Assembly: GCA_907165135.1 (NCBI GenBank)
Contig: OU015568.1
Location: forward strand, 1,860,001-1,924,000
Direction of reading: 5' to 3'
DNA length: 64,000 bases
DNA from: Oikopleura dioica
Lineage: Eukaryota; Animalia; Chordata
Shown: positions 1 through 64,000 of the stretch, one piece after another
How the letters are laid out: the number at the start of each line of letters is the position of its first letter
Numbering within the stretch: position 1 is the first letter of the stretch
Translations under genes and position numbers: made by a program
Notes under the pieces: model-generated
Database searches by the model: none
Told to the model about the DNA's origin: nothing
The model's input: only the letters and a program-made list of their open reading frames with translations

Positions 1-2
1 AG

Positions 3-461
3 GAGCTCTGGAGGGAGGCTCGAAACGAAATGTGGCTTGTCAGAAACAAAAGAGAGGTACTAAAAGGCACTTGTCTTCAATTAAATGCCATCTTATCTCT
101 AGGCTGTCAGACAAAACGTTGCTCCAAGAGTGTCATTCCAGCGACCAAGAAGCGTAGAAGAAAGAACCTATGAATCAAAGCGACTCACTCATGACTTGGC
201 ACTCGGGCCTGATGTTACTTTTGAGGACCGTTTCATGAACATAGGTACTTCTTCCTTCTTCGAAGGCCCTGGGCCAGTTAATCTCTCTTCTTAGCTCAAC
301 GGGGAAATCAATGGACAAAACCAACTCATGTCAAATATCCTTATCTGCAGCAGCATTTAGAAACTGGAATTAACCCTAAAAAGCTTCATGCGCATTATCC
401 TGTCGCTGTTGAAAAACCTTTATCATGGCAAGATGTCAAAGGCTTTGGCCAAAAGAAATAA
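3..461 (+). CDS. 3' end of a spliced gene, unknown product (partial)
   Basis: GT-AG introns 57-102 and 245-294 join an open frame ELWREARNEMW...WQDVKGFGQKK with stop at 459-461. No recognisable domain. Confidence 0.65.
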
Positions 462-736
462 ATAATTTAATTTCCTCTATGCCACAAATGTTTTTACGAA
501 CATTTTGATCCATGCGTTCATTTTTTTTTTCATTTTTATCGCAAAGCAACGCAGTTAATATGCATGAAATAGCATCAAATTAGTCAGCTAATTTGAAAAG
601 GCTAGAGTTTACGTTTAAACGATTTAATTATAAGTTTCCATCGTAATAATTGCTCCAAGACTAACGATTCCGATCACCTGTCGAAAGAAATGAACATGCG
701 TAGAAACTCAGCAGACGCTGGAGAGAAAATACTCAA

Positions 737-1530
737 ATGCTTATCCTTTTTCTATTTTTTAAAACGATAGCAAGCACATGTTCTCTATTTAATGTCGATT
801 GTCAAGACACTGGAGCATTAATAACAAATGTTACCAATTGGTAAGGATTAACTGCAAGATATATTTATTAGATCGAGATTTTCAGGGTAGAACTGAAAAA
901 GTGATCTTTTTGTCGACAATTTGTTTTGCGAGTTTTCGGAATTGCGTTGATTCTACATTTTAGGACACTGCCTGTCATGAGTCCTCTGGCAATTCGATTG
1001 ATCAAGATCTCAAAAATCTTTTTCTAATAAGGAATGATCATAATAATACTGTATCAAATGATTGTGCGCTTTATCCACCTCGAACTCTTCAATATTCAAC
1101 ATGTTTTGATGACTTTTCTACTGACACCTCAGGTAGCGAACTAAAAGTCGAGTAGTATTAATAACCTATAATCAAGTGAATTTTACGGCACTCGTGGTCG
1201 AGTCAATTTCTATCGATAATACTTCGTTGATTGTGCAACGATTAGAAAAAGTCTTCTGCGAAACAAGCATCGAGGTCAAAGATGAAAAAGTGCCTTTTTT
1301 ACTTAGAGGATCCAGTATTGCAGGGAAGATCCCCATGATCGACCAGAATGTCACGCTAGATATTCAAGGTTTTGCCAAAATCGAAATTCTTTACAATAAA
1401 TGAATAAGGAGGAGAAACACTTGGTTCCTATGTCGATGTCTCAATCAAGAATATAACAGATGATGGTCTGTTTATCAAAGAACTCGTCGACTGTAATGTT
1501 ACCTTCGACGAATTAACAGGGAAAGATTGA
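737..1530 (+). CDS. Putative secreted protein, unknown function
   Basis: ATG 737 MLILFLFFKTIASTC is signal-peptide-like. GT-AG introns 841-885 and 1133-1176, plus one near 1369-1410, link to ORF 1176-1403 and end ...DELTGKD*. The junction near 901-963 is unresolved. Confidence 0.45.
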
Positions 1531-1774
1531 TCAAAAAAATGACTTTTTTCGATAAAAAACTTCAAATCTAAACAAAGTTCTCATGCTCGAGAATGGGGTA
1601 GTTACAGAAAATGGGAAAAAATTGGGCGGAAATTTGCTGTCTTCGGATTCTTTTAGATTCAGACGTTTTTCAACGAGTCCAAAAATTGCGACTGCTTTTA
1701 GCGTCGAGGAAATTTTGAAATGTAATGAAATTTTTCGTCACATTTTGATTTTTCAAAACTAATGAGTGTTCTTT

Positions 1775-2446
1775 TATATGGAAAGCGATAAAAACCACAA
1801 AAACAAAATCAAGTCTCTGCGATACATCAACTGATCCCTGCGCGTCTCTGGAAAATTGTATCACAATAGTCGATAGCTGCGAAAATAAAACAATGGTCGG
1901 AAATGAGAAGACAGTTGTAAGCGCTGCTCTTAATTACAAGGTCTCTGCAGAGGTTTACTGCACTGAAATTAACGAATGGAAAATCGTTCTCCACCTTACT
2001 AGTGATTCTGGACCATATGATTCTTCCACAAATGTGGGTAATCGACAGTTTACAATCGTTGCATCACCATGGGAAGGATGGTTTGAAGTCAGCGTCAACG
2101 ACCTTAATGCTGCCAAATTTAGAAATTGGTTCTGGCAAACATGTACAGTTGGTGAATGGAACACTTATTCCCTCGAAGTCAGGCAAGTTGATGGATCTCC
2201 ATCGACATTGCGATTTATTTATTACTTTGACGGCACACAGATTTGAGTTTTCAATAAGAACCTAAGACTCGGTTTTAACTGATAATTTTAGATTTTCTTA
2301 TATTAATAACTCAAGCTTAGATAAACGAAGGCACGTACGATGTCAGTGGAGCGTATTCTAGCGGAGATCTGAACGCGTTTGTATTTGATGATCCGCTAAA
2401 TTCTGTAAGAAACTTTTATTATCAAACTTTTGCTGATTCTGTTTAG
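1775..2446 (+). CDS. Beta-sandwich (ConA/LamG-like) domain protein, start uncertain
   Basis: ORF 1893-2246 extends upstream (Cys-rich CDTSTDPCASLENC). A last exon INEGTYDVSGAYSSG...SVRNFYYQTFADSV* gives a beta-strand-rich pattern. Fold assignment is inference. Confidence 0.4.
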
Positions 2447-2627
2447 AGAAATCTATGCATGCAACCTTTTCAATAAAAACTTCCCATTTATGTCAGGGGA
2501 CTTGATGTTTTTCGAGCATAATTCAAGTGTATTTTTGTTTTGTTTTATTTCCTTGTTAGAGTAAATATTTGCTCTTCAGATTTCTTTTTTGGACATGTCT
2601 TGAAAATGCAGAAAATAATGAGGCAAG

Positions 2628-3799
2628 ATGCTTCTATTCTTTTTATTCTTGCAGCTTGGTTTTTCGCAAGAAAAGAGAAAAGTCCTAGTTGATTGCGACC
2701 CAGGAATCGACGATGGACTTGCTCTTCAGTATCTTCTGTATTTGAACTCGACGGTTGAAATTGTTGCAGTGACGATTGTCGACGGAAACACAAAGACCTC
2801 GCAAAGTGCAGCAAATGCTCTTCGACTTTTCAAAAGCCACGGAGTAGATCCTGTCCCGCCGATCTACCTTGGTGCAGACAAAAACACTTCCAGCGATGAT
2901 TGGTTTGGAAAAGACGGTTTCGGCGATCGACAAGACCTCGAGCCCGTTATTTTCAAAGAAGACATTGAACAAGGAAAACATCCAGAGATTAGAACAGACA
3001 AGTCTTCTGCCGAAGCAATTGTTCATTTTTCACGGGAAGTGGGAGATTTGGCGATTTTAGCACTTGGGCCACTGTCGAATATTGCCTCGGCGCTAGAAAT
3101 TGACTCAAAGATACCTGAAAGAGTGAGAGAACTGACTATTATGGGTGGCAATTTGTATGGAACTGGCAACTCACCTGGGCAAGCGGCTGAGTACAATTTT
3201 TGGTTCGATTATCGAGCAGCGGAAAAAGTCATTTCAAGGAAAAGGGGAAGAATATTTTGGGCATTTATCTTCTCTTTTACTTTCGTCCCTTGTAAGCTTT
3301 CTTCCAAAACTGACTCCAAAAATAGTCACAATGGAACTAGCCTTTTCGAATCCCGTTCCCATCTCTTTCTGGGAAAACATGAAAAACGAGTTTCTGAAAG
3401 AAATATCAAAACTCGACGCAGAAAGGTATTTCGGTGAGCGCGAGAAAAGATGCGAGTTCGATTCCGAAAGCGGCTGGCCTCTTTGTGATTTGATCGCCGC
3501 AGTTCTTTGGACAGAGCCAGAAGTGGCACAAGAATCGTGGGAGCACGCGGTGGGTGTTGAAGTCGAAGGAAAATATTCAAAGTAAGGACTTCAATGAGGC
3601 GGATAAAAATGATTAAAGGGGTTTGATGGCGATCGAAAGATACAAAACAGGAGCCGATATGTTCAACTACTCCGGAAAAGCAACTTTGCCAACAAAAATG
3701 AACATGGATCAAATCATGGAATTGGATGGAATTAGAGCTTTTTCGTCCGCGAAAATTTTAACTCTGTCTTATTTTATCGCTGTTTTGCTATTTTTGTGA
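2628..3799 (+). CDS. Inosine-uridine-preferring nucleoside hydrolase family, signal peptide plus hydrophobic C-terminal tail
   Basis: VDCDPGIDD Ca-binding motif, LGPLSNIA, IMGG, AEYNFWFDYRAA and PLCD. GA-AG intron 3239-3296 repairs the frame change between ORFs 2628 and 3145. A GT-AG intron near 3583 leads to the tail ...AFSSAKILTLSYFIAVLLFL*. Confidence 0.9.
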
Positions 3800-3827
3800 A
3801 AAACATGTTTAATTCACTTTATTTCAA

Positions 3828-5730
3828 TCAATTTTGCGCAAAGGAATTGTAAATGAATAATCGTTGAGTTTTGCCATTATTGAAGAACCAGAAAATCGTG
3901 CATCCAATAAACGCGGTCGAAATTCCAAGAGCTGGCCAAAGTGTGGCGTGGACCATTTGAGAAGTTTTGATGGCGCGGTCTTTTGCCACGTGAAGTGGGT
4001 TCTTTGAATCAATTGAAAAAAGACATGGATTGAATTGGATTTTAAAAAGTTACCTCTGTAGACTGAAAGCATGGAAATTGCTGACCGGGGCGTCCCCACT
4101 CGAGTTTGTAGAAATCAACTAAATGAGACTTGAATGAAATCTTTTCAGGATAAATTTTACCTGATAAATTGATGATGGTGTTGTTGCAAGCGCATTCTGG
4201 CGGATGATAACTACAGCTGAGAATGTCAGTAACAAATGAATACTCGTTCGGATGGAGCAGGTAATAAGGCTGTTCTCCGTAATTCGGCTCGACAGCTACC
4301 ACGATTTCAAGACATTTCAAAGTGCTTTTAGGATTTAAAACGACTTTTATTGGGAATTCCTTGCGTTGAAAATATTAACCCTTCCTGATACAACCTCGGT
4401 GAAGGACATTTGTCACTCATTTGGCCATGATGATGGTTCTCTAAGGAGTTTGATTGAGTTTTGTCAGGGCCCTTTCCTGGACATAAGACTTCTCCATTTA
4501 TACGAGACTCCATGACAGTACAGTTTGTTTCGGCGAAATAATATGACTTCATTCCAGGGCAGACGATCTTATAGAGGTTCACATATTTTTCTTATCAGAT
4601 TATCCGAGCTACTTAGGTAAGTAATGACATCAAGAGAAAGCTAGAACTTTCGAAAATCCTTTCAATTTAACCAATTCCCGTAAAAAACTATACAAAATAA
4701 AATTATTGAATATTAAGGTTTCTCTAATGTTGTTTTCTCTTTGAATCCCCTTTCCAGAATCGTATAAACGAGCGAGACGCATGACAAAATGAAGAGAAGA
4801 GTAACAACTGCAAGCGAAAATTGCGACGGTCCGGGGCAGCCGCAGATACTCTGTTTCAAACCTGAATAAAAATCATCAACGAAAATGATTCCATACGATC
4901 GGGAGAGTTTTGTTTGCTACATCTTCGACATTTCTCTGAATTTGACTGATCCTATTTTTCGGCGTTTTTGTCATTATTTTTAAATTGACGATTTTTTTTT
5001 AACTGGCGTGGAAAAAAGTGATAATCTTGTTTTCCCTGCGTGGGATCAAAGGGAGATCAGGGTTAAAAATTCAAAATAAAAAGTGGGCTCTTGAGCTGAC
5101 AACTGGGTGAAAAGGTTTTCGATGAACGGTGGTTTGAAATTTTGATGAGTTTGAACGTAGAAAAAACTGCCTTGGCTGGGAATTAACAGTTTTTTCAAAC
5201 CTGGTATTTTCGTCTTCTTAATCCCGCCGACGATTCGGTAACCACTTTCCTTGCGAATCGCGGCTCTAGAATAATATCTCGTATGTCCGCCTTGGCAGTT
5301 TCGCGGATTAAAACACTGCTCAGGGCCTCTGTAACACCTATCCTCTGTAGCCGCCCTAGAAAAATGCTTCATATTCCACATGATGATTTCTTTATTTTGA
5401 GTATAATGAGTTCTTTGAAAGTTTAGTTTTGTCGGAGCTGTCATTTGGTCACTTAGCAATTTATGAGACAAAACGCAGAAAAGTTGACTTTCAAGATGAT
5501 GCCAGGAATAATTTCACTCAAGAAAATATAGATTATTTTAGTAAAACGGATGATTTAAAACAGTTTGGTAGAATACTAAATTTTCTCCATCTTCTAGAAT
5601 TGGCAAAAATTCTGATCTTATACTGCTGGACAAAATTTCTGGTTCCTTATTGAATTCGTATTCTAGAGCCCCGCCTTGGCCTTCTATCATCTCTAAAGTT
5701 CTTCGAAAACGGTTTGGTCACAATATTCAT
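3828..5730 (-). CDS. BK-channel beta-subunit-like (KCNMB/CaKB family) two-TM protein; 5' exons tentative
   Basis: TM1 FSLAVVTLLFILSCVSLVYTIL, then ETNCTV, KCLEIVV, CSYHPPEC, FPCF and TM2 preceded by MVHATLWP. This mirrors the KCNMB pattern (ESxCT, PCLxVxV, CSYIP, FSCY, LFHSLFWP). Stop at 3828-3830. Confidence 0.7.
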
Positions 5731-6076
5731 CCTTTGACTTTTTTGTTTCTTTGCTCTTTGTTTCCCCGATAACTTGAAGCCTAATCAAGCCTTTTTGGGG
5801 CTAATTTGCTTTCCTGAAAATGGGGATAATTGCCCATAAATATTCGTCTTCCCAACCGGCCATAAAACTTTATTTTCTTTCTGAATTCCGCTCTTCCCTC
5901 GAATTCAGAATCCACACTAAACGTATGATGTTTAATAATTTCATTCTAAATATTTTGAAAAATTGTTCAAAGAAAATGATGCGCCGGTGGTTTCTTAGAC
6001 GCTCTCGATTTCGTCTTCACTTTCACTTTTATTTTTTAACGAAGAGAAAAATCAAGCTTTTGAAATTTTCTCGAAA

Positions 6077-7477
6077 ATGAAGCTTTTGACGATAATTCCG
6101 ATATTGGCAAAAGCTCAGGATTATTATTACGAATACGATGGTTCCGGTGAAATCTACGAATACGAATATATCAACCCTAGAAGCAGAGTTTCAACATCAG
6201 GCCTTCAGTTTACAGAGGAAGAGATAAAGGAAGCACAAGAGAAGCAGAAGTTCGAATTCGAAGGCTCCGGAATGACGGGAGAAGATCTGGTAGGAACTTT
6301 TTCTTTCGAGACGGGAGGGTACTCTTATGAAGATGGGCAAGCCGCCGCGGCGATTCTTGATGAATTCGGAAGGGCGAAAAAACCTGTCAGAAAGCCATTA
6401 AGAAAGCCGACGAAAAAGCCGACAAAGAAGCCGACAAAGAAACCGACAAAGAAGCCCACAAAGAAGCCTACTACAACTGAAACTACCAAGGGTAAGAAAG
6501 ATTCATTTTTTTCAAAAAAGTATTTTTTGCTGAAAAAAAAATTTTTTTTTCATTTTTTTCTGAGAAAAATTCTAAAAACTAAATTATACTCAACAGTTAC
6601 AACAACATCCACAACGACAACCACCTCCACAACAACTACTACAGAAGAGCCAACAACAACGGAAATCGTCACAACAACGTCCACAACAACGACGACTTCC
6701 ACAACCATCCCGACCAAAAAAGTCACATTCTCCGATCAATTCGCATTTTTGGCCGCCGGAAACTCGCAGAATGCAAATGGCGGTTTTGGTCTCTTTGGAA
6801 GCTCAAAGGAAGATTTTGAGCAAGAAAGAGGGAAGAAGAATAAGAACAAAAAGAGCAACAAGAATCAAGTCATTGGAAACTACAATCAAAAGAATCAGAA
6901 TAACTACCAAAGCTACTTCCAGGCTCAATTGAAGAACGAGGAAGAGTTTTCTTGTTGGACTTGTTCTCGAAGCTACTGGGAAAAGGTAACACTACTTTGA
7001 TGATTTCAATAGCTTATTATTTCTCTAGGACTCGACTGGGGATATGTATCTCGATTGCCGAACCCACGGGGAAATGGTCACGTGTCCAAGGCAAAAAGAA
7101 GACTTGGGTTCGGACCATTTCTCCTCGGCAAACAGTTGTCAGATCACAGAGCGGCGCTTTTTCGGAATTGTGACCGAACTTCATGTTGGATGCAAACAGA
7201 CAAGGGCTTGCCATGCAAACTTCAAGCAAAATACCATGAATGGAAGGTAAGAGAAATTTTGATTTGCCTTCACCAAAATTATAGTTCCTGACTTATTAAA
7301 CCTTTTAGTGTCTACGGCAGATCGTGTCGCCCTGAAAGCACCTTTGGTATTTCAACCTGTCGCCAATGCTGCTCTGCTTCGGAGTGCTATTCTGACTCGA
7401 CGATATTGGCTGAAAGTTTTGACAAAGAATCTGAATGGCTTGATGAAACTTATCACGCGACTCTAACGGAAGTTTAG
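6077..7477 (+). CDS. Secreted mucin-like protein with KKPT repeats, Thr-rich stalk and C-terminal Cys-rich domain
   Basis: Signal peptide MKLLTIIPILAKA and GT-AG introns. The C-terminal domain reads CWTC...DCRTHG...TCP...CQITERR...GCKQTRAC...NFKQN...CRPES..STCRQCC...C. Stop at 7475-7477. Confidence 0.8.
6401..6472 (+). repeat. 12-bp coding tandem repeat (K-K-P-T)
   Basis: About six aagaagccgaca-like units, encoding RKPT/KKPT. Confidence 0.9.
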
Positions 7478-7708
7478 ACTATAAAAACTTCCTAGAATTG
7501 ACACTGATTTCTGTACAAATAAGGATGCTCTGAGATAAGAGCTGCTTCTGAATATCTCAATAAATGGTTTTACATACATTAAAAACAAAAATAAACTTGC
7601 TTTTCTGGGAATGTCTGATGACAAGCACTAGAAACCTGAGAAATCACCATCTGTTTTTGATAGAAAAACAAAAATCGGGTGTGGTGGTTCTCACAAGAGA
7701 CTTGTATT

Positions 7709-8583
7709 ATGAAACTTTTGGTAGGAATTTTCGCTTCTGCCCTTGGTCTTGAAGGAAATGTCTACTGTTTTATACTTTTTGTCAGATATCAAGGGTCTTA
7801 GACACCGAACAAGCCACTGGTTTCCAAACCGGGATCAAAACTAACGGCGAGCGATCTTGCTCCTGCATCGGAGATCCTGATTGGTGCGCCGACTTCTGCT
7901 CCGGCTCTGGTGGCGGAGATGGCGGTGGAAACGGCGGCTGCAGCTGCGTTGGCGATCCTCAGTGGTGTGAGGACTTTTGCAACGGCTCCGGTGGTGGTGG
8001 CGGCAGCGGCAGCACTGATCCTGAAATCATCATGAAATCAGTTCTCTCCGACTGCGGCTGGTACAACTGGTCGATGGTCAAATGCGCCGAGGAGATGCAC
8101 GATCGAATCCTTCGAAACACTGGCAACGCCTATTCCTGCATCACCACTGACGACTACAAAGGCTACGCCGCCTGGAAGACATACAACGTTGAAGACAGCT
8201 GGAACAAACTTGTTGCCGTCTGCGGGCCAAAATCAAATACCGCCGTGGCGAGATATTACTTCGAGCAACAGGTAATCCTTCGTTATTTTGATAATAATTC
8301 ATCATCTTATTCCTAGTGCGATGATTGCGCATACATGTGCACTTACTCCAACGACAAGCCAGATTGCGTGCGAAACTGCATTTCCGACCGAGGGCAACGA
8401 TTCTGCTCCAACTCCAGGTAAACCCCTTACCCGCCTTTTCCAACCCTTTTCAACCCTCTTAGCGGCCGATACAACCTCGTCGTCACCAACTGGAACCCCG
8501 ATGTCGCCTACTACGCCTACGGTGCACACATCTATGGTGCCCGTGGAATGGTTTACTGTACTGGCTACTGTGTTACCAACTGA
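7709..8583 (+). CDS. Secreted Cys-rich protein with a tandem CSCxGDPxWCxDFC module
   Basis: Signal peptide MKLLVGIFASALG. The first intron is probably GA-AG 7755-7801. Two CSC(I/V)GDP(D/Q)WC(A/E)DFC units are separated by Gly linkers. Two more GT-AG introns follow; the protein ends ...YCTGYCVTN*. Confidence 0.75.
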
Positions 8584-8782
8584 AATCGTCAATAAACATG
8601 TTTCGAAGAACCAAAAAAGGAATATATTGAAGGTTTATTTACATAATTTCCCTTCGGATTCTTTTTTCGTTGACTATGAGTGTCCTAGATCATTCAACAT
8701 AAATGGAAATTCCAGTGTTTCGCAGCAGTAGAGAGCACTTTTATTTAACGAAACGACGAAAATCAATGATACAGACGAAATA

Positions 8783-9348
8783 ATGAAATTTTCCCCGATT
8801 TTATTAGCGTTTTCCTTTGACCCGATTTTGGCGGAAATTTGCGATGAGAGAATCTGCACGATCTGCAATTATGTAATCAACTCTCATCGTCAACTTGAAA
8901 TGCCCAAGAACGCAAAGATGAAATGCTCGATGGTTTCTTCTTGCTGTGCCGCCTTCTTTCCCCCGGAACAAATTGATGAAGAGATGATTGCGAGAATTCA
9001 AGTTTTTCGTCATTGACTTTTTCATCCTTTTACCCGATTTTAGGCGCAAATGAAGCAATACATAGTCGTTGGAGTTGTTGGATCATTGTTTGGCTTTGCA
9101 ATTTGTGGGGCAATCGTGCTTATGATCAAGTATCTTATTGACAAGCACAGGGACTCTTCGAACTTGAACGCAATGAGGAGACAATCTCGGGCTAGGTAAT
9201 CCTAAATTTTAGATCTTGTTTTGACAGAACTTGCTTCAGATCGATCTCTGATGAAACAAAGGACCGTCGAAAATTGACGATAGGAACACTCTCTTCCATA
9301 GACTCATATTCGAATCAACGATCCCGTGCTTCAATAATTACCAACTGA
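8783..9348 (+). CDS. Small type I membrane protein with Cys-rich ectodomain
   Basis: Signal-like N-terminus, Cys-rich ectodomain, TM YIVVGVVGSLFGFAICGAIVLMI and Ser/Arg-rich tail. Two GT-AG introns. Confidence 0.7.
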
Positions 9349-9411
9349 AGAAAAAAAACTCCTGAAAATAAAAATCTATTTACAGAGCTTTACATTTGTA
9401 CAGCAAATCAA

Positions 9412-10968
9412 TTATAAATCATATTTATGAAGCCATTGAAATCGATTCGAATCAGGATCGTAGTCGGGAAATGTTTTCAGTAAAGATTTGAGCATTTGCA
9501 TTTCTTTTTGGTAGAAATTGAAGAGGAGGGTGGAGTTGGGTTGTTTGGTGCTACCATGACTGGTTCCTTTGCTAGATGGTAGACACATTGGCACTAGAAA
9601 ATATTTTAAGAAGATTCGCTTGAGCTAGGGTTAATCTATAAATTATAGAGTATAATCCACTTTGACATGACACGAAACTTCGCATCGTAAGAGTTACAAC
9701 TTGTAGCCAACAAAAAAGCATGTCAAAAGTAAAGTAAGTAAGTTTATAAACATAAACAAACCTGGCTCATCCAAGCATGGATATGGATAACGCGTCGCAA
9801 ATTCGAACGTCAATTCTTTATCGACCCCAACAAATTCTTCCACCAACCCGAATTCCTCCCCGGGGTCAGAAATAAGATTATCTCCATCCAAAAGAAGCAC
9901 TCGATCTTTTCCGAAAGCTTTCAAAAGAACGCTCAGTCGGGAGTAGTATAAGCCCATAAGGAGGACTTTTTTCATGTATTCACTCGAATTTTTCCCAATA
10001 TTTTTCAAATCCGCTGCAAAGACAGGGAGATCGAGGATGTTATGCCTCTCGTCGTAAGTGAAATTTTGCATGGCCGGCATCCATTTCTCATTCGCCATTT
10101 CCGCGAAGTCGAGATAATATTCTTCCTTGCCGTGCATTTTCAAATGCGACCAAAGTCGATGCATCGGATCGCAGAGAAGCACTAAAATCTTGACTCTTGG
10201 GGAGAAATACTTCATTGCTTCGTATCTTTTGAGCATTTTGTCCGTTTTTCCATTCATGTACCCAGGCGATTTTTCGACAAGGATCTCCGACTCATGAGCT
10301 TTTGGAAGATTGTAAGCAGCTAGTGCTTGTTCCGTTGTCGGTTTCTTCTTTTTCTTAGCATTGTACATTAGCCAGGAAAATGCTGGTTCTACGAATCGAA
10401 AGACTAAAGAATCAACTTTGTTTAAGTTTTCGACATGATAAGCCACAAAGAAAACATTCCGTTAGAAGTTCTGTGGTTAAACCTATGTTCCACAGATTCG
10501 TAATCTAAAAATTACGTTTCAACATACCAATTTGAGAATGACAGTCCAAAAAGCTCAAGGATCCGGTGCCGCATTTTCCAAATCCGACTGCAATTAAATT
10601 CGGCATTTTGTCAATTCTTCCTTTTTCATTTTGCGCAAGGGGGCAACTTGTATCTTGTCTATTCAGATAAATTTCTGGAATGTGGAGTCCTTTCTTCGGG
10701 GTGTATCCATGACTTGGTTGGTACGATTCGATGTTTTTGAGGAGAAATTCGTTGATGTTTGAAGCATTGTGGATGTATTTTGAGGTGAGGTTTGGCTTGG
10801 ATTTGGGTTACCAAAGCTTGGTTAGGGTTAGGGTTAGGGCCTTATTGGGATGGCTTATCATTTGTTTACCCATTCCTTGTTTGAGCTAGTCTGAGTGAAA
10901 ATGAGAACGAACACTAGAATCGTTATAACAATTATAATTTGCGAATTCCCAACATTTTCTGATCCCAT
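9412..10968 (-). CDS. Heparan-sulfate 3-O-sulfotransferase-like type II Golgi sulfotransferase
   Basis: N-terminal TM IIIVITILVFVLIF, 5'-PSB IAVGFGKCGTGSL, EKSPGY, 3'-PB LLCDPMHRLWS, GLY, DGDNLISDP, YPCL and CLPSSKG. Confidence 0.8.
10822..10839 (+). repeat. (TTAGGG)3 telomere-like repeat in intron 1 of the sulfotransferase
   Basis: ttagggttagggttaggg read directly from the sequence. Confidence 0.9.
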
Positions 10969-12323
10969 TTTTGTCCTTTTTTTGTTTTTCTCTTTTTTAG
11001 TTTCTGTTTTTTCAAGATGCAAGCAAGTTCGATGTCTTTTGAATGTTCTATACACAGTTTATGGGCCCGCGGCAAGACTCGCCCGGTGCTAGAACACTGC
11101 AACTTTTGATACCATCACTCTTGATATTTTGGCCTGACACTAACAAGAGTTGTCGTCTCTATTCGATGATTTTAAAGAGCTTTGATCGGAAAGAAAGCGC
11201 TGAGTTGGCAAAAAAGGTCAAATGGCTTTTGAGCACGCACTTGAAACATCTCTCAAAAATAACCTAGAATTTTGGAAGTTCTACTCGCCGCCAATTTGCA
11301 CAAATGCTGACAGGAGGAAAATTCAATCAGGAAACAAATTGCGCAGAATGAGATTTGTTCGTTTTCTTGTGAAAATTTTTTGAATGCGCCCTATTCATTG
11401 TATGCTTCTAGAGCCGCACGTGAACGTTTTTCGCATAAGCGGTCGAAAAGCGTTCCCAGGTGCTTATGTCTGGCCAAGTCTTGGGCAGCCAGCCAACAAA
11501 TGTCAGACAAAGCAGAGTCTTCTGATTGACGATGAATGGGGATGGATAGAATATGTCATTTTTGTGATAAAAGAGTAAAATCACCAGTTTTGTTAATGAT
11601 TATCATTAAACATCACAAGATAAAAACAAAATTGTGGTCTTTTACCAGTAAAACTACAGTAGAATATTCAGAAAGGAATAAAAGTAATATTAGAAGAAGA
11701 ATTTGTCTTTGAAATTAATATTTAACTAAGACAAATTGAAAATTCCTACGTTGCCACTTTGTCGAGTGGTTTTGGAAAGGCGAAGAGGGATTTTGGTTGA
11801 TCCCGAAGCAGCAAAAAGCTCGTTTTATCTTTCATCTCCCCAGAGGAGCCCCTGTGAGAGCAGGGCGCGCAGTTTAGTTGCTCCAATTAGACAAGGGTGA
11901 AGACAGCCGTTACATAAAGTAGAGTCTATTGGTTGGAAACCGTTCAATTTACTCGAGACATCCCGGAACACGGCTGGATTTTTGTTGATTGAGTAGCTTT
12001 TTTTAAACTTGAGAGATGACCGAAAAGAAGAAATCAGGAGAAAATTAAAAGAGAGAAAATTAAAGAATTAATAAAAAAGATCAAAGGCAAGTTTTTACTT
12101 TTGCCTGATGACCTTGTTGATTAGGCTTTCTAGAGCCAAGAGCCATTTTGGCGCAATTTCAACCACCATCTTCCGCCCATGTTTTAGTTCAAAATTCCAA
12201 AGTAAATACGTGAAACTTGCGTAAATCAATAATAACGTAATCTTCGCAAGAATCTAAATTATACTTCCTCTTGAATAAACCCCTTTCCTGTCCAGAAGAG
12301 AATAAACTTATTTATAATCAAGG

Positions 12324-14395
12324 ATGGGAACAAAGAATGAAGCAGAAGAAAGTCCAGAGATTTCTTCGAGTTCGCGAAGATGGCTGATTATCTTGATTTT
12401 TTCCTGTTATTCGCTGACGAGCGCGTTTCAATGGATTGAGTTTGCGATTTTACCAGGCATCTTTACTGAATATTACGGGTAAGAATATGAAATGATATTG
12501 AACGTTAACTTTTTAATCAGAAAAAAAACCATAAACAGGAGAAAATTTCTTTGAATTTGATTTTTAAAATCGGCAACAATACGAAAAAATCTCCTCAACG
12601 CTTGTGTCACAATATGTACGATTCCTACCTGAAACTTTTACTCATATTTCTTTCGCATTTTGTCTTTCAGAATCAGTCCCAATTACGTCACATGGACATC
12701 TACAATCTACATGGCTACGTTCATTCCTCTCGTCTTCCCCGCCACTTGGCTGGTAGACAACACAGGGCTGAAAAACATCGCTCTCGTCGGGTCCGGAATG
12801 AATGCGCTGGGAGCACTGATAAAATGCCTCGGTCTCGGGCCAGACTCATTTTGGATCTGCTTCATCGGGCAGACAATTGCTGCCTGTGCCCAGGTAGGAC
12901 GAACATCTGTATGGAACACTGCCAGACTCGATTCTAGTGCCTTATTCTCGAGCTTCCACCGAAAATTGCCTCCGTTTGGTTTCCAGCGAATCAAGTTTCT
13001 ACTGCAACATCACTTGGAGTTTTCGGAAATCAACTTGGAGTCGCACTTGGTTTCTGTATTCCTCCGCTGATCGTGAAGGGGCCCTTGAAGATATTTGAAG
13101 ATGTAATGGTTGATCCTAAAGTTGATAACTCTACTTTCTCCGGAGGCTATCCTGGTGATTGGAGTGATGAGGAAAGCTGGGGAGTTAACACGACACAGTT
13201 GGCGAAGGTCGAAGTGAAGGAGCAACTTAGGAAATGTTGAAGTAGAATAAAAAGTCTTTCTTTTTCAAATATTTATGGGGGTTATTACCTTAGATAATTT
13301 ATGAAGCTCATATGCCGATGAAAATATGTCCTGAAGACGCTTGTTATATACTTTCATGACTCATTTATCGTTTTTAGAGATTTTTACTAGAATATTCAAC
13401 ATTTTAAAAGAATTTTATATTACGGACTTGGTGCAATAACCCTCCTCCTCTTCATCCTCGTTTGCCTTACCTTTGCTGATAAGCCGAAGAAATTCGCCAA
13501 CCGTGCTTCCCTTCGTCGATCGGAATTAAAAACTGACGAGTTGGCGAAAGAAAGTGTCATGGATTCGTTTAAAATTTATGGGCAGTCTTTGGTCAGATTG
13601 ATGAAAGACAAAGCCTTTGTGTTGCTGACAGTCTCTTATGGGTTGAATGTTGGTGTTTATTACGCGATTTCGACGCTTCTCAATCAGGTTCCAAATCTTG
13701 TTGGCATGATAATAAACAAGATCTCATTTAGATCATCAAACCAACCTTCTCTCCCGAAATCTACGACGAGCAATTTCTAGCCTCTCTGGACACCCAAATT
13801 GGCTTCATGGGAACAATGATGGTCGTCGCTGGCCTTGCTGGCTCTATCCTCGGTGGCGTCATCCTCGACAAGTTCAAGAAGTTCAAATTGACGACGCTCC
13901 TCTGCTATGGCCTCACGCTAGTGTTTATGGTGCTTTTCAGTATGACCGTCTCTCAAGCGAGCATACTGTGGGACTTTTTGTTCATCAGCGTTTTGGGCTT
14001 TTTCATGACTGGATATTTGCCGATTGGGTTCGAATTCGGGGCTGAATTGACTTACCCAGAATCGGAAGGTAAATGATAGCTGTGGTATTTTGATCGAGAA
14101 TATCTTTTTAGCGACGAGTTCTGGACTTCTCAACTGCGCTGCTCAGTTCTTCGGCTTTTCCGTCACTTTCATTTGCCAATCATTGGTGAACAATGTAAGT
14201 CATTTCCTTGTTTTCATCCAAATCTGACTGTAAATTCGACAATAGGAGGAGAACGGCGGAAGAAATGCAAACCTAGCGATGATAGGCTGCCTGGTTTTGG
14301 GACTGCTTTTGACAATGATGATCAAAGAAGACTTGAAACGACAATCTGCTGAGAACAACGAAGAAACCGAAAACCTCCAGAAACTAGACTCTTGA
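12324..14395 (+). CDS. FLVCR: FLVCR1/2 (SLC49A) MFS transporter
   Basis: [56 protein letters not shown] and [20 protein letters not shown] are FLVCR-family signatures. Confidence 0.9.
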
Positions 14396-14662
14396 AATTT
14401 TAGCAAAAAATTGATCCACTGGGCTCTCAATGACAGTTGCAATCTTTAAATAAATGAATAAGTAAATAAGAAATCGAAATGGTTCTCAGGATTTTTGTCA
14501 TCACCTTGCATCATTTTTAAAAGTGCAGATACAAGCTTATAGCGGTATTTAACAATTCCAGCGCAAATACCAACGGGAGGAAGTAACTCGTGAGATTCTG
14601 AGTTCAGTTCTTATTCGAGAGTATTAAAGATACAGATCTTCAAAAAAATCTTCTAGAACCTT

Positions 14663-17600
14663 ATGCGGAATCTCGTAAGAGACTGTAATCCATCCGACCT
14701 GAAAAGAGATACAATAGAAAGATGGCTTATTGATTTTCTTCCGAAACTGAAAAGAACAACAACGAGAACGCAAAAATGTAGATTGATCTTGGCCGTAGAA
14801 AGAATGGATTTTGATAATCATGATAATGCTTTTCTCTGGCAATATTGCAAGTTTGAAAATGCTCTTTGCTATTTATTTGACGTGAAAAAAACTATATTGA
14901 TGGATAAAACGGGGACATATGATGACAAACAAAAAATAAATGGATATCATCAAATGATCGTGAATTGTTATCCATCCCTTAGGAACAAAAAAATCAATCG
15001 GTGGAAAATAAAGAAAGAAGAGGGAGATTGGCAGAACAAAAGTGATTTCGTTGAAATTTCAACAGGAGGAGAGGCGATGATTGTTGCTGAAAATTTTGAT
15101 GGTCTTGACACAGCAGTGAGAGTCCATGCATTTGATCCATTTCTGTTCACGGATGAATTCGACTGGAGAAGGATTACCTTTAAAATGCATCTCTCCAACG
15201 GTTCGAGATTTTATATTATTTGTTTCTAAGCATTAGTAGATTTTCCGTCCGCAGAAAAAAACGATAAAAGCAGGACTGCCATCTCGATTCCACGTCATCA
15301 AAATATTATACGACATTTTGCAAATATAGAACTTTTTCATGAAGCAGATGCGCAACAAGAAGATTGTGTTGGGTGGATCACAATTATGGAAAGAGCTAGT
15401 GTTAACTTGAGGTTTCTTCTGAAAGAAAACAGACTATGTATTGATGAGCGTAATAAGATTGCATCTGGATTTTTTGATGGAAAGAATTATTTGCAGAAAA
15501 TTGGAATTAATCACTATGATCTCAAATTGGACAATGTTCTTATGCTTGATGGAATTCCCCGAATAATTGATTTCGGCCTCGTATACGAGACAACTGGGAA
15601 CGAAGGATTCAGGCGAATGGGATACACCAGACGAGGGTCAAAATATCGAAACAATAACGCACTTTGTAAGTTAACCATAAAATGATTAAACTATTTTTAA
15701 TAGTCGCTGGCACTCCGGGATTCTGTTATCAGGCTCAATTGAATAATGGAAATGGTTATAATGTTACGAATATTTGGTATTATTTTTTCTGTTCTTGGTC
15801 GACAGCTTGGTTTTTATTATATTATCCGATTGATGAAAGAGGAAGACAATTCATTGATAATCATATAAAGGTTATATTATTTAAGAGAAATTAGCATTAG
15901 GTGTAAAGTTTGCACTGTAAACCAAACTTTTTCATTTGTTTTTAAGGATATAGCCGTTCTCAAGGCACTTTCGTAGCGCCAAAAGGGGACGATAAATTTT
16001 TTTCATTTCAAAAAGAACCCTACCTAAAATTGCCTGAGAAACCCGATTCTCGTGTTCTTTTTAATTTTTTAATGGAAAAATTTCTCTCTAGAGCAATTTT
16101 AAATCTTACGATCACTTTTTCTCGAGAATTTTCCATTAAATCGGCCGAGTTTTTTTGATAAATTAAAAATTTGGACCTTTATCTACATTCCTAGGGTCTA
16201 AAATTTAATAGATTCCAATTATTTATGATTCTATAGCCATTTTTATGAGGCTTACTTGAGTAAGCCGAAGCGTCAGACAGCGCTCTGGTTTGCTGCGCTG
16301 GGCGCCCTCCTCCATCGCGCGGTGAGGCGCGCATGTGAAAGAGCGCGCTGATTGGCCGAGCGCCCTGAACGCAGCATTGATGAAAAAGAAATGCCAAAAA
16401 GAAGAAGACGCTAGAATTAAAATTTGCTCGAGTTTTGAAATTTTGAGGCCCTAGGAAGATAGATTAGCAGTTATTTATAATAATACACGGTTTAGTTTTA
16501 GCAATATAATAAAAAAATTTCGAGAAAAAGTGATCGTAAGATATCAAATCGCTCCAGAGAGAAATTTTCTTAGAAAAAATTTTAAAAAAACATCAGAATC
16601 GAATTCAAGACATAATTTTAGGTAGGACCTGTCTTGAAATGAAAAAAATTTATCGCCCCATTTCGGCGCTACGAAAGTGCCTTGAGAACGGCTATATCCT
16701 TAAGGCAAACAATGGCTATTATATAAATGAGATTAGAAGAAAAAACATAGAAATTCGTCGAAGAGTCACAAAAATTATACACATCCCACTTGCGTTAACA
16801 TCACCGTGGTTTAACGACCCGTTATTGACTCGATCCGTTCAAATGTCAACCTTGAAACAAATTCTAACGAAATGCACCGGTCAAAATATGCACAATCTGA
16901 CGAAAAATATCCTCGACCAAAAAGAGAGTAAATTATGTGTTCCAATTTCTGTGACGATCCTTCTTCGATACGCGATTGAAAGGGACCTCAAGTTTGTGGA
17001 TAGTTACAATTCCTATTCACCTGAAAATATTCTATCAACACTGACGATGATAGTCTATCCACGTAGTATGGCTGGACTCAATTTGAACCCTAGAGTCGAA
17101 GAACAAAAGTCGCAATTTAATGATATCGAGACTCTACTGAAGAGACTGTGCCAAAAAACGTATTTGATGGAAAGTGGATGGGATATTGTCAGACTTCTTG
17201 GCGAACCGAATGGCGAGTATGGTATACCTCGTGAATCAGCCTGCAGGGTCGAAAAATGTTTAAAGAATAAATAAGAGATAATACTCAATTTTAATATTTT
17301 AAGTTTATCTTGGCCCATCTTTCCAATTAACGCGACCAGTTACTGTAACTGCTGCGATTATTTCGCACCCTGATCACGAATTTCGCAATGGAAAACCGCA
17401 TTATCACCAAATGACGATGGACCGAATCGAAAAAAACGAATATGTCCTTCAAAATAATCAATTATCCTATGACCTTCCAGGTTGCCGAATTCGAAACAAT
17501 TGTAAAAAGATCTCTTTCTAGTGATTCGAATACCCATGCGCAATGCGTACTTTGATGAAAAATCTTTCAAAAACGGACGAGTTCAATATGACCTCTTCAA

Positions 17601-17721
17601 GTGGTATATCTTTCCACAGGCATATACTATCACTCTCATTCCAAAAAATTCCCAATCTGTTACTGAAATCAACTGTGCTTCAACATCAGATCGAATGAAA
17701 CAATTGGCAATATCACCATAA
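14663..17721 (+). CDS. Atypical protein kinase fused to a papain-like Cys peptidase domain
   Basis: Kinase motifs STGGEA, AVR, HYDLKLDN, DFG and AGTPGF. The C-terminal part has DQKESKLC, YHQMT and YVLQN. The exons splice in frame across an intron that holds a MITE. Confidence 0.7.
15946..16699. mobile_element. Non-autonomous TIR element (MITE), TTAA target site, Kolobok-like GG..CC ends
   Basis: GGATATAGCCGTTCTCAAGGCACTTTCGTAGCGCC...GGCGCTACGAAAGTGCCTTGAGAACGGCTATATCC. Imperfect arms of ~200 bp, with TTAA at 15942-45 and 16700-03. Confidence 0.9.
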
Positions 17722-18246
17722 AATAAAATGCAACCCAAGAAAAGCTTGTCAGAAGAAAAATTGTCTGCCTTCTGAGATAATTTGAAATATATGAAACAAA
17801 TATTTTTTGATGGAAGGATTTATTAATCCTCGAAAAATTGTAAATTGAATGATAAGACAGAACTTTGAAGACTTTTTTCTTTGAAAGGATGAAGTACAAT
17901 TTACTTTGAAACTTTGAAGATTTCTTACACTTTTTCTTTGCTCTAGAAACACAGTTGAAAGGGGAGAGATCCATTAAGCCCTACCTTAGGAGTGGTTTTA
18001 TTGCTTACGCTTTGCTTTCTCGGTTTGAGAGGACTCGGCGATCCAGATTTATACCTTGGCGAAATCGGGAACAAATACCCTCCATCTTTCTGCTCCAGCC
18101 TAGAAAGAACACAATTAGATTTGACCGAACTGAGAATCCAGAACAAGAAAAAATCAAGTCTAATTTTTGGGAGATTCTCCTCTATCTATGATTTTTTTGA
18201 TGGAATAAAAAAGAAATGAATCACCAATTTTTGATTTATTTGTGTC

Positions 18247-20106
18247 TTACCGAACAGGTGTTATTTGCTTGGAAAGCCTGAATTCCGGTTAGAGAGAGAG
18301 GGGTTTTTGGGAGAAATGATAACGAACCTGGTAGGAGTCGGCAAACGGATCATATTCTGACAGTCGTGCTTGAGCAAATAATTGGCGAGCGTGTCCCACC
18401 CGCCGCCGACTCGCACCATGACGTGCTTGTCCTTCAGCATTCTGATAAACACCAGCTTGCCATCGATACGGTATCTAGATTTCGAAATCATGAAAGACTC
18501 TATTTTGCAACTTCAACTTACTTTCCCTCTGAAACTCGTTGAATTTCCGGGCCTCCGTAAAATGGCTCGCTTTGGACAACTTCATCGATACTCGTGTCTA
18601 GCTTTGTTTTCAACGCCGACTTCGGAGTTGCCGTTTTTGGTCGAGCAGTCTTTGAAGTTCTTGGGGACGGGCCGGATATGCCCGTCGTTGCTTTTGAGTT
18701 TCTTCGAGGTGTGACGCTGCTAGGTGTGGTTTTGGAGGAGCCAGGCCGACTGGGAGTGGTTGTCGGAGTTCTGATAACTGGAGGAGCTGATGCTCGACCA
18801 CAAGAAGTGACTGTATCGGAAGAGCTGACGGAAGCGTTGTCAATTTCCTAAAAACTCGAGGTTAGACTCGGGTCCAAATGATGACAAAGGGCAACTTTGA
18901 ACTTCGCAACCCGATGTTGTTTCTTTTTCTGAGATTTATTCAATTTCAAGAGAAGCAAACAACCGGAAAAACTTTTCCATGATAGTGTACACAAAATCAT
19001 GGCCCGGACGGAATATTCTGTCGCTGATCGGACAAAATAAACAGCCGGTGATAGGGTATAAAACTCACGGAAATAAGTGCACTTCACTTTTACAGTCGAA
19101 AAAAAAGGATTTTTTGAAAAAAGATGCCAAACAAGTTCGAGACCGCTTTTGCCCAGGCTGACAAGGACGGCTCTGGAACCATCGGTAAAAAAAGCTTCTT
19201 TTCTATTCTCTATTTCTTCCCTAGATCTTGCTGAGGCCCAGCAAATCGTCAAGGCTCTCGGATTCGACTACACCGAAGCTCAGGTCGAAACCTTCTTCAA
19301 GAAGTACGATGCTGACAACTCCGGCACTTTGAACAAGTCCGAAGCTGAAGCTCTCGTCCGAGAAGTTTACCCAGCTGCTTTTGAATAAATTTCTTTCTCG
19401 AATTTTCGAGAATCATAAGCATTCGAATTTAAAAAAATTTTATGAATTTTCTATAGAGTTTCAAAATCGATTATTACTAGAAAATGCTAAAAATCTTTGG
19501 TCGGCACACTGTAGCAAATAATTACCTGTTCAAATTTCACCAAATCCGGCAAAGCACCCTTGTAGTCCGCTCTCCTTCCAAAAATCCTTGCAACATCCAA
19601 AAAACAAAGCAAAACCTGCCTCGGCGTTTGCTGCGAGACTTCATTCGAGCACATGCCATCAGATTCAAACAAGAGACTTTCGCTAACTCCGAGTTTTCTG
19701 CACCAAGTCAGGAAATTTGCAGCATTGTCTCGGGCAAAGAACGTTCCTACTTTTGCCTTTTCGTTGACCTTCGGCGCGGCGAAGTCGAGATTGACTTGGG
19801 AGGAGAGTTTTCGAGCGATTTGACATGCAAGAACTCCAGTGCATAGGGCGGAAAGGAGTTCTTCTGGCGAGGTTTTTTGAGGAGCAAGGAGGAGGGATAT
19901 CCAGTCGGCGATGTCTTCCTATGATGAAAATTAGCGGTCTTTTTGACTGATATTTTTTCGAAAAAATCACCCTCGAAAGCGCAAATTTTTTTCAGAAATC
20001 AATGCTTCTATCTGAAATTTACCTTCATGGGAATAAGAGCTTCCTCCTTGAACCTCTGTATGAACGCCAGCGTATCATCTTTTCGTTGAGTTTTTACTTC
20101 GTGCAT
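18247..20106 (-). CDS. GAS2: GAS2-like protein (CH plus GAR domain)
   Basis: LIPMKEDIADW, the CH motif GTFFARDNAANFLTWCRKLG...LFESDG, and the GAR motif KYRIDGKLVFIRML..HVMVRVGGGWDTL. All introns are GT-AG. Confidence 0.9.
19124..19388 (+). CDS. Two-EF-hand Ca-binding protein, nested antisense in a GAS2 intron
   Basis: MPNKFETAFAQADKDGSGTI joins DLAEAQ...YDADNSGTLNKSE through one GT-AG intron. Both loops are canonical EF-hand loops. Confidence 0.85.
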
Positions 20107-21514
20107 ATTCTCTTTTTCATTTTTTCCTGAAACAAAAAATAAGACAATAAGATCTCTGTCCGTGTCTCACTGATCCTCGATTATCTCCTTTTAGATTAAA
20201 ATCTTTAGTTACAGTAATACTACAGTTATTCGATGATACCTTCTTTTCGTTCTATTTTCATCTATCTCTCGATTTTCGTCTCTTGAGAATAATTTATTTC
20301 AGATTAAAAAAAAGGGCAAGTTTTAATTTTGGAGCAAGAACTGCGGGAAATGGGGGCAGGTTTTTTGGAGATTATTGAAAAACAATTAAGGGGATCGAGA
20401 TCGATTGCAAGATTATCCGAGGAGAAGCGGGCATTCGTGTCCAGAGGCGAAATGACACGATATGTTTTCGCATGCTCCGGCGTATGTCACGCAAAATTTT
20501 GATATATATAATTATTTTCTGATGATTTCTTCATTCCAAAATGCGAAATTTATTGAATTTTTTGATGGAAAGGTCAAAAAACAGACTTCGAAGGATCTTT
20601 TCTTGCATCTTAGCTTTATGTTGACAATATAAGGGTATCAATATGCTAGTTTTGTAAGAAAGTCTCTATTTTTATTAAATTATAATAGGAAAAATCGATA
20701 GCAGAAGTTAAAAAACGCGCGCGTGCTCGTTATAAATCCTCATAAAACTTCAAGTTCAAATGATTCTCGATCTCTGTTTATTTTACCTTCAAAAGCTGAC
20801 TTTTTCTCTGTCTTTCTATTTTCACTTTTCAGAAGCCCTCGATTTCTCAAGAACACCAGTTGCCCCTTGAAATCGTCTAAGTGTCTATTTTATCTGTTTA
20901 TCTTTAGGATAAGGCCACAAATAATCAAAAAAAGTCAGTGAGTTAAACTCAAAGCATCTCAGAGTTTTTTTCGTTGACCTTTTGTTTATTGTATATTCTC
21001 TTTTCTTCTCACCCAAAAATGGAGAACAATGTTTTACCAATTATTTGGACAAATAGTCATCAAAAAGCACGAATTTCCTCGAAAAATTAGCAGCTGCCAA
21101 ATACAAACACACTCACTTTTTACTACTCTTCTCATCATTTTCTATTCTCTTTGAAAATTGAGATGTGATTACTGTCAGTGCTCTGACAATTAAAACCACT
21201 GGGGAAGTGAAAGATACTGTTAAAACAAAAGAAGGTGTGGGGAAACAGAACGGTTTGAAAAATGCGATTAAATAATCAACGCAAATAAATCTAATAGCTG
21301 AAATTTACCGATAGAATTGAGGAAAAGGGATCATAAGCATGATTTCTTGTTATTATTTTCTTTAAAAAATATCGATGTTGACACCCTTAACCCTTTTTTC
21401 GATCGAACCAACATTCTTTGCATTGATGATTGTATCAAATCTCGTCTTCCTTGATTTCAGAAGGCTCCAAGCTCACCTCGTTCTCATGTCCTTTCTTCAG
21501 CGTCACTCATTTCT

Positions 21515-21850
21515 TCAAATGCCTAAAAATCTTCGATCGCTGTCCGTCTTATTTCTCCTCTTCTCCGCCTCGTTCTGTTTCTTTCTCTCTTTACTCTGAC
21601 CCTTCTCTTGCCATTTGTCAAGACCTATCTGTCTCCATCCATCTGTCGGATTAAAGAAGAATTTAAATTACAAATATGCGTATTTAAAAGCGTATGAGCA
21701 TTGCTCAAAACAGAAGACTCACCAAAACGACGATTACAAGGCCAACTCCCTAAGGGCGCATCGATCTCTTTTACAAATGATGGATGACGGAGGACAAGTA
21801 TGCTCTTGACCTTGCAAATACAAAGGTGCGTAACGAGTCTTTTTCTTATA
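21515..21850 (-). CDS. Possible small basic protein (tentative)
   Basis: GT-AG intron 21643-21722 joins two open frames ending ...RRFLGI*. No homology recognised and the start is unclear. Confidence 0.25.
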
Positions 21851-21996
21851 AAATATTGTATTTCATTGAAAATTATTGCAAAGTTCATTCAAGTTTCTTT
21901 TCGACCTCAGTTGCAAGTAACGATGTGCAAATGTGAGCTCGAACATGTCTCATAAAAACCACGGTCTACTCTCTTGCAAAATCAGTTTATTTCAAC

Positions 21997-23965
21997 ATGA
22001 ATCCTTTCCTTTTCTTTTTGCCGCTGATATGCGCGCAGGTAGAGCAAAAACACATGCTGTTCCTGACTGGGGAGGTCGATGGAGAGCGATATCAACAAGG
22101 AAGCTACAGCGTTCACGTGGATGTCTTCAATAAGCCGGTTGATGGAGTTCAGATTGCAAAAGCGGCGGAAACACCTTACGGGGTCTATCAGTCTAGCGGT
22201 GTGGACTCGAACGCGCTTTTCCAGACGATTCTTGCTTCGTTTACTCGATTGGAAGAGGCTGAGTTTGACTACGAACGACACATTTTCTGCCAAGGGCTCT
22301 AGAATCGCTAAAACAGAATAAATCTATCGAGGCGCGAAAAACTTTCGATTCTAGAGCCAATTTCAGCCATGGAGATCTTTGTCGAGTTCTCGATCAAATG
22401 TTACTCGAATATCCAGTTTACGCTGAGCTCCTGGACCTTGCCGGTATTTTCTACATGGGTCACATGACCGTTCCTCTTGAACGATTTGAACAAGGAGTCC
22501 TGAAGACCGACTACTTGGAGGGCGTTAGAAAATTCTACTGTGTCGGCCAGTATGATGGCAAATTCACGGTGGCTTCTGCTGCGAGAGCGTGGAACTTCAC
22601 TCAAGCAGTTCCAGACAGCTGGTTCGGGATCACTTTTGGCGGACGGCACAGACATTTTGGCGAGGGAATGAACTTTGTGATGGACGATATTGAGATTTTT
22701 GAAACGTCGAATACTGAATCAACCGTTCATGGAAAATTGAGAGAGGTTTTCAATCAACGAAGACTTTGTGTGTATTTTTAGTATTTTATGTTTTTCCTGT
22801 TCAACTTGCAAGATCGACTGGAACTCGAGCAGAGCTACTTTGATGCTGAAATTCGACCTATCATGTGAGAACAAACTTTTGCCTTTTCATAAATTTTCTT
22901 TTGAGGAATGAGCTGGCGATGGAACGAAGATTTACAACTCTCGAAGGCGATCTAGATAACCCAGATCAATCTCAAATCGAAGTTCCGCTCAATCCTCAAA
23001 TACAAAAAATGTTTTGCGAGGATGCGATTGAATCCATTCCTGGACGATCTTGTGTTGTTGAGCACGAGGTATCGCTATAGAAACTCAGATATGAGATGAT
23101 CTCGTGTTTTAGTGGCGACCAGAGTATGGAGTAGGTGATGGAGAAGGAAGTGATTACGAAGACATCGCAAATTCAAAACCAAAAGTCAGATATGATGAGC
23201 AAAATGATGCAATGATCATCGAATCTTACAGGATAAGTTTATGATTCAAAAACCATAATACATTCTAGTTTTGCTTCATATAAATTTTTTTTTTTATAAT
23301 TCATAAATTCTGAATTCATAGCTAATAAAAATGTGTGATATAAAAAAAGCTGACCCATAGAAAAAACTCAATAAAGTCACGATTACCATCAACCGCACCC
23401 TGGTTACACCTTCCCTCCACCAGGAACCCTCGGAAACGCTTCGAGCATCGACCTCGTCTTCAAATTCAAAAACCGAAAGTTCATCGCCCGCGCTGCCGGC
23501 ATCTCCGACTGGGAGTCCGTCCCTGAAGGTAACAAATTTCTCCCACCCATTTTTCATTTATTCTAGATACCTGCGACGAAATCATTCAACTCTTCGAAGC
23601 TCAAGCGCTCCAGACTTTGGCTGAATCGAAAAATGGCGCTCAACACTTGGAAAAATACGCACAATATGGATGCCAGCACAAGCTTGTTCCTGAACGAGAT
23701 ACATTCGGGATCTTCTGGCTGAACTCTCCGATGAAATACGAGTACAAGGATGGAAAACTCGAAATGGAACCGAATCGGTTTTATACCGACGAAACAAATA
23801 CTCCCGAAGAAAATCTTGGTAAGACAATTTTTTGCTCTAGAAATAGATGGGATTTTTTTAGATCGACTTGGAGGTATGCTCTACTGTCGGGTAGTTGGGC
23901 CGGCTAGATTTATCGAATGGATTCTTGTCGACAGCTTCAGAAGACGAAATTTGAGACTTTGTTGA
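21997..23965 (+). CDS. Secreted protein of unknown function, multi-exon with GC-AG/GA-AG introns
   Basis: Signal peptide MNPFLFFLPLICA. ORFs 21997, 22398, 22865, 23617 and 23750 link in frame using introns 22296-22354 (GC-AG), 22732-22812 and 23232-23376 (GA-AG) plus GT-AG introns. The protein ends GGMLYCRVVGPARFIEWILVDS...*. Confidence 0.65.
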
Positions 23966-24207
23966 TGATTTTTTTGCTTTTTTCGTTTGAAATAAATAAA
24001 TTGTCGGACTTTGAAAGGGTATTTTTTGTAAGAATTTTGGACATTGAAGTTGGAGAAAATGGCGAGTTTACAATTTTAGGTTGAATTTGTAAATAACAGT
24101 TCACTGGCGTTTGGCGGCGCGGTGACCTTATGTCGCGATGAAGCTGGTGGTGGCGGTGGTTGGTGTGGCTCTTTTGTGCCGGTGCTCCAACTTTGCGGCG
24201 GCGGAGG

Positions 24208-24221
24208 CGATGACGTCATCG
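24208..24221. promoter_or_regulatory. Perfect 14-bp palindrome containing a CRE (TGACGTCA) in a GC-rich promoter-like island
   Basis: cgatgacgtcatcg lies within GC-rich 24105-24280, upstream of a + strand gene cluster. Confidence 0.5.
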
Positions 24222-24719
24222 GTTCCCGGATCTAATACTAACTCGGCCCTCTCACACACAACTCTCGCGCTCTTCTCATTCTACCACTCTTTTTGTCTCT
24301 TTTTCTTCGACTTTCATATTTAAAAAAATTTAAGTCTGGTTTAGAACCGATATTGAAGTCGGATTTTTAAAAAATATTTGATCAGAGAAAACAATAGGGG
24401 AAAATAAGAGAAGCAAAAAAAAAAGTGGAATGTCAAAAACTTTACTCAGACAGATGAGAGCTTTAGATTCATGCTAACACTGTCTGGTAAAGATGTTGAA
24501 ATTTCTGACCGCTCGACATTTATTTTTCTTGTTCATTGAATAAAGTTGTTGAAGGATTGATTTAACAATGGATTAATGAACATTGCGTCAAAATCTTGTT
24601 GAATGTTTTCGTGGAGCATTTTCTTCGACCAGTTTTGCTGGGATTCGTGTCATTGAAATTCCAGAAATTCGCCTAAAAAGAGACATTTTCTTTGCATCAA
24701 GATCATTGCTTTCAACAAG

Positions 24720-27157
24720 AACGCTTTGCTACAAGAACCTGCAAACATGGCATTAAAAAAGAAACAAGCAAGCACTCTGAAATGTCGAAGTGTCGGAGGA
24801 GAAGTCATGATGAGGATTGTCATAAAAGAGCTTCCTTACCGTACTTTACAAAAAGATTTTTTTTTTCAAAGATCCCTCGCAATGATTATCGAAGAGGAAA
24901 ACGAGAAGATTCCGAGTTCGATTAAAATTTCGACCAGAATTCAGGTATGTAAGTTTGGGTGTCGAAAGAATTGACAGAAACAAAGTGTCTCGATTGCGAC
25001 TGCATTGGGACTTTGAGAAAAAAGGGGAGAAAAGTTTACTTGTTGCCCGAAGAAGTGCTGTCAACTCGAAGCATTCGCACTCAAGTGTATGATTTAAAGA
25101 ATTCTGAAAAGGAGAAAACATGGAAGAAAAAAGTGACAGCGAAAACGAGCCTTGCAAAACACGGAAACGCTACGAATAATCAGCTAGGCAGTTATCTCAC
25201 ACTTGGTTCAATTTTCTGGACCACAATCATTCTCATAAGTGCTCTTTTTATTCTTATTTTTAATTAAAAAATATTTTCAAAAGCGAATTTCCAGTCATTA
25301 AAAGAATCTCGTGGCGTTACGACCTTTCTGACTTCGACCTGTCATCGAAACTACAAGAAGTGCGTCCGGACCGCGACAATGGATTATTGTGGCCATTTGA
25401 TGAAACAGTGCCACGAAACCGAAGAGTTCATTCTTCCTGAGCCAATCTCACCAGTTCAACAACTCGAAGCTGCTCCCCTCGTTTTCTCAAAAGAAGAGAA
25501 CCAAATCAATCTCCGCCGCTGTCAAAAGAAACAGTTTTACGACAAGAATACCTGCCGCCATCTTTGCTCGACAACGCTCGTTCTGGAATCAACCAAAGCG
25601 AGACCAATTTCGCCTTGTGAATCGATTTGTTTTGAACTGACTAGAATTTCAAAAGCGGCTGGAGACATTTGTCCGACTCAAAAGTACTGCCGCAGCGGTT
25701 GTCCTTGTCCTTATTATGAATGTGAAAAGATCAAATCGCGGCAGACAATGACTCCTGTTTTCGATTTAAATTCAAAGGCTTCAGAATCAATACCTGATGC
25801 TATTAAAGATTCAATACGTAATTCAACTGGTGACATTAGCTTAATTACAGCTCGTTGGGAAGAGCGAAATAATGAAGCAATAAAATTTCGAAAATTGGCG
25901 TTTTCTGATTTCAATGGAAATTTTGAGCCGATTAGCATTCCAGATTTATTTCTTACTTACGAACGTTATTGTTGATTTAACTCTTAATTTATAAAATCGG
26001 ATCAATAAAAACTTACAAGTCAATTGGAGCAACCTTTCTCAATGGCGAGCACTATTTGGTCGATGCAATCGGAAATTTGCTGAAAGTCAAAGAAAATGGC
26101 GAGCGTCCAATATTTGTTAAGAATCGTCTAAAGAAAAAGTAGGGTCCCCTTAATCGAATGATTCTATTAATTAAGTGGGTTCTTTGTTTTTCACTTTGGT
26201 TCGTCGATCGGAACCCATTATATTGAAATTCGTCATAAAGAAAAAGACACCAAGATTTTTCCCGTTGTCGTTATCTGAAAAAGGTCGAAAGTAAGACACT
26301 CTCGCTTCCTGATTTACTATGTACTCATTCTTTTGACCAGTGAAAAGTTCTCCCACTGGACGAGCAGATAAATGCTATTATTATGCACCCGACTATAGTT
26401 TAAACCGCTTTGAAGAGGCTCAAGGGTACATTGCGAGTAACCATTTCAGCGCGAAGGTGTCTTCAATCAGTTTCAAAGGCGTTTTCTATTTGATGAGTGT
26501 TAAAATGGGCGACCACTACATCAAACTTTCAACGACTGTTGCCTTGAACTCGATTCGAAAAACCGAAGAACAAGAAAAAGGATGGAAGAAAAGTGATATT
26601 CGTCTTCCTGTAGAATTCGAGTATTTAGATCCTGTTCATATTGTTCCCCTGACAAGAGTTGAAATTGATAGTGAAGATTTATTAAGTCTAAAAAAAAATT
26701 TAACTCGTAAAAGTCTGATCAAGGAAGACTCCTTCTTTTCTTGGTCACAAGGAGTATCGCGCTTTCTAACACTTTGTATTCAGTTTTAATGGAAGCGGAT
26801 GGAAAGTTCCTTACTCTCGGCAGCGAGTGGATTGGTTCTCTGGTTGAATACGAAGAAGAATCCATCTGTTTTTCGAAGTTGTATGCCTCGGATGCAGGGG
26901 TCTAAATAGAGAAGTCGAATAAAGACTTAGTCAAGCCAAGTCTCAGTCTAAATCTAGACTTTTTAGTCTAGTCATATTTAGAACTTTGCTCAGATGATCG
27001 AAATTATACAGATCAATTTGCATTCAACAATGACGAATGCGAGTACTTTGCAAATGGAATCATCAATGACGAGAAATTATTTTTGCAAAATTACGTTTTT
27101 GATGCTACATTTGAAGTTGAATTTAACTTTGCAAAGGATTTAAAAATAATAAAATAA
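24720..27157 (+). CDS. Orphan protein with a Cys-rich block and degenerate beta-propeller-like region; start uncertain
   Basis: ORFs 24726, 24959, 25379 and 26340 can be joined, including a probable GC-AG intron 25188-25283. Motif CPTQKYCRSGCPCPYYEC; stop at 27155-27157. Confidence 0.45.
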
Positions 27158-27219
27158 CTTGAGCGACCAATTAGTCTAGTATAATTCGCCGACCGTGAAA
27201 ATGTTCAGTTCTATTAGTA

Positions 27220-27322
27220 GATTTCGGCAGAACGTTTTCGGTTTGGAGCCATCTTCAGTGCCTTGAATTCAAACCTCTTTGAAATCTTGATGGTTCCAAA
27301 CCGAAAACGTTCTGCCGAAATC
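27220..27322. repeat. 103-bp hairpin / mini-MITE with TA flanks
   Basis: 34-bp arms GATTTCGGCAGAACGTTTTCGGTTTGGA(G/A)CCATC with one mismatch. TA on both sides. Confidence 0.85.
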
Positions 27323-27327
27323 TACAA

Positions 27328-27927
27328 ATGAAACTCAACATTTATCACCAAGACCGTGAAAATAGATAAATCTAAAAAGAACGAATCGAGCTTGAGTTTG
27401 TTCAGCGAAAATCTGAAAAGAAAATGCACGTGACGAGCAATCCTTTCTTTGCCTTCCACGACGATGTTTTCCCGGCTTTCGCAAAAAATACCGTCTCTCA
27501 AAAACAATTTCCAGCCACCACGCATCACAAGACAATTGTTGCTGGTGAAATCGAAGATAAAACATCAGATCAAACAACAGTTTTTTCAACGCTGGGAGAA
27601 TTAAATCACATCTCAACTGTTGAAATGAAATTCGACGGAACTGATATATTCCAATTCGAAGTCGACATTAATGCAAATATTGACGGCTTAAAGGAAATTG
27701 AAATTCTTGAATGCAATTTCTTCGATGAAACGACTTTATTTCTTTTTGGACTTTCCGACAATGGCTCCTTCTGGATCGAATCTGATTATTTTGCTCAACG
27801 CGTTTATTTGGCATTAAATCAATTAGAATCACAAGAGCAGACAATCTTTTTTGTGATTAATATTGCTAACTCAACTGACTCAGTTGACTTAAATAAGATG
27901 GAAATTTTTCAGGAAATTTTGAGTTAA
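27328..27927 (+). CDS. Acidic orphan protein
   Basis: The 167-aa ORF extends upstream through a short exon (MKLNIYHQD). No domain recognised. Confidence 0.45.
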
Positions 27928-28002
27928 ATATTCTTCTGATATGAAATACAATTATTTTAATTCAAATAGTATGTCGATAAAAAACTGGATGATTCATCAA
28001 CG

Positions 28003-29452
28003 ATGTCAATCGTCGGACTTCAGAGCGTTGAAAGACGGAAAGTCCGTATATTAAAGCTTGACCACATAACGAAAGTGAAGAATTTCGTCTGCATTCAAGC
28101 AACTTTCCAGATGACAATTTTGCCAATTCAGTATGATGATAATAAGCCTTACGCATTGCTGCCCGATGGGTCAAGAATAAACAATATATTCGCCGAAAGG
28201 GATGGGAATAAACCGGAGAATAATCAAAAATTCTTAATAAAATACATAATTATAAAAATTGATCTGCATATGAAGACTTCAATATAAGAGCGAATAAAAT
28301 TTTAAGAGACTCAATCGACCTTCATAAGGATAGTTGGCAATTCTTCTTGAACAGTCCATATAATTCCAAATGGGACATTTATTGGTATGTTTATGACTCC
28401 AAAACTTCACTCGTCAATGGTCTACATTATATTTTTGGAGGACAGTCTGATGGCTTCAAGGTTATATTAAATAAAGATGATAGAAATAAAAATAGCTTTG
28501 ATATTATAGATAGCGCGACTGGATGGTTGTCGATTCAAAGAATTATATTTTAGACTTCCTTATGAATGTAAATTTGGACATTCAGCACTTTCTATCAACA
28601 ATGGCAGTAAAGGTTTTCTATCTGAAAAAAACTTGAAGAACAACTAGTATTCTTAGCGGTTATTTGTTTTGGCTACGGGTATGAAAATGATTCTAAGTGT
28701 GCAATATTCACTGGATCAGCAGTTAGAAGAAGCAGATTTCAATCGAAATACACGCACACTAACGGCGCTATGAGTCACTACAAGGATCGTGTGATTGTAA
28801 TAGCTGGAGATGATTGGTTAGGATACGATGATGAATATGGATTAGTTGAAGTTTTTTACGAAAGTGGATGGGAGTATTTTGAACACTTGAGACATCCAAG
28901 GTTCACTTAATAAAAATCTATGAAAAAAAATTTTAGACGTTTGACTCGATTCTCGGCAGTTGGACTACCTCGTGGAAGTACTTTAACAATTGGTGGACGC
29001 GATCAAAAAGCATTTTCTGATGAATTGAATGAAATCTGGCGACTCAAGAGCGATAAATGGTCGATGATCGGGTCAATGTTCAAGGAAATCATTTTTTTCC
29101 ATAGTTGCTTTTCGAGCTTGAATTTTACGTTTTTATTATAGGCAGTTGATTTTCCTGTGGCAATTTTAATGGATAATTTTATTTACGTTTTTCCTGGATT
29201 TATTGACGGAGAATACTCAAGTATTCAAAGAATAGATCTAGGTCAATGCTCAAAAATCTCTCATTTCTTTATGAACTGAAAATCGCCACAAGGCCCTTAT
29301 GATAAGGTAAGTTTCCATATTATGAATTTTTGAGCCCCATAAAAGAATCAGACAAGAAAATGTTTAAATCTCAGGTAATTGCAGAGCAAGGATTTCAAGT
29401 ATCATCTGTCGTTATTCTTGTTATGCCTGTTAATTCGCTTACAAACTGTTAA
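28003..29452 (+). CDS. Divergent Kelch-like beta-propeller protein
   Basis: Repeats VNGLHYIFGG, VIVIAG, TLTIGG...IW and FIYVFPG across short introns, including GA-AG 29085-29141. Ends ...LTNC*. Confidence 0.65.
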
Positions 29453-29595
29453 TTATTTTTAAAAATAAAATAAATCTCTTTGAATTTTGTTAAAATATAT
29501 TTTTTATTGTCTTTTTAAATTTATTGAACTCAGAAATATTTATTTCGTTTTAAAATAGAGTCTTCTTTATAATTTCCAATATGTTTTTGCAATTT

Positions 29596-29889
29596 TTAAT
29601 TGTAATACTCCAGCCCGAGACGGTCAACATGTTCATCGTTGAACCCATGATCCCACATATTTTCGAATATTTGATCAGCACCTTTTTCTAAAATCAAACG
29701 TTCTTAAAACCTAAGATAGCTTTGGTTTAGACCTGTTGATCCCGGCATAACGACCATGTTCCGTTTAAAAATAGAATATGGTGATTGACGATCTGCAAAA
29801 TGCACCATGGCATAAACAGATAAAATAAGTAAACTAGAAGATATTTTAAGTATTATTTTGATCTCTTTTCCCTACTGTGAAAGTATCAT
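29596..29889 (-). CDS. 68-aa secreted peptide precursor-like gene (not in the ORF track)
   Basis: GT-AG introns of 42 nt (29834-29875) and 45 nt (29688-29732) give MILSHLLILSVYA-MVHFADRQSPYSIF-KR-NMVV...GLEYYN*. Confidence 0.6.
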
Positions 29890-30296
29890 TTTCTTGTTTT
29901 TTATCTTTTTTTTTGGGTGATCCATTGATGTTTTTGGAGAATATATGAAGTCCAGAAATTTATTATTTAGCGCCGCAAAGTGTTCATGCTGGCCGCAAAA
30001 GATACCATTCATTCTGATACACAAAGAAAAAGCATCAAATTGAACATGGTATATGAAACTTATTGGTAAATAGTTAAACATGAAATTATCTATCTTTTTC
30101 AATGTGAAAATGCTTTAATTGAAGAATTTTGATAAGAACTTATGGGAAACTACTATTCGCTACAGATTTTTCTGGACCTATTTTTCAAACCGAAGGGTAT
30201 TCGAGTAATAATTTAGGGTATCTGGCTGGGCCAAACCAAATGGCCGTAGAAACGGCCCCTTATTTCAAAGGGGTGTAAAGAACTTCTAAGAAAGTA

Positions 30297-30351
30297 AAAT
30301 TTTAGAGAGCCCACCAGCCGGAGATCATTTTGACTTTTGATAGTGGGGGAG
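30297..30351 (+). repeat. Dispersed repeat fragment, copy 1
   Basis: aattttagagagccc...gatcattttgacttttgatagtgggggag matches 61815-61869. Confidence 0.6.
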
Positions 30352-30785
30352 GAGAAAAGATATTGAAAATCAAGGAAAGTATCTTTAAATAAGGGGTTAA
30401 AACTATTAATTAGTTTCCGTCTGGTCGCCAAACTCAGTTAATAAATTTCCTTCAATTTTAATTTTTGATATTTCCTAAACCCTAAGAGCTTATTTTTAGA
30501 ACTGAGTCCTTAATATCGCGGTTAATAGACACAATAAATCATTCATCTTTTTAAAGAATCAGTCTCAAATTAGAAGTCTTCTTTCTATCTAATGAGAGCC
30601 TCTGTTTGACTTCGAAATAAACTCTCAAAAAAATTTTCAAGACAAATTTTGAATAAGTTAGTAGTGTTTTATTGAGGCTGCAGGTTATATTCTCATGCAT
30701 AGAATAACTGTTTTCTTGGCACAGATAAACATAACATTATAAATAAAAAAATGATCCAACACAGATGTTATAAATTAAGATAAAT

Positions 30786-31780
30786 CTAGCGAATTAGCAA
30801 CAGTAGAATAATCACGAGGAGAAAGATGAACAGCAGGAAAGCAACGAGGTAGAGCCACTTGTAGCTCGTCTGGCGAGATCTGGCTCGACGACGTCTGGCA
30901 GACAGCGGGCTGCCGACGCGCTCGGAGCCAGATGAGTGGGAGGATGCGCCAAAGCGTTTTTGGAATGAAGCGCTAAATCTAGAAAGAAAATCATTATAAG
31001 TTGATCAAAACGAATCAAAAAGACGCCTTTTATGTCTTAGCCAATCAAAAATCTTCAATTCTCAAAATAGTCAATGAAAGATGAAGATCGCCTTGGAGTA
31101 GAAGACAACTTACATATTGAGTCGCTGGTTCATTTTTCTGCCAAAAGTCGGCCTGTCAGTATAAACAGTATCGTTTGTCAATTTTGACTCTACTGACAAT
31201 TTCCGCGATGGAGTGAGGTCTGAAAGGGTTCTCGTCTGACTCTTTGTCCGTTCCTGGAAGTATTTAATCATTCATTGTAGACATAAAAGGCTTACTGTAT
31301 GAGCACTTTGTAGCGTGGAAGTAGCATGGTTCGGCGCCAACAGCCAACGAGTAGAGGGGTTGTAATCAATTTCAGCGGGCCGCTTTCGTGGCTTTTTCCA
31401 GCTGGCAGCTCTGCTTACACGACTTCAAAGATAAATCATTAGTAAAAAAAGATGATCCTTTTGCTTGGGTGTGGGAAATCTGACAGTTTTTTGGGTGAAA
31501 AGGGGAAAATCTCGTTTATGATTTCCTACCAAAGGAATAAAAGCCCTTCAGCGTAAACCCAATCAATTTCACCCAACCCAGCTTGATGTCTAGAGTCTAG
31601 ATCTATTTTTACCGAGGGGGTTGATGCTTTTGGGACTCTCGGTTTTCATGATCTTCTTCTTTTTCCTGTTGAGTCTCAACGGAAAACGATGTTTCTTCTC
31701 TTTTTTCACGAAGCGTTACAGATGGAGACTTTTTCGATGCATTCAATAAGGCTAAAGGCTTGTTTGGAGGCGGCAAGGGT
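30786..31780 (-). CDS. Low-complexity tail-anchored membrane protein (3' exons; 5' end uncertain)
   Basis: GT-AG-linked exons end ...ARRRRARSRQTSYKWLYLVAFLLFIFLLVIILLLLIR*. Confidence 0.5.
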
Positions 31781-34700
31781 AAAACTTATAAAAAGGGATG
31801 AGTCTTTTTCCTTATAAATTTTGTTTTTTCTTTTCGGAAAAATATCTCGAGATCGTATTCAACCCTTTTCCTATCCTATAAGAAGGCTTGAAAGAGCCTT
31901 TCTTCGCTCCATCCATTCATGAGTCTGCCAGCTTGATCCCCCGCTGCGCTTCTCTTATCTTTATATTTACGTAATAATAAAAACTATTTTTTTTCGTTCT
32001 TGAGGTGGCGGAGAGGCGGTGAGGCTGGCGGGCTCGGGGATTGGCCCCCTGCTGCGCATTCTTATCGTAGGTACTCAGCATGACACCGCCGCCTCCTCCA
32101 GAAAAGCGCCCCCAGCACGGGCAATGATAAGAGCTTTACAAGAGCATCTGGGCGAGAAATATAAAATTTGGTCTTGTAAAATTGAATTATTAAATTTATT
32201 TGATAGATAATAATAAACTTTGCCGAATAAATTTGTTATTATTCATTATCAATTAAATAATATTAATATAAGATTCTTCAAATAAAAGTGTTCAAAAGAA
32301 AAAAATGCATTCACCTGGATTCAAAACTGTTTTATTCTTTCGAAATCTATTCAGAATCGTAGAATTCGGCTCTGGTTGTTGAGTTTGGTAAACGAACCTG
32401 CCTTCAAAATGAGAGATGTTCATTGAATGACCCTTATTAGCCTATTCAAAATCGAGAGAAGACGGATCGTTTTTTATTCCATCTCCCAAAAGAGGCTTTC
32501 GCGTTTTTCTTCTTTTGAAAGTTCAATGGCCTTCGAATACGGTAAAATTCATCTGTTTTTAAGTAAGAAGATATGGAAGAAACGATAGAAAAAATTATGG
32601 ACAGACTTTGTATTGGAAATAACGAAGCTAAGGGATGAAAAATGATGTTCTTGGCATTTGCGTCATTTTGCAGAAATGCGGGTCCAACGAAAAAGCGTCG
32701 GATAAATATTAATTCTTTCTAAAAATAAACTGACCGCTGTTTTGAGTCTATTCGCACCGGAGCGGATAAACCTCAATGAACAAAGAGGAAAAGCCGTTAT
32801 TGGACTTTCGTAAATTAAAAGATGAAAAACGAAGATATTTCAGGTGGCGGAGCAGAAACACGAGACTAGTCGCACTCGAGTGGTGACACTGTGTGGCTAT
32901 CAGAGCATGAAATTCGAAGTCTTGGTGTTCAAGGTCCCCATGTGCTCTTGAATTTTTGTTTCTAAAACAGCTGGAGCGCTCTTTTTGCGAAAAAAGCGAT
33001 GATAAGCAAAATTTTCCGTCTTTTAATCGCAATTATTGATGATTCACTTGTTCAATTAATTACGCTAAGTCTATTTTATTCTCGCAACAATTTATTTGAA
33101 ATATAAACGCATCGCGTCATGAGACTTGTTTACAAGGAAAACGCAGATCGCTCATTTAGCTGACAGTTTTTACGTGGACACACTTCGCCTTGTCATCATG
33201 TACGTCAGCCCCTTCTATTAACTTGTTCTTATCTCGATCCCTCACGACGCCACCACTTTTGCGTGAGTCATTCTTGCGCTATCTTATGACCAGTTGCTTC
33301 CAGGTTTAACCCTCTGACGCAAGAGCAGTTTTGTCGCGAGCTGGAATGGATGATTCAATTTGCTTGATGGAGGATCATTTTAAAATTGACAATTTTGAAA
33401 CAATCATTTCTTACGTCAGTTAATTTCGAAAAAGCGCCCCCTGAGAAATCAACAGCACGATCTTTTTTCTCAGAACTGACCTATTTATGACAGCTTTGGA
33501 TTTGAAACCTTATAAGTTTGTTATTTTTGGCATTCTGAAGAAGAAATACAAGTGATATTTATAAGATGATGATAGTATATGGTATACAGTATACCGTATA
33601 CTCTATATCAGAGTAAAAACTACAGGTTGAGCTTTAAAATGAAAGAGATACTTTTTGATCGTCAACATTCTTCTGCAAATATTTTCCCAGATTTTCTGCC
33701 AAAATATTTTTTATGGTGCGCTTATTGTTATTATATTATTTTTTTTCGAAATTTCAAATTTAAGAAAATTTTTTCCAAAAAATTTTGAAAAGTCATTTTT
33801 GGTGTTTTAGTTGCTCCCAAAGTTTCAAACTCAGACACAGTATTTACCAGTGTAAATAGTCTTATTAGATGAAAATTTGGTCAATTTTTCTAGCTTAGTT
33901 GAGGTCATATGGCACAGATTCTAGATAAATATCAATTTTTCTCCTTAAGGGACCCGGTTAGGCAACGCCAAGCTCAACTTCACGCGCCCGCCGTAACTCT
34001 TGTGAATAAGATTTTTCAGAAATTCTTATATATATAATATGCAATGGTATCCCTCTTTTTTTTGTTCTGAAGAACTTTTCTTGATGATTTCGATAAAAGA
34101 CTTTGAGTTACGTGAGGCAAAGAAGTATCCCTGAGTACAGACTGACTCGTTTATATATCCAAGCTTTTCATCAAAAAAGAGACTTCAAGATCAGACGATC
34201 ATCAAAGAAGAACCACGCGCTGGGCAGAAACACTCGATTCGCGTGGGCCTCGCTGATCATGAAAACGAGCGTGAGAGGGCGCGCGAGAGTACTCTAGCCC
34301 AGCGCTTAGGGATGACGGACCCAGTCTCTTTAAGTTAAAAACCTTCACTTCGTGAGAGTCCGTCCTCTACGAGTGAAATAGTAAGTACTTAAAAACGCAA
34401 ACAACAAATAGAGATACCGTCTTTAAATACAAGATTATGAGAGAGAATATTTGTTTCCAAACTTTTTTTTGAATTTGTAAAATATCTAAAATATGGAATA
34501 TATTTTGATATGAGTTCGGGTTAGGGCAAACCAAAATGGTTAGGGTAAGCGTTTGGTTTATTTTAGTGAAGATTTTTGATCAGAAAAATGAAAAATTGAC
34601 GAAAATTTGGCTTTCATCAGATTAACAAATAAAAGAATCTCTTGGAAATTTCTTTCATTGAAATTGAACTACAGACGTCTAGCTCAATTACTGTAATTTG

Positions 34701-35383
34701 AATTCGTAGCTTCTCAAAATTATCTTGACGTAGAATGAACTAACAATCCAATTATCCAATTTTCTGGAGCGGAGGAGCGAGGGAGCGCGAAAAAAAGCTA
34801 ATTACGGATTTTTTTGAAATGAAAAATTCACGATTTCGCGTTGAAAATGAACGTTTCTCGCGGGCTCTAGAAAATTCAAGAGCCACTCGTAGCAACATTT
34901 CTAAAATAGGGATTTTACGTCATGAGCTCTTTTCTTATCAAATTTGTGCCCACACGGCAATGCATAAAGGTGGACGGCACCACCGCCAGCGCTTGTACGT
35001 GGGCACCAGAAATCAAGATTGAGGTGTAGTGAATTATAGAGTTGAACGTGTGGTGTGGTAGTTTAGAGTGAGAGTCTAGTGAAACTTTGCCTGGGTTGCT
35101 TCTCGGAATGATCGTAGCGGGCGGGGTTTTCTTTAGGGGCTCAATTCAATTTCAGACGGGAAAATAAACGGGCGCTAGAATCTTATAAATCCGGTCTATT
35201 TTCTTAATTCGACCCTTTTTACTAAGGAAACCGTTGTTCTTTCAAGTCGATATTATTAATAAGTTATTAAATATTATTGTTTAATTAATATAGTTTCTGA
35301 TATTTTCTTTTTATTAAATATACCTTTTCGTGTGCGTAATAAATTATTACTAATAATTTCTTTTCAGCAAGAAGAGCCAAACA

Positions 35384-38270
35384 ATGAAGGCTCTTTCCCT
35401 CGCCAGCTGCCTCTTGGCCAGCGCCAGTGGCCTCGAATTTGGAGGGTCTGACACGACCGAAACCCTCCTCTTATGGCAGGTCCTCAAGTCCGGTGGAGAC
35501 ATGGGCGTTCAACAGACTATGATGCCCCTTTTGATGAAGAATCTCATGGGTATGCTTTTTTCTATATCAGTCAGATTTATTCAATTCTAATTTAGACGAC
35601 TCCACCTCCGACAATGACGACGATGAGCTCCAACAAATGCTCCTCATGGGCTCTTTCTCCAACCCAGAAATGCAGTCTTGGCTTCCATTCATTCTCGGCT
35701 CGGATAAAAGAACCACCACAGACAAGCTTCTCCTCATGCAGTACCTCCAGATGGCTGAGAACCAAGGTAAAGTCACTTTTGTTTTCGTCTCAACTTACAT
35801 CCTTTCAAGGTCTCCAGGGAATGAGCGAACTCTACCCCTTGATGATGATGAACGAAGACCGATACTGCGATAAGAACGGTATCATCTGTGAATGTAAAGA
35901 GTCCAAAGCCGATTCTCTTCTAAAAATCATGCTTTTGACTGGCGGCTCTTTCCTTGGCAACTCGCCCCAACAGAATCTCTTTTTCCTCCTCTTCAACGAC
36001 GAAGATGGATGTACATGTACCATGGAAGATGGAAGCGGAGAACAACAATGTACCGAGGATGAAGTTAAAGGTAATTTATAACCAATTTTCAAATTTTCTT
36101 ACTCTATTCAGGAATTGACCCAATGATGATGTATTTCATGATGTCTGCCATCCCCACTCCACTTCAAAACCAACCAGAATTCGTCCCAAGATCCTTCGGA
36201 TTCGACACCAAGCAGCTTTTGATGAGCCAGATGGCTGGTCTCCCACAGGTAAAAGCATCTATCACCTAATCTATTCCTAATCTGTCTTCAGGAATACCAG
36301 TACCTTATGAACGTCGACGGTGCCAGCCGACGAGAACTCATGAAGCTCCAGCTTTACCAAACCATCGGAGTTCCACCAGCACTTATTGAGCTCTTTTCTG
36401 CCAAGGCTTCCGGACAGCCTCTTCAGCCATGTAATTAATCTCCCCTCCATTCCATTTTTTCATTCTTCAATTCAGCCGACAAGTACAACATGATCCAGTG
36501 GATCTTCCCCGATCAAGAGCTCGCCCCCGAAATCACCGCCCTCATGATGGGTGTCAGCGGAGCCAAGGAATTCTACATCTCCTCGCTTCTCAGCTCCAAC
36601 CAGATCCCAGAAATCACTGGTATCCTCATGATGGCTGTTGCCGACAATGCTCCTGCTACTGAAATCAAGGCCGTCCTCACCCAAGTCGCTTCTGGACAGC
36701 TCAACCCTGAGCAGTTCCATGTCATCAACAAGCCATTTGTTCCAGAGCTCCCAGTTGGTATCTATCCCGGACAGGTATAAAAACCCCATTTTAGTCCCAC
36801 TTTAACAAGTATCCAAGGAACTTTTCTTCATCCACATCCATCTCCTCGGACTCGATACCTGTGCCATGCACGACCTCAAGAACCGATACCCGTGCCAAAA
36901 GAACCAGTACGGCGGACGAGGTATATTAAACAAAATCAAAAACTCTTTTCAACCGAAATTTTAAAGGCCCACTCAACGCTGAACAATGTGAAATCGCCCC
37001 ATACTGCTGCTGGAATCCCGTTCAGCTCAGCGACAGTCAAGTTAGCGCTTTGACCGATGGTGAGATCACCAAGGCCTCCAATGTCCCATGGTGCTACTAC
37101 AATGTCTTCTTCATCTTCCACGACCAATACAAACTCAAGGTAAGATGATCTTATATCTACATTCATAAAATAATAAATTTTTCAGGTTGCTCGACCAATC
37201 AAGGCTCAAAACATTCAAACACCCGCCGTCAGAAAATTGAAAGTGAGCTGGACTGACGCTGGCACAGGAGAAACAAAGTGGGCCCTTGTGCAGCTTGGTG
37301 CTGGCGGAACTGCTGCCGATCTTACTTGCAAAAATCTCATTGTTGATACCAACGGCGAGGCAACAGACCTTGATGATGGAACAGCCTGTAGTACTGCGAA
37401 CATTGTTCTTCCAGGCGGCATTACTGGTCCTTTCCTTGCTCCCCCAAAATTGGTTGAAATGGTCAAAGCTAAATATAACCGAGAGGAAGCTCTCTGGAAC
37501 ACTGCCTTTGCTCCTCCAGCTCAATGCCCAGGACTCTTCCGATATGGTAACAAACTTCCAACTTTTATTTAATTTTAACCAATTTTAAGGTCTTCAACTC
37601 GACCCCATCGTCTACGCTCGATCTGTTGCGAACCCACTTACTGGTCTTGCCGCAGTCAACACCAACTCCGCCATCAGAGCTCTTCTCAACGAGCGAACAG
37701 ACTGTGGCTTCCCCGGTATTCCAAAATTCCAGTGCGTCGCCATCCGAGGTTGCTGCTGGGACGAAGCCGTCTACAACCCCGCCTACAAGATCCCACAGTG
37801 CTACAAGCCAATCGATCTCGTCCCCGCTTCCGTGTTCAAGATTGTCGAGCCACCAGCAGAACTCCGACCAGTCGCCGGAGAGTGCAACACCAACTTCTTC
37901 CGAGTCCCACAACTCTACTACGAGCGAGAAGCTTGCAACTACGACTTCGATATGTACAAGTACGGCGGTATCGAGGGCAACAAGACTCCCCTCGATCCCC
38001 CTACTCTCAACGACTGCATCTTCAAACTCGGCTGCTGCTGGGAAGATGATGAAGAAATCGTCCGAAAATACGAGTGAGTAACATATGATTCATATGATAT
38101 GAATGATAAAACTTCCAATTTGTGGAAACAGTTGTCTAACATTGTATTCTAGCTGGGTCCCACGATGCTACAAGCGACAGCGATCCCAAACTGGTGTCGA
38201 AACCGCTGTTCCACTCGACTTGGATGTCAACCAGCTCGTTGCTCGCGCTGCTGATCTCGGCGACAACTAA
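35384..38270 (+). CDS. Secreted Met/Leu/Gln-rich protein with three trefoil (P-type) domains
   Basis: Signal peptide and many GT-AG introns. Trefoil-like units CAMHDLKNRYPC...QCEIAPYCCW...PWCY, CGFPGIPKFQCVAIRGCCW...PQCY and EAC...DCIFKLGCCW...PRCY. Confidence 0.85.
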
Positions 38271-39287
38271 ACACCACGGCTTTTAAATTCCCCATTTTAT
38301 TTAACACTTCCCCCATTTCCCCAACTTATGATGACTCAAACAAGTTTTTTGGATATTGAAAACTCCAAAAACAAAACAAAGCATGAACAACGAACTCTGT
38401 CTTAACGAGGCGAGAGAAATTCGAGAGAGAGAGAATCCTATCATCGTTTATGAATGATAAGTAAAGATCCGCAGGCACTTGCTTCGGGCGATGTCAAAAG
38501 CGGCCTTGGGCACGCGTTTGTTCTGAAAAACCTGATTCGACCCGGATTCGTCAACATCCGACAGGCACAGTTCGGGATGAGCTCGGGGACTTCTGAATCC
38601 AGGGTTTTTCAGCAACTCTAAGCTGCGCTTTTGCCGCAAGAACCGCGATTGGCCATTGCAGAGGCAAGCCGCAGATCGAAAAAACTTGCTTTTGAAATAT
38701 CGAAAATTAACTTTTCGTTCAAAAGTTCTATCTAACGTAAAACTGACATACAATTGAAAAATAACCGATTAAACCTTTTTCGAAGCAACTGTCAGATCAT
38801 CTCACTGTAACTACTTGCCACGTTGGGAACATACAGGTGGCAGCGTTCAAACGCAAGCCCTGGGCCAGTGGCAAGTTTTCTTATTTTGTTCTATTCTCAT
38901 TTACTGTTAATTGAACTAACAAATCTTGCTCTTTTCACATGCCATGTCGATTTTTAACTGACGAAGACTGAAATATTTTTGTCAACAATTAATAAAATTA
39001 ACAAACCAAAATTATGAAAATTTGTTGGAGAAAAAAAATTTGATGCTCAAATGGACTTATGAAAATACCTTCTAAGGACAGTTATATAATCTGTTTTGAA
39101 GTCAAAGCACCAAATTTGGCAAGCATACATCGTGGGGCGGAGGCTCGGAATTACTAGATCGTCATTTTTGGTTGTTTTCCCAATATTAATATTGATCAAA
39201 TCGGCAACCGAGATCTCAGATCGGAAACCGAGATCAACAAAGAAAAATCTCATCGAGGCTCATTTTCCCAGCAAGAACTGGCTCAAA

Positions 39288-42200
39288 ATGGCATTGAGAC
39301 TTGACGGAAAAGCGATTTCCGCGGAAATACGAGAAAATTTGAGGCAACAGGTTGAGAAGATAAGAGAGAGTGATGAGAGTTTTCGACCGGGACTGGCGAT
39401 TGTTCAAGAAAAAGGGTCTACCAACGCTAAATTATCAAGTTTTTCAATATGTTTTCAAATAAAAATCCTTCAAAAAGTCGGCGACAGAGAAGATTCTAAT
39501 GTCTATATCCGAATGAAACTCAGAGGAGCAAAGGAAATAGGCATGAATGCTGAGCATATCAAGCTCCCAAGGTTGGTTTAAAATTGAAAATTTCAAAAGT
39601 CAACTCGTAAGAGCGAAATCCGCTTGTTACGCAAAATTCTTGCAGACGAATTTCCAGCTAGACCTCTTCTGGAAAAGCGTGAAACTTTGTTACCTCAAGT
39701 TATTGCCATATTTAGCTAGTGACCATAAATTGATTCTTACGTAACTATCGTCGATGTTTTTTCAGAGACATCACCGAGGACGACCTGATTGCCAAGCTAA
39801 AGTTGCTCAACTCTGATGATTCTGTCGACGGAATCATCCTTCAACTCCCTCTCGACTCGTCCAATGGAATTGACGGAGAAAAGGTGACGGAGGAAATTTC
39901 GGAATGGAAAGATGTCGATGGGTTGACAACGATGACAGCTGGAAAATTGGCGCGAGGAGAGAAGGATATCTTCGTCCCTTGTACTCCTAAGGGTTGTATG
40001 GAACTGATCAACCGGGCGAACATGAAAACTACTGGGAAACGAGCGGTAGTTTTAGGCAGGAGCAAGATTGTCGGGACGCCGATGTCAGGAAGGGGTCATT
40101 TTGGAAATCATAATGTTCATTTTTTCCAAGGATTTAGGATTTTTATACCCACTTATACTCTGAAATTAAATATTAAGAAGCAAAAGATATTTTGTTTCAA
40201 ACCTGAGTTCGAATTCTATAAGCTAATAAATGATTTATTAGTATTAATGACGCGCTTTTTTTAAGGTTGGGCAAGTTATTTCACCCACATCTTGATTTTA
40301 AACCGTGGAACACCATACATATTTGGAATCAGCAGGATATTTTAAGAACTTTGACGGTTTTAGTTTCCAAAATTTCCACTTCCGGTCCGATTCTAGAGCC
40401 GGAAGTTGACGAAATTTTTGAGTTTGGCCAACTTGTGACCTATCAAATTGATTCTCAGACAATTTTCTATCATCTGAGAGAAGAATCAATGCCGACCGCG
40501 GTCAAATCAACCGCTAAAAACTGAAAGAAAAATCAGAAATTTATGCCTTTTTTCCTAGTTTTGCCGGTCGGTTTGACTGCGGTTGGGACGGTTTTTTTTA
40601 ATGATTTTAAAATGAGTTTACTCAAAATTTTCTGAGCATCAATTTGATAGGTCACAAGTTGGCCAAACTCAAAAATTTCGTCAACTTCCGGCTCTAGAAT
40701 CGGACCGGAAGTGGAAATTTTGGAAACTAAAACCGTCAAAGTTCTTAAAATTTCCTGCTGATTCCAAATATGTATGGCGTTCCAGGGTCTAAAATAAAGA
40801 AGTGGGTGAAATAACTTGCCCAACCTTAAAAAAAGCGCGTCAATGAAACCCTCCATGTTCTTAACCCTCATAAGACTTGCTAAAATGGGCAAATGCGACG
40901 GTCACGTGTTGCCACTCCAAAACAGAGGTAGGTGGTACCAAAATTCTTAGCGCGATTTCCTTATTCTTGATTTTTGACACGCCTACTTTCTGTCTTATCT
41001 CGCGAGTAGTAAACAAGAGACGCTATAAAATCAAGAGTTAATGACATCAAACTTAAGAACTTGGAAGAAATCTGCAGACAAGCAGATATACTCGTCGCTG
41101 CTGTTGGTAAGCCAGGTTTAGTAAAGAAAAGCTGGTTAAAAGAAGGAGCAGTGGTGATTGATTGCGGAATCAATCCTATTCCAGGCAGAGGGAAAATTAT
41201 CTAGCGCAAACTAGTTCGGAAAAGGCATTTGTTAAATCCCCTTCGAAAGAAAGTACAAAGAAATCTGGCCAGAGATTGGTTGGTGATGTCGATCCGGAGT
41301 GCTTTGAAACTGCATCTGCTATGACTCCAGTTCCTGGTGGTGTTGGACCGATGACTGTTGCCATGCTGCTGAAAAATACTTGCGAAGGAAGGGGTAAAAT
41401 TTAAAAACCATAAAGAAAAGGAGCCTTTGAAAACCCTGCACTTTATTCTCTTTTACTTAATTGAACAAACTACAAAATGATAGCATTTCGAGCAGGGTTC
41501 TAAATCGACTAGTCGAGTTTCGACTAAAGTCGAAGTCGAGTCGAGTCTTAGTCGAAAAGACTAGCTCGACTCGACTTGGTTGCTTGTGAGAAAAAGTCGA
41601 CTCGACTCGACTAGAAAATCATATTGATGTCGACTTAATTTCGACTAGTCGAATAAGTCGAAAAAGAAGTTCAAGATGTAGTCGAAAAAGTCGAAAATCA
41701 AGTCGAAAAAGTCGAAAATTGAGTCGAAAAAGTCGAAAATTTAGACGAATAAGTCGAATTGAAAAGTCGAAAACATTCGGCAGTGAACTCAAATCTTTTC
41801 TAGATTTTATAAAAATAGGAAGAATTTTCTGAAGATATCATATTTCTTATTTTTTAGAAGCGCTCCATCAGTCGCCATCCTTCTTTTTACCTCGCGCACC
41901 CTTGTTCGCTCCTCCTCACCCATTTATCCCTTGCTCGCCGCGAGACCGCCAAAGCCTAGCTCGGATTGGGTCGCTCTTACTTTTCATTAAGCTTTCCATA
42001 AAGAACAATATTTTCGATTTTCATGAATATTTTGACAGCAACTAAGCTTGATTGTGTGACTTCATATGTACATTTTTGCTCAAAGTAGTCGGATCTTCAA
42101 GTTCAGGCTGGTTCTTTTAACAAAGGCCGCGGAAATCCCCCGTAAACAATGCAAAGAGCTTATTTCACCCTAGCCTTCTTGGTAACTCAGATTTATCCGT

Positions 42201-45200
42201 TAACTCTTTCGAGAAATCTCAATAAATGAATTTTGAGAAAAAAAGCATGAGATTTTTAATGAAGACAGTCTCAAAGTTTCAATCCAAGTTTAATCTCAAG
42301 CCTTCTTGCGGGGCTTCAAGAGCGAACAAGAGATAACACTGAGAAAGGTGGGCGAGCAAAGGTGCGCCGTCGAAAGCAAGGAGGGCGAACAAGGGGGCGT
42401 AGAAAGCAAAAGAAGGAAAGCGACCAAGGAAACTTTGGTGACAAAAAATGAGCAAAAGGGGGGTCTTGTTGGAGTTTAACCGCGTGGGACGAGTCGTATA
42501 TTCGAATGTCATTTAAGACTTTAGGGGCCCGGTATTCCGAAACTATAAATCCGATAACTTTGAAATTTTAAATTAAGGTTGATTCATGCTCTCTCAGTAA
42601 TTTGTGCAAATGTGGAAGTTTTATCACGGCTCAGTTGCACCTGACACGGGATTAAGTCTGGCCTACTCGAGCGCCCGCTGAGACTTTTACTGTAAAAACG
42701 AACCAATTTGTTTGTTTGAAATATTTAGGCAACTTTAATCTATATTTTTGATGGAATTTCATCAACTGTAACTTCTTTCGAGTGAAAAGAGCACGGAAGA
42801 TGAGAATTAAAGTTTCTCACCTTCATACCTTCTCAAAAATAAGTATTTCTGACGAAACCAAAAACTGAATTCTGACATCAGCAAATGAAAAAGCACATGA
42901 AAATTAGTTTTTCTGATCTCGACTTTTCGACTTTTTATTCGACTTTCGACTTTTTCGACTTATTCGACTTCGTCTCGACTTTTTCGACTTAATTTCTAAT
43001 TTTTTAGAAAATTTTCGACTTTTCGACTAATTAGTCGAATTAGTCGACTCGACTCGACTCGACTCGACTTAGGAGTTTCACAAAGTCTTTCGACTCGACT
43101 CGACTCGACTAGGGATTTTTTGAGTGACGAGCGACTCGACTCGACTCGACTTTTGATTTTGGGCTCAGATTTAGAACCCTGATTTCGAGATTCGAAAGAT
43201 AGTGTTTACTCCAAAAAAGCAAGTTTCAAACGACATGCCTCGCTGATGCGCCTTACCGGCCATGTCGGCCCCTCTGACTGGAACTTGACGAAACTGCCAC
43301 TTACTCTCCTCCGTCCAGTCCCATCCGACATCGATATCGCCCGTGCTCAGCATCCCAAGTACATCCGAACACTTGCCCTTGAATGCGGCATTCTGGAGAC
43401 GGAACTTCTTCAATATGGAAACACAAAAGCTAAGGTCTCGCTAAAAGTTCTCGATCGACTCCAAGATTCTTCACCAGGAAAATACGTTGTTGTCGGAGGA
43501 ATAACTCCAACTCCTCTTGGTGAAGGAAAATCAACAACGACGATTGGCCTCGCTCAGGCGTTAGGAGCGCATTTGGATAAAAACTGCTTCGCGTGCGTTC
43601 GTCAGCCTTCGCAAGGCCCTACATTCGGCATCAAGGGCGGTGCAGCTGGCGGTGGCTACTCCCAAGTCATTCCCATGGACGAATTCAACCTCCACCTCAC
43701 CGGTGACATCCACGCCATCACAGCCGCCAACAACCTCCTCGCCGCGGCCATCGACACGAGAATCTTTCACGAAGCAACTCAACCCGACGAAGCACTGTTC
43801 CGCAGATTGACGACAGATAAATCGAACAAAGTTCGTTTCTCACAAGTTCAGCTCGATCGACTGAGTCGGCTTGGCATCGCGAAATCTGATCCAAATGAGC
43901 TTACGGCTGAGGAGAGGGTTCAATTTGCGAGGCTCGATATTGACCCGGAGCAGGTGATGTGGAATCGAGTTTTGGATGTTAATGATAGGAAAAGGGTTAC
44001 AGAATCTTATATAATCAACGGTATGATACAATTTGGGTATTTTTGACTGTAAATACTGTATCAAATCACTAACCATCAAAAAGATATCTCCGAAAAATCA
44101 CCGTCGGTCAATCTCCCACCGAGAAGAATATCTCCCGAGAAACAAATTTCGACATTTCAGTCGCTTCCGAAATCATGGCGATTCTAGCGCTCGCCACCTC
44201 CCTCAAAGACATGCGAGAGCGACTGGGAAAAATGGTCGTAGCTCTTGACAAGAAAGGAAAACCAGTGATTGCTGATGATCTTGGAATCGGCGGAGCTCTG
44301 ACAGTTTTGATGAAAGATGCGTTGATGCCGAATTTGATGCAGACTTTGGAGGGAACTCCTGTTTTTGTTCATGCAGGGCCCTTTGCGAACATCGCTCATG
44401 GGAATTCTTCGATTCTTGCAGACGCCATTGCGCTCAAACTTGTCGGAGAAGATGGAATCGTCGTCACCGAGGCTGGTTTTGGCAGCGATATTGGAATGGA
44501 AAAGGAAGGGGGATAGACAGAAAGGATACTAGAATAAATAAAAAGAGAATAAGACCTATCCAGATTCCAGTTTTTCAACATCAAATGTCGCGCTTCAGGC
44601 TTGAAACCCGACGCAGCAGTAATTGTTGCTACAATCAGAGCGCTCAAGATGCATGGTGGAGGATCTCCCGTCGCTCCTGGCCGCCCTCTTGCCGATGTAA
44701 ATCCACTAGAAATTTCAAATATAGAATTTTTTAGGAATACAAATCGGAGAATGTGGAACTCGTCGAAAAAGGCTTCTCGAATCTGAAAAAGCAAATTGAA
44801 AATGGCGTTTCCTTCGGAGTCCCTGTCGTTGTTGCTATCAATACGTTTTCGAGCGATACAAAGGCGGAAATTGAGAAATTAATGGAGCTTTCTCACGCTG
44901 CAGGAGCTAGTGAAGCGGTTGTTTGCTCTCATTGGGCTGACGGCGGCGCTGGAGCTACAGGTTCTTTTGCAATAAAATACGGGTTGAATAAATCGAAACT
45001 TAAGATTTGGCGAAGGCAGTTGTAAAAGTCACCCAAGAACCATCCAATTTCAAGTTTTTGTATCCACTAGAAGACTCGATCGAAGACAAAATTCGAAGCA
45101 TCGCGCAAAATATCTACGGCGCCGACGACGTTTCATTTACTGAAGAATGCGCCGAGAAAATCAGAGTGTTTACTGAAGAGGGATTCGGAAATCTTCCCAT

Positions 45201-45467
45201 TTGCATGGCGAAAACTCAGTATTCCCTGTCACATGATCCTGCACTAAAGGTATGTTGCGGGCTGACCATTTGATGCTCAGAGGATAAATTAAGGGTGCCC
45301 CTCGAGGATTCACGCTTCCTATTCGTGACATCAGGGCGGCGGTTGGCGCCGGATTCCTGTATCCTCTCGTGGGTACAATTTCCACGATGCCCGGTCTCCC
45401 GACGCGCCCGAGCTTTTACGACATCGATATTGACTGCGAAACCGAGGAAATTTATGGCCTTTTCTGA
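39288..45467 (+). CDS. MTHFD1: C1-tetrahydrofolate synthase (trifunctional DH/CH/FTHFS)
   Basis: [32 protein letters not shown] and [15 protein letters not shown], then FTHFS motifs [35 protein letters not shown] and TMPGLPTRP. No obvious mitochondrial presequence. Confidence 0.97.
40265..40825. mobile_element. Foldback MITE with TTAA target site (Kolobok-like GG..CC ends) in an MTHFD1 intron
   Basis: GGTTGGGCAAGTTATTTCACCCAC...GTGGGTGAAATAACTTGCCCAACC, ~190-bp near-identical arms, TTAA at 40261-64 and 40826-29. Confidence 0.92.
41493..43181. mobile_element. Non-autonomous hAT element in an MTHFD1 intron
   Basis: 14-bp perfect TIR CAGGGTTCTAAATC, exact 8-bp TSD ATTTCGAG, and dense subterminal GTCGA/TCGAC arrays at both ends. 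No transposase ORF seen. Confidence 0.93.
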
Positions 45468-46292
45468 ACAACTACTCACTGTCTCTTGTTTCCTTAAAAT
45501 TTGCTGGGAATACATTTCATTCTTTCAAATTCTTCCCGAATCGATCTCTTCCAATTTCACCACATTTTTCAACTTTCGTCAAAACTCGTGGTCACGAGAA
45601 GCCCCTAAGTTGGCTCTTTGCCCATCCCGAAAAGAAGCCAACTTGACCTCCAGACTCGGAGTCGGGCTTAAAGTCCACCTGCTGATCAAAACTTGGAAGA
45701 TGGCCAGAACGATGCAGTCTTCCTTTCCTCGGCCCCGGCTCGGACGTTTTAAATTGACCCCTTCGAAAACGGTGATAGCAAAAAGTACACTCTTTTAAAT
45801 GCGATAATTGGTAAGAAAAAGGTCGATTCTTATCATTAACACCTGGTTTCCTCTCCTTTTCAGAGGTGCGGGGCTACCTATTCACATGTTCTGAAAGTGC
45901 TAATCTTTTCCGCGGGATCAGAAATCCTCATCCCTTTTACACTTTTCTGCTCATTTTTGTGTCTCCTACGAAGCCCCCTGACTGAAGCAGACTGAAGCTT
46001 CTGACTGTGTTTTCAGTCAACTGTCGAAAATACGAAAACGGAATTTAAACCCGCTTCCACCTCGCAAAATACAGAAAAAAACCAAGAGGTAAGAGAAAAT
46101 TTTAAGAAATATTGATTTTTTTATTGAGAAAATGGCCGTATGGTCTCCGGGGTTAAGAATAAAGCACACATGTAGCCGGCGGTAAAATATTTATCTAAGG
46201 GTACGTCCTTAATATTTGCCTAGTTCAAAATTGAGAAAGTAAGCGAAGCTCACTATTTTCACACAAAAAATATTTTCTCCGTCAATTCACGG

Positions 46293-46543
46293 TATTTTCA
46301 ACAAACGAATCGATCGATCCATCTTTTATGTGCATATTACTTTTGAGAATATGAATCAACTGTTGAATTTTGTTTATATTTTTTTATAAAAATAGCTTTC
46401 GACTATATTTTCTGTTTGACTCAAAATGACTTGAAAATCGATCAGAAAAGATAAGCCAAAAAATTTTTATTTATCATATGATGAAATTTCATATTCTCAA
46501 TAGAAATATGCACAAAAATTAATCGATTTGTTTGTTGAAAATA
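46293..46543. repeat. Degenerate foldback (MITE relic)
   Basis: tattttcaacaaacgaatcgat...gtgcatatt...tgagaatatgaa is inverted at ~46486-46543 with mismatches. Confidence 0.7.
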
Positions 46544-47550
46544 TTCCAAAAAAATGATTTCTATGAAAAATTCCTTCTTGAAATTCCACAACATCACTTT
46601 TCCGTGTATTCCACGTGTCTCAACTTGTTCCGTTTCCTTTGATCACGAGCTCATGATTTTAGCGTGACCTTATTTACAAACTTTTTGCCTGCCTTCAGGG
46701 CTCCTTCAAAACTTCCTTTCAAAAAACAACTGCGAAATTGCTTCATGCAAAATTTGGACTCACACTCTTCCAGTCAAGAGTTCAAGGTCATGTGATGTTT
46801 TTGAGTCTCAAAAGGGGAGATTCTTCTGGTTCTCTAGAATATTCTCAATAACAAGCTCGTAAAGAGGGGATAGCTTCAGTTTGCAATTTGGCAAGTTATC
46901 TTACAAAGCAGGTATATTCCAATAAATGCCGAAAATGGAAAAACCATCGGTTTCTTTCCATAAAATCATTATCTTAGTCTAATTTTAAAGGCTTCCCATT
47001 GAATAAATTCACTAAAAAATCACATACGATCTTTATTATTAAAATTTAACCTTTTTTGCTAAAGAAATTTTTTTCTTTATTTATTTTTCTCTTAATTTTC
47101 TTAATAAGTTAGTGACCTTCAATAAAAAACGATTTTCCGCCCTTTCGAAAACCAATTTCACGCCCCAATTCCCTCCGAATTCTAGAATACGCCCTCGAAA
47201 TTGAGCCAGATAAAATTTCTCTTCGAGAAAAATTATTTCGAGTCGAAAAATCGGTTCGAAAAAGGAGCTGTGTCATTCTTCTGCTGTGCGGGTGTGGCTG
47301 TTTTTTGTCGATTCTCGAAATGGCCAATGGCTCACGCCTTCGCCTACGCTTTTTTTCTGAAGCTGCTTTTTTAGAGAGCTCGGCCCTGGCCCCACTCAAC
47401 TCACAAACGCGACGTCCAAAAAAGCGAAAAACGCGAAACAGAGGAAAAAGAAAACACCGTGAAATCCTAGAAATCCGCTGGCCGGAACAAGAAGCAGCTG
47501 TACAGTAATACTAACGAAGAGTTACTGTAGATAGAGAGAGAGATAAAAAG

Positions 47551-50500
47551 ATGGAGAACCAGCAGAAGGAAGATATCCAAGAATTATGCAAGGCTGGATG
47601 TGGATTTTTCGGCGCAAAACATCAACAAGGATATTGCTCGGTAAGAATTAGCACGAAATTTCACGCCCCGCTGCGGCAAGTTGATTTTACTTTTTATTGA
47701 TTTCGAGTTAAAATTCAATTTGAGTAGAAATCAATTTGACGTTTTCGAATGAATGAGTCATCTTTTTAATCAAGATTATTCCTGAGTCATCCTTAGAGAT
47801 TTTGACTCATCTTTTTTATCATTCATTAATTTTTAAAATAAAATATTTTCGATTTTTGAGTTGAAAAAGGCAAAATTGAAAAGCTGACTTAATAAGAGCA
47901 GGGTGGCACAATTGGATTGGAATCCAATTTGGAACCTTGTCCAATTGGAATTGGATTGGAAATTGGTTGGACAGGGGCATGAGATTTCGGGTCTTTCCAA
48001 TTGGAAAATCAAATCCAATTGGAAAATTGGAATCCAATTGTCCAATTGGATTTTTGCATTTCAGGCCCCAAAATAGCGCTTAAAACGGGGTATTTTGGGA
48101 AAAAGAAATATTTTAAGGGTTTCATAAGTCAAGGAACACTTATCATCGATCAAAAACAAGGGAAAAAATAGTGTAGGCTGGTTAAAAATATGACTTTTAC
48201 GTCTAAAAAATTGCGGTGACTTTAGCAGGAATGGCTTCGGATCCTATATTATCCGCTTGTTTTCCTCATAAAGCGGATTTTCGAGTCGGAAACGGGATGG
48301 CGAGGGGGAATTGGATGTCCAATTGGTCAAAAAGGGGTTCGATTTGACCGCAATTCCAATTAGAAGCCTATTTTCCAATTGGAAATTGACTTTCCAATTG
48401 GAATTGGAATTGGATTGGGAATTGGTTGGATTGGACAAAAGGCGATTGGATTGGATTGGCAGTTGGTTGGATTGACCAAAAATTTTTTTCCAATTGTGCC
48501 ACCCTGATAAGAGATGACTAATTGAAATTAAAGGAGAACAAGGAAAATGATTTGGCTCGAGTATAGTAAATTTATCGCCTTTTTTCAATTACGTCATCAT
48601 TGCGTAAAAGCCGAAATACCAGTCATATTCTCGTGTATTCACGAAAACTCAATATTGATATTTTTTGTGAGAAATATCTTTCCGCTCGGGCGATTTATCG
48701 CCTGTTTTTGCCGCTGAAAATATTTTATCACGCCTTTTTTTAGTTTATTCTCTTTCTTATCGCTATTTTAAATAGCCTATTTATAAATAAATTTATCGAT
48801 AAATAAAGATTTTTATTCATTTTCAAAATAATAACATTATTTGTTATTGATTTTTTGGTCATGTGACTGATGATTCATCCGTGATGAGTCATTGTGTCAC
48901 TTAGTTATTTTGAAATTGAGTTAACCGCGGGAAATACCGGTTTTCGCGGATTTTTTTTGGTTTTTCGAGTAATTCTTCAAAGGATTCTTGCGAAAGTTTC
49001 TAGAACATCCGTTATTTACGGCTTTCAAAATTTTAAATTCGTCAGTTCGTTTTTTTGAGATTTTCAAAAGCACAAAAGTCTTGATTCCCGAAATCGTAAT
49101 TTCCGTAATTGCTTTTTATGATTATTTTATTTTGCTAATGTCTCCTTGTTTCAGGTTTGCTTCAAGGAAAAGCAATCACGTGATACCAATTCGGCCCCAG
49201 CACCTGCATCAACTGTTGTCCCAAGCGAAGAGAAAAAACCTGAAATGCCCAGCCCATCATGTAAGTCTTTCTTTTTCAGACTGAAATTTTTTTCCATAAA
49301 ACTCGAATTCAAAACCGCGATTTTCTTCATTTTGCTAGAAAATTTTATTATTCTTTGAAATTTTTATAATAACGAAAGAAACCCATCCACTGACCGTGGT
49401 TCAGCGCGGTTCAATAAACTTTAACAAAAGAACCGCGGTGAACCACGGTTAGTGCTAGAGTTTATTTCGGTTCCCCTCATTTATCGCCTCGTAACACCCT
49501 CATTTCAAAATGAATCAAATTGACAAATGCTTCATTGGATTCTATTTCTTTGAATTTTTCCGAAAAGACAAGTCGTCTTTTCCACGGCGAGTGTCTAAAA
49601 CCTCAGATTATGTCTGATTCGAAAGACGGGTCTCAATAAAAATCCCGTCTGAATTCAATAATCGCGTGAAAAATAAAATAATACCTCGTGTACGGCCCCT
49701 ACGAGAAGATACAGTACCTATACTTCCTATTCACTCTCACTCCCCCGAGGGCAAACTCGATTTCCCTAGCGACGCTTGTGAGTCATCTTTTTTCACCACT
49801 TTCTCATGCATATTCTCAAAAAGCCCAACATTCATTCAGCAAACGGTAGAAAACGAAAACATGAGGAGACTAACAAGAGCTCGGAACAAGAGGGTAAAGA
49901 CTCATTATCAAAATCCCTTTATCACAAATCCAGTTATCATTTTCTTTATCAGTTACTCTATTTTATCACTGCCATGTGTATTCCTCTAAAAAAGAGTCGA
50001 AGATAATGAGGTTCAGGAACCTGTGTAGAAAACCTGAGTCAAGATTTTAAAAAATAGAAAGAGATCATGATTTCGGCGAAGCTTTTCATACAAGCTCTTT
50101 CAAATCCTGACTCAGGTTTTCGACACAGGTTGTCAAGCCAAGAGCTAGGCTAGTGAAACCCCTTTTTTAAAACGAAAGCTTAAGATATTTGGATGCTTTT
50201 CTGGCTTCGATTATTTTGAAAATATACAGAACAACCTGCGTGAAAACAAATATTCCCTTTTTCCAAAGTCCAAAAAGTGACCCAAAGTTTTGCGCTTGGG
50301 CTTTGTGCCAGTTTTTGTTTTCAACCCCGTGAGCATCGATCAATAAATGAAACAGAGCAACCCTCCTTTTTTAGTCATCCTCATCATGTGACACATGCTG
50401 AGCCCTTTATTGTCTCGATCCATAATGAGCATGAAACATGCTGAAAACTGGCAAGCCTTCAATGCTGTTTTCCGACTTTGATGCATTGAACCTATAGATA

Positions 50501-51250
50501 AAAGGTTCTCTAGGGTCAGGAGTTTTAATCGATAGAATTTGAAGCAACTCTTGTTGATGGATGGTCTAAAAGACCGAGGATCCACGCTTCTTTTTCCAAT
50601 AGATTAGGTCGTAGCTAATGATCAATAAAGTTATCTATAAGACGTAGATGCTATTTTTGGGCATTTTGTTCCCAAAGCAAAAAGAAGGAAGATTTTTTTT
50701 CTGAAATCTTCCATTTTGTCTGCAAGGTTATTAAAATCTCGTTCAGCCACCCGTCTACCTTCAACCGATTCGGAGAGCCAGAAGAAAGTCACCGACTCCA
50801 TGGCGGACATGAACGTCAACCCATCTACCTCATTGCCCATCCCATCAGCCAGCCCAGTCAAGGTCGAGGACGAAGCCTCGACTCCCGAATCATCCAGCGC
50901 TGAACCAAAATCGCCCAGCGTCGTCGCCGAAGACTCCCCCGCTGCTCCACCAGCGAAGAAAGCAAAGAAGCGATGCGGCGTTTGCAAAAAGAAGCTCGGC
51001 CTTACTGGTAAATCCTCCTGCTTATCAGCTTGAATCCTTACTGAACCTTTCTTTCTAGGCTTCGAGTGTAGATGCGGCTTGTTATTCTGTGGCGTTCACA
51101 GATATTCCGACAAGCATGATTGTTCATTCGACTACAAGGTAAATCCCAAATAAAATTATAATGTTTTGACCCCTTTTTTAGGAAAATGGAAGAGCTGAAT
51201 TGGCCAAAGCCAACCAGGCGTGCGTCGCCGAGAAAATCAACAAGTTGTAA
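47551..51250 (+). CDS. ZFAND5/6: A20/AN1 zinc-finger protein
   Basis: A20 finger [10 protein letters not shown]...YCS/VCFK and AN1 finger [41 protein letters not shown] introns. Confidence 0.93.
47899..48506. mobile_element. CAGGG-ended (hAT-like) MITE with CCAATTGG arrays in ZFAND intron 1
   Basis: 18-bp perfect TIR CAGGGTGGCACAATTGGA, flanking direct repeat ATAAGAG (7 bp), and subterminal ccaattgg/attgga arrays. Confidence 0.88.
49388..49454. repeat. 67-bp intronic hairpin
   Basis: 25-bp arms CACTGACCGTGGTTCAGCGCGGTTC with two mismatches. Confidence 0.8.
50018..50131. repeat. 114-bp intronic hairpin with an AP-1 site in each arm
   Basis: 30-bp arms AACCTGTGT(A/C)GAAAACCTGAGTCA(A/G)GATTT with two mismatches. 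Confidence 0.8.
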
Positions 51251-52853
51251 AATCCCAGCACTGTGTTTATATTCACCTCTTCTCCTTATATCTGGATATA
51301 TTTATGGAAGGTAAATCATTCTCAATGCTCCCATCTATATTTGTCCGGGCTGCTCAACGCATCCTGCTCAAACATGCAGCAACTAAGCCTAACATTTGCT
51401 TTTTAGTGATTTCGACCACGTGATGGCGCAACCTCCCATTGTTCATTATTCCTCAAAGTCTTCACTGGACCAATTGCTTTTTCAGTTTCCGTTTATTTTC
51501 TGATTGGATTATTATAGGATCCGCCACGGTTTCTTCATAATCAACTTCATTATATTTACTAGTCTTGCTATCTGTATCTCATCATTTTCAGTTGAACGCG
51601 GTTTTAGGGTCATTTTTTTGGGAACACACCCCTATTGTTGTAAATCCCGTTGCGAAGGAGAGGAGAATGATCATTTTTGCATATTCATTTTATTTGAGAA
51701 AAACTGAATCCGACAGTAAACTGCTTGTTTATTCACTCGTTCAGTATTTACAAGATACAATCACCAGAATTTCTAACAGATTTTGGAGTGGTTATGTCTT
51801 GCAAACATTGGATTAATCACTAAACAAGTAACTCACTATCTGGTTCAGTTTTGTCGAATAAAATGGCTAGGTAAAGGATGATCATTAACCCCTCTTTTGC
51901 CACGTGATTTGAAACCATAAGGGTGTAGGCCTTCTTTCTGGCCCTGAGTACCGTGAGTCAGTGGCTCTGATACATAAACTAGCATTTTGCTGCTTTGTAT
52001 AATTTGAACTAGGATTCGGTGTGATAGAAACTAACCTCAACCTCTCCGGCCAAGTTCCCCCCATCGAGCTCTATCGTTCCTTATTTTCTTTTTTTTCTTA
52101 TTTTATTCTACTCGAAAAACATGCGACTTGAGTAACTTGTCAGTCTTCAAATAGCCGAAAACTTTCGCAAAAAAATCGTGACAAATTTCAACTCAATTCA
52201 ATTTCCGGAGCTTTTATTTCTCATAGAACGCTTCTTCTTCAATCTACGATACTTACAGACTGATACAGTAATACTCAAGCCGCATTTTTTTTCAAAAAAA
52301 ACCTCACGTTCAAGTTCTACACCAGTTAATTATAATTGACAAAATAACATCAACCAAAAAGGCAAAAATTAAAACCAAACATCTCTTGTGTAAATCGCTA
52401 CTCTTCATAACTCCAGTTTCACTTTTGAGGCGTGCTATGAAACTAGCTGATTCCACCCTACTTTCACACAACATCAAAATAATTACTCTTACTTCGGGAA
52501 ACAAGATTTTCAGTCCTGTCCCTGCGCCCGCTCATGGCTGCCCTGTGCGCCGCGACGGGTTAAAAGGACGTCAAGGCTAATGTTCGTTGAATACAACCTA
52601 TTTAAACTTGTCAAACTTTTATCCAACAAATAAATATAAATAGATTCACAAACACAACGTCTCGGTTTCTTCTTTCTTCCATAAAAAATCGGAAATATTG
52701 TTCAAGGAGCATGAAAATTCTGCAGGTAATTGGCATCATTTTGACCGAGTTTATTGAAAATCTCTAGAAAGTAAAATGTAGAAGTTTGTTTCAAAAGCAT
52801 TTATCGCTGGTTTTTCGTGATCCGTATTCTAACTGCCAGGAAGAAGAAAACTT

Positions 52854-54791
52854 ATGGCCTCGTCGTTCGAGGTGTTTTGTCATAAGTCCTCCTTGTTTTC
52901 GTCTAGCTTCAATAGCTTTAAAAAGTATCGAGAAGAGTCGAAAGCAATTGACGTTGTCATCAAAACTGGCCCTCTTCGATATAAGGCCCATGCAATCATT
53001 CTTAGCTCGACATTCCCATATTTTGAGACACAGTTGATGTCATCATGGCTAAAGGGAGCTGAAATCAATCTTGAGATTCCCGGAGTCGACTCAGGGACTA
53101 TTATTACAGGTAATGATTCAGTTCGTTTTTTGGAAGAATTATTCGATCAATTAGTGATTGAGTATGCTTACACTGGCGAGATCAAGCTTTCAAACGAGAC
53201 CGTACAATCCGTTCTCGTCGCTGCACAATATCTTGGATGTGAACAAGTCATCACAGCGTGTTTCGATTTCATGGAGTGCAATTTGGGTTCGGAAAATGTT
53301 CTCGATGTCTTGCAACTTGCAGAGCAGATCTCCCACCCCGATTTGGCGCTTCGAGCTCGGCAGTACATTGATCGCTACTTTTGCGATTTCTATAGACTAC
53401 CTGAATGGAAAAAAGCGCGGGCTGCACAAGGTAAAGTCAGGGTTCATAACTAAGTTAACTGATTTTCGCAGTAACGATCATTCTTGCCTCACAAACGCTG
53501 CTTGTCGATAAGGAAGCAACAGTCTGGTCAGCGCTAAAAATCTGGCTGATGGCGAATCCATCCTGCGAGGCAAAACTCATTCACGAAATGCTCAGCCAAG
53601 TTCGTCTGCACCTGCTTTCTCCACAATGTCTTCGCGATGATGTCCTAACCGTCGATTTGATTTCAAGCAACGCCCAATGCCGAGCGTTGATAGATAGTGC
53701 TCTGAACCCACATGCTAAACCAAGCCGTAAAAGAAAAATTTCTGAGGACAGAATGGTAAAAATATGCAACGAAAGTGAACGACAAGACTTAAGATGGTGC
53801 TCACACTTGGAGAATGACATTTATATTCTTACTACATATGCCGATGCTCTCGACTCTAATTTCGACATGGGTGCCTATAATCAGTGGAAACATCTTGTTG
53901 TAAAGTTTGACCCGAATTCAAAGGTGGGCTTGACTTTTTTTTGAAATAATTGATAAAATCATTTATAAGAAATGCGAATCCATGGCGCCTATGGAGAGTT
54001 ATCGCCAAAATTATGGAGTGGCTGTCTTGGATGGAATGATCTACGCACTAGGTGGACAGGACTCGAAGGAAGTTGAACGATTCGACCCTAAAACGAACGA
54101 ATGGGAATTCGTTGCGAGTATGCTTTGCAATCGTTGGTACCCGGCATGCTCAGTTATGAACGGCCGTATATATGTGTTTGGTGGAACTCTCAAAGACGAA
54201 TCCTCCCTCAACGAATCTTACGACCCAGAAAATAACTCCTGGGAAGAAGTGCCCGCTATGCAAGTATCTCGAACCGCTGCAGCAGGAACTTGCTTTGAAG
54301 GTAAAATCTATATTACTGGCGGAATCCACTACAGCAGTCAACCTGAAGAAGTGCTTGATTCCATGGAAGTATTTGACGGAAAGGAATGGACGACAGGCCC
54401 GCCAATGCTGAGTGTTCGATCTGATCATGGAAGCCTGATCTATCATAGAAAGCTCTGGATTATCGGCGGTGATATTGGCCCCGCTAAGATCCCAGATTGT
54501 GAGCAGTTTGATTTTGCCTCTCAGCAATGGACACGCGTTCAGGTTTTAGGGCATTACCAAAAGCGATCTAAAATTTTTAAGTTTTTGAATTTTGAACGAT
54601 CCTGCCTCGGGGTTGCTCTGTCGGCAAACCGAATATTTGCATTCGATGGGGATAATGGACGAGGCGACTCGTTCGAAATTTATGATCCCAAAAACGGCTG
54701 GTCTTCCTCAAATTATACGAACCAGAGGCCACAAGGAATACAAGTTCAAGTTGCTGCTATTCCAAAGAATTGCGCTTCCCTACGATTCTAA
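52854..54791 (+). CDS. BTB-BACK-Kelch (KLHL-like) paralog 1, apparently intact
   Basis: BTB (AHAIILSSTFPYFETQL, IEYAYTGEI), BACK (ENVLDVLQLAE, QVRLHLL) and Kelch repeats (GMIYALGG..VERFDP..W, IYVFGG, IYITGG, LWIIGG). Confidence 0.9.
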
Positions 54792-55052
54792 GAAATCTCT
54801 GGTGCGCGGCCTTATTGCTACCTTTTTTCTGCCTTCATCGAAACATCCATTTTTTATTAAAAATAAAGTATTTTTGCAGTATTTTATAAACTTTATGCTT
54901 TGATTCTTTTACAAAAAAAAATCAGAAATTGGCATCATTTTGACCGACTTTATTGAAAATCTCTAGACAATAAAATGTAGAAGTTTGTTTCAAAAGCATT
55001 TATCGCTGGTTTTTCGTGATCGACATTCTAACTGCCAGAAAGAAGAAAACTT

Positions 55053-57429
55053 ATGGCTTCGTCGTTCGAGGTGTATTGTCATAAGTCCTCCTTGTTTTCG
55101 TCTAGCTTCAATCGCTTTGCCAAGTTCCGAGAAGAGTCGAAAGCAATCGACGTTGTCATCAAATCTGGCCCGCTTGTATTTGAGGCCCATCAAATCGTCC
55201 TAGTCTCGGCTATTTCTTATTTTGAGACACAACTTATGTCATCATGGAAAAAGGGAGATGAAATCCTATTAGAAATTCCAGGAGTTGATCCAGCGATCAT
55301 CATATCAGGTATTTTTGCAATTTATTTTTTCTTACAGTAATTCGACTAGTAAGTGATTGAGTGGGCTTACACTGCCGAGATCAAGCTTTCAAACAAGACC
55401 GTACAATCCGTTCTCGTCGCTGCGCAATATCTAGGATGTGAACAAGTCATCAAAGCTTGTTTCGATTTCATGGAGCGCCACTTGAGTACGGAAAATGTCC
55501 TCGATGTCTTGCAATTTGCAGAGCAAATCTTATGCCCCGATCTGGCACTTCGAGCTCGCAATTATATTGATCGCTATTTTTGCGATTTTTTTCGACTACC
55601 TGTATGGAAAAATGCGCCCGCCGAACAAGGTTCAGTCATAGTTCTAAACTAAGCTTTATTTATCTTCGAAGTAATGAGCATTCTTGAAAAAAGCGCTTGG
55701 AAGCGAGTTTTTCTCTTCACGAATGATTCGTGACGAATCCACTTTGCTAGCGTCAAGTGTTCGCTTCCGCCACCAAAAGACGCCAAGCTCACCATCGAAA
55801 AGACCGACCACACTGAGAAAGTGATTTTGGTGCTCGACTTGGTCAGCAACAACCTCTTTACGCTCACTTTCGCTACTCTTATCGCATTCGTCTTTCTCTT
55901 TTACAAAAGATATTTCTTCGCGAGAACTGTAAACGAATTTTAAATTAGAAACATGGACAAAAAAAAAAGAAGACGTTCAATAGAGCGGATTTTGGATCGC
56001 GGGAACAGCACGCGCAACTATTCCCGTCTGCTGGGGCCAATGCCGTTAATATTAAGGAGCCCAACGGCAACGAAACACAGCAGGTACCTCAACATCTTCT
56101 TAATTCATTCAAACAGTAGGTCAGAACCTTAGCTACATTTTGAATACTTTGAGAAAATTCCCTTCAAAGTTACTTAACGTTTTGCTCCCCATTGATTTTC
56201 CAAATGCAGTCATCAACAAGTAGCCAAGCAAGTGTGTCTGCTTTGCTTTTAGCAACAAGCAATATGCAAAACAATCCGATTTCCAAATCAGCTTTCATTA
56301 AAATTCCATAAGAAAAATATGTATAATGAATATATCAATAATTTGTTTAGAAGCAGCGCACAAGAAGGCATCGAAGAGGATCAAAACGACGAGCCCGACT
56401 CTTAGAAAAACGACGGGAGCAACGGGTAAGTTCATTTCCTTTTCACACGATTGCATAAGATTCACTTTTGCATAATTTATACATTTATGCATCCGCTAAA
56501 CTTTAGAGTCTAAAGATTATTTAATTTTAGGCAACAGTCTATGATAATGGAAACGTTGTTTACAAGCCCGGCGATCGAGTTTATGCAAAGTGGGGAGACA
56601 CCTGGTGGAAAGCGAAAATCCTCAGTATTAGTCTGCACGTAAGCACGCCTCCCATGCTAGTGGAGTAAAACGCCTTCGCGAGCAGATCGAAGCCAAGAAC
56701 ACCCAAGAAGAGTCACTTAGGGCAAAGAACAATGAAGCGCACGCCGAGTCCAACCGAATCAAATCCAAATACGCAACAGAAGAACTGCAACAAGAAACGG
56801 AGAAAAAAGCCGAGGATAAAGAAAAACTCGAGCAGCAAACTCAACCTGGTATGGAAACAGCCGACGTTCAAACTCTTTAAAAAACTTATTTTAGAATTCG
56901 CTGGCCAGCGAACTTGTGACAACTTCGACTGTACTCTGACAGGCTAAATCTGGCTAATGGCGAACCCGTCCTGCGAGCCCTGAAATGGCTTGATTCCATG
57001 GAGATTTTTGACGGAAAGGAATGGACGAGAGCCCCGCAAATGCTGAGTGTCCGATCTGATCATGGAAGCTTGGTATATCATAGAAAGCTCTGGGTTATTG
57101 GCGGTGAAAACCGTCAGGGTAAGATCCGAGATTGTGAGCAGTTTGATTTTGCCTCTCAACAATGGACACGCGTTGAGGTAGGAAGCTATCGGCTATGCCG
57201 ATCCAATTTTTATTTTCAGTTTTTGTACTTTAAACGATCTTAGCTCGGCGTTGCTCTGTCGGCAAACCGAATATTTGCATTCGAAGGGGTTAATGGAGAA
57301 GGCGACTCGTTCGAAGTTTATGATCCCGAAAACGGCTGGCTCTCCTCAAATTATACGAACCAAAGGCCACCAGGAATGAGTGTTAAAGCTGCTGCTATTC
57401 CGAAGAATTGCGCTTCCCTACAATTCTAA
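55053..57429 (+). pseudogene. KLHL-like paralog 2, interrupted and partly deleted
   Basis: BTB and the start of BACK run to ~55686, then unrelated sequence. A short BACK relic at 56944 jumps to the last Kelch repeats at ~56981. In-frame TAG at 57241. Confidence 0.8.
56353..56946 (+). other. Foreign spliceable exons (Tudor-like motif and coiled coil) inside KLHL paralog 2
   Basis: Exon 56531-56638 encodes YKPGDRVYAKWGDTWWKAKIL. A following segment encodes RLREQIEAKNTQEE...KLEQQ. Both have GT/AG boundaries. Confidence 0.5.
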
Positions 57430-57690
57430 GAAATCACTGATGTGCGATCTTATTTCTACGTTTTTTTCTGCCTTCATTGATACATCCATTTTTTATTGAA
57501 AATAAAGTATTTTTGCAGTATTTTATACACGAAATGCTTTGCTTCTTTTAAAGAAATACTCGAAAATTGACATCATTTTGACCGACTTTATTGAAAATCT
57601 CTAGACACTAAAATGTAGAAGTTTGTTTCAAAAGCATTTAGTGCCGATTTTTCGTTATCCAGATTCCTGCTGCCAGAAAGAAGAAAACGT

Positions 57691-59640
57691 ATGGCTTCGT
57701 CGTTCGAGGTGTATTGTCATAAGTCCTCCTTGTTTTCGTCTAGCTTCAATCGCTTTGCCAAGTTCCGAGAAGAGTCGAAAGCAATCGACGTTGTCATCAA
57801 ATCTGGCCCGCTTGTATTTGAGGCCCATCAACTCGTCCTTGCCTCGGCTATTCCGTATTTTGAGACACGACTAATGTCATCATGGAAAAAGGGAGATGAA
57901 ATCTCAGTTGAGATTCCAGGAGTAGATCCAACGACAATCACCTCAGGTATCACTTCAATTTGTAATTTCGGATAATAATTCGATGAATTAGTGATTGCAT
58001 GGGCTTATACTGGCGAGATCAAACTTACAAATGAAACCGTTCAGTCGGTACTCATTGTGGCTCAATATCTCGGAATGGAACAAGTCATCACAGCTTGCTT
58101 CGATTTTATTGAGAACCACTTGAATTCGGAAAATGTTCTCGATGTCTTGCAACTAGCAGAGCAGATCTTTCGCCCCGATTTGGCGCTTCGAGCTCGGCAA
58201 TATATCGACCGACACTTTTCTGACTTTTTTCGACTTCCTGTTTGGACAAGCGCGCCTGCTGAATTGGGTAAAGTCAGCTTTTTTGCAAATTCATTATTAA
58301 AGGCTTATTTTTTTCAGTAATGAGCATTTTTGGTTCGTCTGATCTGTATGTCAAGCAAGAGGCGACTGTGTGGGCTGCCCTCAAAATCTGGCTCATGGCG
58401 AATCAATCTTGCGAGGCAAAGCTTATTTTTGAAATGCTCAGCCAAGTTCGCTTGCACCTACTTCCTCCAGAATGTCTTCGCGACGATGTCCTTACCGTCG
58501 ATTTGATTTCAAGCAACGCCAAATGCCGAGCGTTGATAGATAATGCTCTTAACCCAAATGCAAAAAACAACCGAAAGCGAAAGATTTCCGAGGAGAATGT
58601 TGAAGAAACATGTAACGAAGGCAAACTATTAACCACGAGATGGTGCTCTCACTTGGAGAATGACATTTATATTCTGACTACATTGGCCGATGGCTTTGAT
58701 TCTTATGACAATGCCCCCGACTTCTATAAAGGACAACATATGGTTGTTCGGTTTGATGCTTACTCAAAGGTAGAGTCATTCTTTTAATAGAATAAATAAA
58801 GTTTCGGTAAGAAATGTGAGCCAATGGCACCGATGAAGCGGTTTCGTCAAAATTATGCGGTAGCTGTCTTGAATGGAATGATCTACGCGCTAGGTGGAAA
58901 CGATTCCAACGTAGTAGAGCGATACGACCCTCGAACGAACAAATGGGAATTCGTTGCTAATATGCTGTGCTCGGACCGACTGTGGCCGGCATGCACAGTT
59001 ATGAATGGCCGTATCTATGTGTTTGGTGAAAATGGAAAAGAATCAGCCCTCAACGAATGTTACGACCCAAAAAATAACGCCTGGGAAGAAGTGCCTGCTA
59101 TGCAAGTTCCTCGAAGCGCTGCAGCAGCAGTTTGCTTTGAGGAAAAATATATATTACTGGAGGAATTGTCTACGGCAATGGAGGTGAGGAATGGCTTGAT
59201 TCCATGGAAGTTTTTGACGGAAAGGAATGGACGAAAGCTCCGCCAATGCTGAGTCTTCGATCTGATCACGGAAGCCTGGTCTATCATAGAAAGCTTTGGG
59301 TTATCGGCGGTGATAACGGCCCCACCACGATGCGAGATTGTGAACAATTTGATTTTGCCTCTGAGCAATGGACACGCGTTCAGGTTGAAAGACATTATCA
59401 AATGCGGTCAAAATTTTATTTCATTTTTAGTTTCTAAACTCTGCGCGATCTTCCGTCGGCGTCGCTTTATCAGCAAACCGAATCTATGTATTCGATGGCG
59501 ACGATGGAGAAGGCGACTCGTTCGAAATTTATGATCCCGAAAAGGGCTGGTCTTCCTCGAATTATACGAACCGGAGGCCACCAGGAATAGGTGTTCAAGT
59601 TGCTGTTATTCCGAAGAATTGCGCTTCTCTTCAATGTTGA
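57691..59640 (+). CDS. KLHL-like paralog 3 with a 1-nt frameshift (pseudogene or assembly error)
   Basis: Co-linear with paralog 1. At ~59141, gaggaaaaatat lacks one base relative to the EGKIYITGG frame of paralog 1. Confidence 0.75.
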
Positions 59641-59734
59641 GAAATTAATTGATAAATTATCCTGCTCTTTTTTTCTGCCATCATTGACTTAACAATTATT
59701 TTTATTGAAAATTAAGTATTTTTGCAGAATTTCA

Positions 59735-60910
59735 CTAAACCAATTGACTCCACTGTTTTTCTCTCACAAAATCAACGAGCTCTAATTCTGGCATCACCAT
59801 GAGTCGACAAGTCTCGTTCCTTTTCCCTTCTTCAGAAAGCTGAAAACCCTTCATTTTCAGCCCATTATATTTAGTCGTCGGTCCGAGATCATTATCCTTC
59901 AAACATGTTCGATGTATCTCATCTAATTTCATTTCTAGTTCTTTCAGATCATTTTCGAAATTTTCAAGTCTCTCGATTTTTCTCCAAAATGTTTTGTTGA
60001 AACGGTCGTAGATAGCGGTATCGAAAAAATTCCAATTTCTCATTTTTTCTTTTAAATTTTCATCAAGTGATCTCTTGTCTTTTCTCGCATTGTTGGTAAA
60101 GTAAAGGAGATCGCCCCAGCTCCAGCATAGCTCGTTTCGGAGGAGAACCATCGATTCCTTGAAATAATCGGAAATAAGGACAAGATCGAAGTTGTTTTCC
60201 ATCGATTCTAGCGCTTCTTCTATTGCATTTTCGTCTAAGTGATTGAAACCAAGGTCGAAAGCCATGTGATTCTGTTGAAAAACGAGGTTCAAATCGGACT
60301 CGTGCCAAATCGTCTTGTTTATTGGATAATCTTTTTCAGTGTATTTTTTCGGATTTGAATAGAATTCTTCCAGAGAGCCAGCTTCTTGAAACGCGGTCGT
60401 GATGTCGTTCATATAACTGAAGGTGCTTTCGTAGAGGCCAGGGATATCACGAATGATGGTGATGGTTTTTGCATTCGAAATGCTGGTGTAAAGGCTTTCG
60501 GATGCTCGAAGATGATTTGCGATGATCTTTGGAGTTTTTCCGTTCTCAAGTGGTCGAATAAAAGACGGATTAAAAGACCTTGGATAGTTGAATCGGTTTT
60601 TTCGACCGATCGGAATCCCTATCGGAAGGTGATTCTTGAGACCGTTGCGAAAAAAGATATTTTGCATGGTCGAAGAGGCAGTTTTATGCGTCTTCAAAAA
60701 GATAATTTTATCAACAGGTGAGCATTTGTTTGAATTCTTTCGTACTGTTTTCTCTTTTCTTGGAACTTTTTCCTCCAAGAAGAAACTGAAACTGCTGCTA
60801 TTTAGTTAAATTTTAAAAATAAATTACCTCTCATCGAAACCAATTGACGCAACAAGCAATAACATCAAAAGTAAGCTATTTAAAACCAAATTATCAAGAC
60901 TTCTCCTCAT
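59735..60910 (-). CDS. Galactose-3-O-sulfotransferase-like (Gal3ST)
   Basis: TM exon (MRRSLDNLVLNSLLLMLLLVASIG) followed by IIFLKTHKTASSTMQNIF, QNHMAFDLG, FDLVLISDYFKESMVLL and WNFFDTAIYDRFNKTFW. Confidence 0.9.
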
Positions 60911-61141
60911 TATTTTCTCTTAAAAACTCTCTAGGATCAAAATTCGACTTTTCGAAAAAATTTTTTCTTGGGATTTTTACTTGAGTGAAATGACATGGAA
61001 TCGCTTAGGGGGGTTCGGAGCTGTCCTTGTTCTGTATAAACAATTCAATTCACTATAAAATCTATTACTATCGGTCCCATCAATGGTTCCGCAAAGAAAG
61101 GCTTAGAGTAAATCAAATTTGAATTCGATTTCTTCAAAATT

Positions 61142-61537
61142 TTATTTCAGAAAATTTCCAATAAATCCCATTTCGCTCCCTTCGTGATGCTCCTTTGTCA
61201 AATCTTCTATTGTTTCTTCCAGCTCGCTGAAAAAAGAACAGAATTCAAGACCGTTAATTTTAAGTTTATTACATACACTTCTTGTTGATGAAGAATCTCA
61301 GTTGCGAGGACCAAGTTGCAGATTTTCTCAATGCCCGCCATGTCCATCTTTTTCAGGTCGTACCTTTTGGTCATTGCTAAAAAATAATAAATTTTCAATG
61401 AAATTTTAGTTTTGTAAAATTGATTTACCAATGCAATTGATGTACATTCCATTTAAATCGTAGATATTAGGATTTCCATGACGAGAAAAAGAATGTGCAA
61501 ATGTGAAGAAAAGGAAAATTGAGGAAAAAGATTTCAT
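61142..61537 (-). CDS. Small secreted protein (~97 aa)
   Basis: Signal peptide MKSFSSIFLFFTFAHS. Two GT-AG introns join ...NCIAMTKRYDLKK...KICNLVLAT...GFIGNFLK*. Confidence 0.55.
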
Positions 61538-61814
61538 TTTTCGTTCTAAGTTCTAACTTGATTGTGAGCCCTGAAAAAGTTTCGTTGTATATATACTTTA
61601 GAAGGAGTAGATAAATAATACACAACACTTTATTGGTTAACCGTGGCAAGTGCGTCTGTCAGTAAGTGTTTTAAGAATGCTACACGTGCTTATTCGGCTG
61701 CCAACGGGCCCTCGAAACTTGAATAAACAGGTGTACCAAAGTATAAAGTTATTAACAGGGGAAATCACAAATAATTGAGCATTTCTTTGCGCTTAGCAGA
61801 GTAAGCATATAATA

Positions 61815-61869
61815 CAATTTTAGAAAGCCCAGAAGCTGAGGATCATTTTGACTATTGATACCGGGGGAG
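61815..61869 (+). repeat. Dispersed repeat fragment, copy 2
   Basis: aattttagaaagccc...gatcattttgactattgataccgggggag, similar to 30297-30351. Confidence 0.6.
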
Positions 61870-62236
61870 ATCTTGTACCCTGAGGGCATCTAGGTACCTC
61901 CAAAGTCCCGAAATCTTGCCAACTTCGGAAATTTGAATTTTTGGGTGCCTTTTGTGAAAAAGTACTAAATTTTTGTCAAGTTCCCAACTTCAAGAGCCTC
62001 TAGCTCCTCAGGACTTTACTTTTAGCTGGGGAAATATCTTTGACACAAGTTGACATAATTTGAATACAAGAATCAACGAAAAGATGAACAAAACTAATCA
62101 TTTAGCGAAAAAAGTAAAGACGTACGATTCGTGTCGTCGCGTCTTGGAAATGTCAAGTTTTCAGCGGTGAATACCTAATAATATTCGTGCCAAGTATAAA
62201 TTGGTGAAAGTTCTTTTAAATTTAACCTCTCGAAAG

Positions 62237-62641
62237 ATGAAAATTGTCGCATTTTTATTCTGTCTTGTTTCTTGTAAGGAAAAGACCTAAATTTCAAGCA
62301 ACCAAGACAAAATAAGAGTAACTAAAAATTTACTTCTAGGCCAGGGCCTCTACGGCGATTTCATCCGGGCAATGCAGGGAGGCCACCATGACAAACAGCA
62401 CAAGGTCGACTTCAAAAAGCGCAACTACGGGCCCCACGAGAACGTCGACAGATTCGACATGATGCTGAACGATTGTCTCGACAAGGCGTTCGCTTCGAAC
62501 AACCTTGACATTGGTCTCGACAAGTTCCTTAGTTTCATGAACAAATGCGAGGCGGAAGTGCTCGCAACCGTCGCAGGAAAAGTCTTAGCAGATGTAAAAG
62601 AGCACAAGGTCGATTCACTTTCTATTATGGGAATCATGTAA
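62237..62641 (+). CDS. Small secreted protein with a KKR site
   Basis: Signal peptide MKIVAFLFCLVSC. One GT-AG intron joins it to ORF 62372. Confidence 0.7.
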
Positions 62642-62800
62642 TGAACAAGAATAAAGATTGAATAAGACGATTAAAGCCGATCTGGACTGAAAAAAATGAC
62701 AACTAGTAATAACTCATCATGACAAAAAAATCTTCTTTCTTCAATAAAAATTGCAGTAATAAAAGTTTATTATAAAAATGAAAGGAGAATGCCTTCTTAA

Positions 62801-63610
62801 TTATGTTTCAATTACGGTTACGTCGGATTTCGATTTCGGTGCGCATTTTTCTTCACTAAGATTATTGTTAACATAATTTGTGATACGGTATCACTGATAC
62901 CCTAGTTATCTTACCATTCATTTCTCTGTCCACTGGAAGCCACGACCCATGAAATAGTTCCGGAGAGTGAAAGAAGAACAGAAACGATGATAAATGTCGT
63001 TCTGGGCTTTTCAGGGAGGTCAAGTGCGACGAGATAGTGACAAATTACAGCAACGGACGAAAAGGCAAAAATGCAAATTTGAGTTGGTTTTACTTTCGTC
63101 CACCATTTCTTTCAACGGCTTTTCAAGAAAAAAGAAAATGATGATTTGTTTTTATTGTTATGCCGATCCTTTGGGTATCTAGGCCAGTTTTCAATCGGGT
63201 ACCAGAATCCTGTTTGTCTAAAAAGAATATTGCCAAAAATAAAAAATTAGTTACTTACGCGTATGTCACCACCGGGCCAGTTTGCAGCCAAGTCCAGCCC
63301 ATTTTGGCCAATGGTGTATCAGTTTCCTTTACATTGAAATAATTCACCAGCGTCAGAATAAACGCTCCCGTGTTCATCAATGTTACCATCATTGACAGGA
63401 TAAAGTATGTCTTTCTGAACGAAAATCATCGAAAAGACCATTGAAAAAGTCTTACTTTGAAAATTCTGGGATCATCTTGCCTCGGAAAGATCAACTCTTG
63501 AATGATAGAAATCAAGGTGCCGAGGCGCCAGGTGAGCTTTTTGAGAACAATGATGGTTCCATGGAGAGCGGTTTTTGCGGTCGGCTCACTTGAAGGCCTC
63601 TCACAAAGGT
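62801..63610 (-). CDS. Multi-pass membrane protein, unknown (5' end uncertain)
   Basis: GT-AG-bounded exons encode hydrophobic segments YFILSMMVTLMNTGAFILTLV, SVAVICHYLVAL and TFIIVSVLLSLSGTISWVVA. Confidence 0.4.
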
Positions 63611-63962
63611 AAAGTAACGGAAGACTGTATAAAGCTTCTACTTAGCAAAAGAATTTTCTAGAACGAGAGAGAATGTTCTGAAATTCAAACCTTTCAAAAA
63701 TTATATACCGGTAATATAATTATCGCTGCCAATATAAACTTTTTACGCTTGATTTGATCAACACAGCACGCACGACTGATCCCCTATCACTTCTTTTCGT
63801 ATAAACGCCGCTATTCTTATTTCCATGTTCATTTGAAATGATCGTTAGGTTTACCCTTCTCCTTTTAACGGGAAGTTTTGCAATAGAATTGGACCTAAGC
63901 AAAAGCGAGGAAGAATGCCTTGATAGATTCATCAAGAAACGATCACTAGAGATATATTACAG

Positions 63963-64000
63963 GGATAAAAAACAAACTTGGGATGAAGCTCGCAATGAAT
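63963..64000 (+). CDS. Possible start of a C-type lectin domain exon (truncated by the window edge)
   Basis: After acceptor ttacag the frame reads DKKQTWDEARNE, matching the CTL 'xTWxEAxxxC' pattern. Confidence 0.35.

Follow-up and report, generated by a model that had tools for sequence, protein, structure and literature searches.

The origin of new spliceosomal introns is still argued mostly from indirect evidence, and Oikopleura is a chordate with massive intron turnover in which about 11% of the introns are of the non-GT type. In the window analysed here, i.e. the whole stretch of 64,000 nucleotides from the O. dioica genome of the Okinawa lineage, a short block closed by a perfect terminal inverted repeat interrupts the reading frame of a gene, which raises the question whether this block is a spliced intron and whether a mobile element placed it there. 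All positions are those of the window, on the forward strand unless otherwise given. As the original prediction held, and as direct reading confirms, the left arm GGCTCTAGAATCG (22295-22307) and the right arm CGATTCTAGAGCC (22346-22358) are exact complements (13 of 13 positions), and between them lies a unique interior of 38 nt, the loop of the hairpin (22308-22345). The left arm holds a candidate GC donor (22296) and a GG donor (22295), the right arm candidate acceptors after 22354 and 22356, and the predicted fold is a 13-bp stem with a 38-nt loop (-24.7 kcal/mol, z -2.45). The reading favoured here, with a probability of about 0.58, is that an element of ~68 nt was inserted into a coding exon in the Okinawa lineage and that it is stem-paired and spliced as a non-GT intron. 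A mirtron or pre-miRNA hairpin intron was considered and rejected: the stem has only 13 bp where ~22 bp or more are needed, and an Rfam search of the block gave no significant match, the best being MIR1223 with 17 bits, far below its gathering score of 77.

The host gene is single-copy. Its exon 1 (21997-22295), with the start codon and a signal-peptide-like N-terminus, lies in an open frame (21997-22302) that matches the orthologues and is 75% identical to residues 4-100 of orthologue P0002; the orthologues open with the same M...FLPLI(W/C)AQ...EQKHMLFLTGEVDGE. Read unspliced, the frame of exon 1 meets a TAG stop at 22300-22302. Exon 2 (22367-22745, or from 22355 or 22357 under shorter introns) is an open frame matching P0001, P0002 and P0012 and is followed by a GT-AG intron (22746-22781). 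No Pfam family was found for the exons, P0002, P0003, P0011 or P0012. The public gene model OKI2018_I69.PAR.g8946.t1 (P0012) begins at the ATG at 22398, leaves out exon 1 and so lacks the first 134 codons of the gene; that it starts downstream of exon 1 counts against the insertion reading. Searches for RNA or cDNA support returned a single sister-lineage fragment with exon 2 and only the shortened NCBI model with P0002, while JGI metagenome contigs, scanned twice for exact words from the Okinawa-specific flanks, gave no match. The case for splicing is built on restoration of the frame and on the constraint on exon 1: its dN (0.16-0.18) is close to that of exon 2 (0.14-0.16), with dS saturated, and since the two exons are under similar constraint, splicing of the block is probable.

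The original prediction had proposed an empty-site alignment across Oikopleura populations as a check. When run across lineages, with the empty sites drawn from metagenome contigs of cryptic lineages, this alignment shows that exactly 77 nt (22293-22369, equivalent to 22289-22365 because GCCA is repeated) are missing from all orthologues aligned, which represent three lineages (L038; L042, L044, L045 and L046; L043). The distant homologues P0003 and P0004 (39% identity) likewise read F(I/S)CHG uninterrupted, without the block. The 77 nt consist of 2 nt, the 64-nt hairpin, 2 nt and a 9-nt repeat copy. The left copy of this direct repeat, TTTCTGCCA (22284-22292), represents the ancestral target, the orthologues reading uninterrupted through ...TTTTCTGCCATGG..., and the right copy, TTTCAGCCA (22361-22369), has one T-to-A difference. 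The two copies lie 2 nt outside the arms and match in 8 of 9 positions, with 4 nt exact, a result reached by 9 of 2000 shuffles. The T-to-A change makes TTTCAG/ (the slash marking the cut), a candidate acceptor after 22366, and both differences from the ancestral target create a splice-like AG, CAAG/G on the left and TTTCAG/ on the right. To judge from these alignments, the block is most likely derived, a 68-nt hairpin element having been inserted with duplication of its target. The lineages without it are deeply diverged (dS > 1), so the insertion need not be recent.

The same distribution could also stem from an old hairpin-closed intron that was kept in Okinawa and lost precisely in the ancestor of the other sampled lineages, its arms being held by selection for the splicing stem, which we consider unlikely though the best of the alternatives. 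The dS values suggest the order (window, (L038, (L042, L043))), and should Okinawa be the sister group of the remaining three, a single gain would explain the distribution no better than a single loss, which is a point against the insertion reading. However, the distant homologues have neither the intron nor extra codons, and the 8/9 flanking repeat is a signature of insertion, although it would survive in an old intron if constrained. An exact loss further implies an Okinawa mRNA collinear with those of the other lineages, and would therefore need a CC-AG (or GC-CA) junction; to our knowledge this is no described Oikopleura intron type. The ultimate origin of such an intron would, besides, still be an insertion.

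Whether the arms belong to a mobile family was addressed by counting them. The 13-mer has four exact copies in the window, 13 matches with at most two mismatches against 1.16 expected from shuffles, and 254 copies in the whole genome (O. dioica OKI2018_I69) against 0 for the reversed control, while GCTCTAGAAT is found six times in the window where 0.12 are expected. The 13-mer is thus the word of a repeat family, explained neither by chance nor by base composition. The original prediction would have been undone by a 13-mer that is merely a common word of this genome; this does not hold for the 13-mer. The shorter arm word GGCTCTAGAA is generally common (1057 copies against 178 for the control). 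As GGCTCTAGAA is common and its core, TCTAGA, is a spermatogenic promoter motif of O. dioica (Danks et al. 2018, PMC6389100), causes other than transposition could have spread the word. The abundance of GGCTCTAGAA is also what might favour a coincidental pairing of a frequent 13-mer around a frame-restoring stretch, but this explanation is already refuted: with ~250 copies in 64 Mb, inward-facing exact pairs of the 13-mer spaced by no more than 100 nt should number far fewer than 0.01, none is seen with the reversed control words, and the block is exactly the part that the orthologues lack. A search of the genome with the 84-nt stretch 22285-22368 found no second copy, the query matching only itself. 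No transposase was found near the 13-mers outside the MITE described below, the ORFs there encoding Ty3/gypsy reverse transcriptase, RNase H and integrase, with the 13-mer forming part of their coding sequence; that no transposase is linked to the arms speaks against the insertion reading. An extension of the right flank, AATTTC, was tried as a common feature of the arms and discarded as not general.

Two further places in the window where the original prediction had located the arms were confirmed by direct reading, the identical 13-mer pair at 40388-40400 and 40690-40702 and an 11-nt version at 5262-5272 and 5660-5670. The former lies in a foldback MITE of 593 bp (40249-40841, no strand assigned), which ends in GACGCGC.../...GCGCGTC and is flanked by a duplicated AAT (3 bp, 40246-40248 and 40842-40844). 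The family, whose termini (GACGYGC; GACGYGCTTTTTTTAAGG... and its complement) were defined from eight copies, shows 3-bp duplications in all eight (AAT, AAA, TTT, ACT or ATT), has 142 candidate places in the genome and, judged from its best copies being 96-99% identical, is recently active. The proposed link between MITE and intron stands as far as the identical 13-mer is concerned, the inverted pair being common to both, and fails in everything else. In the MITE the 13-mers lie 139 bp inside each end, within the loop of a local CTTCCGG/CCGGAAG hairpin, and face outward (complement first), whereas in the intron they are terminal and inward-facing; the block 22293-22369 lacks the MITE termini and has a 9-nt repeat instead of a 3-bp duplication. 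That the only abundant element with the 13-mer carries it inside, in the opposite orientation and with 3-bp rather than 9-bp duplications weighs against the insertion reading. The stretch 5262-5670 (409 bp, reverse strand), bounded by inward GGCTCTAGAAT arms, is single-copy, with no other copy in the genome, and its interpretation as a second intron had to be given up, since the proposed GC-AG junction leaves the IVGG protease frame with stop codons six codons upstream.

Arms of the same kind do close other short inserts. Inward GGCTCTAG...CTAGAGCC pairs occur at four loci with gaps of 20-50 nt, at eight with 51-81 nt and at none with 82-112 nt, the reversed controls giving 0, and six pairs, the 22295 hairpin included, sit between long open frames. 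The original prediction, which would have fallen had no other intron carried the motif, finds support here: GGCTCTAGAA arms close at least five further short inserts in coding exons, in DOCK, MFS, CHGN and two unnamed genes, as candidate introns. One Pfam family continues across the insert at two of these loci (MFS_1 positions 54-171, then 188-241; CHGN positions 253-317, then 349-391), and a third insert follows a DOCK_C-D_N domain. In all six members an AG lies 8-10 nt past the right arm (8 nt at the 22295 hairpin). The interiors are unrelated, the common part being the 10-13 nt of the arm; with the interior at 22295 lacking a second copy and so little shared between members, copy-based proof of mobility is missing, which goes against the insertion reading, as does the lack of a flanking repeat above chance level at the other five members. 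Exact inward pairs at C2:3932981 and C4:7866745 turned out to be centres of satellite-like foldbacks, and those at C5:11221491 and in the C1:12353315 group to be foldback repeats; none of these was retained as an intron. At the MFS locus the inserted block has 83 nt, i.e. 70 nt from arm to arm plus 13, and is missing in two lineages.

The MFS locus also bears on the age of such introns, with points that an old intron would fit. In a relative with 94% exon identity the arms are unchanged, while the interior has diverged by ~8 substitutions and five indels and 28 of 184 third codon positions differ. In another lineage, furthermore, paralogue B has a degenerate hairpin intron at this very site, its block similarity exceeding that of shuffles with p ~0.01-0.03, a hint that introns of this kind can be old.

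A repair event rather than a transposase might also have left a block with flanking repeats: a staggered double-strand break could have been closed with captured or fold-back-synthesised filler copying the common GGCTCTAGAATCG, the repeat arising from end fill-in. The unique interior would fit this, as would the absence of target duplications at the other members and of any linked autonomous element or transposase, the ORFs near other 13-mers being only Ty3/gypsy reverse transcriptase and integrase, and in the literature intron gains by break repair are recognised by their short flanking repeats (reviewed in PMC3443670). Nevertheless we hold this origin to be quite improbable, the least likely of those still standing. 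Templated copying should carry neighbouring bases along, but identity with the MITE ends exactly at the edges of the 13-mer in both arms; these arms recur in the same inward geometry at six or more independent loci, within a narrow size range of 57-84 nt; and two loci share the block architecture of arm-to-arm plus 13 nt. We infer that a transposase, not break repair, placed the block.

As to how the putative intron is cut, frame-preserving and stop-free junctions were enumerated, and several excisions starting with G and ending with AG restore the frame. The most likely extent is a GC-AG intron of 71 nt (22296-22366); the alternatives are GC-AG with 59 nt (22296-22354), GG-AG with 62 nt (22295-22356) and CC-AG with 77 nt (22290-22366), the last being the one collinear with the orthologues, whereas the three shorter ones are of the G-start, AG-end type. 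The 59-nt excision originally proposed does join both open frames, but is only one of these four options. The accompanying idea of a fixed boundary, G/GCTCTAG...CTAG/AGCC, is not borne out by the comparison: it fits the reading frames in only four of the six members, and at the MFS locus a close relative has a 1-nt indel in the stretch that such a boundary would make coding. The conserved CHG motif is kept by collinear junctions only. It is conceivable, though we think it doubtful, that the cuts in hairpin introns are set by the stem and not by the usual dinucleotides, so that the element and one target copy are removed exactly, through junctions that start with C and lie outside the stem (CC-AG at 22290-22366 here, CT-AG at MFS). 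Compatible with exact removal are the collinear retention of CHG, the 1-nt indel of the MFS relative and the annotation in which exon 1 is not joined. If true, exact removal would give back the ancestral protein (FCHGDLC), and insertions of this kind would have no effect on the phenotype.

Removal of the block as a short non-GT intron is probable on the evidence of frame and constraint, yet the block could instead be unspliced, a recent disruptive insertion that severs the signal-peptide exon and leaves the gene to a downstream start, possibly driven by a TCTAGA spermatogenic core promoter. Male-specific start sites of O. dioica have TCTAGA 40-50 nt upstream (PMC6389100), and the second TCTAGA of the block (22350-22355) lies ~45 nt upstream of 22398, where the public model, built with RNA-seq hints, begins in disregard of exon 1; the perfect 13/13 arms, too, would fit a young insertion. 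We nonetheless regard this as improbable, somewhat more so than an old intron lost elsewhere, given that exon 1 is intact, with a conserved start and a dN like that of exon 2, that both differences of the repeat copies from the ancestral target create an AG at splice-like positions, and that exons in need of joining flank five further hairpins with these arms, with continuity of the Pfam families in MFS and CHGN. A protein without the signal peptide would, moreover, probably be useless. As a weaker possibility, the inserted TCTAGA pair may also act as a testis-specific internal promoter.

The course of events under the favoured insertion reading can be sketched as follows. A very short non-autonomous element of ~68 nt, its unique 38-nt core enclosed by two perfect 13-bp inverted arms, would have entered a coding exon of a single-copy gene for a secreted protein in the Okinawa lineage, duplicating ~9 nt of its target. 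In the pre-mRNA the arms would pair as a 13-bp stem and bring both ends together, and the permissive Oikopleura spliceosome would remove the block as a short non-GT intron. The donor would be the GC that starts with the left arm's second base, and the acceptor an AG in the right arm or, more likely, the one in the duplicated target copy, 8 nt past that arm. Splicing of the block, the exact bases used and a role of the arms in it are inferred steps of this sketch.

Seen against known systems, the locus is a clean new example of the known larvacean route from transposon to intron, and not a new kind of element. Introns from transposon insertion are credited to Oikopleura in Table 1 of PMC3443670, which cites Denoeud 2010; as listed there, these gains concern the same species complex and the same proposed route as the 22295 hairpin. 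In another larvacean, Fritillaria borealis, non-canonical introns derived from MITEs, which carry inverted repeats and target duplications, have been described (Henriet 2019, as reported in PMC11282704); according to the latter source, they are excised by a spliceosome of the U2 type that accepts odd ends. Like the Okinawa candidate they are short and non-GT, are restricted to particular lineages and combine terminal inverted repeats with target-site duplications where they meet the exons, but they are mostly AG-AC or AG-AT and dominate the genome, whereas the Okinawa candidate has probably a GC (or GG) donor and an AG acceptor; the sequences also differ, and the Okinawa family is small (about six), with unrelated interiors. 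Introners of Micromonas, fungi and dinoflagellates (Gozashti et al. 2022, as cited in PMC11282704) are in the same way described as DNA elements inserted in exons and spliced out, with inverted repeats, a target duplication and presence or absence between close lineages, in tens to thousands of copies alike along their whole length. The block at 22295 has the terminal inverted repeats, the target duplication and the lineage-specific presence; it differs in lacking full-length copies and sharing only its 10-13-nt arms with other introns. Of the transposon-derived intron family originally proposed, lineage-specific insertion and shared arms are therefore borne out, while the unrelated interiors and the lack of a second copy of the 64 nt do not agree with a strict multi-copy Introner.

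A closer setting is given by the non-canonical (G[A/C/G]-AG) introns of Oikopleura, which are short, with a median of about 49 nt (PMC8008620); junctions of this type with 59, 62 and 71 nt preserve the frame, as does the collinear CC-AG junction of 77 nt. With its putative non-GT donor, a predicted 13-bp stem tying the ends and an AG 8 nt past the right arm, the 22295 hairpin also resembles the stem-closed non-GT introns of this genome. Its stem, however, is unusually long, with a sequence that recurs unchanged in other introns and in a MITE motif, and its locus has the empty site and the flanking repeat that document an origin by insertion. The FLVCR intron at 13231-13410 was read directly in the window for comparison. 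The TCTAGA promoter element (PMC6389100) is similar in that the arms are centred on TCTAGA, the AG of which can serve as a (trans-)splice acceptor according to the same study; it is, however, a signal for transcription, placed 40-50 nt ahead of start sites, and neither an intron nor a mobile element.

At this locus a filled site can be set against three empty ones, and a flanking repeat goes together with a perfect terminal hairpin and two changes that create an AG. The locus ties one stem sequence to at least six candidate introns, an active MITE and a known germline promoter motif. It thereby offers a testable handle on whether the stem-closed odd introns of Oikopleura were seeded by tiny mobile elements, and on whether the stem guides their splicing.

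The putative intron at about 22290-22369 lies in a gene that is single-copy in this genome and that matched no Pfam family. Exon 1 starts at 21997 with the signal-peptide-like MNPFLFFLPLICAQV, the upstream open frame spanning 21997-22302 and the downstream frame running from 22355, and exon 2 ends at 22745. The NCBI entry obtained by protein search is Oidioi.mRNA.OKI2018_I69.PAR.g8946.t1, and this public model (OKI2018_I69.PAR.g8946.t1; P0012, 406 aa) starts at the ATG at 22398 and lacks the first 134 codons; the omitted part (21997-22397) includes the signal-like peptide and, before it, the conserved start, both of which are present in all orthologues. Orthologues from three other lineages (L038; L042, L044, L045 and L046; L043) are found on Tara and JGI marine metagenome contigs. 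All of them run uninterrupted through ...TTTTCTGCCATGG..., with 77 nt of the window absent, and F(I/S)CHG is likewise unbroken in two homologues at 39% identity, whereas the window has the hairpin and extra bases. This empty site in three lineages is in line with the insertion implied by the original prediction, and the block is regarded as a derived insertion with a probability of about 0.8. Exon 1 retains the orthologous start, and its dN (0.16-0.18) is close to that of exon 2 (0.14-0.16) with dS saturated, so that exon 1 was under constraint for most of the divergence. L038 (~330-400; ENA ERZ27251157 k141_2007483) has a GT-AG intron of its own, 41 nt long, located 75 nt downstream of the window insertion site and absent from the window and the other lineages. 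This intron starts GTAAGCTCTAGG, hence contains GCTCTAG, and has the flanks TTAG and TTTAG; together with the window hairpin it shows intron turnover in two lineages of one small gene. The public model also gives the host gene an apparent 145-nt non-GT intron (23230-23374) between the ...IIESY and SHDYHQ... codons, the donor and acceptor of which are probably GA-AG.

The block comprises a left repeat copy TTTCTGCCA (22284-22292), a spacer AG (22293-22294), the 13-mer GGCTCTAGAATCG as left arm (22295-22307), an interior of 38 nt (22308-22345), the exact complement of the 13-mer as right arm (22346-22358), a spacer AA (22359-22360) and a right repeat copy TTTCAGCCA (22361-22369). In the predicted fold the arms pair as a 13-bp stem. 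The flanking 9-mers agree at eight of nine positions, a match equalled by only 9 of 2000 flank shuffles, and the orthologue alignment identifies the left copy as the ancestral target. Alternatively, the flanks can be interpreted as a duplication of the 12-nt TTTCTGCCATGG with one T-to-A change per copy; each change makes an AG at a splice-like place (left, CAAG/G; right, TTTCAG/). No second copy of the 84-nt stretch was found in the whole genome, and a search of the hairpin against Rfam returned nothing. A transposase is slightly favoured as the maker of the block. Table 1 of PMC3443670 already credits Oikopleura with introns gained by transposon insertion, and the account of Fritillaria in PMC11282704 includes non-canonical introns that derive from MITEs and show inverted repeats together with target duplications.

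Unspliced, the frame ends at the TAG at 22300-22302, and judged from sequence the block is likely to be spliced from the mRNA. Four frame-preserving, stop-free excisions were considered as candidate junctions: the originally proposed 59-nt GC-AG intron (22296-22354), which does join the upstream and downstream frames and adds QGANFS; a 62-nt GG-AG intron (22295-22356) adding five residues; a 71-nt GC-AG intron (22296-22366) adding QG; and a 77-nt CC-AG intron (22290-22366), which is collinear and gives FCHGDLC. Among these we infer the 71-nt junction to be the favoured one, since its donor starts with G, its acceptor TTTCAG arose by a change in a repeat copy, and all six members embedded in coding sequence have an AG 8-10 nt past the right arm. 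In the Okinawa O. dioica assembly the median intron is 49 nt and 11% of introns are non-GT/AG (PMC8008620).

Searches over the 64.28-Mb, 19-contig assembly (window, G000:C1:1860001-1924000) revealed exact inward pairs GGCTCTAG...CTAGAGCC at four loci where the gap is 20-50 nt and at eight where it is 51-81 nt, and none in the genome at 82-112 nt, with reversed controls at 0; the looser pair CTCTAGAA...TTCTAGAG was found at 20 loci, against 0 for its control. Seven of the 12 exact pairs mark the middle of foldback or satellite repeats. Six hairpins of 57-84 nt have long open frames of the same strand on both sides, so that the window hairpin is joined by five further ones (C1:2502747, C4:2749354, C4:2107624, C4:2835263 and C4:1857640). 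By Pfam, their flanks are successive parts of one gene: the MFS_1 profile continues from positions 54-171 to 188-241 and the CHGN profile from 253-317 to 349-391 across one hairpin each, and a DOCK_C-D_N domain precedes another. The interiors of the six are unrelated to one another. The fixed boundary G/GCTCTAG...CTAG/AGCC envisaged originally fits the frames in four of the six; in the remaining two a GG donor or the downstream AG is required. The second intron suggested at 5262-5670, where an 11-nt version of the pair is found (5262-5272 and 5660-5670), was not upheld; it is single-copy, and if it were spliced as proposed, stops would stand six codons upstream in the IVGG protease frame that follows. 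The original observation is confirmed, and its interpretation is partly supported.

At the MFS locus (C4:2835263) an 83-nt block is absent from the orthologues L098 and L100, and its length equals the arm-to-arm 70 nt plus 13, the window block likewise being arm-to-arm plus 13. In the close relative L099 (exon identity 93.8%, 28 of 34 differences at third positions) both arms are unchanged while the interior has about eight substitutions and five indels; one of these indels, 1 nt long, falls after the right arm and before the CAG downstream, so that this stretch is probably intronic in L099. Of two MFS transporter paralogues, A carries the hairpin intron both here (L095) and in L099. Paralogue B is uninterrupted at the site in the present genome (L103, C1:14750559) and in L101; in L102, from another lineage, the same codon is interrupted by a degenerate hairpin intron, whose similarity to the paralogue A block is only modestly above shuffles (63/2000 and 21/2000). 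This patchy distribution reflects either parallel gain at one site or repeated loss of an old intron. The unchanged arms around a diverged interior in L099, and the degenerate hairpin at the same position in L102, suggest that such introns may have a long history, with selection on the stem maintaining them. A possible old age weakens any claim of recency for the window intron, and leaves its origin by insertion unaffected.

The 13-mer pair recurs, as originally reported, at 40388-40400 and 40690-40702, within a 593-bp foldback MITE (40249-40841) with AAT on both sides. The true MITE ends GACGYGCTTTTTTTAAGG..., with termini GACGYGC, were found by extending the arms and lie further out, so the 13-mer is internal here, 139 bp from each end and outward-facing, whereas in the putative intron it is terminal and inward-facing. 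The proposed link between intron and MITE is confined to the 13 identical bases, beyond which the two have nothing in common. The MITE arms are 85% self-complementary over their full length, and an A/T-rich 3-bp target duplication flanks eight of eight copies. Candidate places of the family number 142, it is represented at about 40 or more loci across the genome, and as its best copies are 96-99% identical it looks recently active. Across the superfamily of foldback MITEs (20 loci read) the 13-mer is the sole block constant between diverged subfamilies, in each arm, and forms part of the loop of a local CTTCCGG/CCGGAAG hairpin, the next base being variable. Near-identical 66-nt inward pairs at C2:3932981-3933046 and C4:7866745-7866810 are centres of long palindromes in which a unit of about 63 nt, containing GGCTCTAGAAT, is repeated in tandem; they look like satellite or foldback repeats and were rejected as introns. 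A second foldback family (C5:11221491-11224661 and C1:12353315-12353990) has a central loop closed by 22-bp arms starting GGCTCTAGAAAAA, several copies being clustered within a few kb.

With 254 genomic copies against 0 of the reversed word, the 13-mer is not merely a common word. Most of the genomic copies form complement-then-forward pairs about 300 bp apart. The window contains four exact copies, and 13 matches with at most two mismatches against 1.16 expected. Several non-MITE copies (C2:450157, C3:756095, C5:1487945 and C3:707100) fall in reading frames for Ty3/gypsy RT, RNase H or integrase, where they are plain coding sequence of a retroelement present in multiple copies. The related GGCTCTAGAA is about sixfold over-represented genome-wide (1057 copies, the reversed control giving 178), and the window has 11 copies of GCTCTAGAA where 0.42 would be expected; window occurrences of these words include 11406, 12128, 17940, 23834 and 34864. 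One GCTCTAGAA copy is inside the last intron (23818-23860) of the hairpin-bearing gene. The core TCTAGA is a published O. dioica spermatogenic core promoter element, located 40-50 nt upstream of start sites, and its AG serves as a trans-splice acceptor (PMC6389100); GCTCTAGAA may be an extended form of this motif. Given the over-representation of the word, and a core that acts as promoter element and trans-splice acceptor, the arm may be a putative protein-binding module common to repeats, promoters and hairpin introns. Introns, a MITE and a promoter motif are tied together by the arm sequence.

What the first reader, a model, noticed from the sequence alone, without database searches (positions are those of the whole stretch)
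39408..44570. Non-GT introns of MTHFD1 share a purine/G-run donor and pair with the pre-acceptor segment: possible structure-guided splicing code
Seen: in a highly conserved gene where junctions are fixed by homology, six of eleven introns are non-GT. 40089 GAAGGGGT pairs with ACCCT; 41185 GCAGAGGG with CCTTC; 43989 GAAAAGGGTTA with TAACC; 44505 GAAGGGGGATAG with CTATCC; 39408 AAGGGT with ATCCTT; 41388 GAAGGGGT has only a weak partner. Stems fall at about +4..+12 versus -6..-15, and I saw no comparable stems in the GT introns of this gene. Counter-examples with weak stems: 29085-29141 and 25188-25283. Known: GA/GC/GG-AG introns exist in Oikopleura. Inference: end-pairing compensates for poor U1 pairing.
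Basis: partly seen in the sequence, partly recalled or inferred. Interest (0 to 1): 0.8.

Follow-up and report, generated by a model that had tools for sequence, protein, structure and literature searches.

The report
Stem-closed non-GT introns in Oikopleura MTHFD1
In this tunicate's MTHFD1 gene, the introns that lack the usual GT start have ends that pair into a short RNA stem a fixed distance from both cut sites. Related lineages keep that stem through matching mutations, which gives a testable clue to how this animal splices its many rule-breaking introns.

Summary
Observation confirmed and strengthened. The 938-aa MTHFD1 gene (39288-45466, +) has 11 introns. Six are non-GT: four GA-AG, one GC-AG, and one that reads as AA-AG or GA-AA. 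A fully spliced mRNA contig from a sister lineage (L018) confirms the junction positions.

- **Pairing:** in all six, a segment starting about +4 pairs with a segment ending about -8.
- **Statistics:** across six MTHFD1 lineages, non-GT introns average -8.3 to -8.7 kcal/mol (z about -2 against shuffles, all negative). GT introns average -1.9 to -3.5 kcal/mol (z about 0). The 10 non-GT and 9 GT intron positions separate completely.
- **Conservation:** intron interiors have diverged to random level, yet every lineage keeps a stem, with at least six double compensatory changes.

These introns also lack a pyrimidine tract and end in an A-rich tail. Two GT introns share the same architecture, so the class is defined by the stem and the tail, and the second base of the intron is free to vary.

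That the stem compensates for weak U1 pairing is untested. Some apparent non-GT introns elsewhere in the window lack stems. The scan reported the same phenomenon on other windows of this genome (s1-371336, s1-378092). I found no published description.

The parts
39288..45466 (+). MTHFD1 (C1-tetrahydrofolate synthase) gene, 12 exons, 938 aa
   Evidence: Spliced translation is colinear with P0002. The orthologous spliced mRNA contig L018 has every junction at the same codon positions.
39409..39477 (+). Intron 1, 69 nt, AA-AG (or GA-AA if slid 1 nt). Arms AAGGGT 39412-39417 and ATCCTT 39465-39470.
   Evidence: E -5.5, z -3.2; rank 1/38. The mRNA junction ...gttcaag|t... is confirmed in relatives by read loose ends and by L018.
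40089..40874 (+). Intron 3, 786 nt, GA-AG. Arms GGGGT 40092-40096 and ACCCT 40864-40868. Contains a palindromic MITE at 40255-40846.
   Evidence: Its orthologue in L001 (GA-AG, AAAAGTGAA/TTCATTTTT, z -3.5) is spliced exactly at the GA site in L018.
41185..41249 (+). Intron 5, 65 nt, GC-AG. Arms GAGGG 41188-41192 and CCCTT 41239-41243.
   Evidence: the terminal helix is in the MFE fold; rank 1/34. Orthologues: L004 AAGGGG/CCCCTT, L001 AGGC/GCCT, L009 GGCT/AGCC.
41388..43219 (+). Intron 6, 1832 nt, GA-AG. Arms GGGGTAAA 41391-41398 and TTTACTCC 43205-43212 (8 bp, one G.U). Contains a 1.7-kb repeat-flanked element at 41490-43170.
   Evidence: The acceptor is fixed by L001/L018 homology. E -9.9, z -3.1; rank 14/1801. 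Covariation with L004, L001, L006 and L009.
43989..44083 (+). Intron 7, 95 nt, GA-AG. Arms GGTTA 43995-43999 and TAACC 44070-44074. Lineage-specific: present only in the window and in L004/L005.
   Evidence: L004 extends the stem to 7 bp, GGTTGCA/TGTAACC.
44505..44570 (+). Intron 8, 66 nt, GA-AG. Arms GGATAG 44511-44516 and CTATCC 44556-44561.
   Evidence: the MFE fold is the terminal helix, 53% of the ensemble. Three different Watson-Crick pair types occur at one helix position across lineages.
39572..39765 (+). Intron 2, GT-AG, no terminal stem (control)
   Evidence: the relative's read ends match the junction; z +0.7
40928..41057 (+). Intron 4, GT-AG, no terminal stem (control)
   Evidence: z -0.4
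44697..44734 (+). Intron 9, GT-AG, 38 nt, T-rich 3' tract, no terminal stem (control)
   Evidence: z -0.2
44961..45004 (+). Intron 10, GT-AG, 44 nt, no terminal stem (control)
   Evidence: z +0.6
45250..45293 (+). Intron 11, GT-AG, 44 nt, no significant terminal stem (control)
   Evidence: E -7.3, z -1.0

Best explanation
**What it is.** These are spliceosomal (U2-type) introns of the known Oikopleura G*-AG non-canonical kind, and they form a distinct architectural class with four features:
- an invariant exonic AG before the cut;
- a donor of the form G-A/C-A-n-G-G-(G-U);
- a 5-10 bp helix between intron positions about +4..+11 and about -15..-8;
- an A-rich tail of about 7 nt (for example CAAAAAG) in place of a pyrimidine tract.

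**How it probably works.**
- Shown: selection maintains the helix as pairing, not as sequence.
- Inferred: by tying the 5' splice site to the branch/3' splice-site region, the helix defines the intron as a unit. It would replace the cross-intron bridge normally built from U1 at a GT donor and U2AF at a pyrimidine tract. With that bridge supplied in cis, the +2 base is free to be A, C or T.
For: 1. Six of six non-GT introns in the window have the helix in one register, and the GT introns do not.
2. The effect exceeds composition. All 19 z-scores are negative (mean -2.2). Cognate pairing averages -8.3 against -5.7 for cross-pairs. The pre-acceptor window is the top-ranked partner within the intron.
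3. There is an out-of-sample replicate. MTHFD1 of two other Oikopleura-like species (L012, L016) has mostly different intron positions. All 4 GA-AG introns there have stems (n=8 sequences, mean z -2.0) and none of the 4 GT-AG introns does (mean z +0.3, U=0).
4. Intron interiors between deep lineages are at shuffled-level identity and the arms themselves are only 30-60% identical, yet every lineage keeps a helix.
5. Double compensatory changes are seen: I8 A-U/U-A and U-A/C-G/A-U; I6 G-C/U-A, A-U/U-A and A-U/C-G; I5 G-C/C-G. For I3, cognate pairing is -7.0 against -2.0 across lineages.
6. Two 98%-identical contigs of one lineage carry GT (L001) or GA (L006) at the same I6 donor with the same stem. 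A GT-AG intron in L002 has the same helix and tail (E -15.4, z -3.9, rank 1/116).
7. The mRNA contig L018 shows the GA sites are the ones used in lineage B.
8. A second gene in the window has a GA-AG intron with a 10-11 bp stem: FLVCR 13231-13410, z -4.6, rank 1/149.
9. The literature leaves the mechanism of GA-AG splicing in O. dioica open (PMC7072748).
Against: - No RNA from the window's own lineage could be laid. The runs offered belong to a lineage whose reads match the window at only 90-95% in exons, so window junctions rest on homology.
- The helices are short and thermodynamically marginal as closures of 40-1800-nt loops. Whole-intron folds are no more stable than shuffles, and in I1 and I7 the terminal helix is not in the MFE fold.
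- The helix occupies +4..+8, which U1 and U6 need, so a positive role is not self-evident.
- Part of the signal is a class-level GGG(U)/ACCC motif pair that trans factors could equally read.
- Orthologous sequences are not statistically independent.
- At least two candidate non-GT introns in the window lack stems.
- No functional test exists.
Confidence: 0.65

Rival explanations
1. The complementary ends are decaying terminal inverted repeats of the transposons (MITE- or introner-like) that created these introns. They mark origin and have no role in splicing.
For: - TIR-bearing, transposon-derived non-canonical introns are documented in the larvacean Fritillaria borealis and in algal and dinoflagellate introners (PMC11282704).
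- Oikopleura is listed among taxa with intron gain by transposon insertion (PMC3443670).
- Intron 7 is lineage-specific.
- Some stems start at +1 like a TIR: L012 i1 and FLVCR.
- The window holds MITEs with TIRs inside introns 3 and 6.
Against: - Introns 5, 6 and 8 are shared by lineages whose intron interiors are saturated, yet all keep a helix through compensatory double changes. Neutral relics would have decayed.
- The short non-GT introns have no other copy in the 64-kb window.
- No target-site duplication is seen beyond the generic AG.
- The fixed offset (+4 / -8) from the cut sites is not what TIRs at element termini predict.
Confidence: 0.12
2. Two independent linear signals happen to be complementary. 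One is a G-run (or GGU) just downstream of the cut, acting as an intronic enhancer or as a shifted U1 landing site. The other is a C-rich, branch-site-like element before an A-rich tail, read by U2/SF1 or a U2AF2 variant. Each is conserved for its own trans factor, and the pairing is incidental.
For: - The class logo shows G at +6 in 26/28, G at +7 in 17/28 and T at +8 in 19/28 sequences. This is a pseudo donor G|GU that could pair with U1 nucleotides 7-10. C is enriched at -11..-8.
- About half of the 3' arms contain a yUnAy branch-like motif (CTAAC, TTAAC, TTTAC, CTGAT).
- Cross-pairs among non-GT introns are already stronger (-5.7) than pairs involving GT introns (-3 to -4).
- A U2AF2 paralogue that binds A-rich intron ends exists in F. 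borealis (PMC13326754).
- Use of the human FGFR GA donor is reported to depend on a nearby canonical site (as cited in PMC7072748).
Against: - Cognate pairing beats cross-pairing by a further 2.6 kcal/mol.
- Positions outside the GG/CC core covary: A-U/U-A, U-A/C-G, G-C/U-A.
- Arms lacking G-runs still pair: L001 I3 AAAAGTGAA/TTCATTTTT, L012 i1 GAATCGTTT/AAACGATTC, FLVCR AAATGTTGAA/TTCAACATTT.
- Linear protein or snRNA motifs do not predict such compensations.
Confidence: 0.15
3. Chance or composition. Purine-rich donors and pyrimidine-containing acceptor regions pair trivially, and the gene was noticed because of it.
For: - Shuffled arms of non-GT introns already give -3 to -6 kcal/mol, against -1 to -3 for GT introns.
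- Individual p-values are modest (0.004-0.26).
Against: - All 27 non-GT sequences have negative z.
- 10 non-GT against 9 GT intron positions separate completely, about 1 in 92,000 by rank.
- The replicate in unselected introns of other species agrees.
- Positional specificity within introns and covariation both argue against chance.
Confidence: 0.03

Closest known systems
Oikopleura dioica non-canonical G*-AG (GA/GC/GG-AG) introns
   Same: Same organism group and same termini. About 11-12% of introns are non-canonical, and GA-AG outnumbers GC-AG. [quoted passage not shown] The donors found here fit that description.
   Different: The papers I could read describe only the flanking linear consensus and leave the mechanism open. 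None mentions complementarity between the intron ends, the fixed register, the A-rich tail without a pyrimidine tract, or covariation.
Euglenid nonconventional and intermediate introns
   Same: A short helix brings the intron ends together in almost the same register: +4..+6 with -8..-6, with a spacer of 5-6 nt to the 3' cut. They have no polypyrimidine tract, and the pairing is genetically required (PMC11282704, PMC12501133, PMC4770533).
   Different: Euglenid borders are variable and are not G...AG. The paired triplets are a fixed CAG/CTG. Excision yields circles, by an unknown and possibly non-spliceosomal machinery. Here the G+1, the AG-3' and the exonic AG|G context are kept, and the arm sequence is free and longer (5-10 bp).
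Transposon-derived (MITE/TIR) non-canonical introns of Fritillaria borealis; introners of Micromonas and dinoflagellates
   Same: F. borealis belongs to the same animal class (larvaceans). These are non-canonical introns with terminal inverted repeats, at species-specific positions, spliced by a permissive U2 spliceosome (PMC11282704, PMC13326754).
   Different: F. borealis termini are mostly AG-AC or AG-AT, with TSDs and multi-copy families. Here the termini are GA/GC-AG, no TSD or family copies were found in the window, and the stems persist by compensatory change in old shared introns.
Structure-assisted splicing in yeast (complementary boxes between the 5' splice site and branch-point regions)
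   Different: In yeast it occurs in long GT-AG introns with strong consensus signals and has no fixed register relative to the cut sites. It is not linked to non-canonical termini.
U12-type (minor) introns
   Same: No polypyrimidine tract, and a conserved element 10-15 nt upstream of the 3' cut.
   Different: The 5' consensus RTATCCTT and the branch box TCCTTAAC are absent. O. dioica has lost the minor splicing apparatus (bioRxiv 10.1101/2022.09.24.509304).

Membership tests
Oikopleura G*-AG non-canonical spliceosomal introns | Intron starts with G followed by a non-T base and ends with AG | tested here: met
   I3, I6, I7 and I8 are GA-AG and I5 is GC-AG. I1 is ambiguous (AA-AG or GA-AA).
Oikopleura G*-AG non-canonical spliceosomal introns | Removed from mature mRNA exactly at those sites | tested here: inconclusive
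   Met for lineage B: the spliced contig L018 lacks I1-I6 and I8-I11 exactly at the modelled junctions. No RNA of the window's own lineage could be laid, because reads match it at only 90-95% in exons.
Oikopleura G*-AG non-canonical spliceosomal introns | Conserved exonic AG before the GA and an A after it | tested here: met
   -2 A in 28/28, -1 G in 28/28, +3 A in 22/28; compare PMC7072748.
Euglenid nonconventional introns | Helix between about +4..+6 and -8..-6 bringing the ends together; no pyrimidine tract | tested here: met
   The outermost pair is at median +4 / -8. The tail is 38% A and 27% T, against 56% T in GT introns.
Euglenid nonconventional introns | Variable non-G...AG borders and a CAG/CTG core | tested here: not met
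   G+1 in 27/28 and AG-3' in 28/28. The arms are variable and are not CAG/CTG.
Euglenid nonconventional introns | Excised as full-length circles by non-spliceosomal machinery | not testable with these tools
   Needs RNA from this lineage (lariat versus circle sequencing).
MITE/TIR-derived introns (Fritillaria type, introners) | Terminal inverted repeats at the intron ends | tested here: inconclusive
   Complementary arms exist, but they mostly start at +4 and end at -8 rather than at the termini.
MITE/TIR-derived introns (Fritillaria type, introners) | Multi-copy family and target-site duplication | tested here: not met
   The short introns have no second copy in the 64-kb window, and no TSD beyond the generic AG. 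The whole genome was not available.
Mirtron or intron-hosted snoRNA | The whole intron folds into a stable hairpin, or matches a known RNA family | tested here: not met
   Whole-intron MFE z-scores are -1.3 to +0.7. No Rfam match at E<=1 over 39000-45600.
U12-type introns | RTATCCTT donor and TCCTTAAC branch box | tested here: not met
   The donor logo is GAAnGGGT, and the 3' arms are variable.

The most novel reading that the evidence does not exclude
A chordate uses a second, structure-based intron recognition code. A cis helix in a fixed register (+4 / -8) followed by an A-rich tail would be necessary and sufficient for the ordinary U2 spliceosome to excise introns that lack both the GT and the pyrimidine tract. 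This would be a convergent counterpart of the Euglena nonconventional splicing code, and it would explain how about one in nine Oikopleura introns escape the GT rule.
Probability: 0.4. Interest if true: 0.9.

Novelty: new variant of a known kind. Interest (0 to 1): 0.75.

Why it matters
How Oikopleura, and larvaceans generally, splice thousands of non-GT introns with a conserved U1 is an open question. Proposals so far include U1 variants, m6A on U1 and divergent U2AF (PMC7072748, PMC13326754). A covarying helix at a fixed distance from both cut sites is a concrete cis element that can be mutated. It turns the question into a compensatory-mutant experiment. It would improve gene prediction for non-canonical introns in these genomes. 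It would also link animal non-canonical splicing to the end-pairing logic of euglenid and transposon-derived introns.

Tried and rejected
1. **RNA reads.** The runs offered carry the same species label but belong to another cryptic lineage. Reads matched the window at 90-95% in exons and gave no joints at MTHFD1 junctions. Only loose ends agreed with I1, I2 and I4.
2. **Ab initio intron annotation of the whole window.** I used open-frame, codon-score and splice-PWM criteria. It mis-picked even known MTHFD1 introns, so I make no window-wide frequency claim.
3. **MAFFT alignments of intron 8 for the count of structure pairs.** The arms of different registers fell in different columns. I used splice-site-anchored coordinates in a script instead.
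4. **Mirtron or snoRNA host.** Rejected.
5. **Introner family.** The short introns have no copies in the window.
6. **In-frame GT at +7 as the true donor of I3 and I6.** It would insert Gly-Arg. I rejected it because the closest relative L004 has its GT out of frame, and lineage B mRNA uses the GA sites.
7. **Papers not held.** PMC152907 (FGFR GA donor) and PMC3760481, my recalled id for the Oikopleura genome paper, were not available. A prior mention of end-pairing there, or in Henriet et al. 2019, cannot be excluded.

Full report
**Context.** The window has the hallmarks of an Oikopleura dioica-complex genome: about 40% GC, tiny introns and many G*-AG introns. An earlier scan note names the Okinawan lineage; I did not verify that. 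RNA runs offered under the same species label match the window at only 90-95% in exons. They therefore come from another cryptic lineage, and they gave no junction-spanning reads for MTHFD1.

**Gene model.** I read 39000-46200 and spliced the open frames. The result is a 938-aa C1-tetrahydrofolate synthase starting at 39288. It is colinear with homologue P0002, with no gaps at the junctions of introns 7-11.
- The eleven introns are listed under 'parts'.
- Intron 1 can be written AA-AG or GA-AA, because one base slides.
The orthologous contig L001 and its mRNA read ...[14 protein letters not shown]..., which places the window acceptor at 43219.

**Relatives.** Protein searches with single exons, cluster look-ups and contig look-ups returned marine-metagenome contigs of the same gene. 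They come from several lineages:
- L004/L005, 88.6% identical to the window;
- L001/L006/L011 (lineage B);
- L007/L008/L010;
- L009;
- two further Oikopleura-like species, L012-L015 and L016, mostly with other intron positions (their i1 lies at the window's I1 position);
- two intron-poor species, L002 and L003.

L018 is a 2995-nt contig 99-100% identical to the exons of lineage B. Introns 1-6 and 8-11 are removed in it exactly at the modelled junctions (intron 7 does not exist in that lineage), and it carries one complete ORF. This is RNA-level evidence that the GA donors are used in lineage B, not the GT found a few bases downstream.

I located orthologous junctions with a script that maximises peptide identity across the junction without imposing splice dinucleotides. 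Every call came out as G...AG.

| Set | Class | n | mean E (kcal/mol) | mean z vs shuffled arms |
|---|---|---|---|---|
| Window + orthologues | non-GT | 19 | -8.3 | -2.2 (all negative) |
| Window + orthologues | GT | 17 | -3.5 | -0.3 |
| Species E/F: L012, L015, L016 | GA-AG | 8 | -8.7 | -2.0 |
| Species E/F: L012, L015, L016 | GT-AG | 7 | -1.9 | +0.3 |

- The only strongly negative GT case in the first set is the GT allele of intron 6 in L001.
- Non-GT donors paired with acceptors of other non-GT introns give -5.7, and with GT acceptors -4.0. About half of the excess is therefore a class-level complementary motif pair (G-run/C-run) and half is intron-specific.
- In the species E/F set, three of the four GA-AG introns lie at positions not shared with the window. 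None was chosen for having stems.
- Counting intron positions rather than sequences, the 10 non-GT and 9 GT positions separate completely.
- Scanning each intron with the 5' arm, the window at -18..-5 is the best or near-best partner for non-GT introns: median percentile 3%, with rank 1/151, 1/149 and 14/1801 in long introns. For GT introns the median percentile is 62%.

**Geometry and associated features.**
- With wider windows, the outermost base pair sits at a median of +4 and -8, and helices are 5-13 bp.
- The tail between the helix and the AG is purine/A-rich (CAAAAAG, TGAAAG, TAAG). GT introns have T-rich tracts instead: 56% T against 27%.
- The donor logo is AG|GAAnGGGT, with G at +6 in 26/28. 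Total matches to the U1 consensus are similar in the two classes: 6.1 against 6.75 of 11.
- Whole-intron folds are not unusually stable. The terminal helix is the MFE, or part of it, in most short examples, but not in window I1 or I7.
- There is no Rfam match, so these are not mirtrons or snoRNA hosts.

**Conservation and covariation.**
- Between deep lineages, intron interiors align no better than shuffled sequence, and the arms themselves are only 30-60% identical. Every lineage nevertheless has a helix in introns 3, 5, 6, 7 and 8.
- In splice-site-anchored register, intron 8 shows A-U/U-A at one pair and U-A/C-G/A-U at the next.
- Intron 6 shows G-C/U-A, A-U/U-A and A-U/C-G, plus several G.U intermediates.
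- Intron 5 shows G-C/C-G. In intron 7, L004 gains two pairs.
- For intron 3, cognate pairing is -7.0 against -2.0 across lineages. For introns 5 and 6 it is about -8.5 against -6.1.
- Two 98%-identical contigs of lineage B differ at +2 of intron 6, GT in L001 and GA in L006, with the same stem.
- The only intron of L002 in this region is GT-AG, with a 9-bp stem at +5..+13 / -17..-9 and an A-rich tail (E -15.4, z -3.9, rank 1/116).

The class is therefore defined by the helix and the tail. The +2 base is simply unconstrained within it.

**Origin.**
- Intron 7 exists only in the window and L004/L005. Introns 3-8 are absent from L002 and L003, so the class turns over quickly.
- The short introns have no other copies in the window, and there is no TSD beyond the generic AG.
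- Introns 3 and 6 were enlarged by a palindromic MITE and by a repeat-flanked element, which would themselves fold back and keep the ends close.

A transposon origin for some of these introns remains possible. It does not explain the maintained pairing.

**Mechanism.**
- Shown: there is a conserved, covarying, position-specific helix in an intron class that lacks a GT and a pyrimidine tract.
- Inferred: the helix substitutes in cis for cross-intron bridging between U1 at the donor and U2AF at the tract.
- Unresolved: whether it helps or competes with U1 and U6 at +4..+8. It is also open whether the frequent GGU at +6..+8 is a shifted U1 landing site, and whether the branch point lies in the 3' arm. 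About half of the arms contain a yUnAy motif.

**Limits.**
- There is no RNA from the window's own lineage.
- Orthologues are not independent samples.
- The window-wide frequency is unknown, because my ab initio annotation failed.
- At least two candidate non-GT introns (29085-29141, 25188-25283) have no stem but do have T-rich tracts. The FLVCR GA-AG intron (13231-13410) has a 10-11 bp stem.

**Comparison with what is known.**
- GA-AG introns and their linear flanks are published for O. dioica, with the mechanism left open (PMC7072748, PMC8008620).
- End-pairing at +4 / -8 is the hallmark of euglenid nonconventional introns (PMC11282704, PMC12501133).
- TIR-bearing non-canonical introns occur in Fritillaria (PMC11282704), and a U2AF2 paralogue there binds A-rich intron ends (PMC13326754).
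- Six full-text searches found no paper describing end-pairing in Oikopleura introns. Two key subscription papers could not be read.
- The scan's own earlier follow-ups on other windows of this genome (s1-371336, s1-378092) reached the same reading. My evidence is independent of theirs.

Noticed in passing
window 40255-40846: Intron 3 holds a palindromic element of about 590 nt whose two halves are 85% complementary. It contains the motif ATTCTAGAGCC, which also forms the terminal repeats at 22295-22358 and 5262-5670.
   Followed up: partly
window 41490-43170: Intron 6 holds a 1.7-kb element flanked by inverted arrays of GTCGAAAAA-type and CGACTCGACTCG-type short repeats. RNA reads of the other lineage pile up only on these repeat arrays, with strand-switching joints. 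Copies of the repeat are therefore transcribed elsewhere in that lineage.
   Followed up: partly
L001:1268-1269 versus L006:357-358: Two 98%-identical contigs of one lineage differ at the second base of intron 6, GT against GA, with the same terminal stem. This looks like a within-lineage polymorphism between a canonical and a non-canonical donor.
   Followed up: partly
window 43989-44083; L001:2205-2206: Intron 7 is present in the window and in L004/L005 but exactly absent from four other lineages and from the other species. It is a recent gain or a recurrent loss.
   Followed up: partly
non-GT donors, e.g. window 40094-40096, 41393-41395, 43995-43997: Most non-GT donors carry a G|GT 5-8 nt downstream of the real cut (T at +8 in 19/28). 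In window introns 3 and 6 it is in frame and would add Gly-Arg. It could be a shifted U1 landing site or a cryptic donor masked by the stem.
   Followed up: partly
window 43910-43920: Exon 7 contains a perfect class-type donor motif, AG|GAGAGGGT, that is not used as a splice site according to protein colinearity. It is a natural decoy for testing what else the class needs.
   Followed up: no
L018 (whole contig): A JGI metagenome-collection contig is a complete, fully spliced MTHFD1 mRNA of lineage B. Metatranscriptome contigs in that collection can therefore serve as junction evidence for Oikopleura genes.
   Followed up: yes
L012:76-161 and window 39409-39477: The intron after ...AIVQ lies at the same position in the window and in a distant Oikopleura-like species. 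The sequences are unrelated and the termini differ: GA-AG with a perfect 9-bp terminal repeat in L012, AA-AG or GA-AA in the window.
   Followed up: partly
window 23232-23376, 3569-3650, 59142-59293: My ab initio scan proposed further GA-AG candidates without stems. One has a GATAAGT donor, close to the U1 consensus. This hints at a second, stem-less subclass of GA-AG introns. None of these candidates was verified.
   Followed up: no
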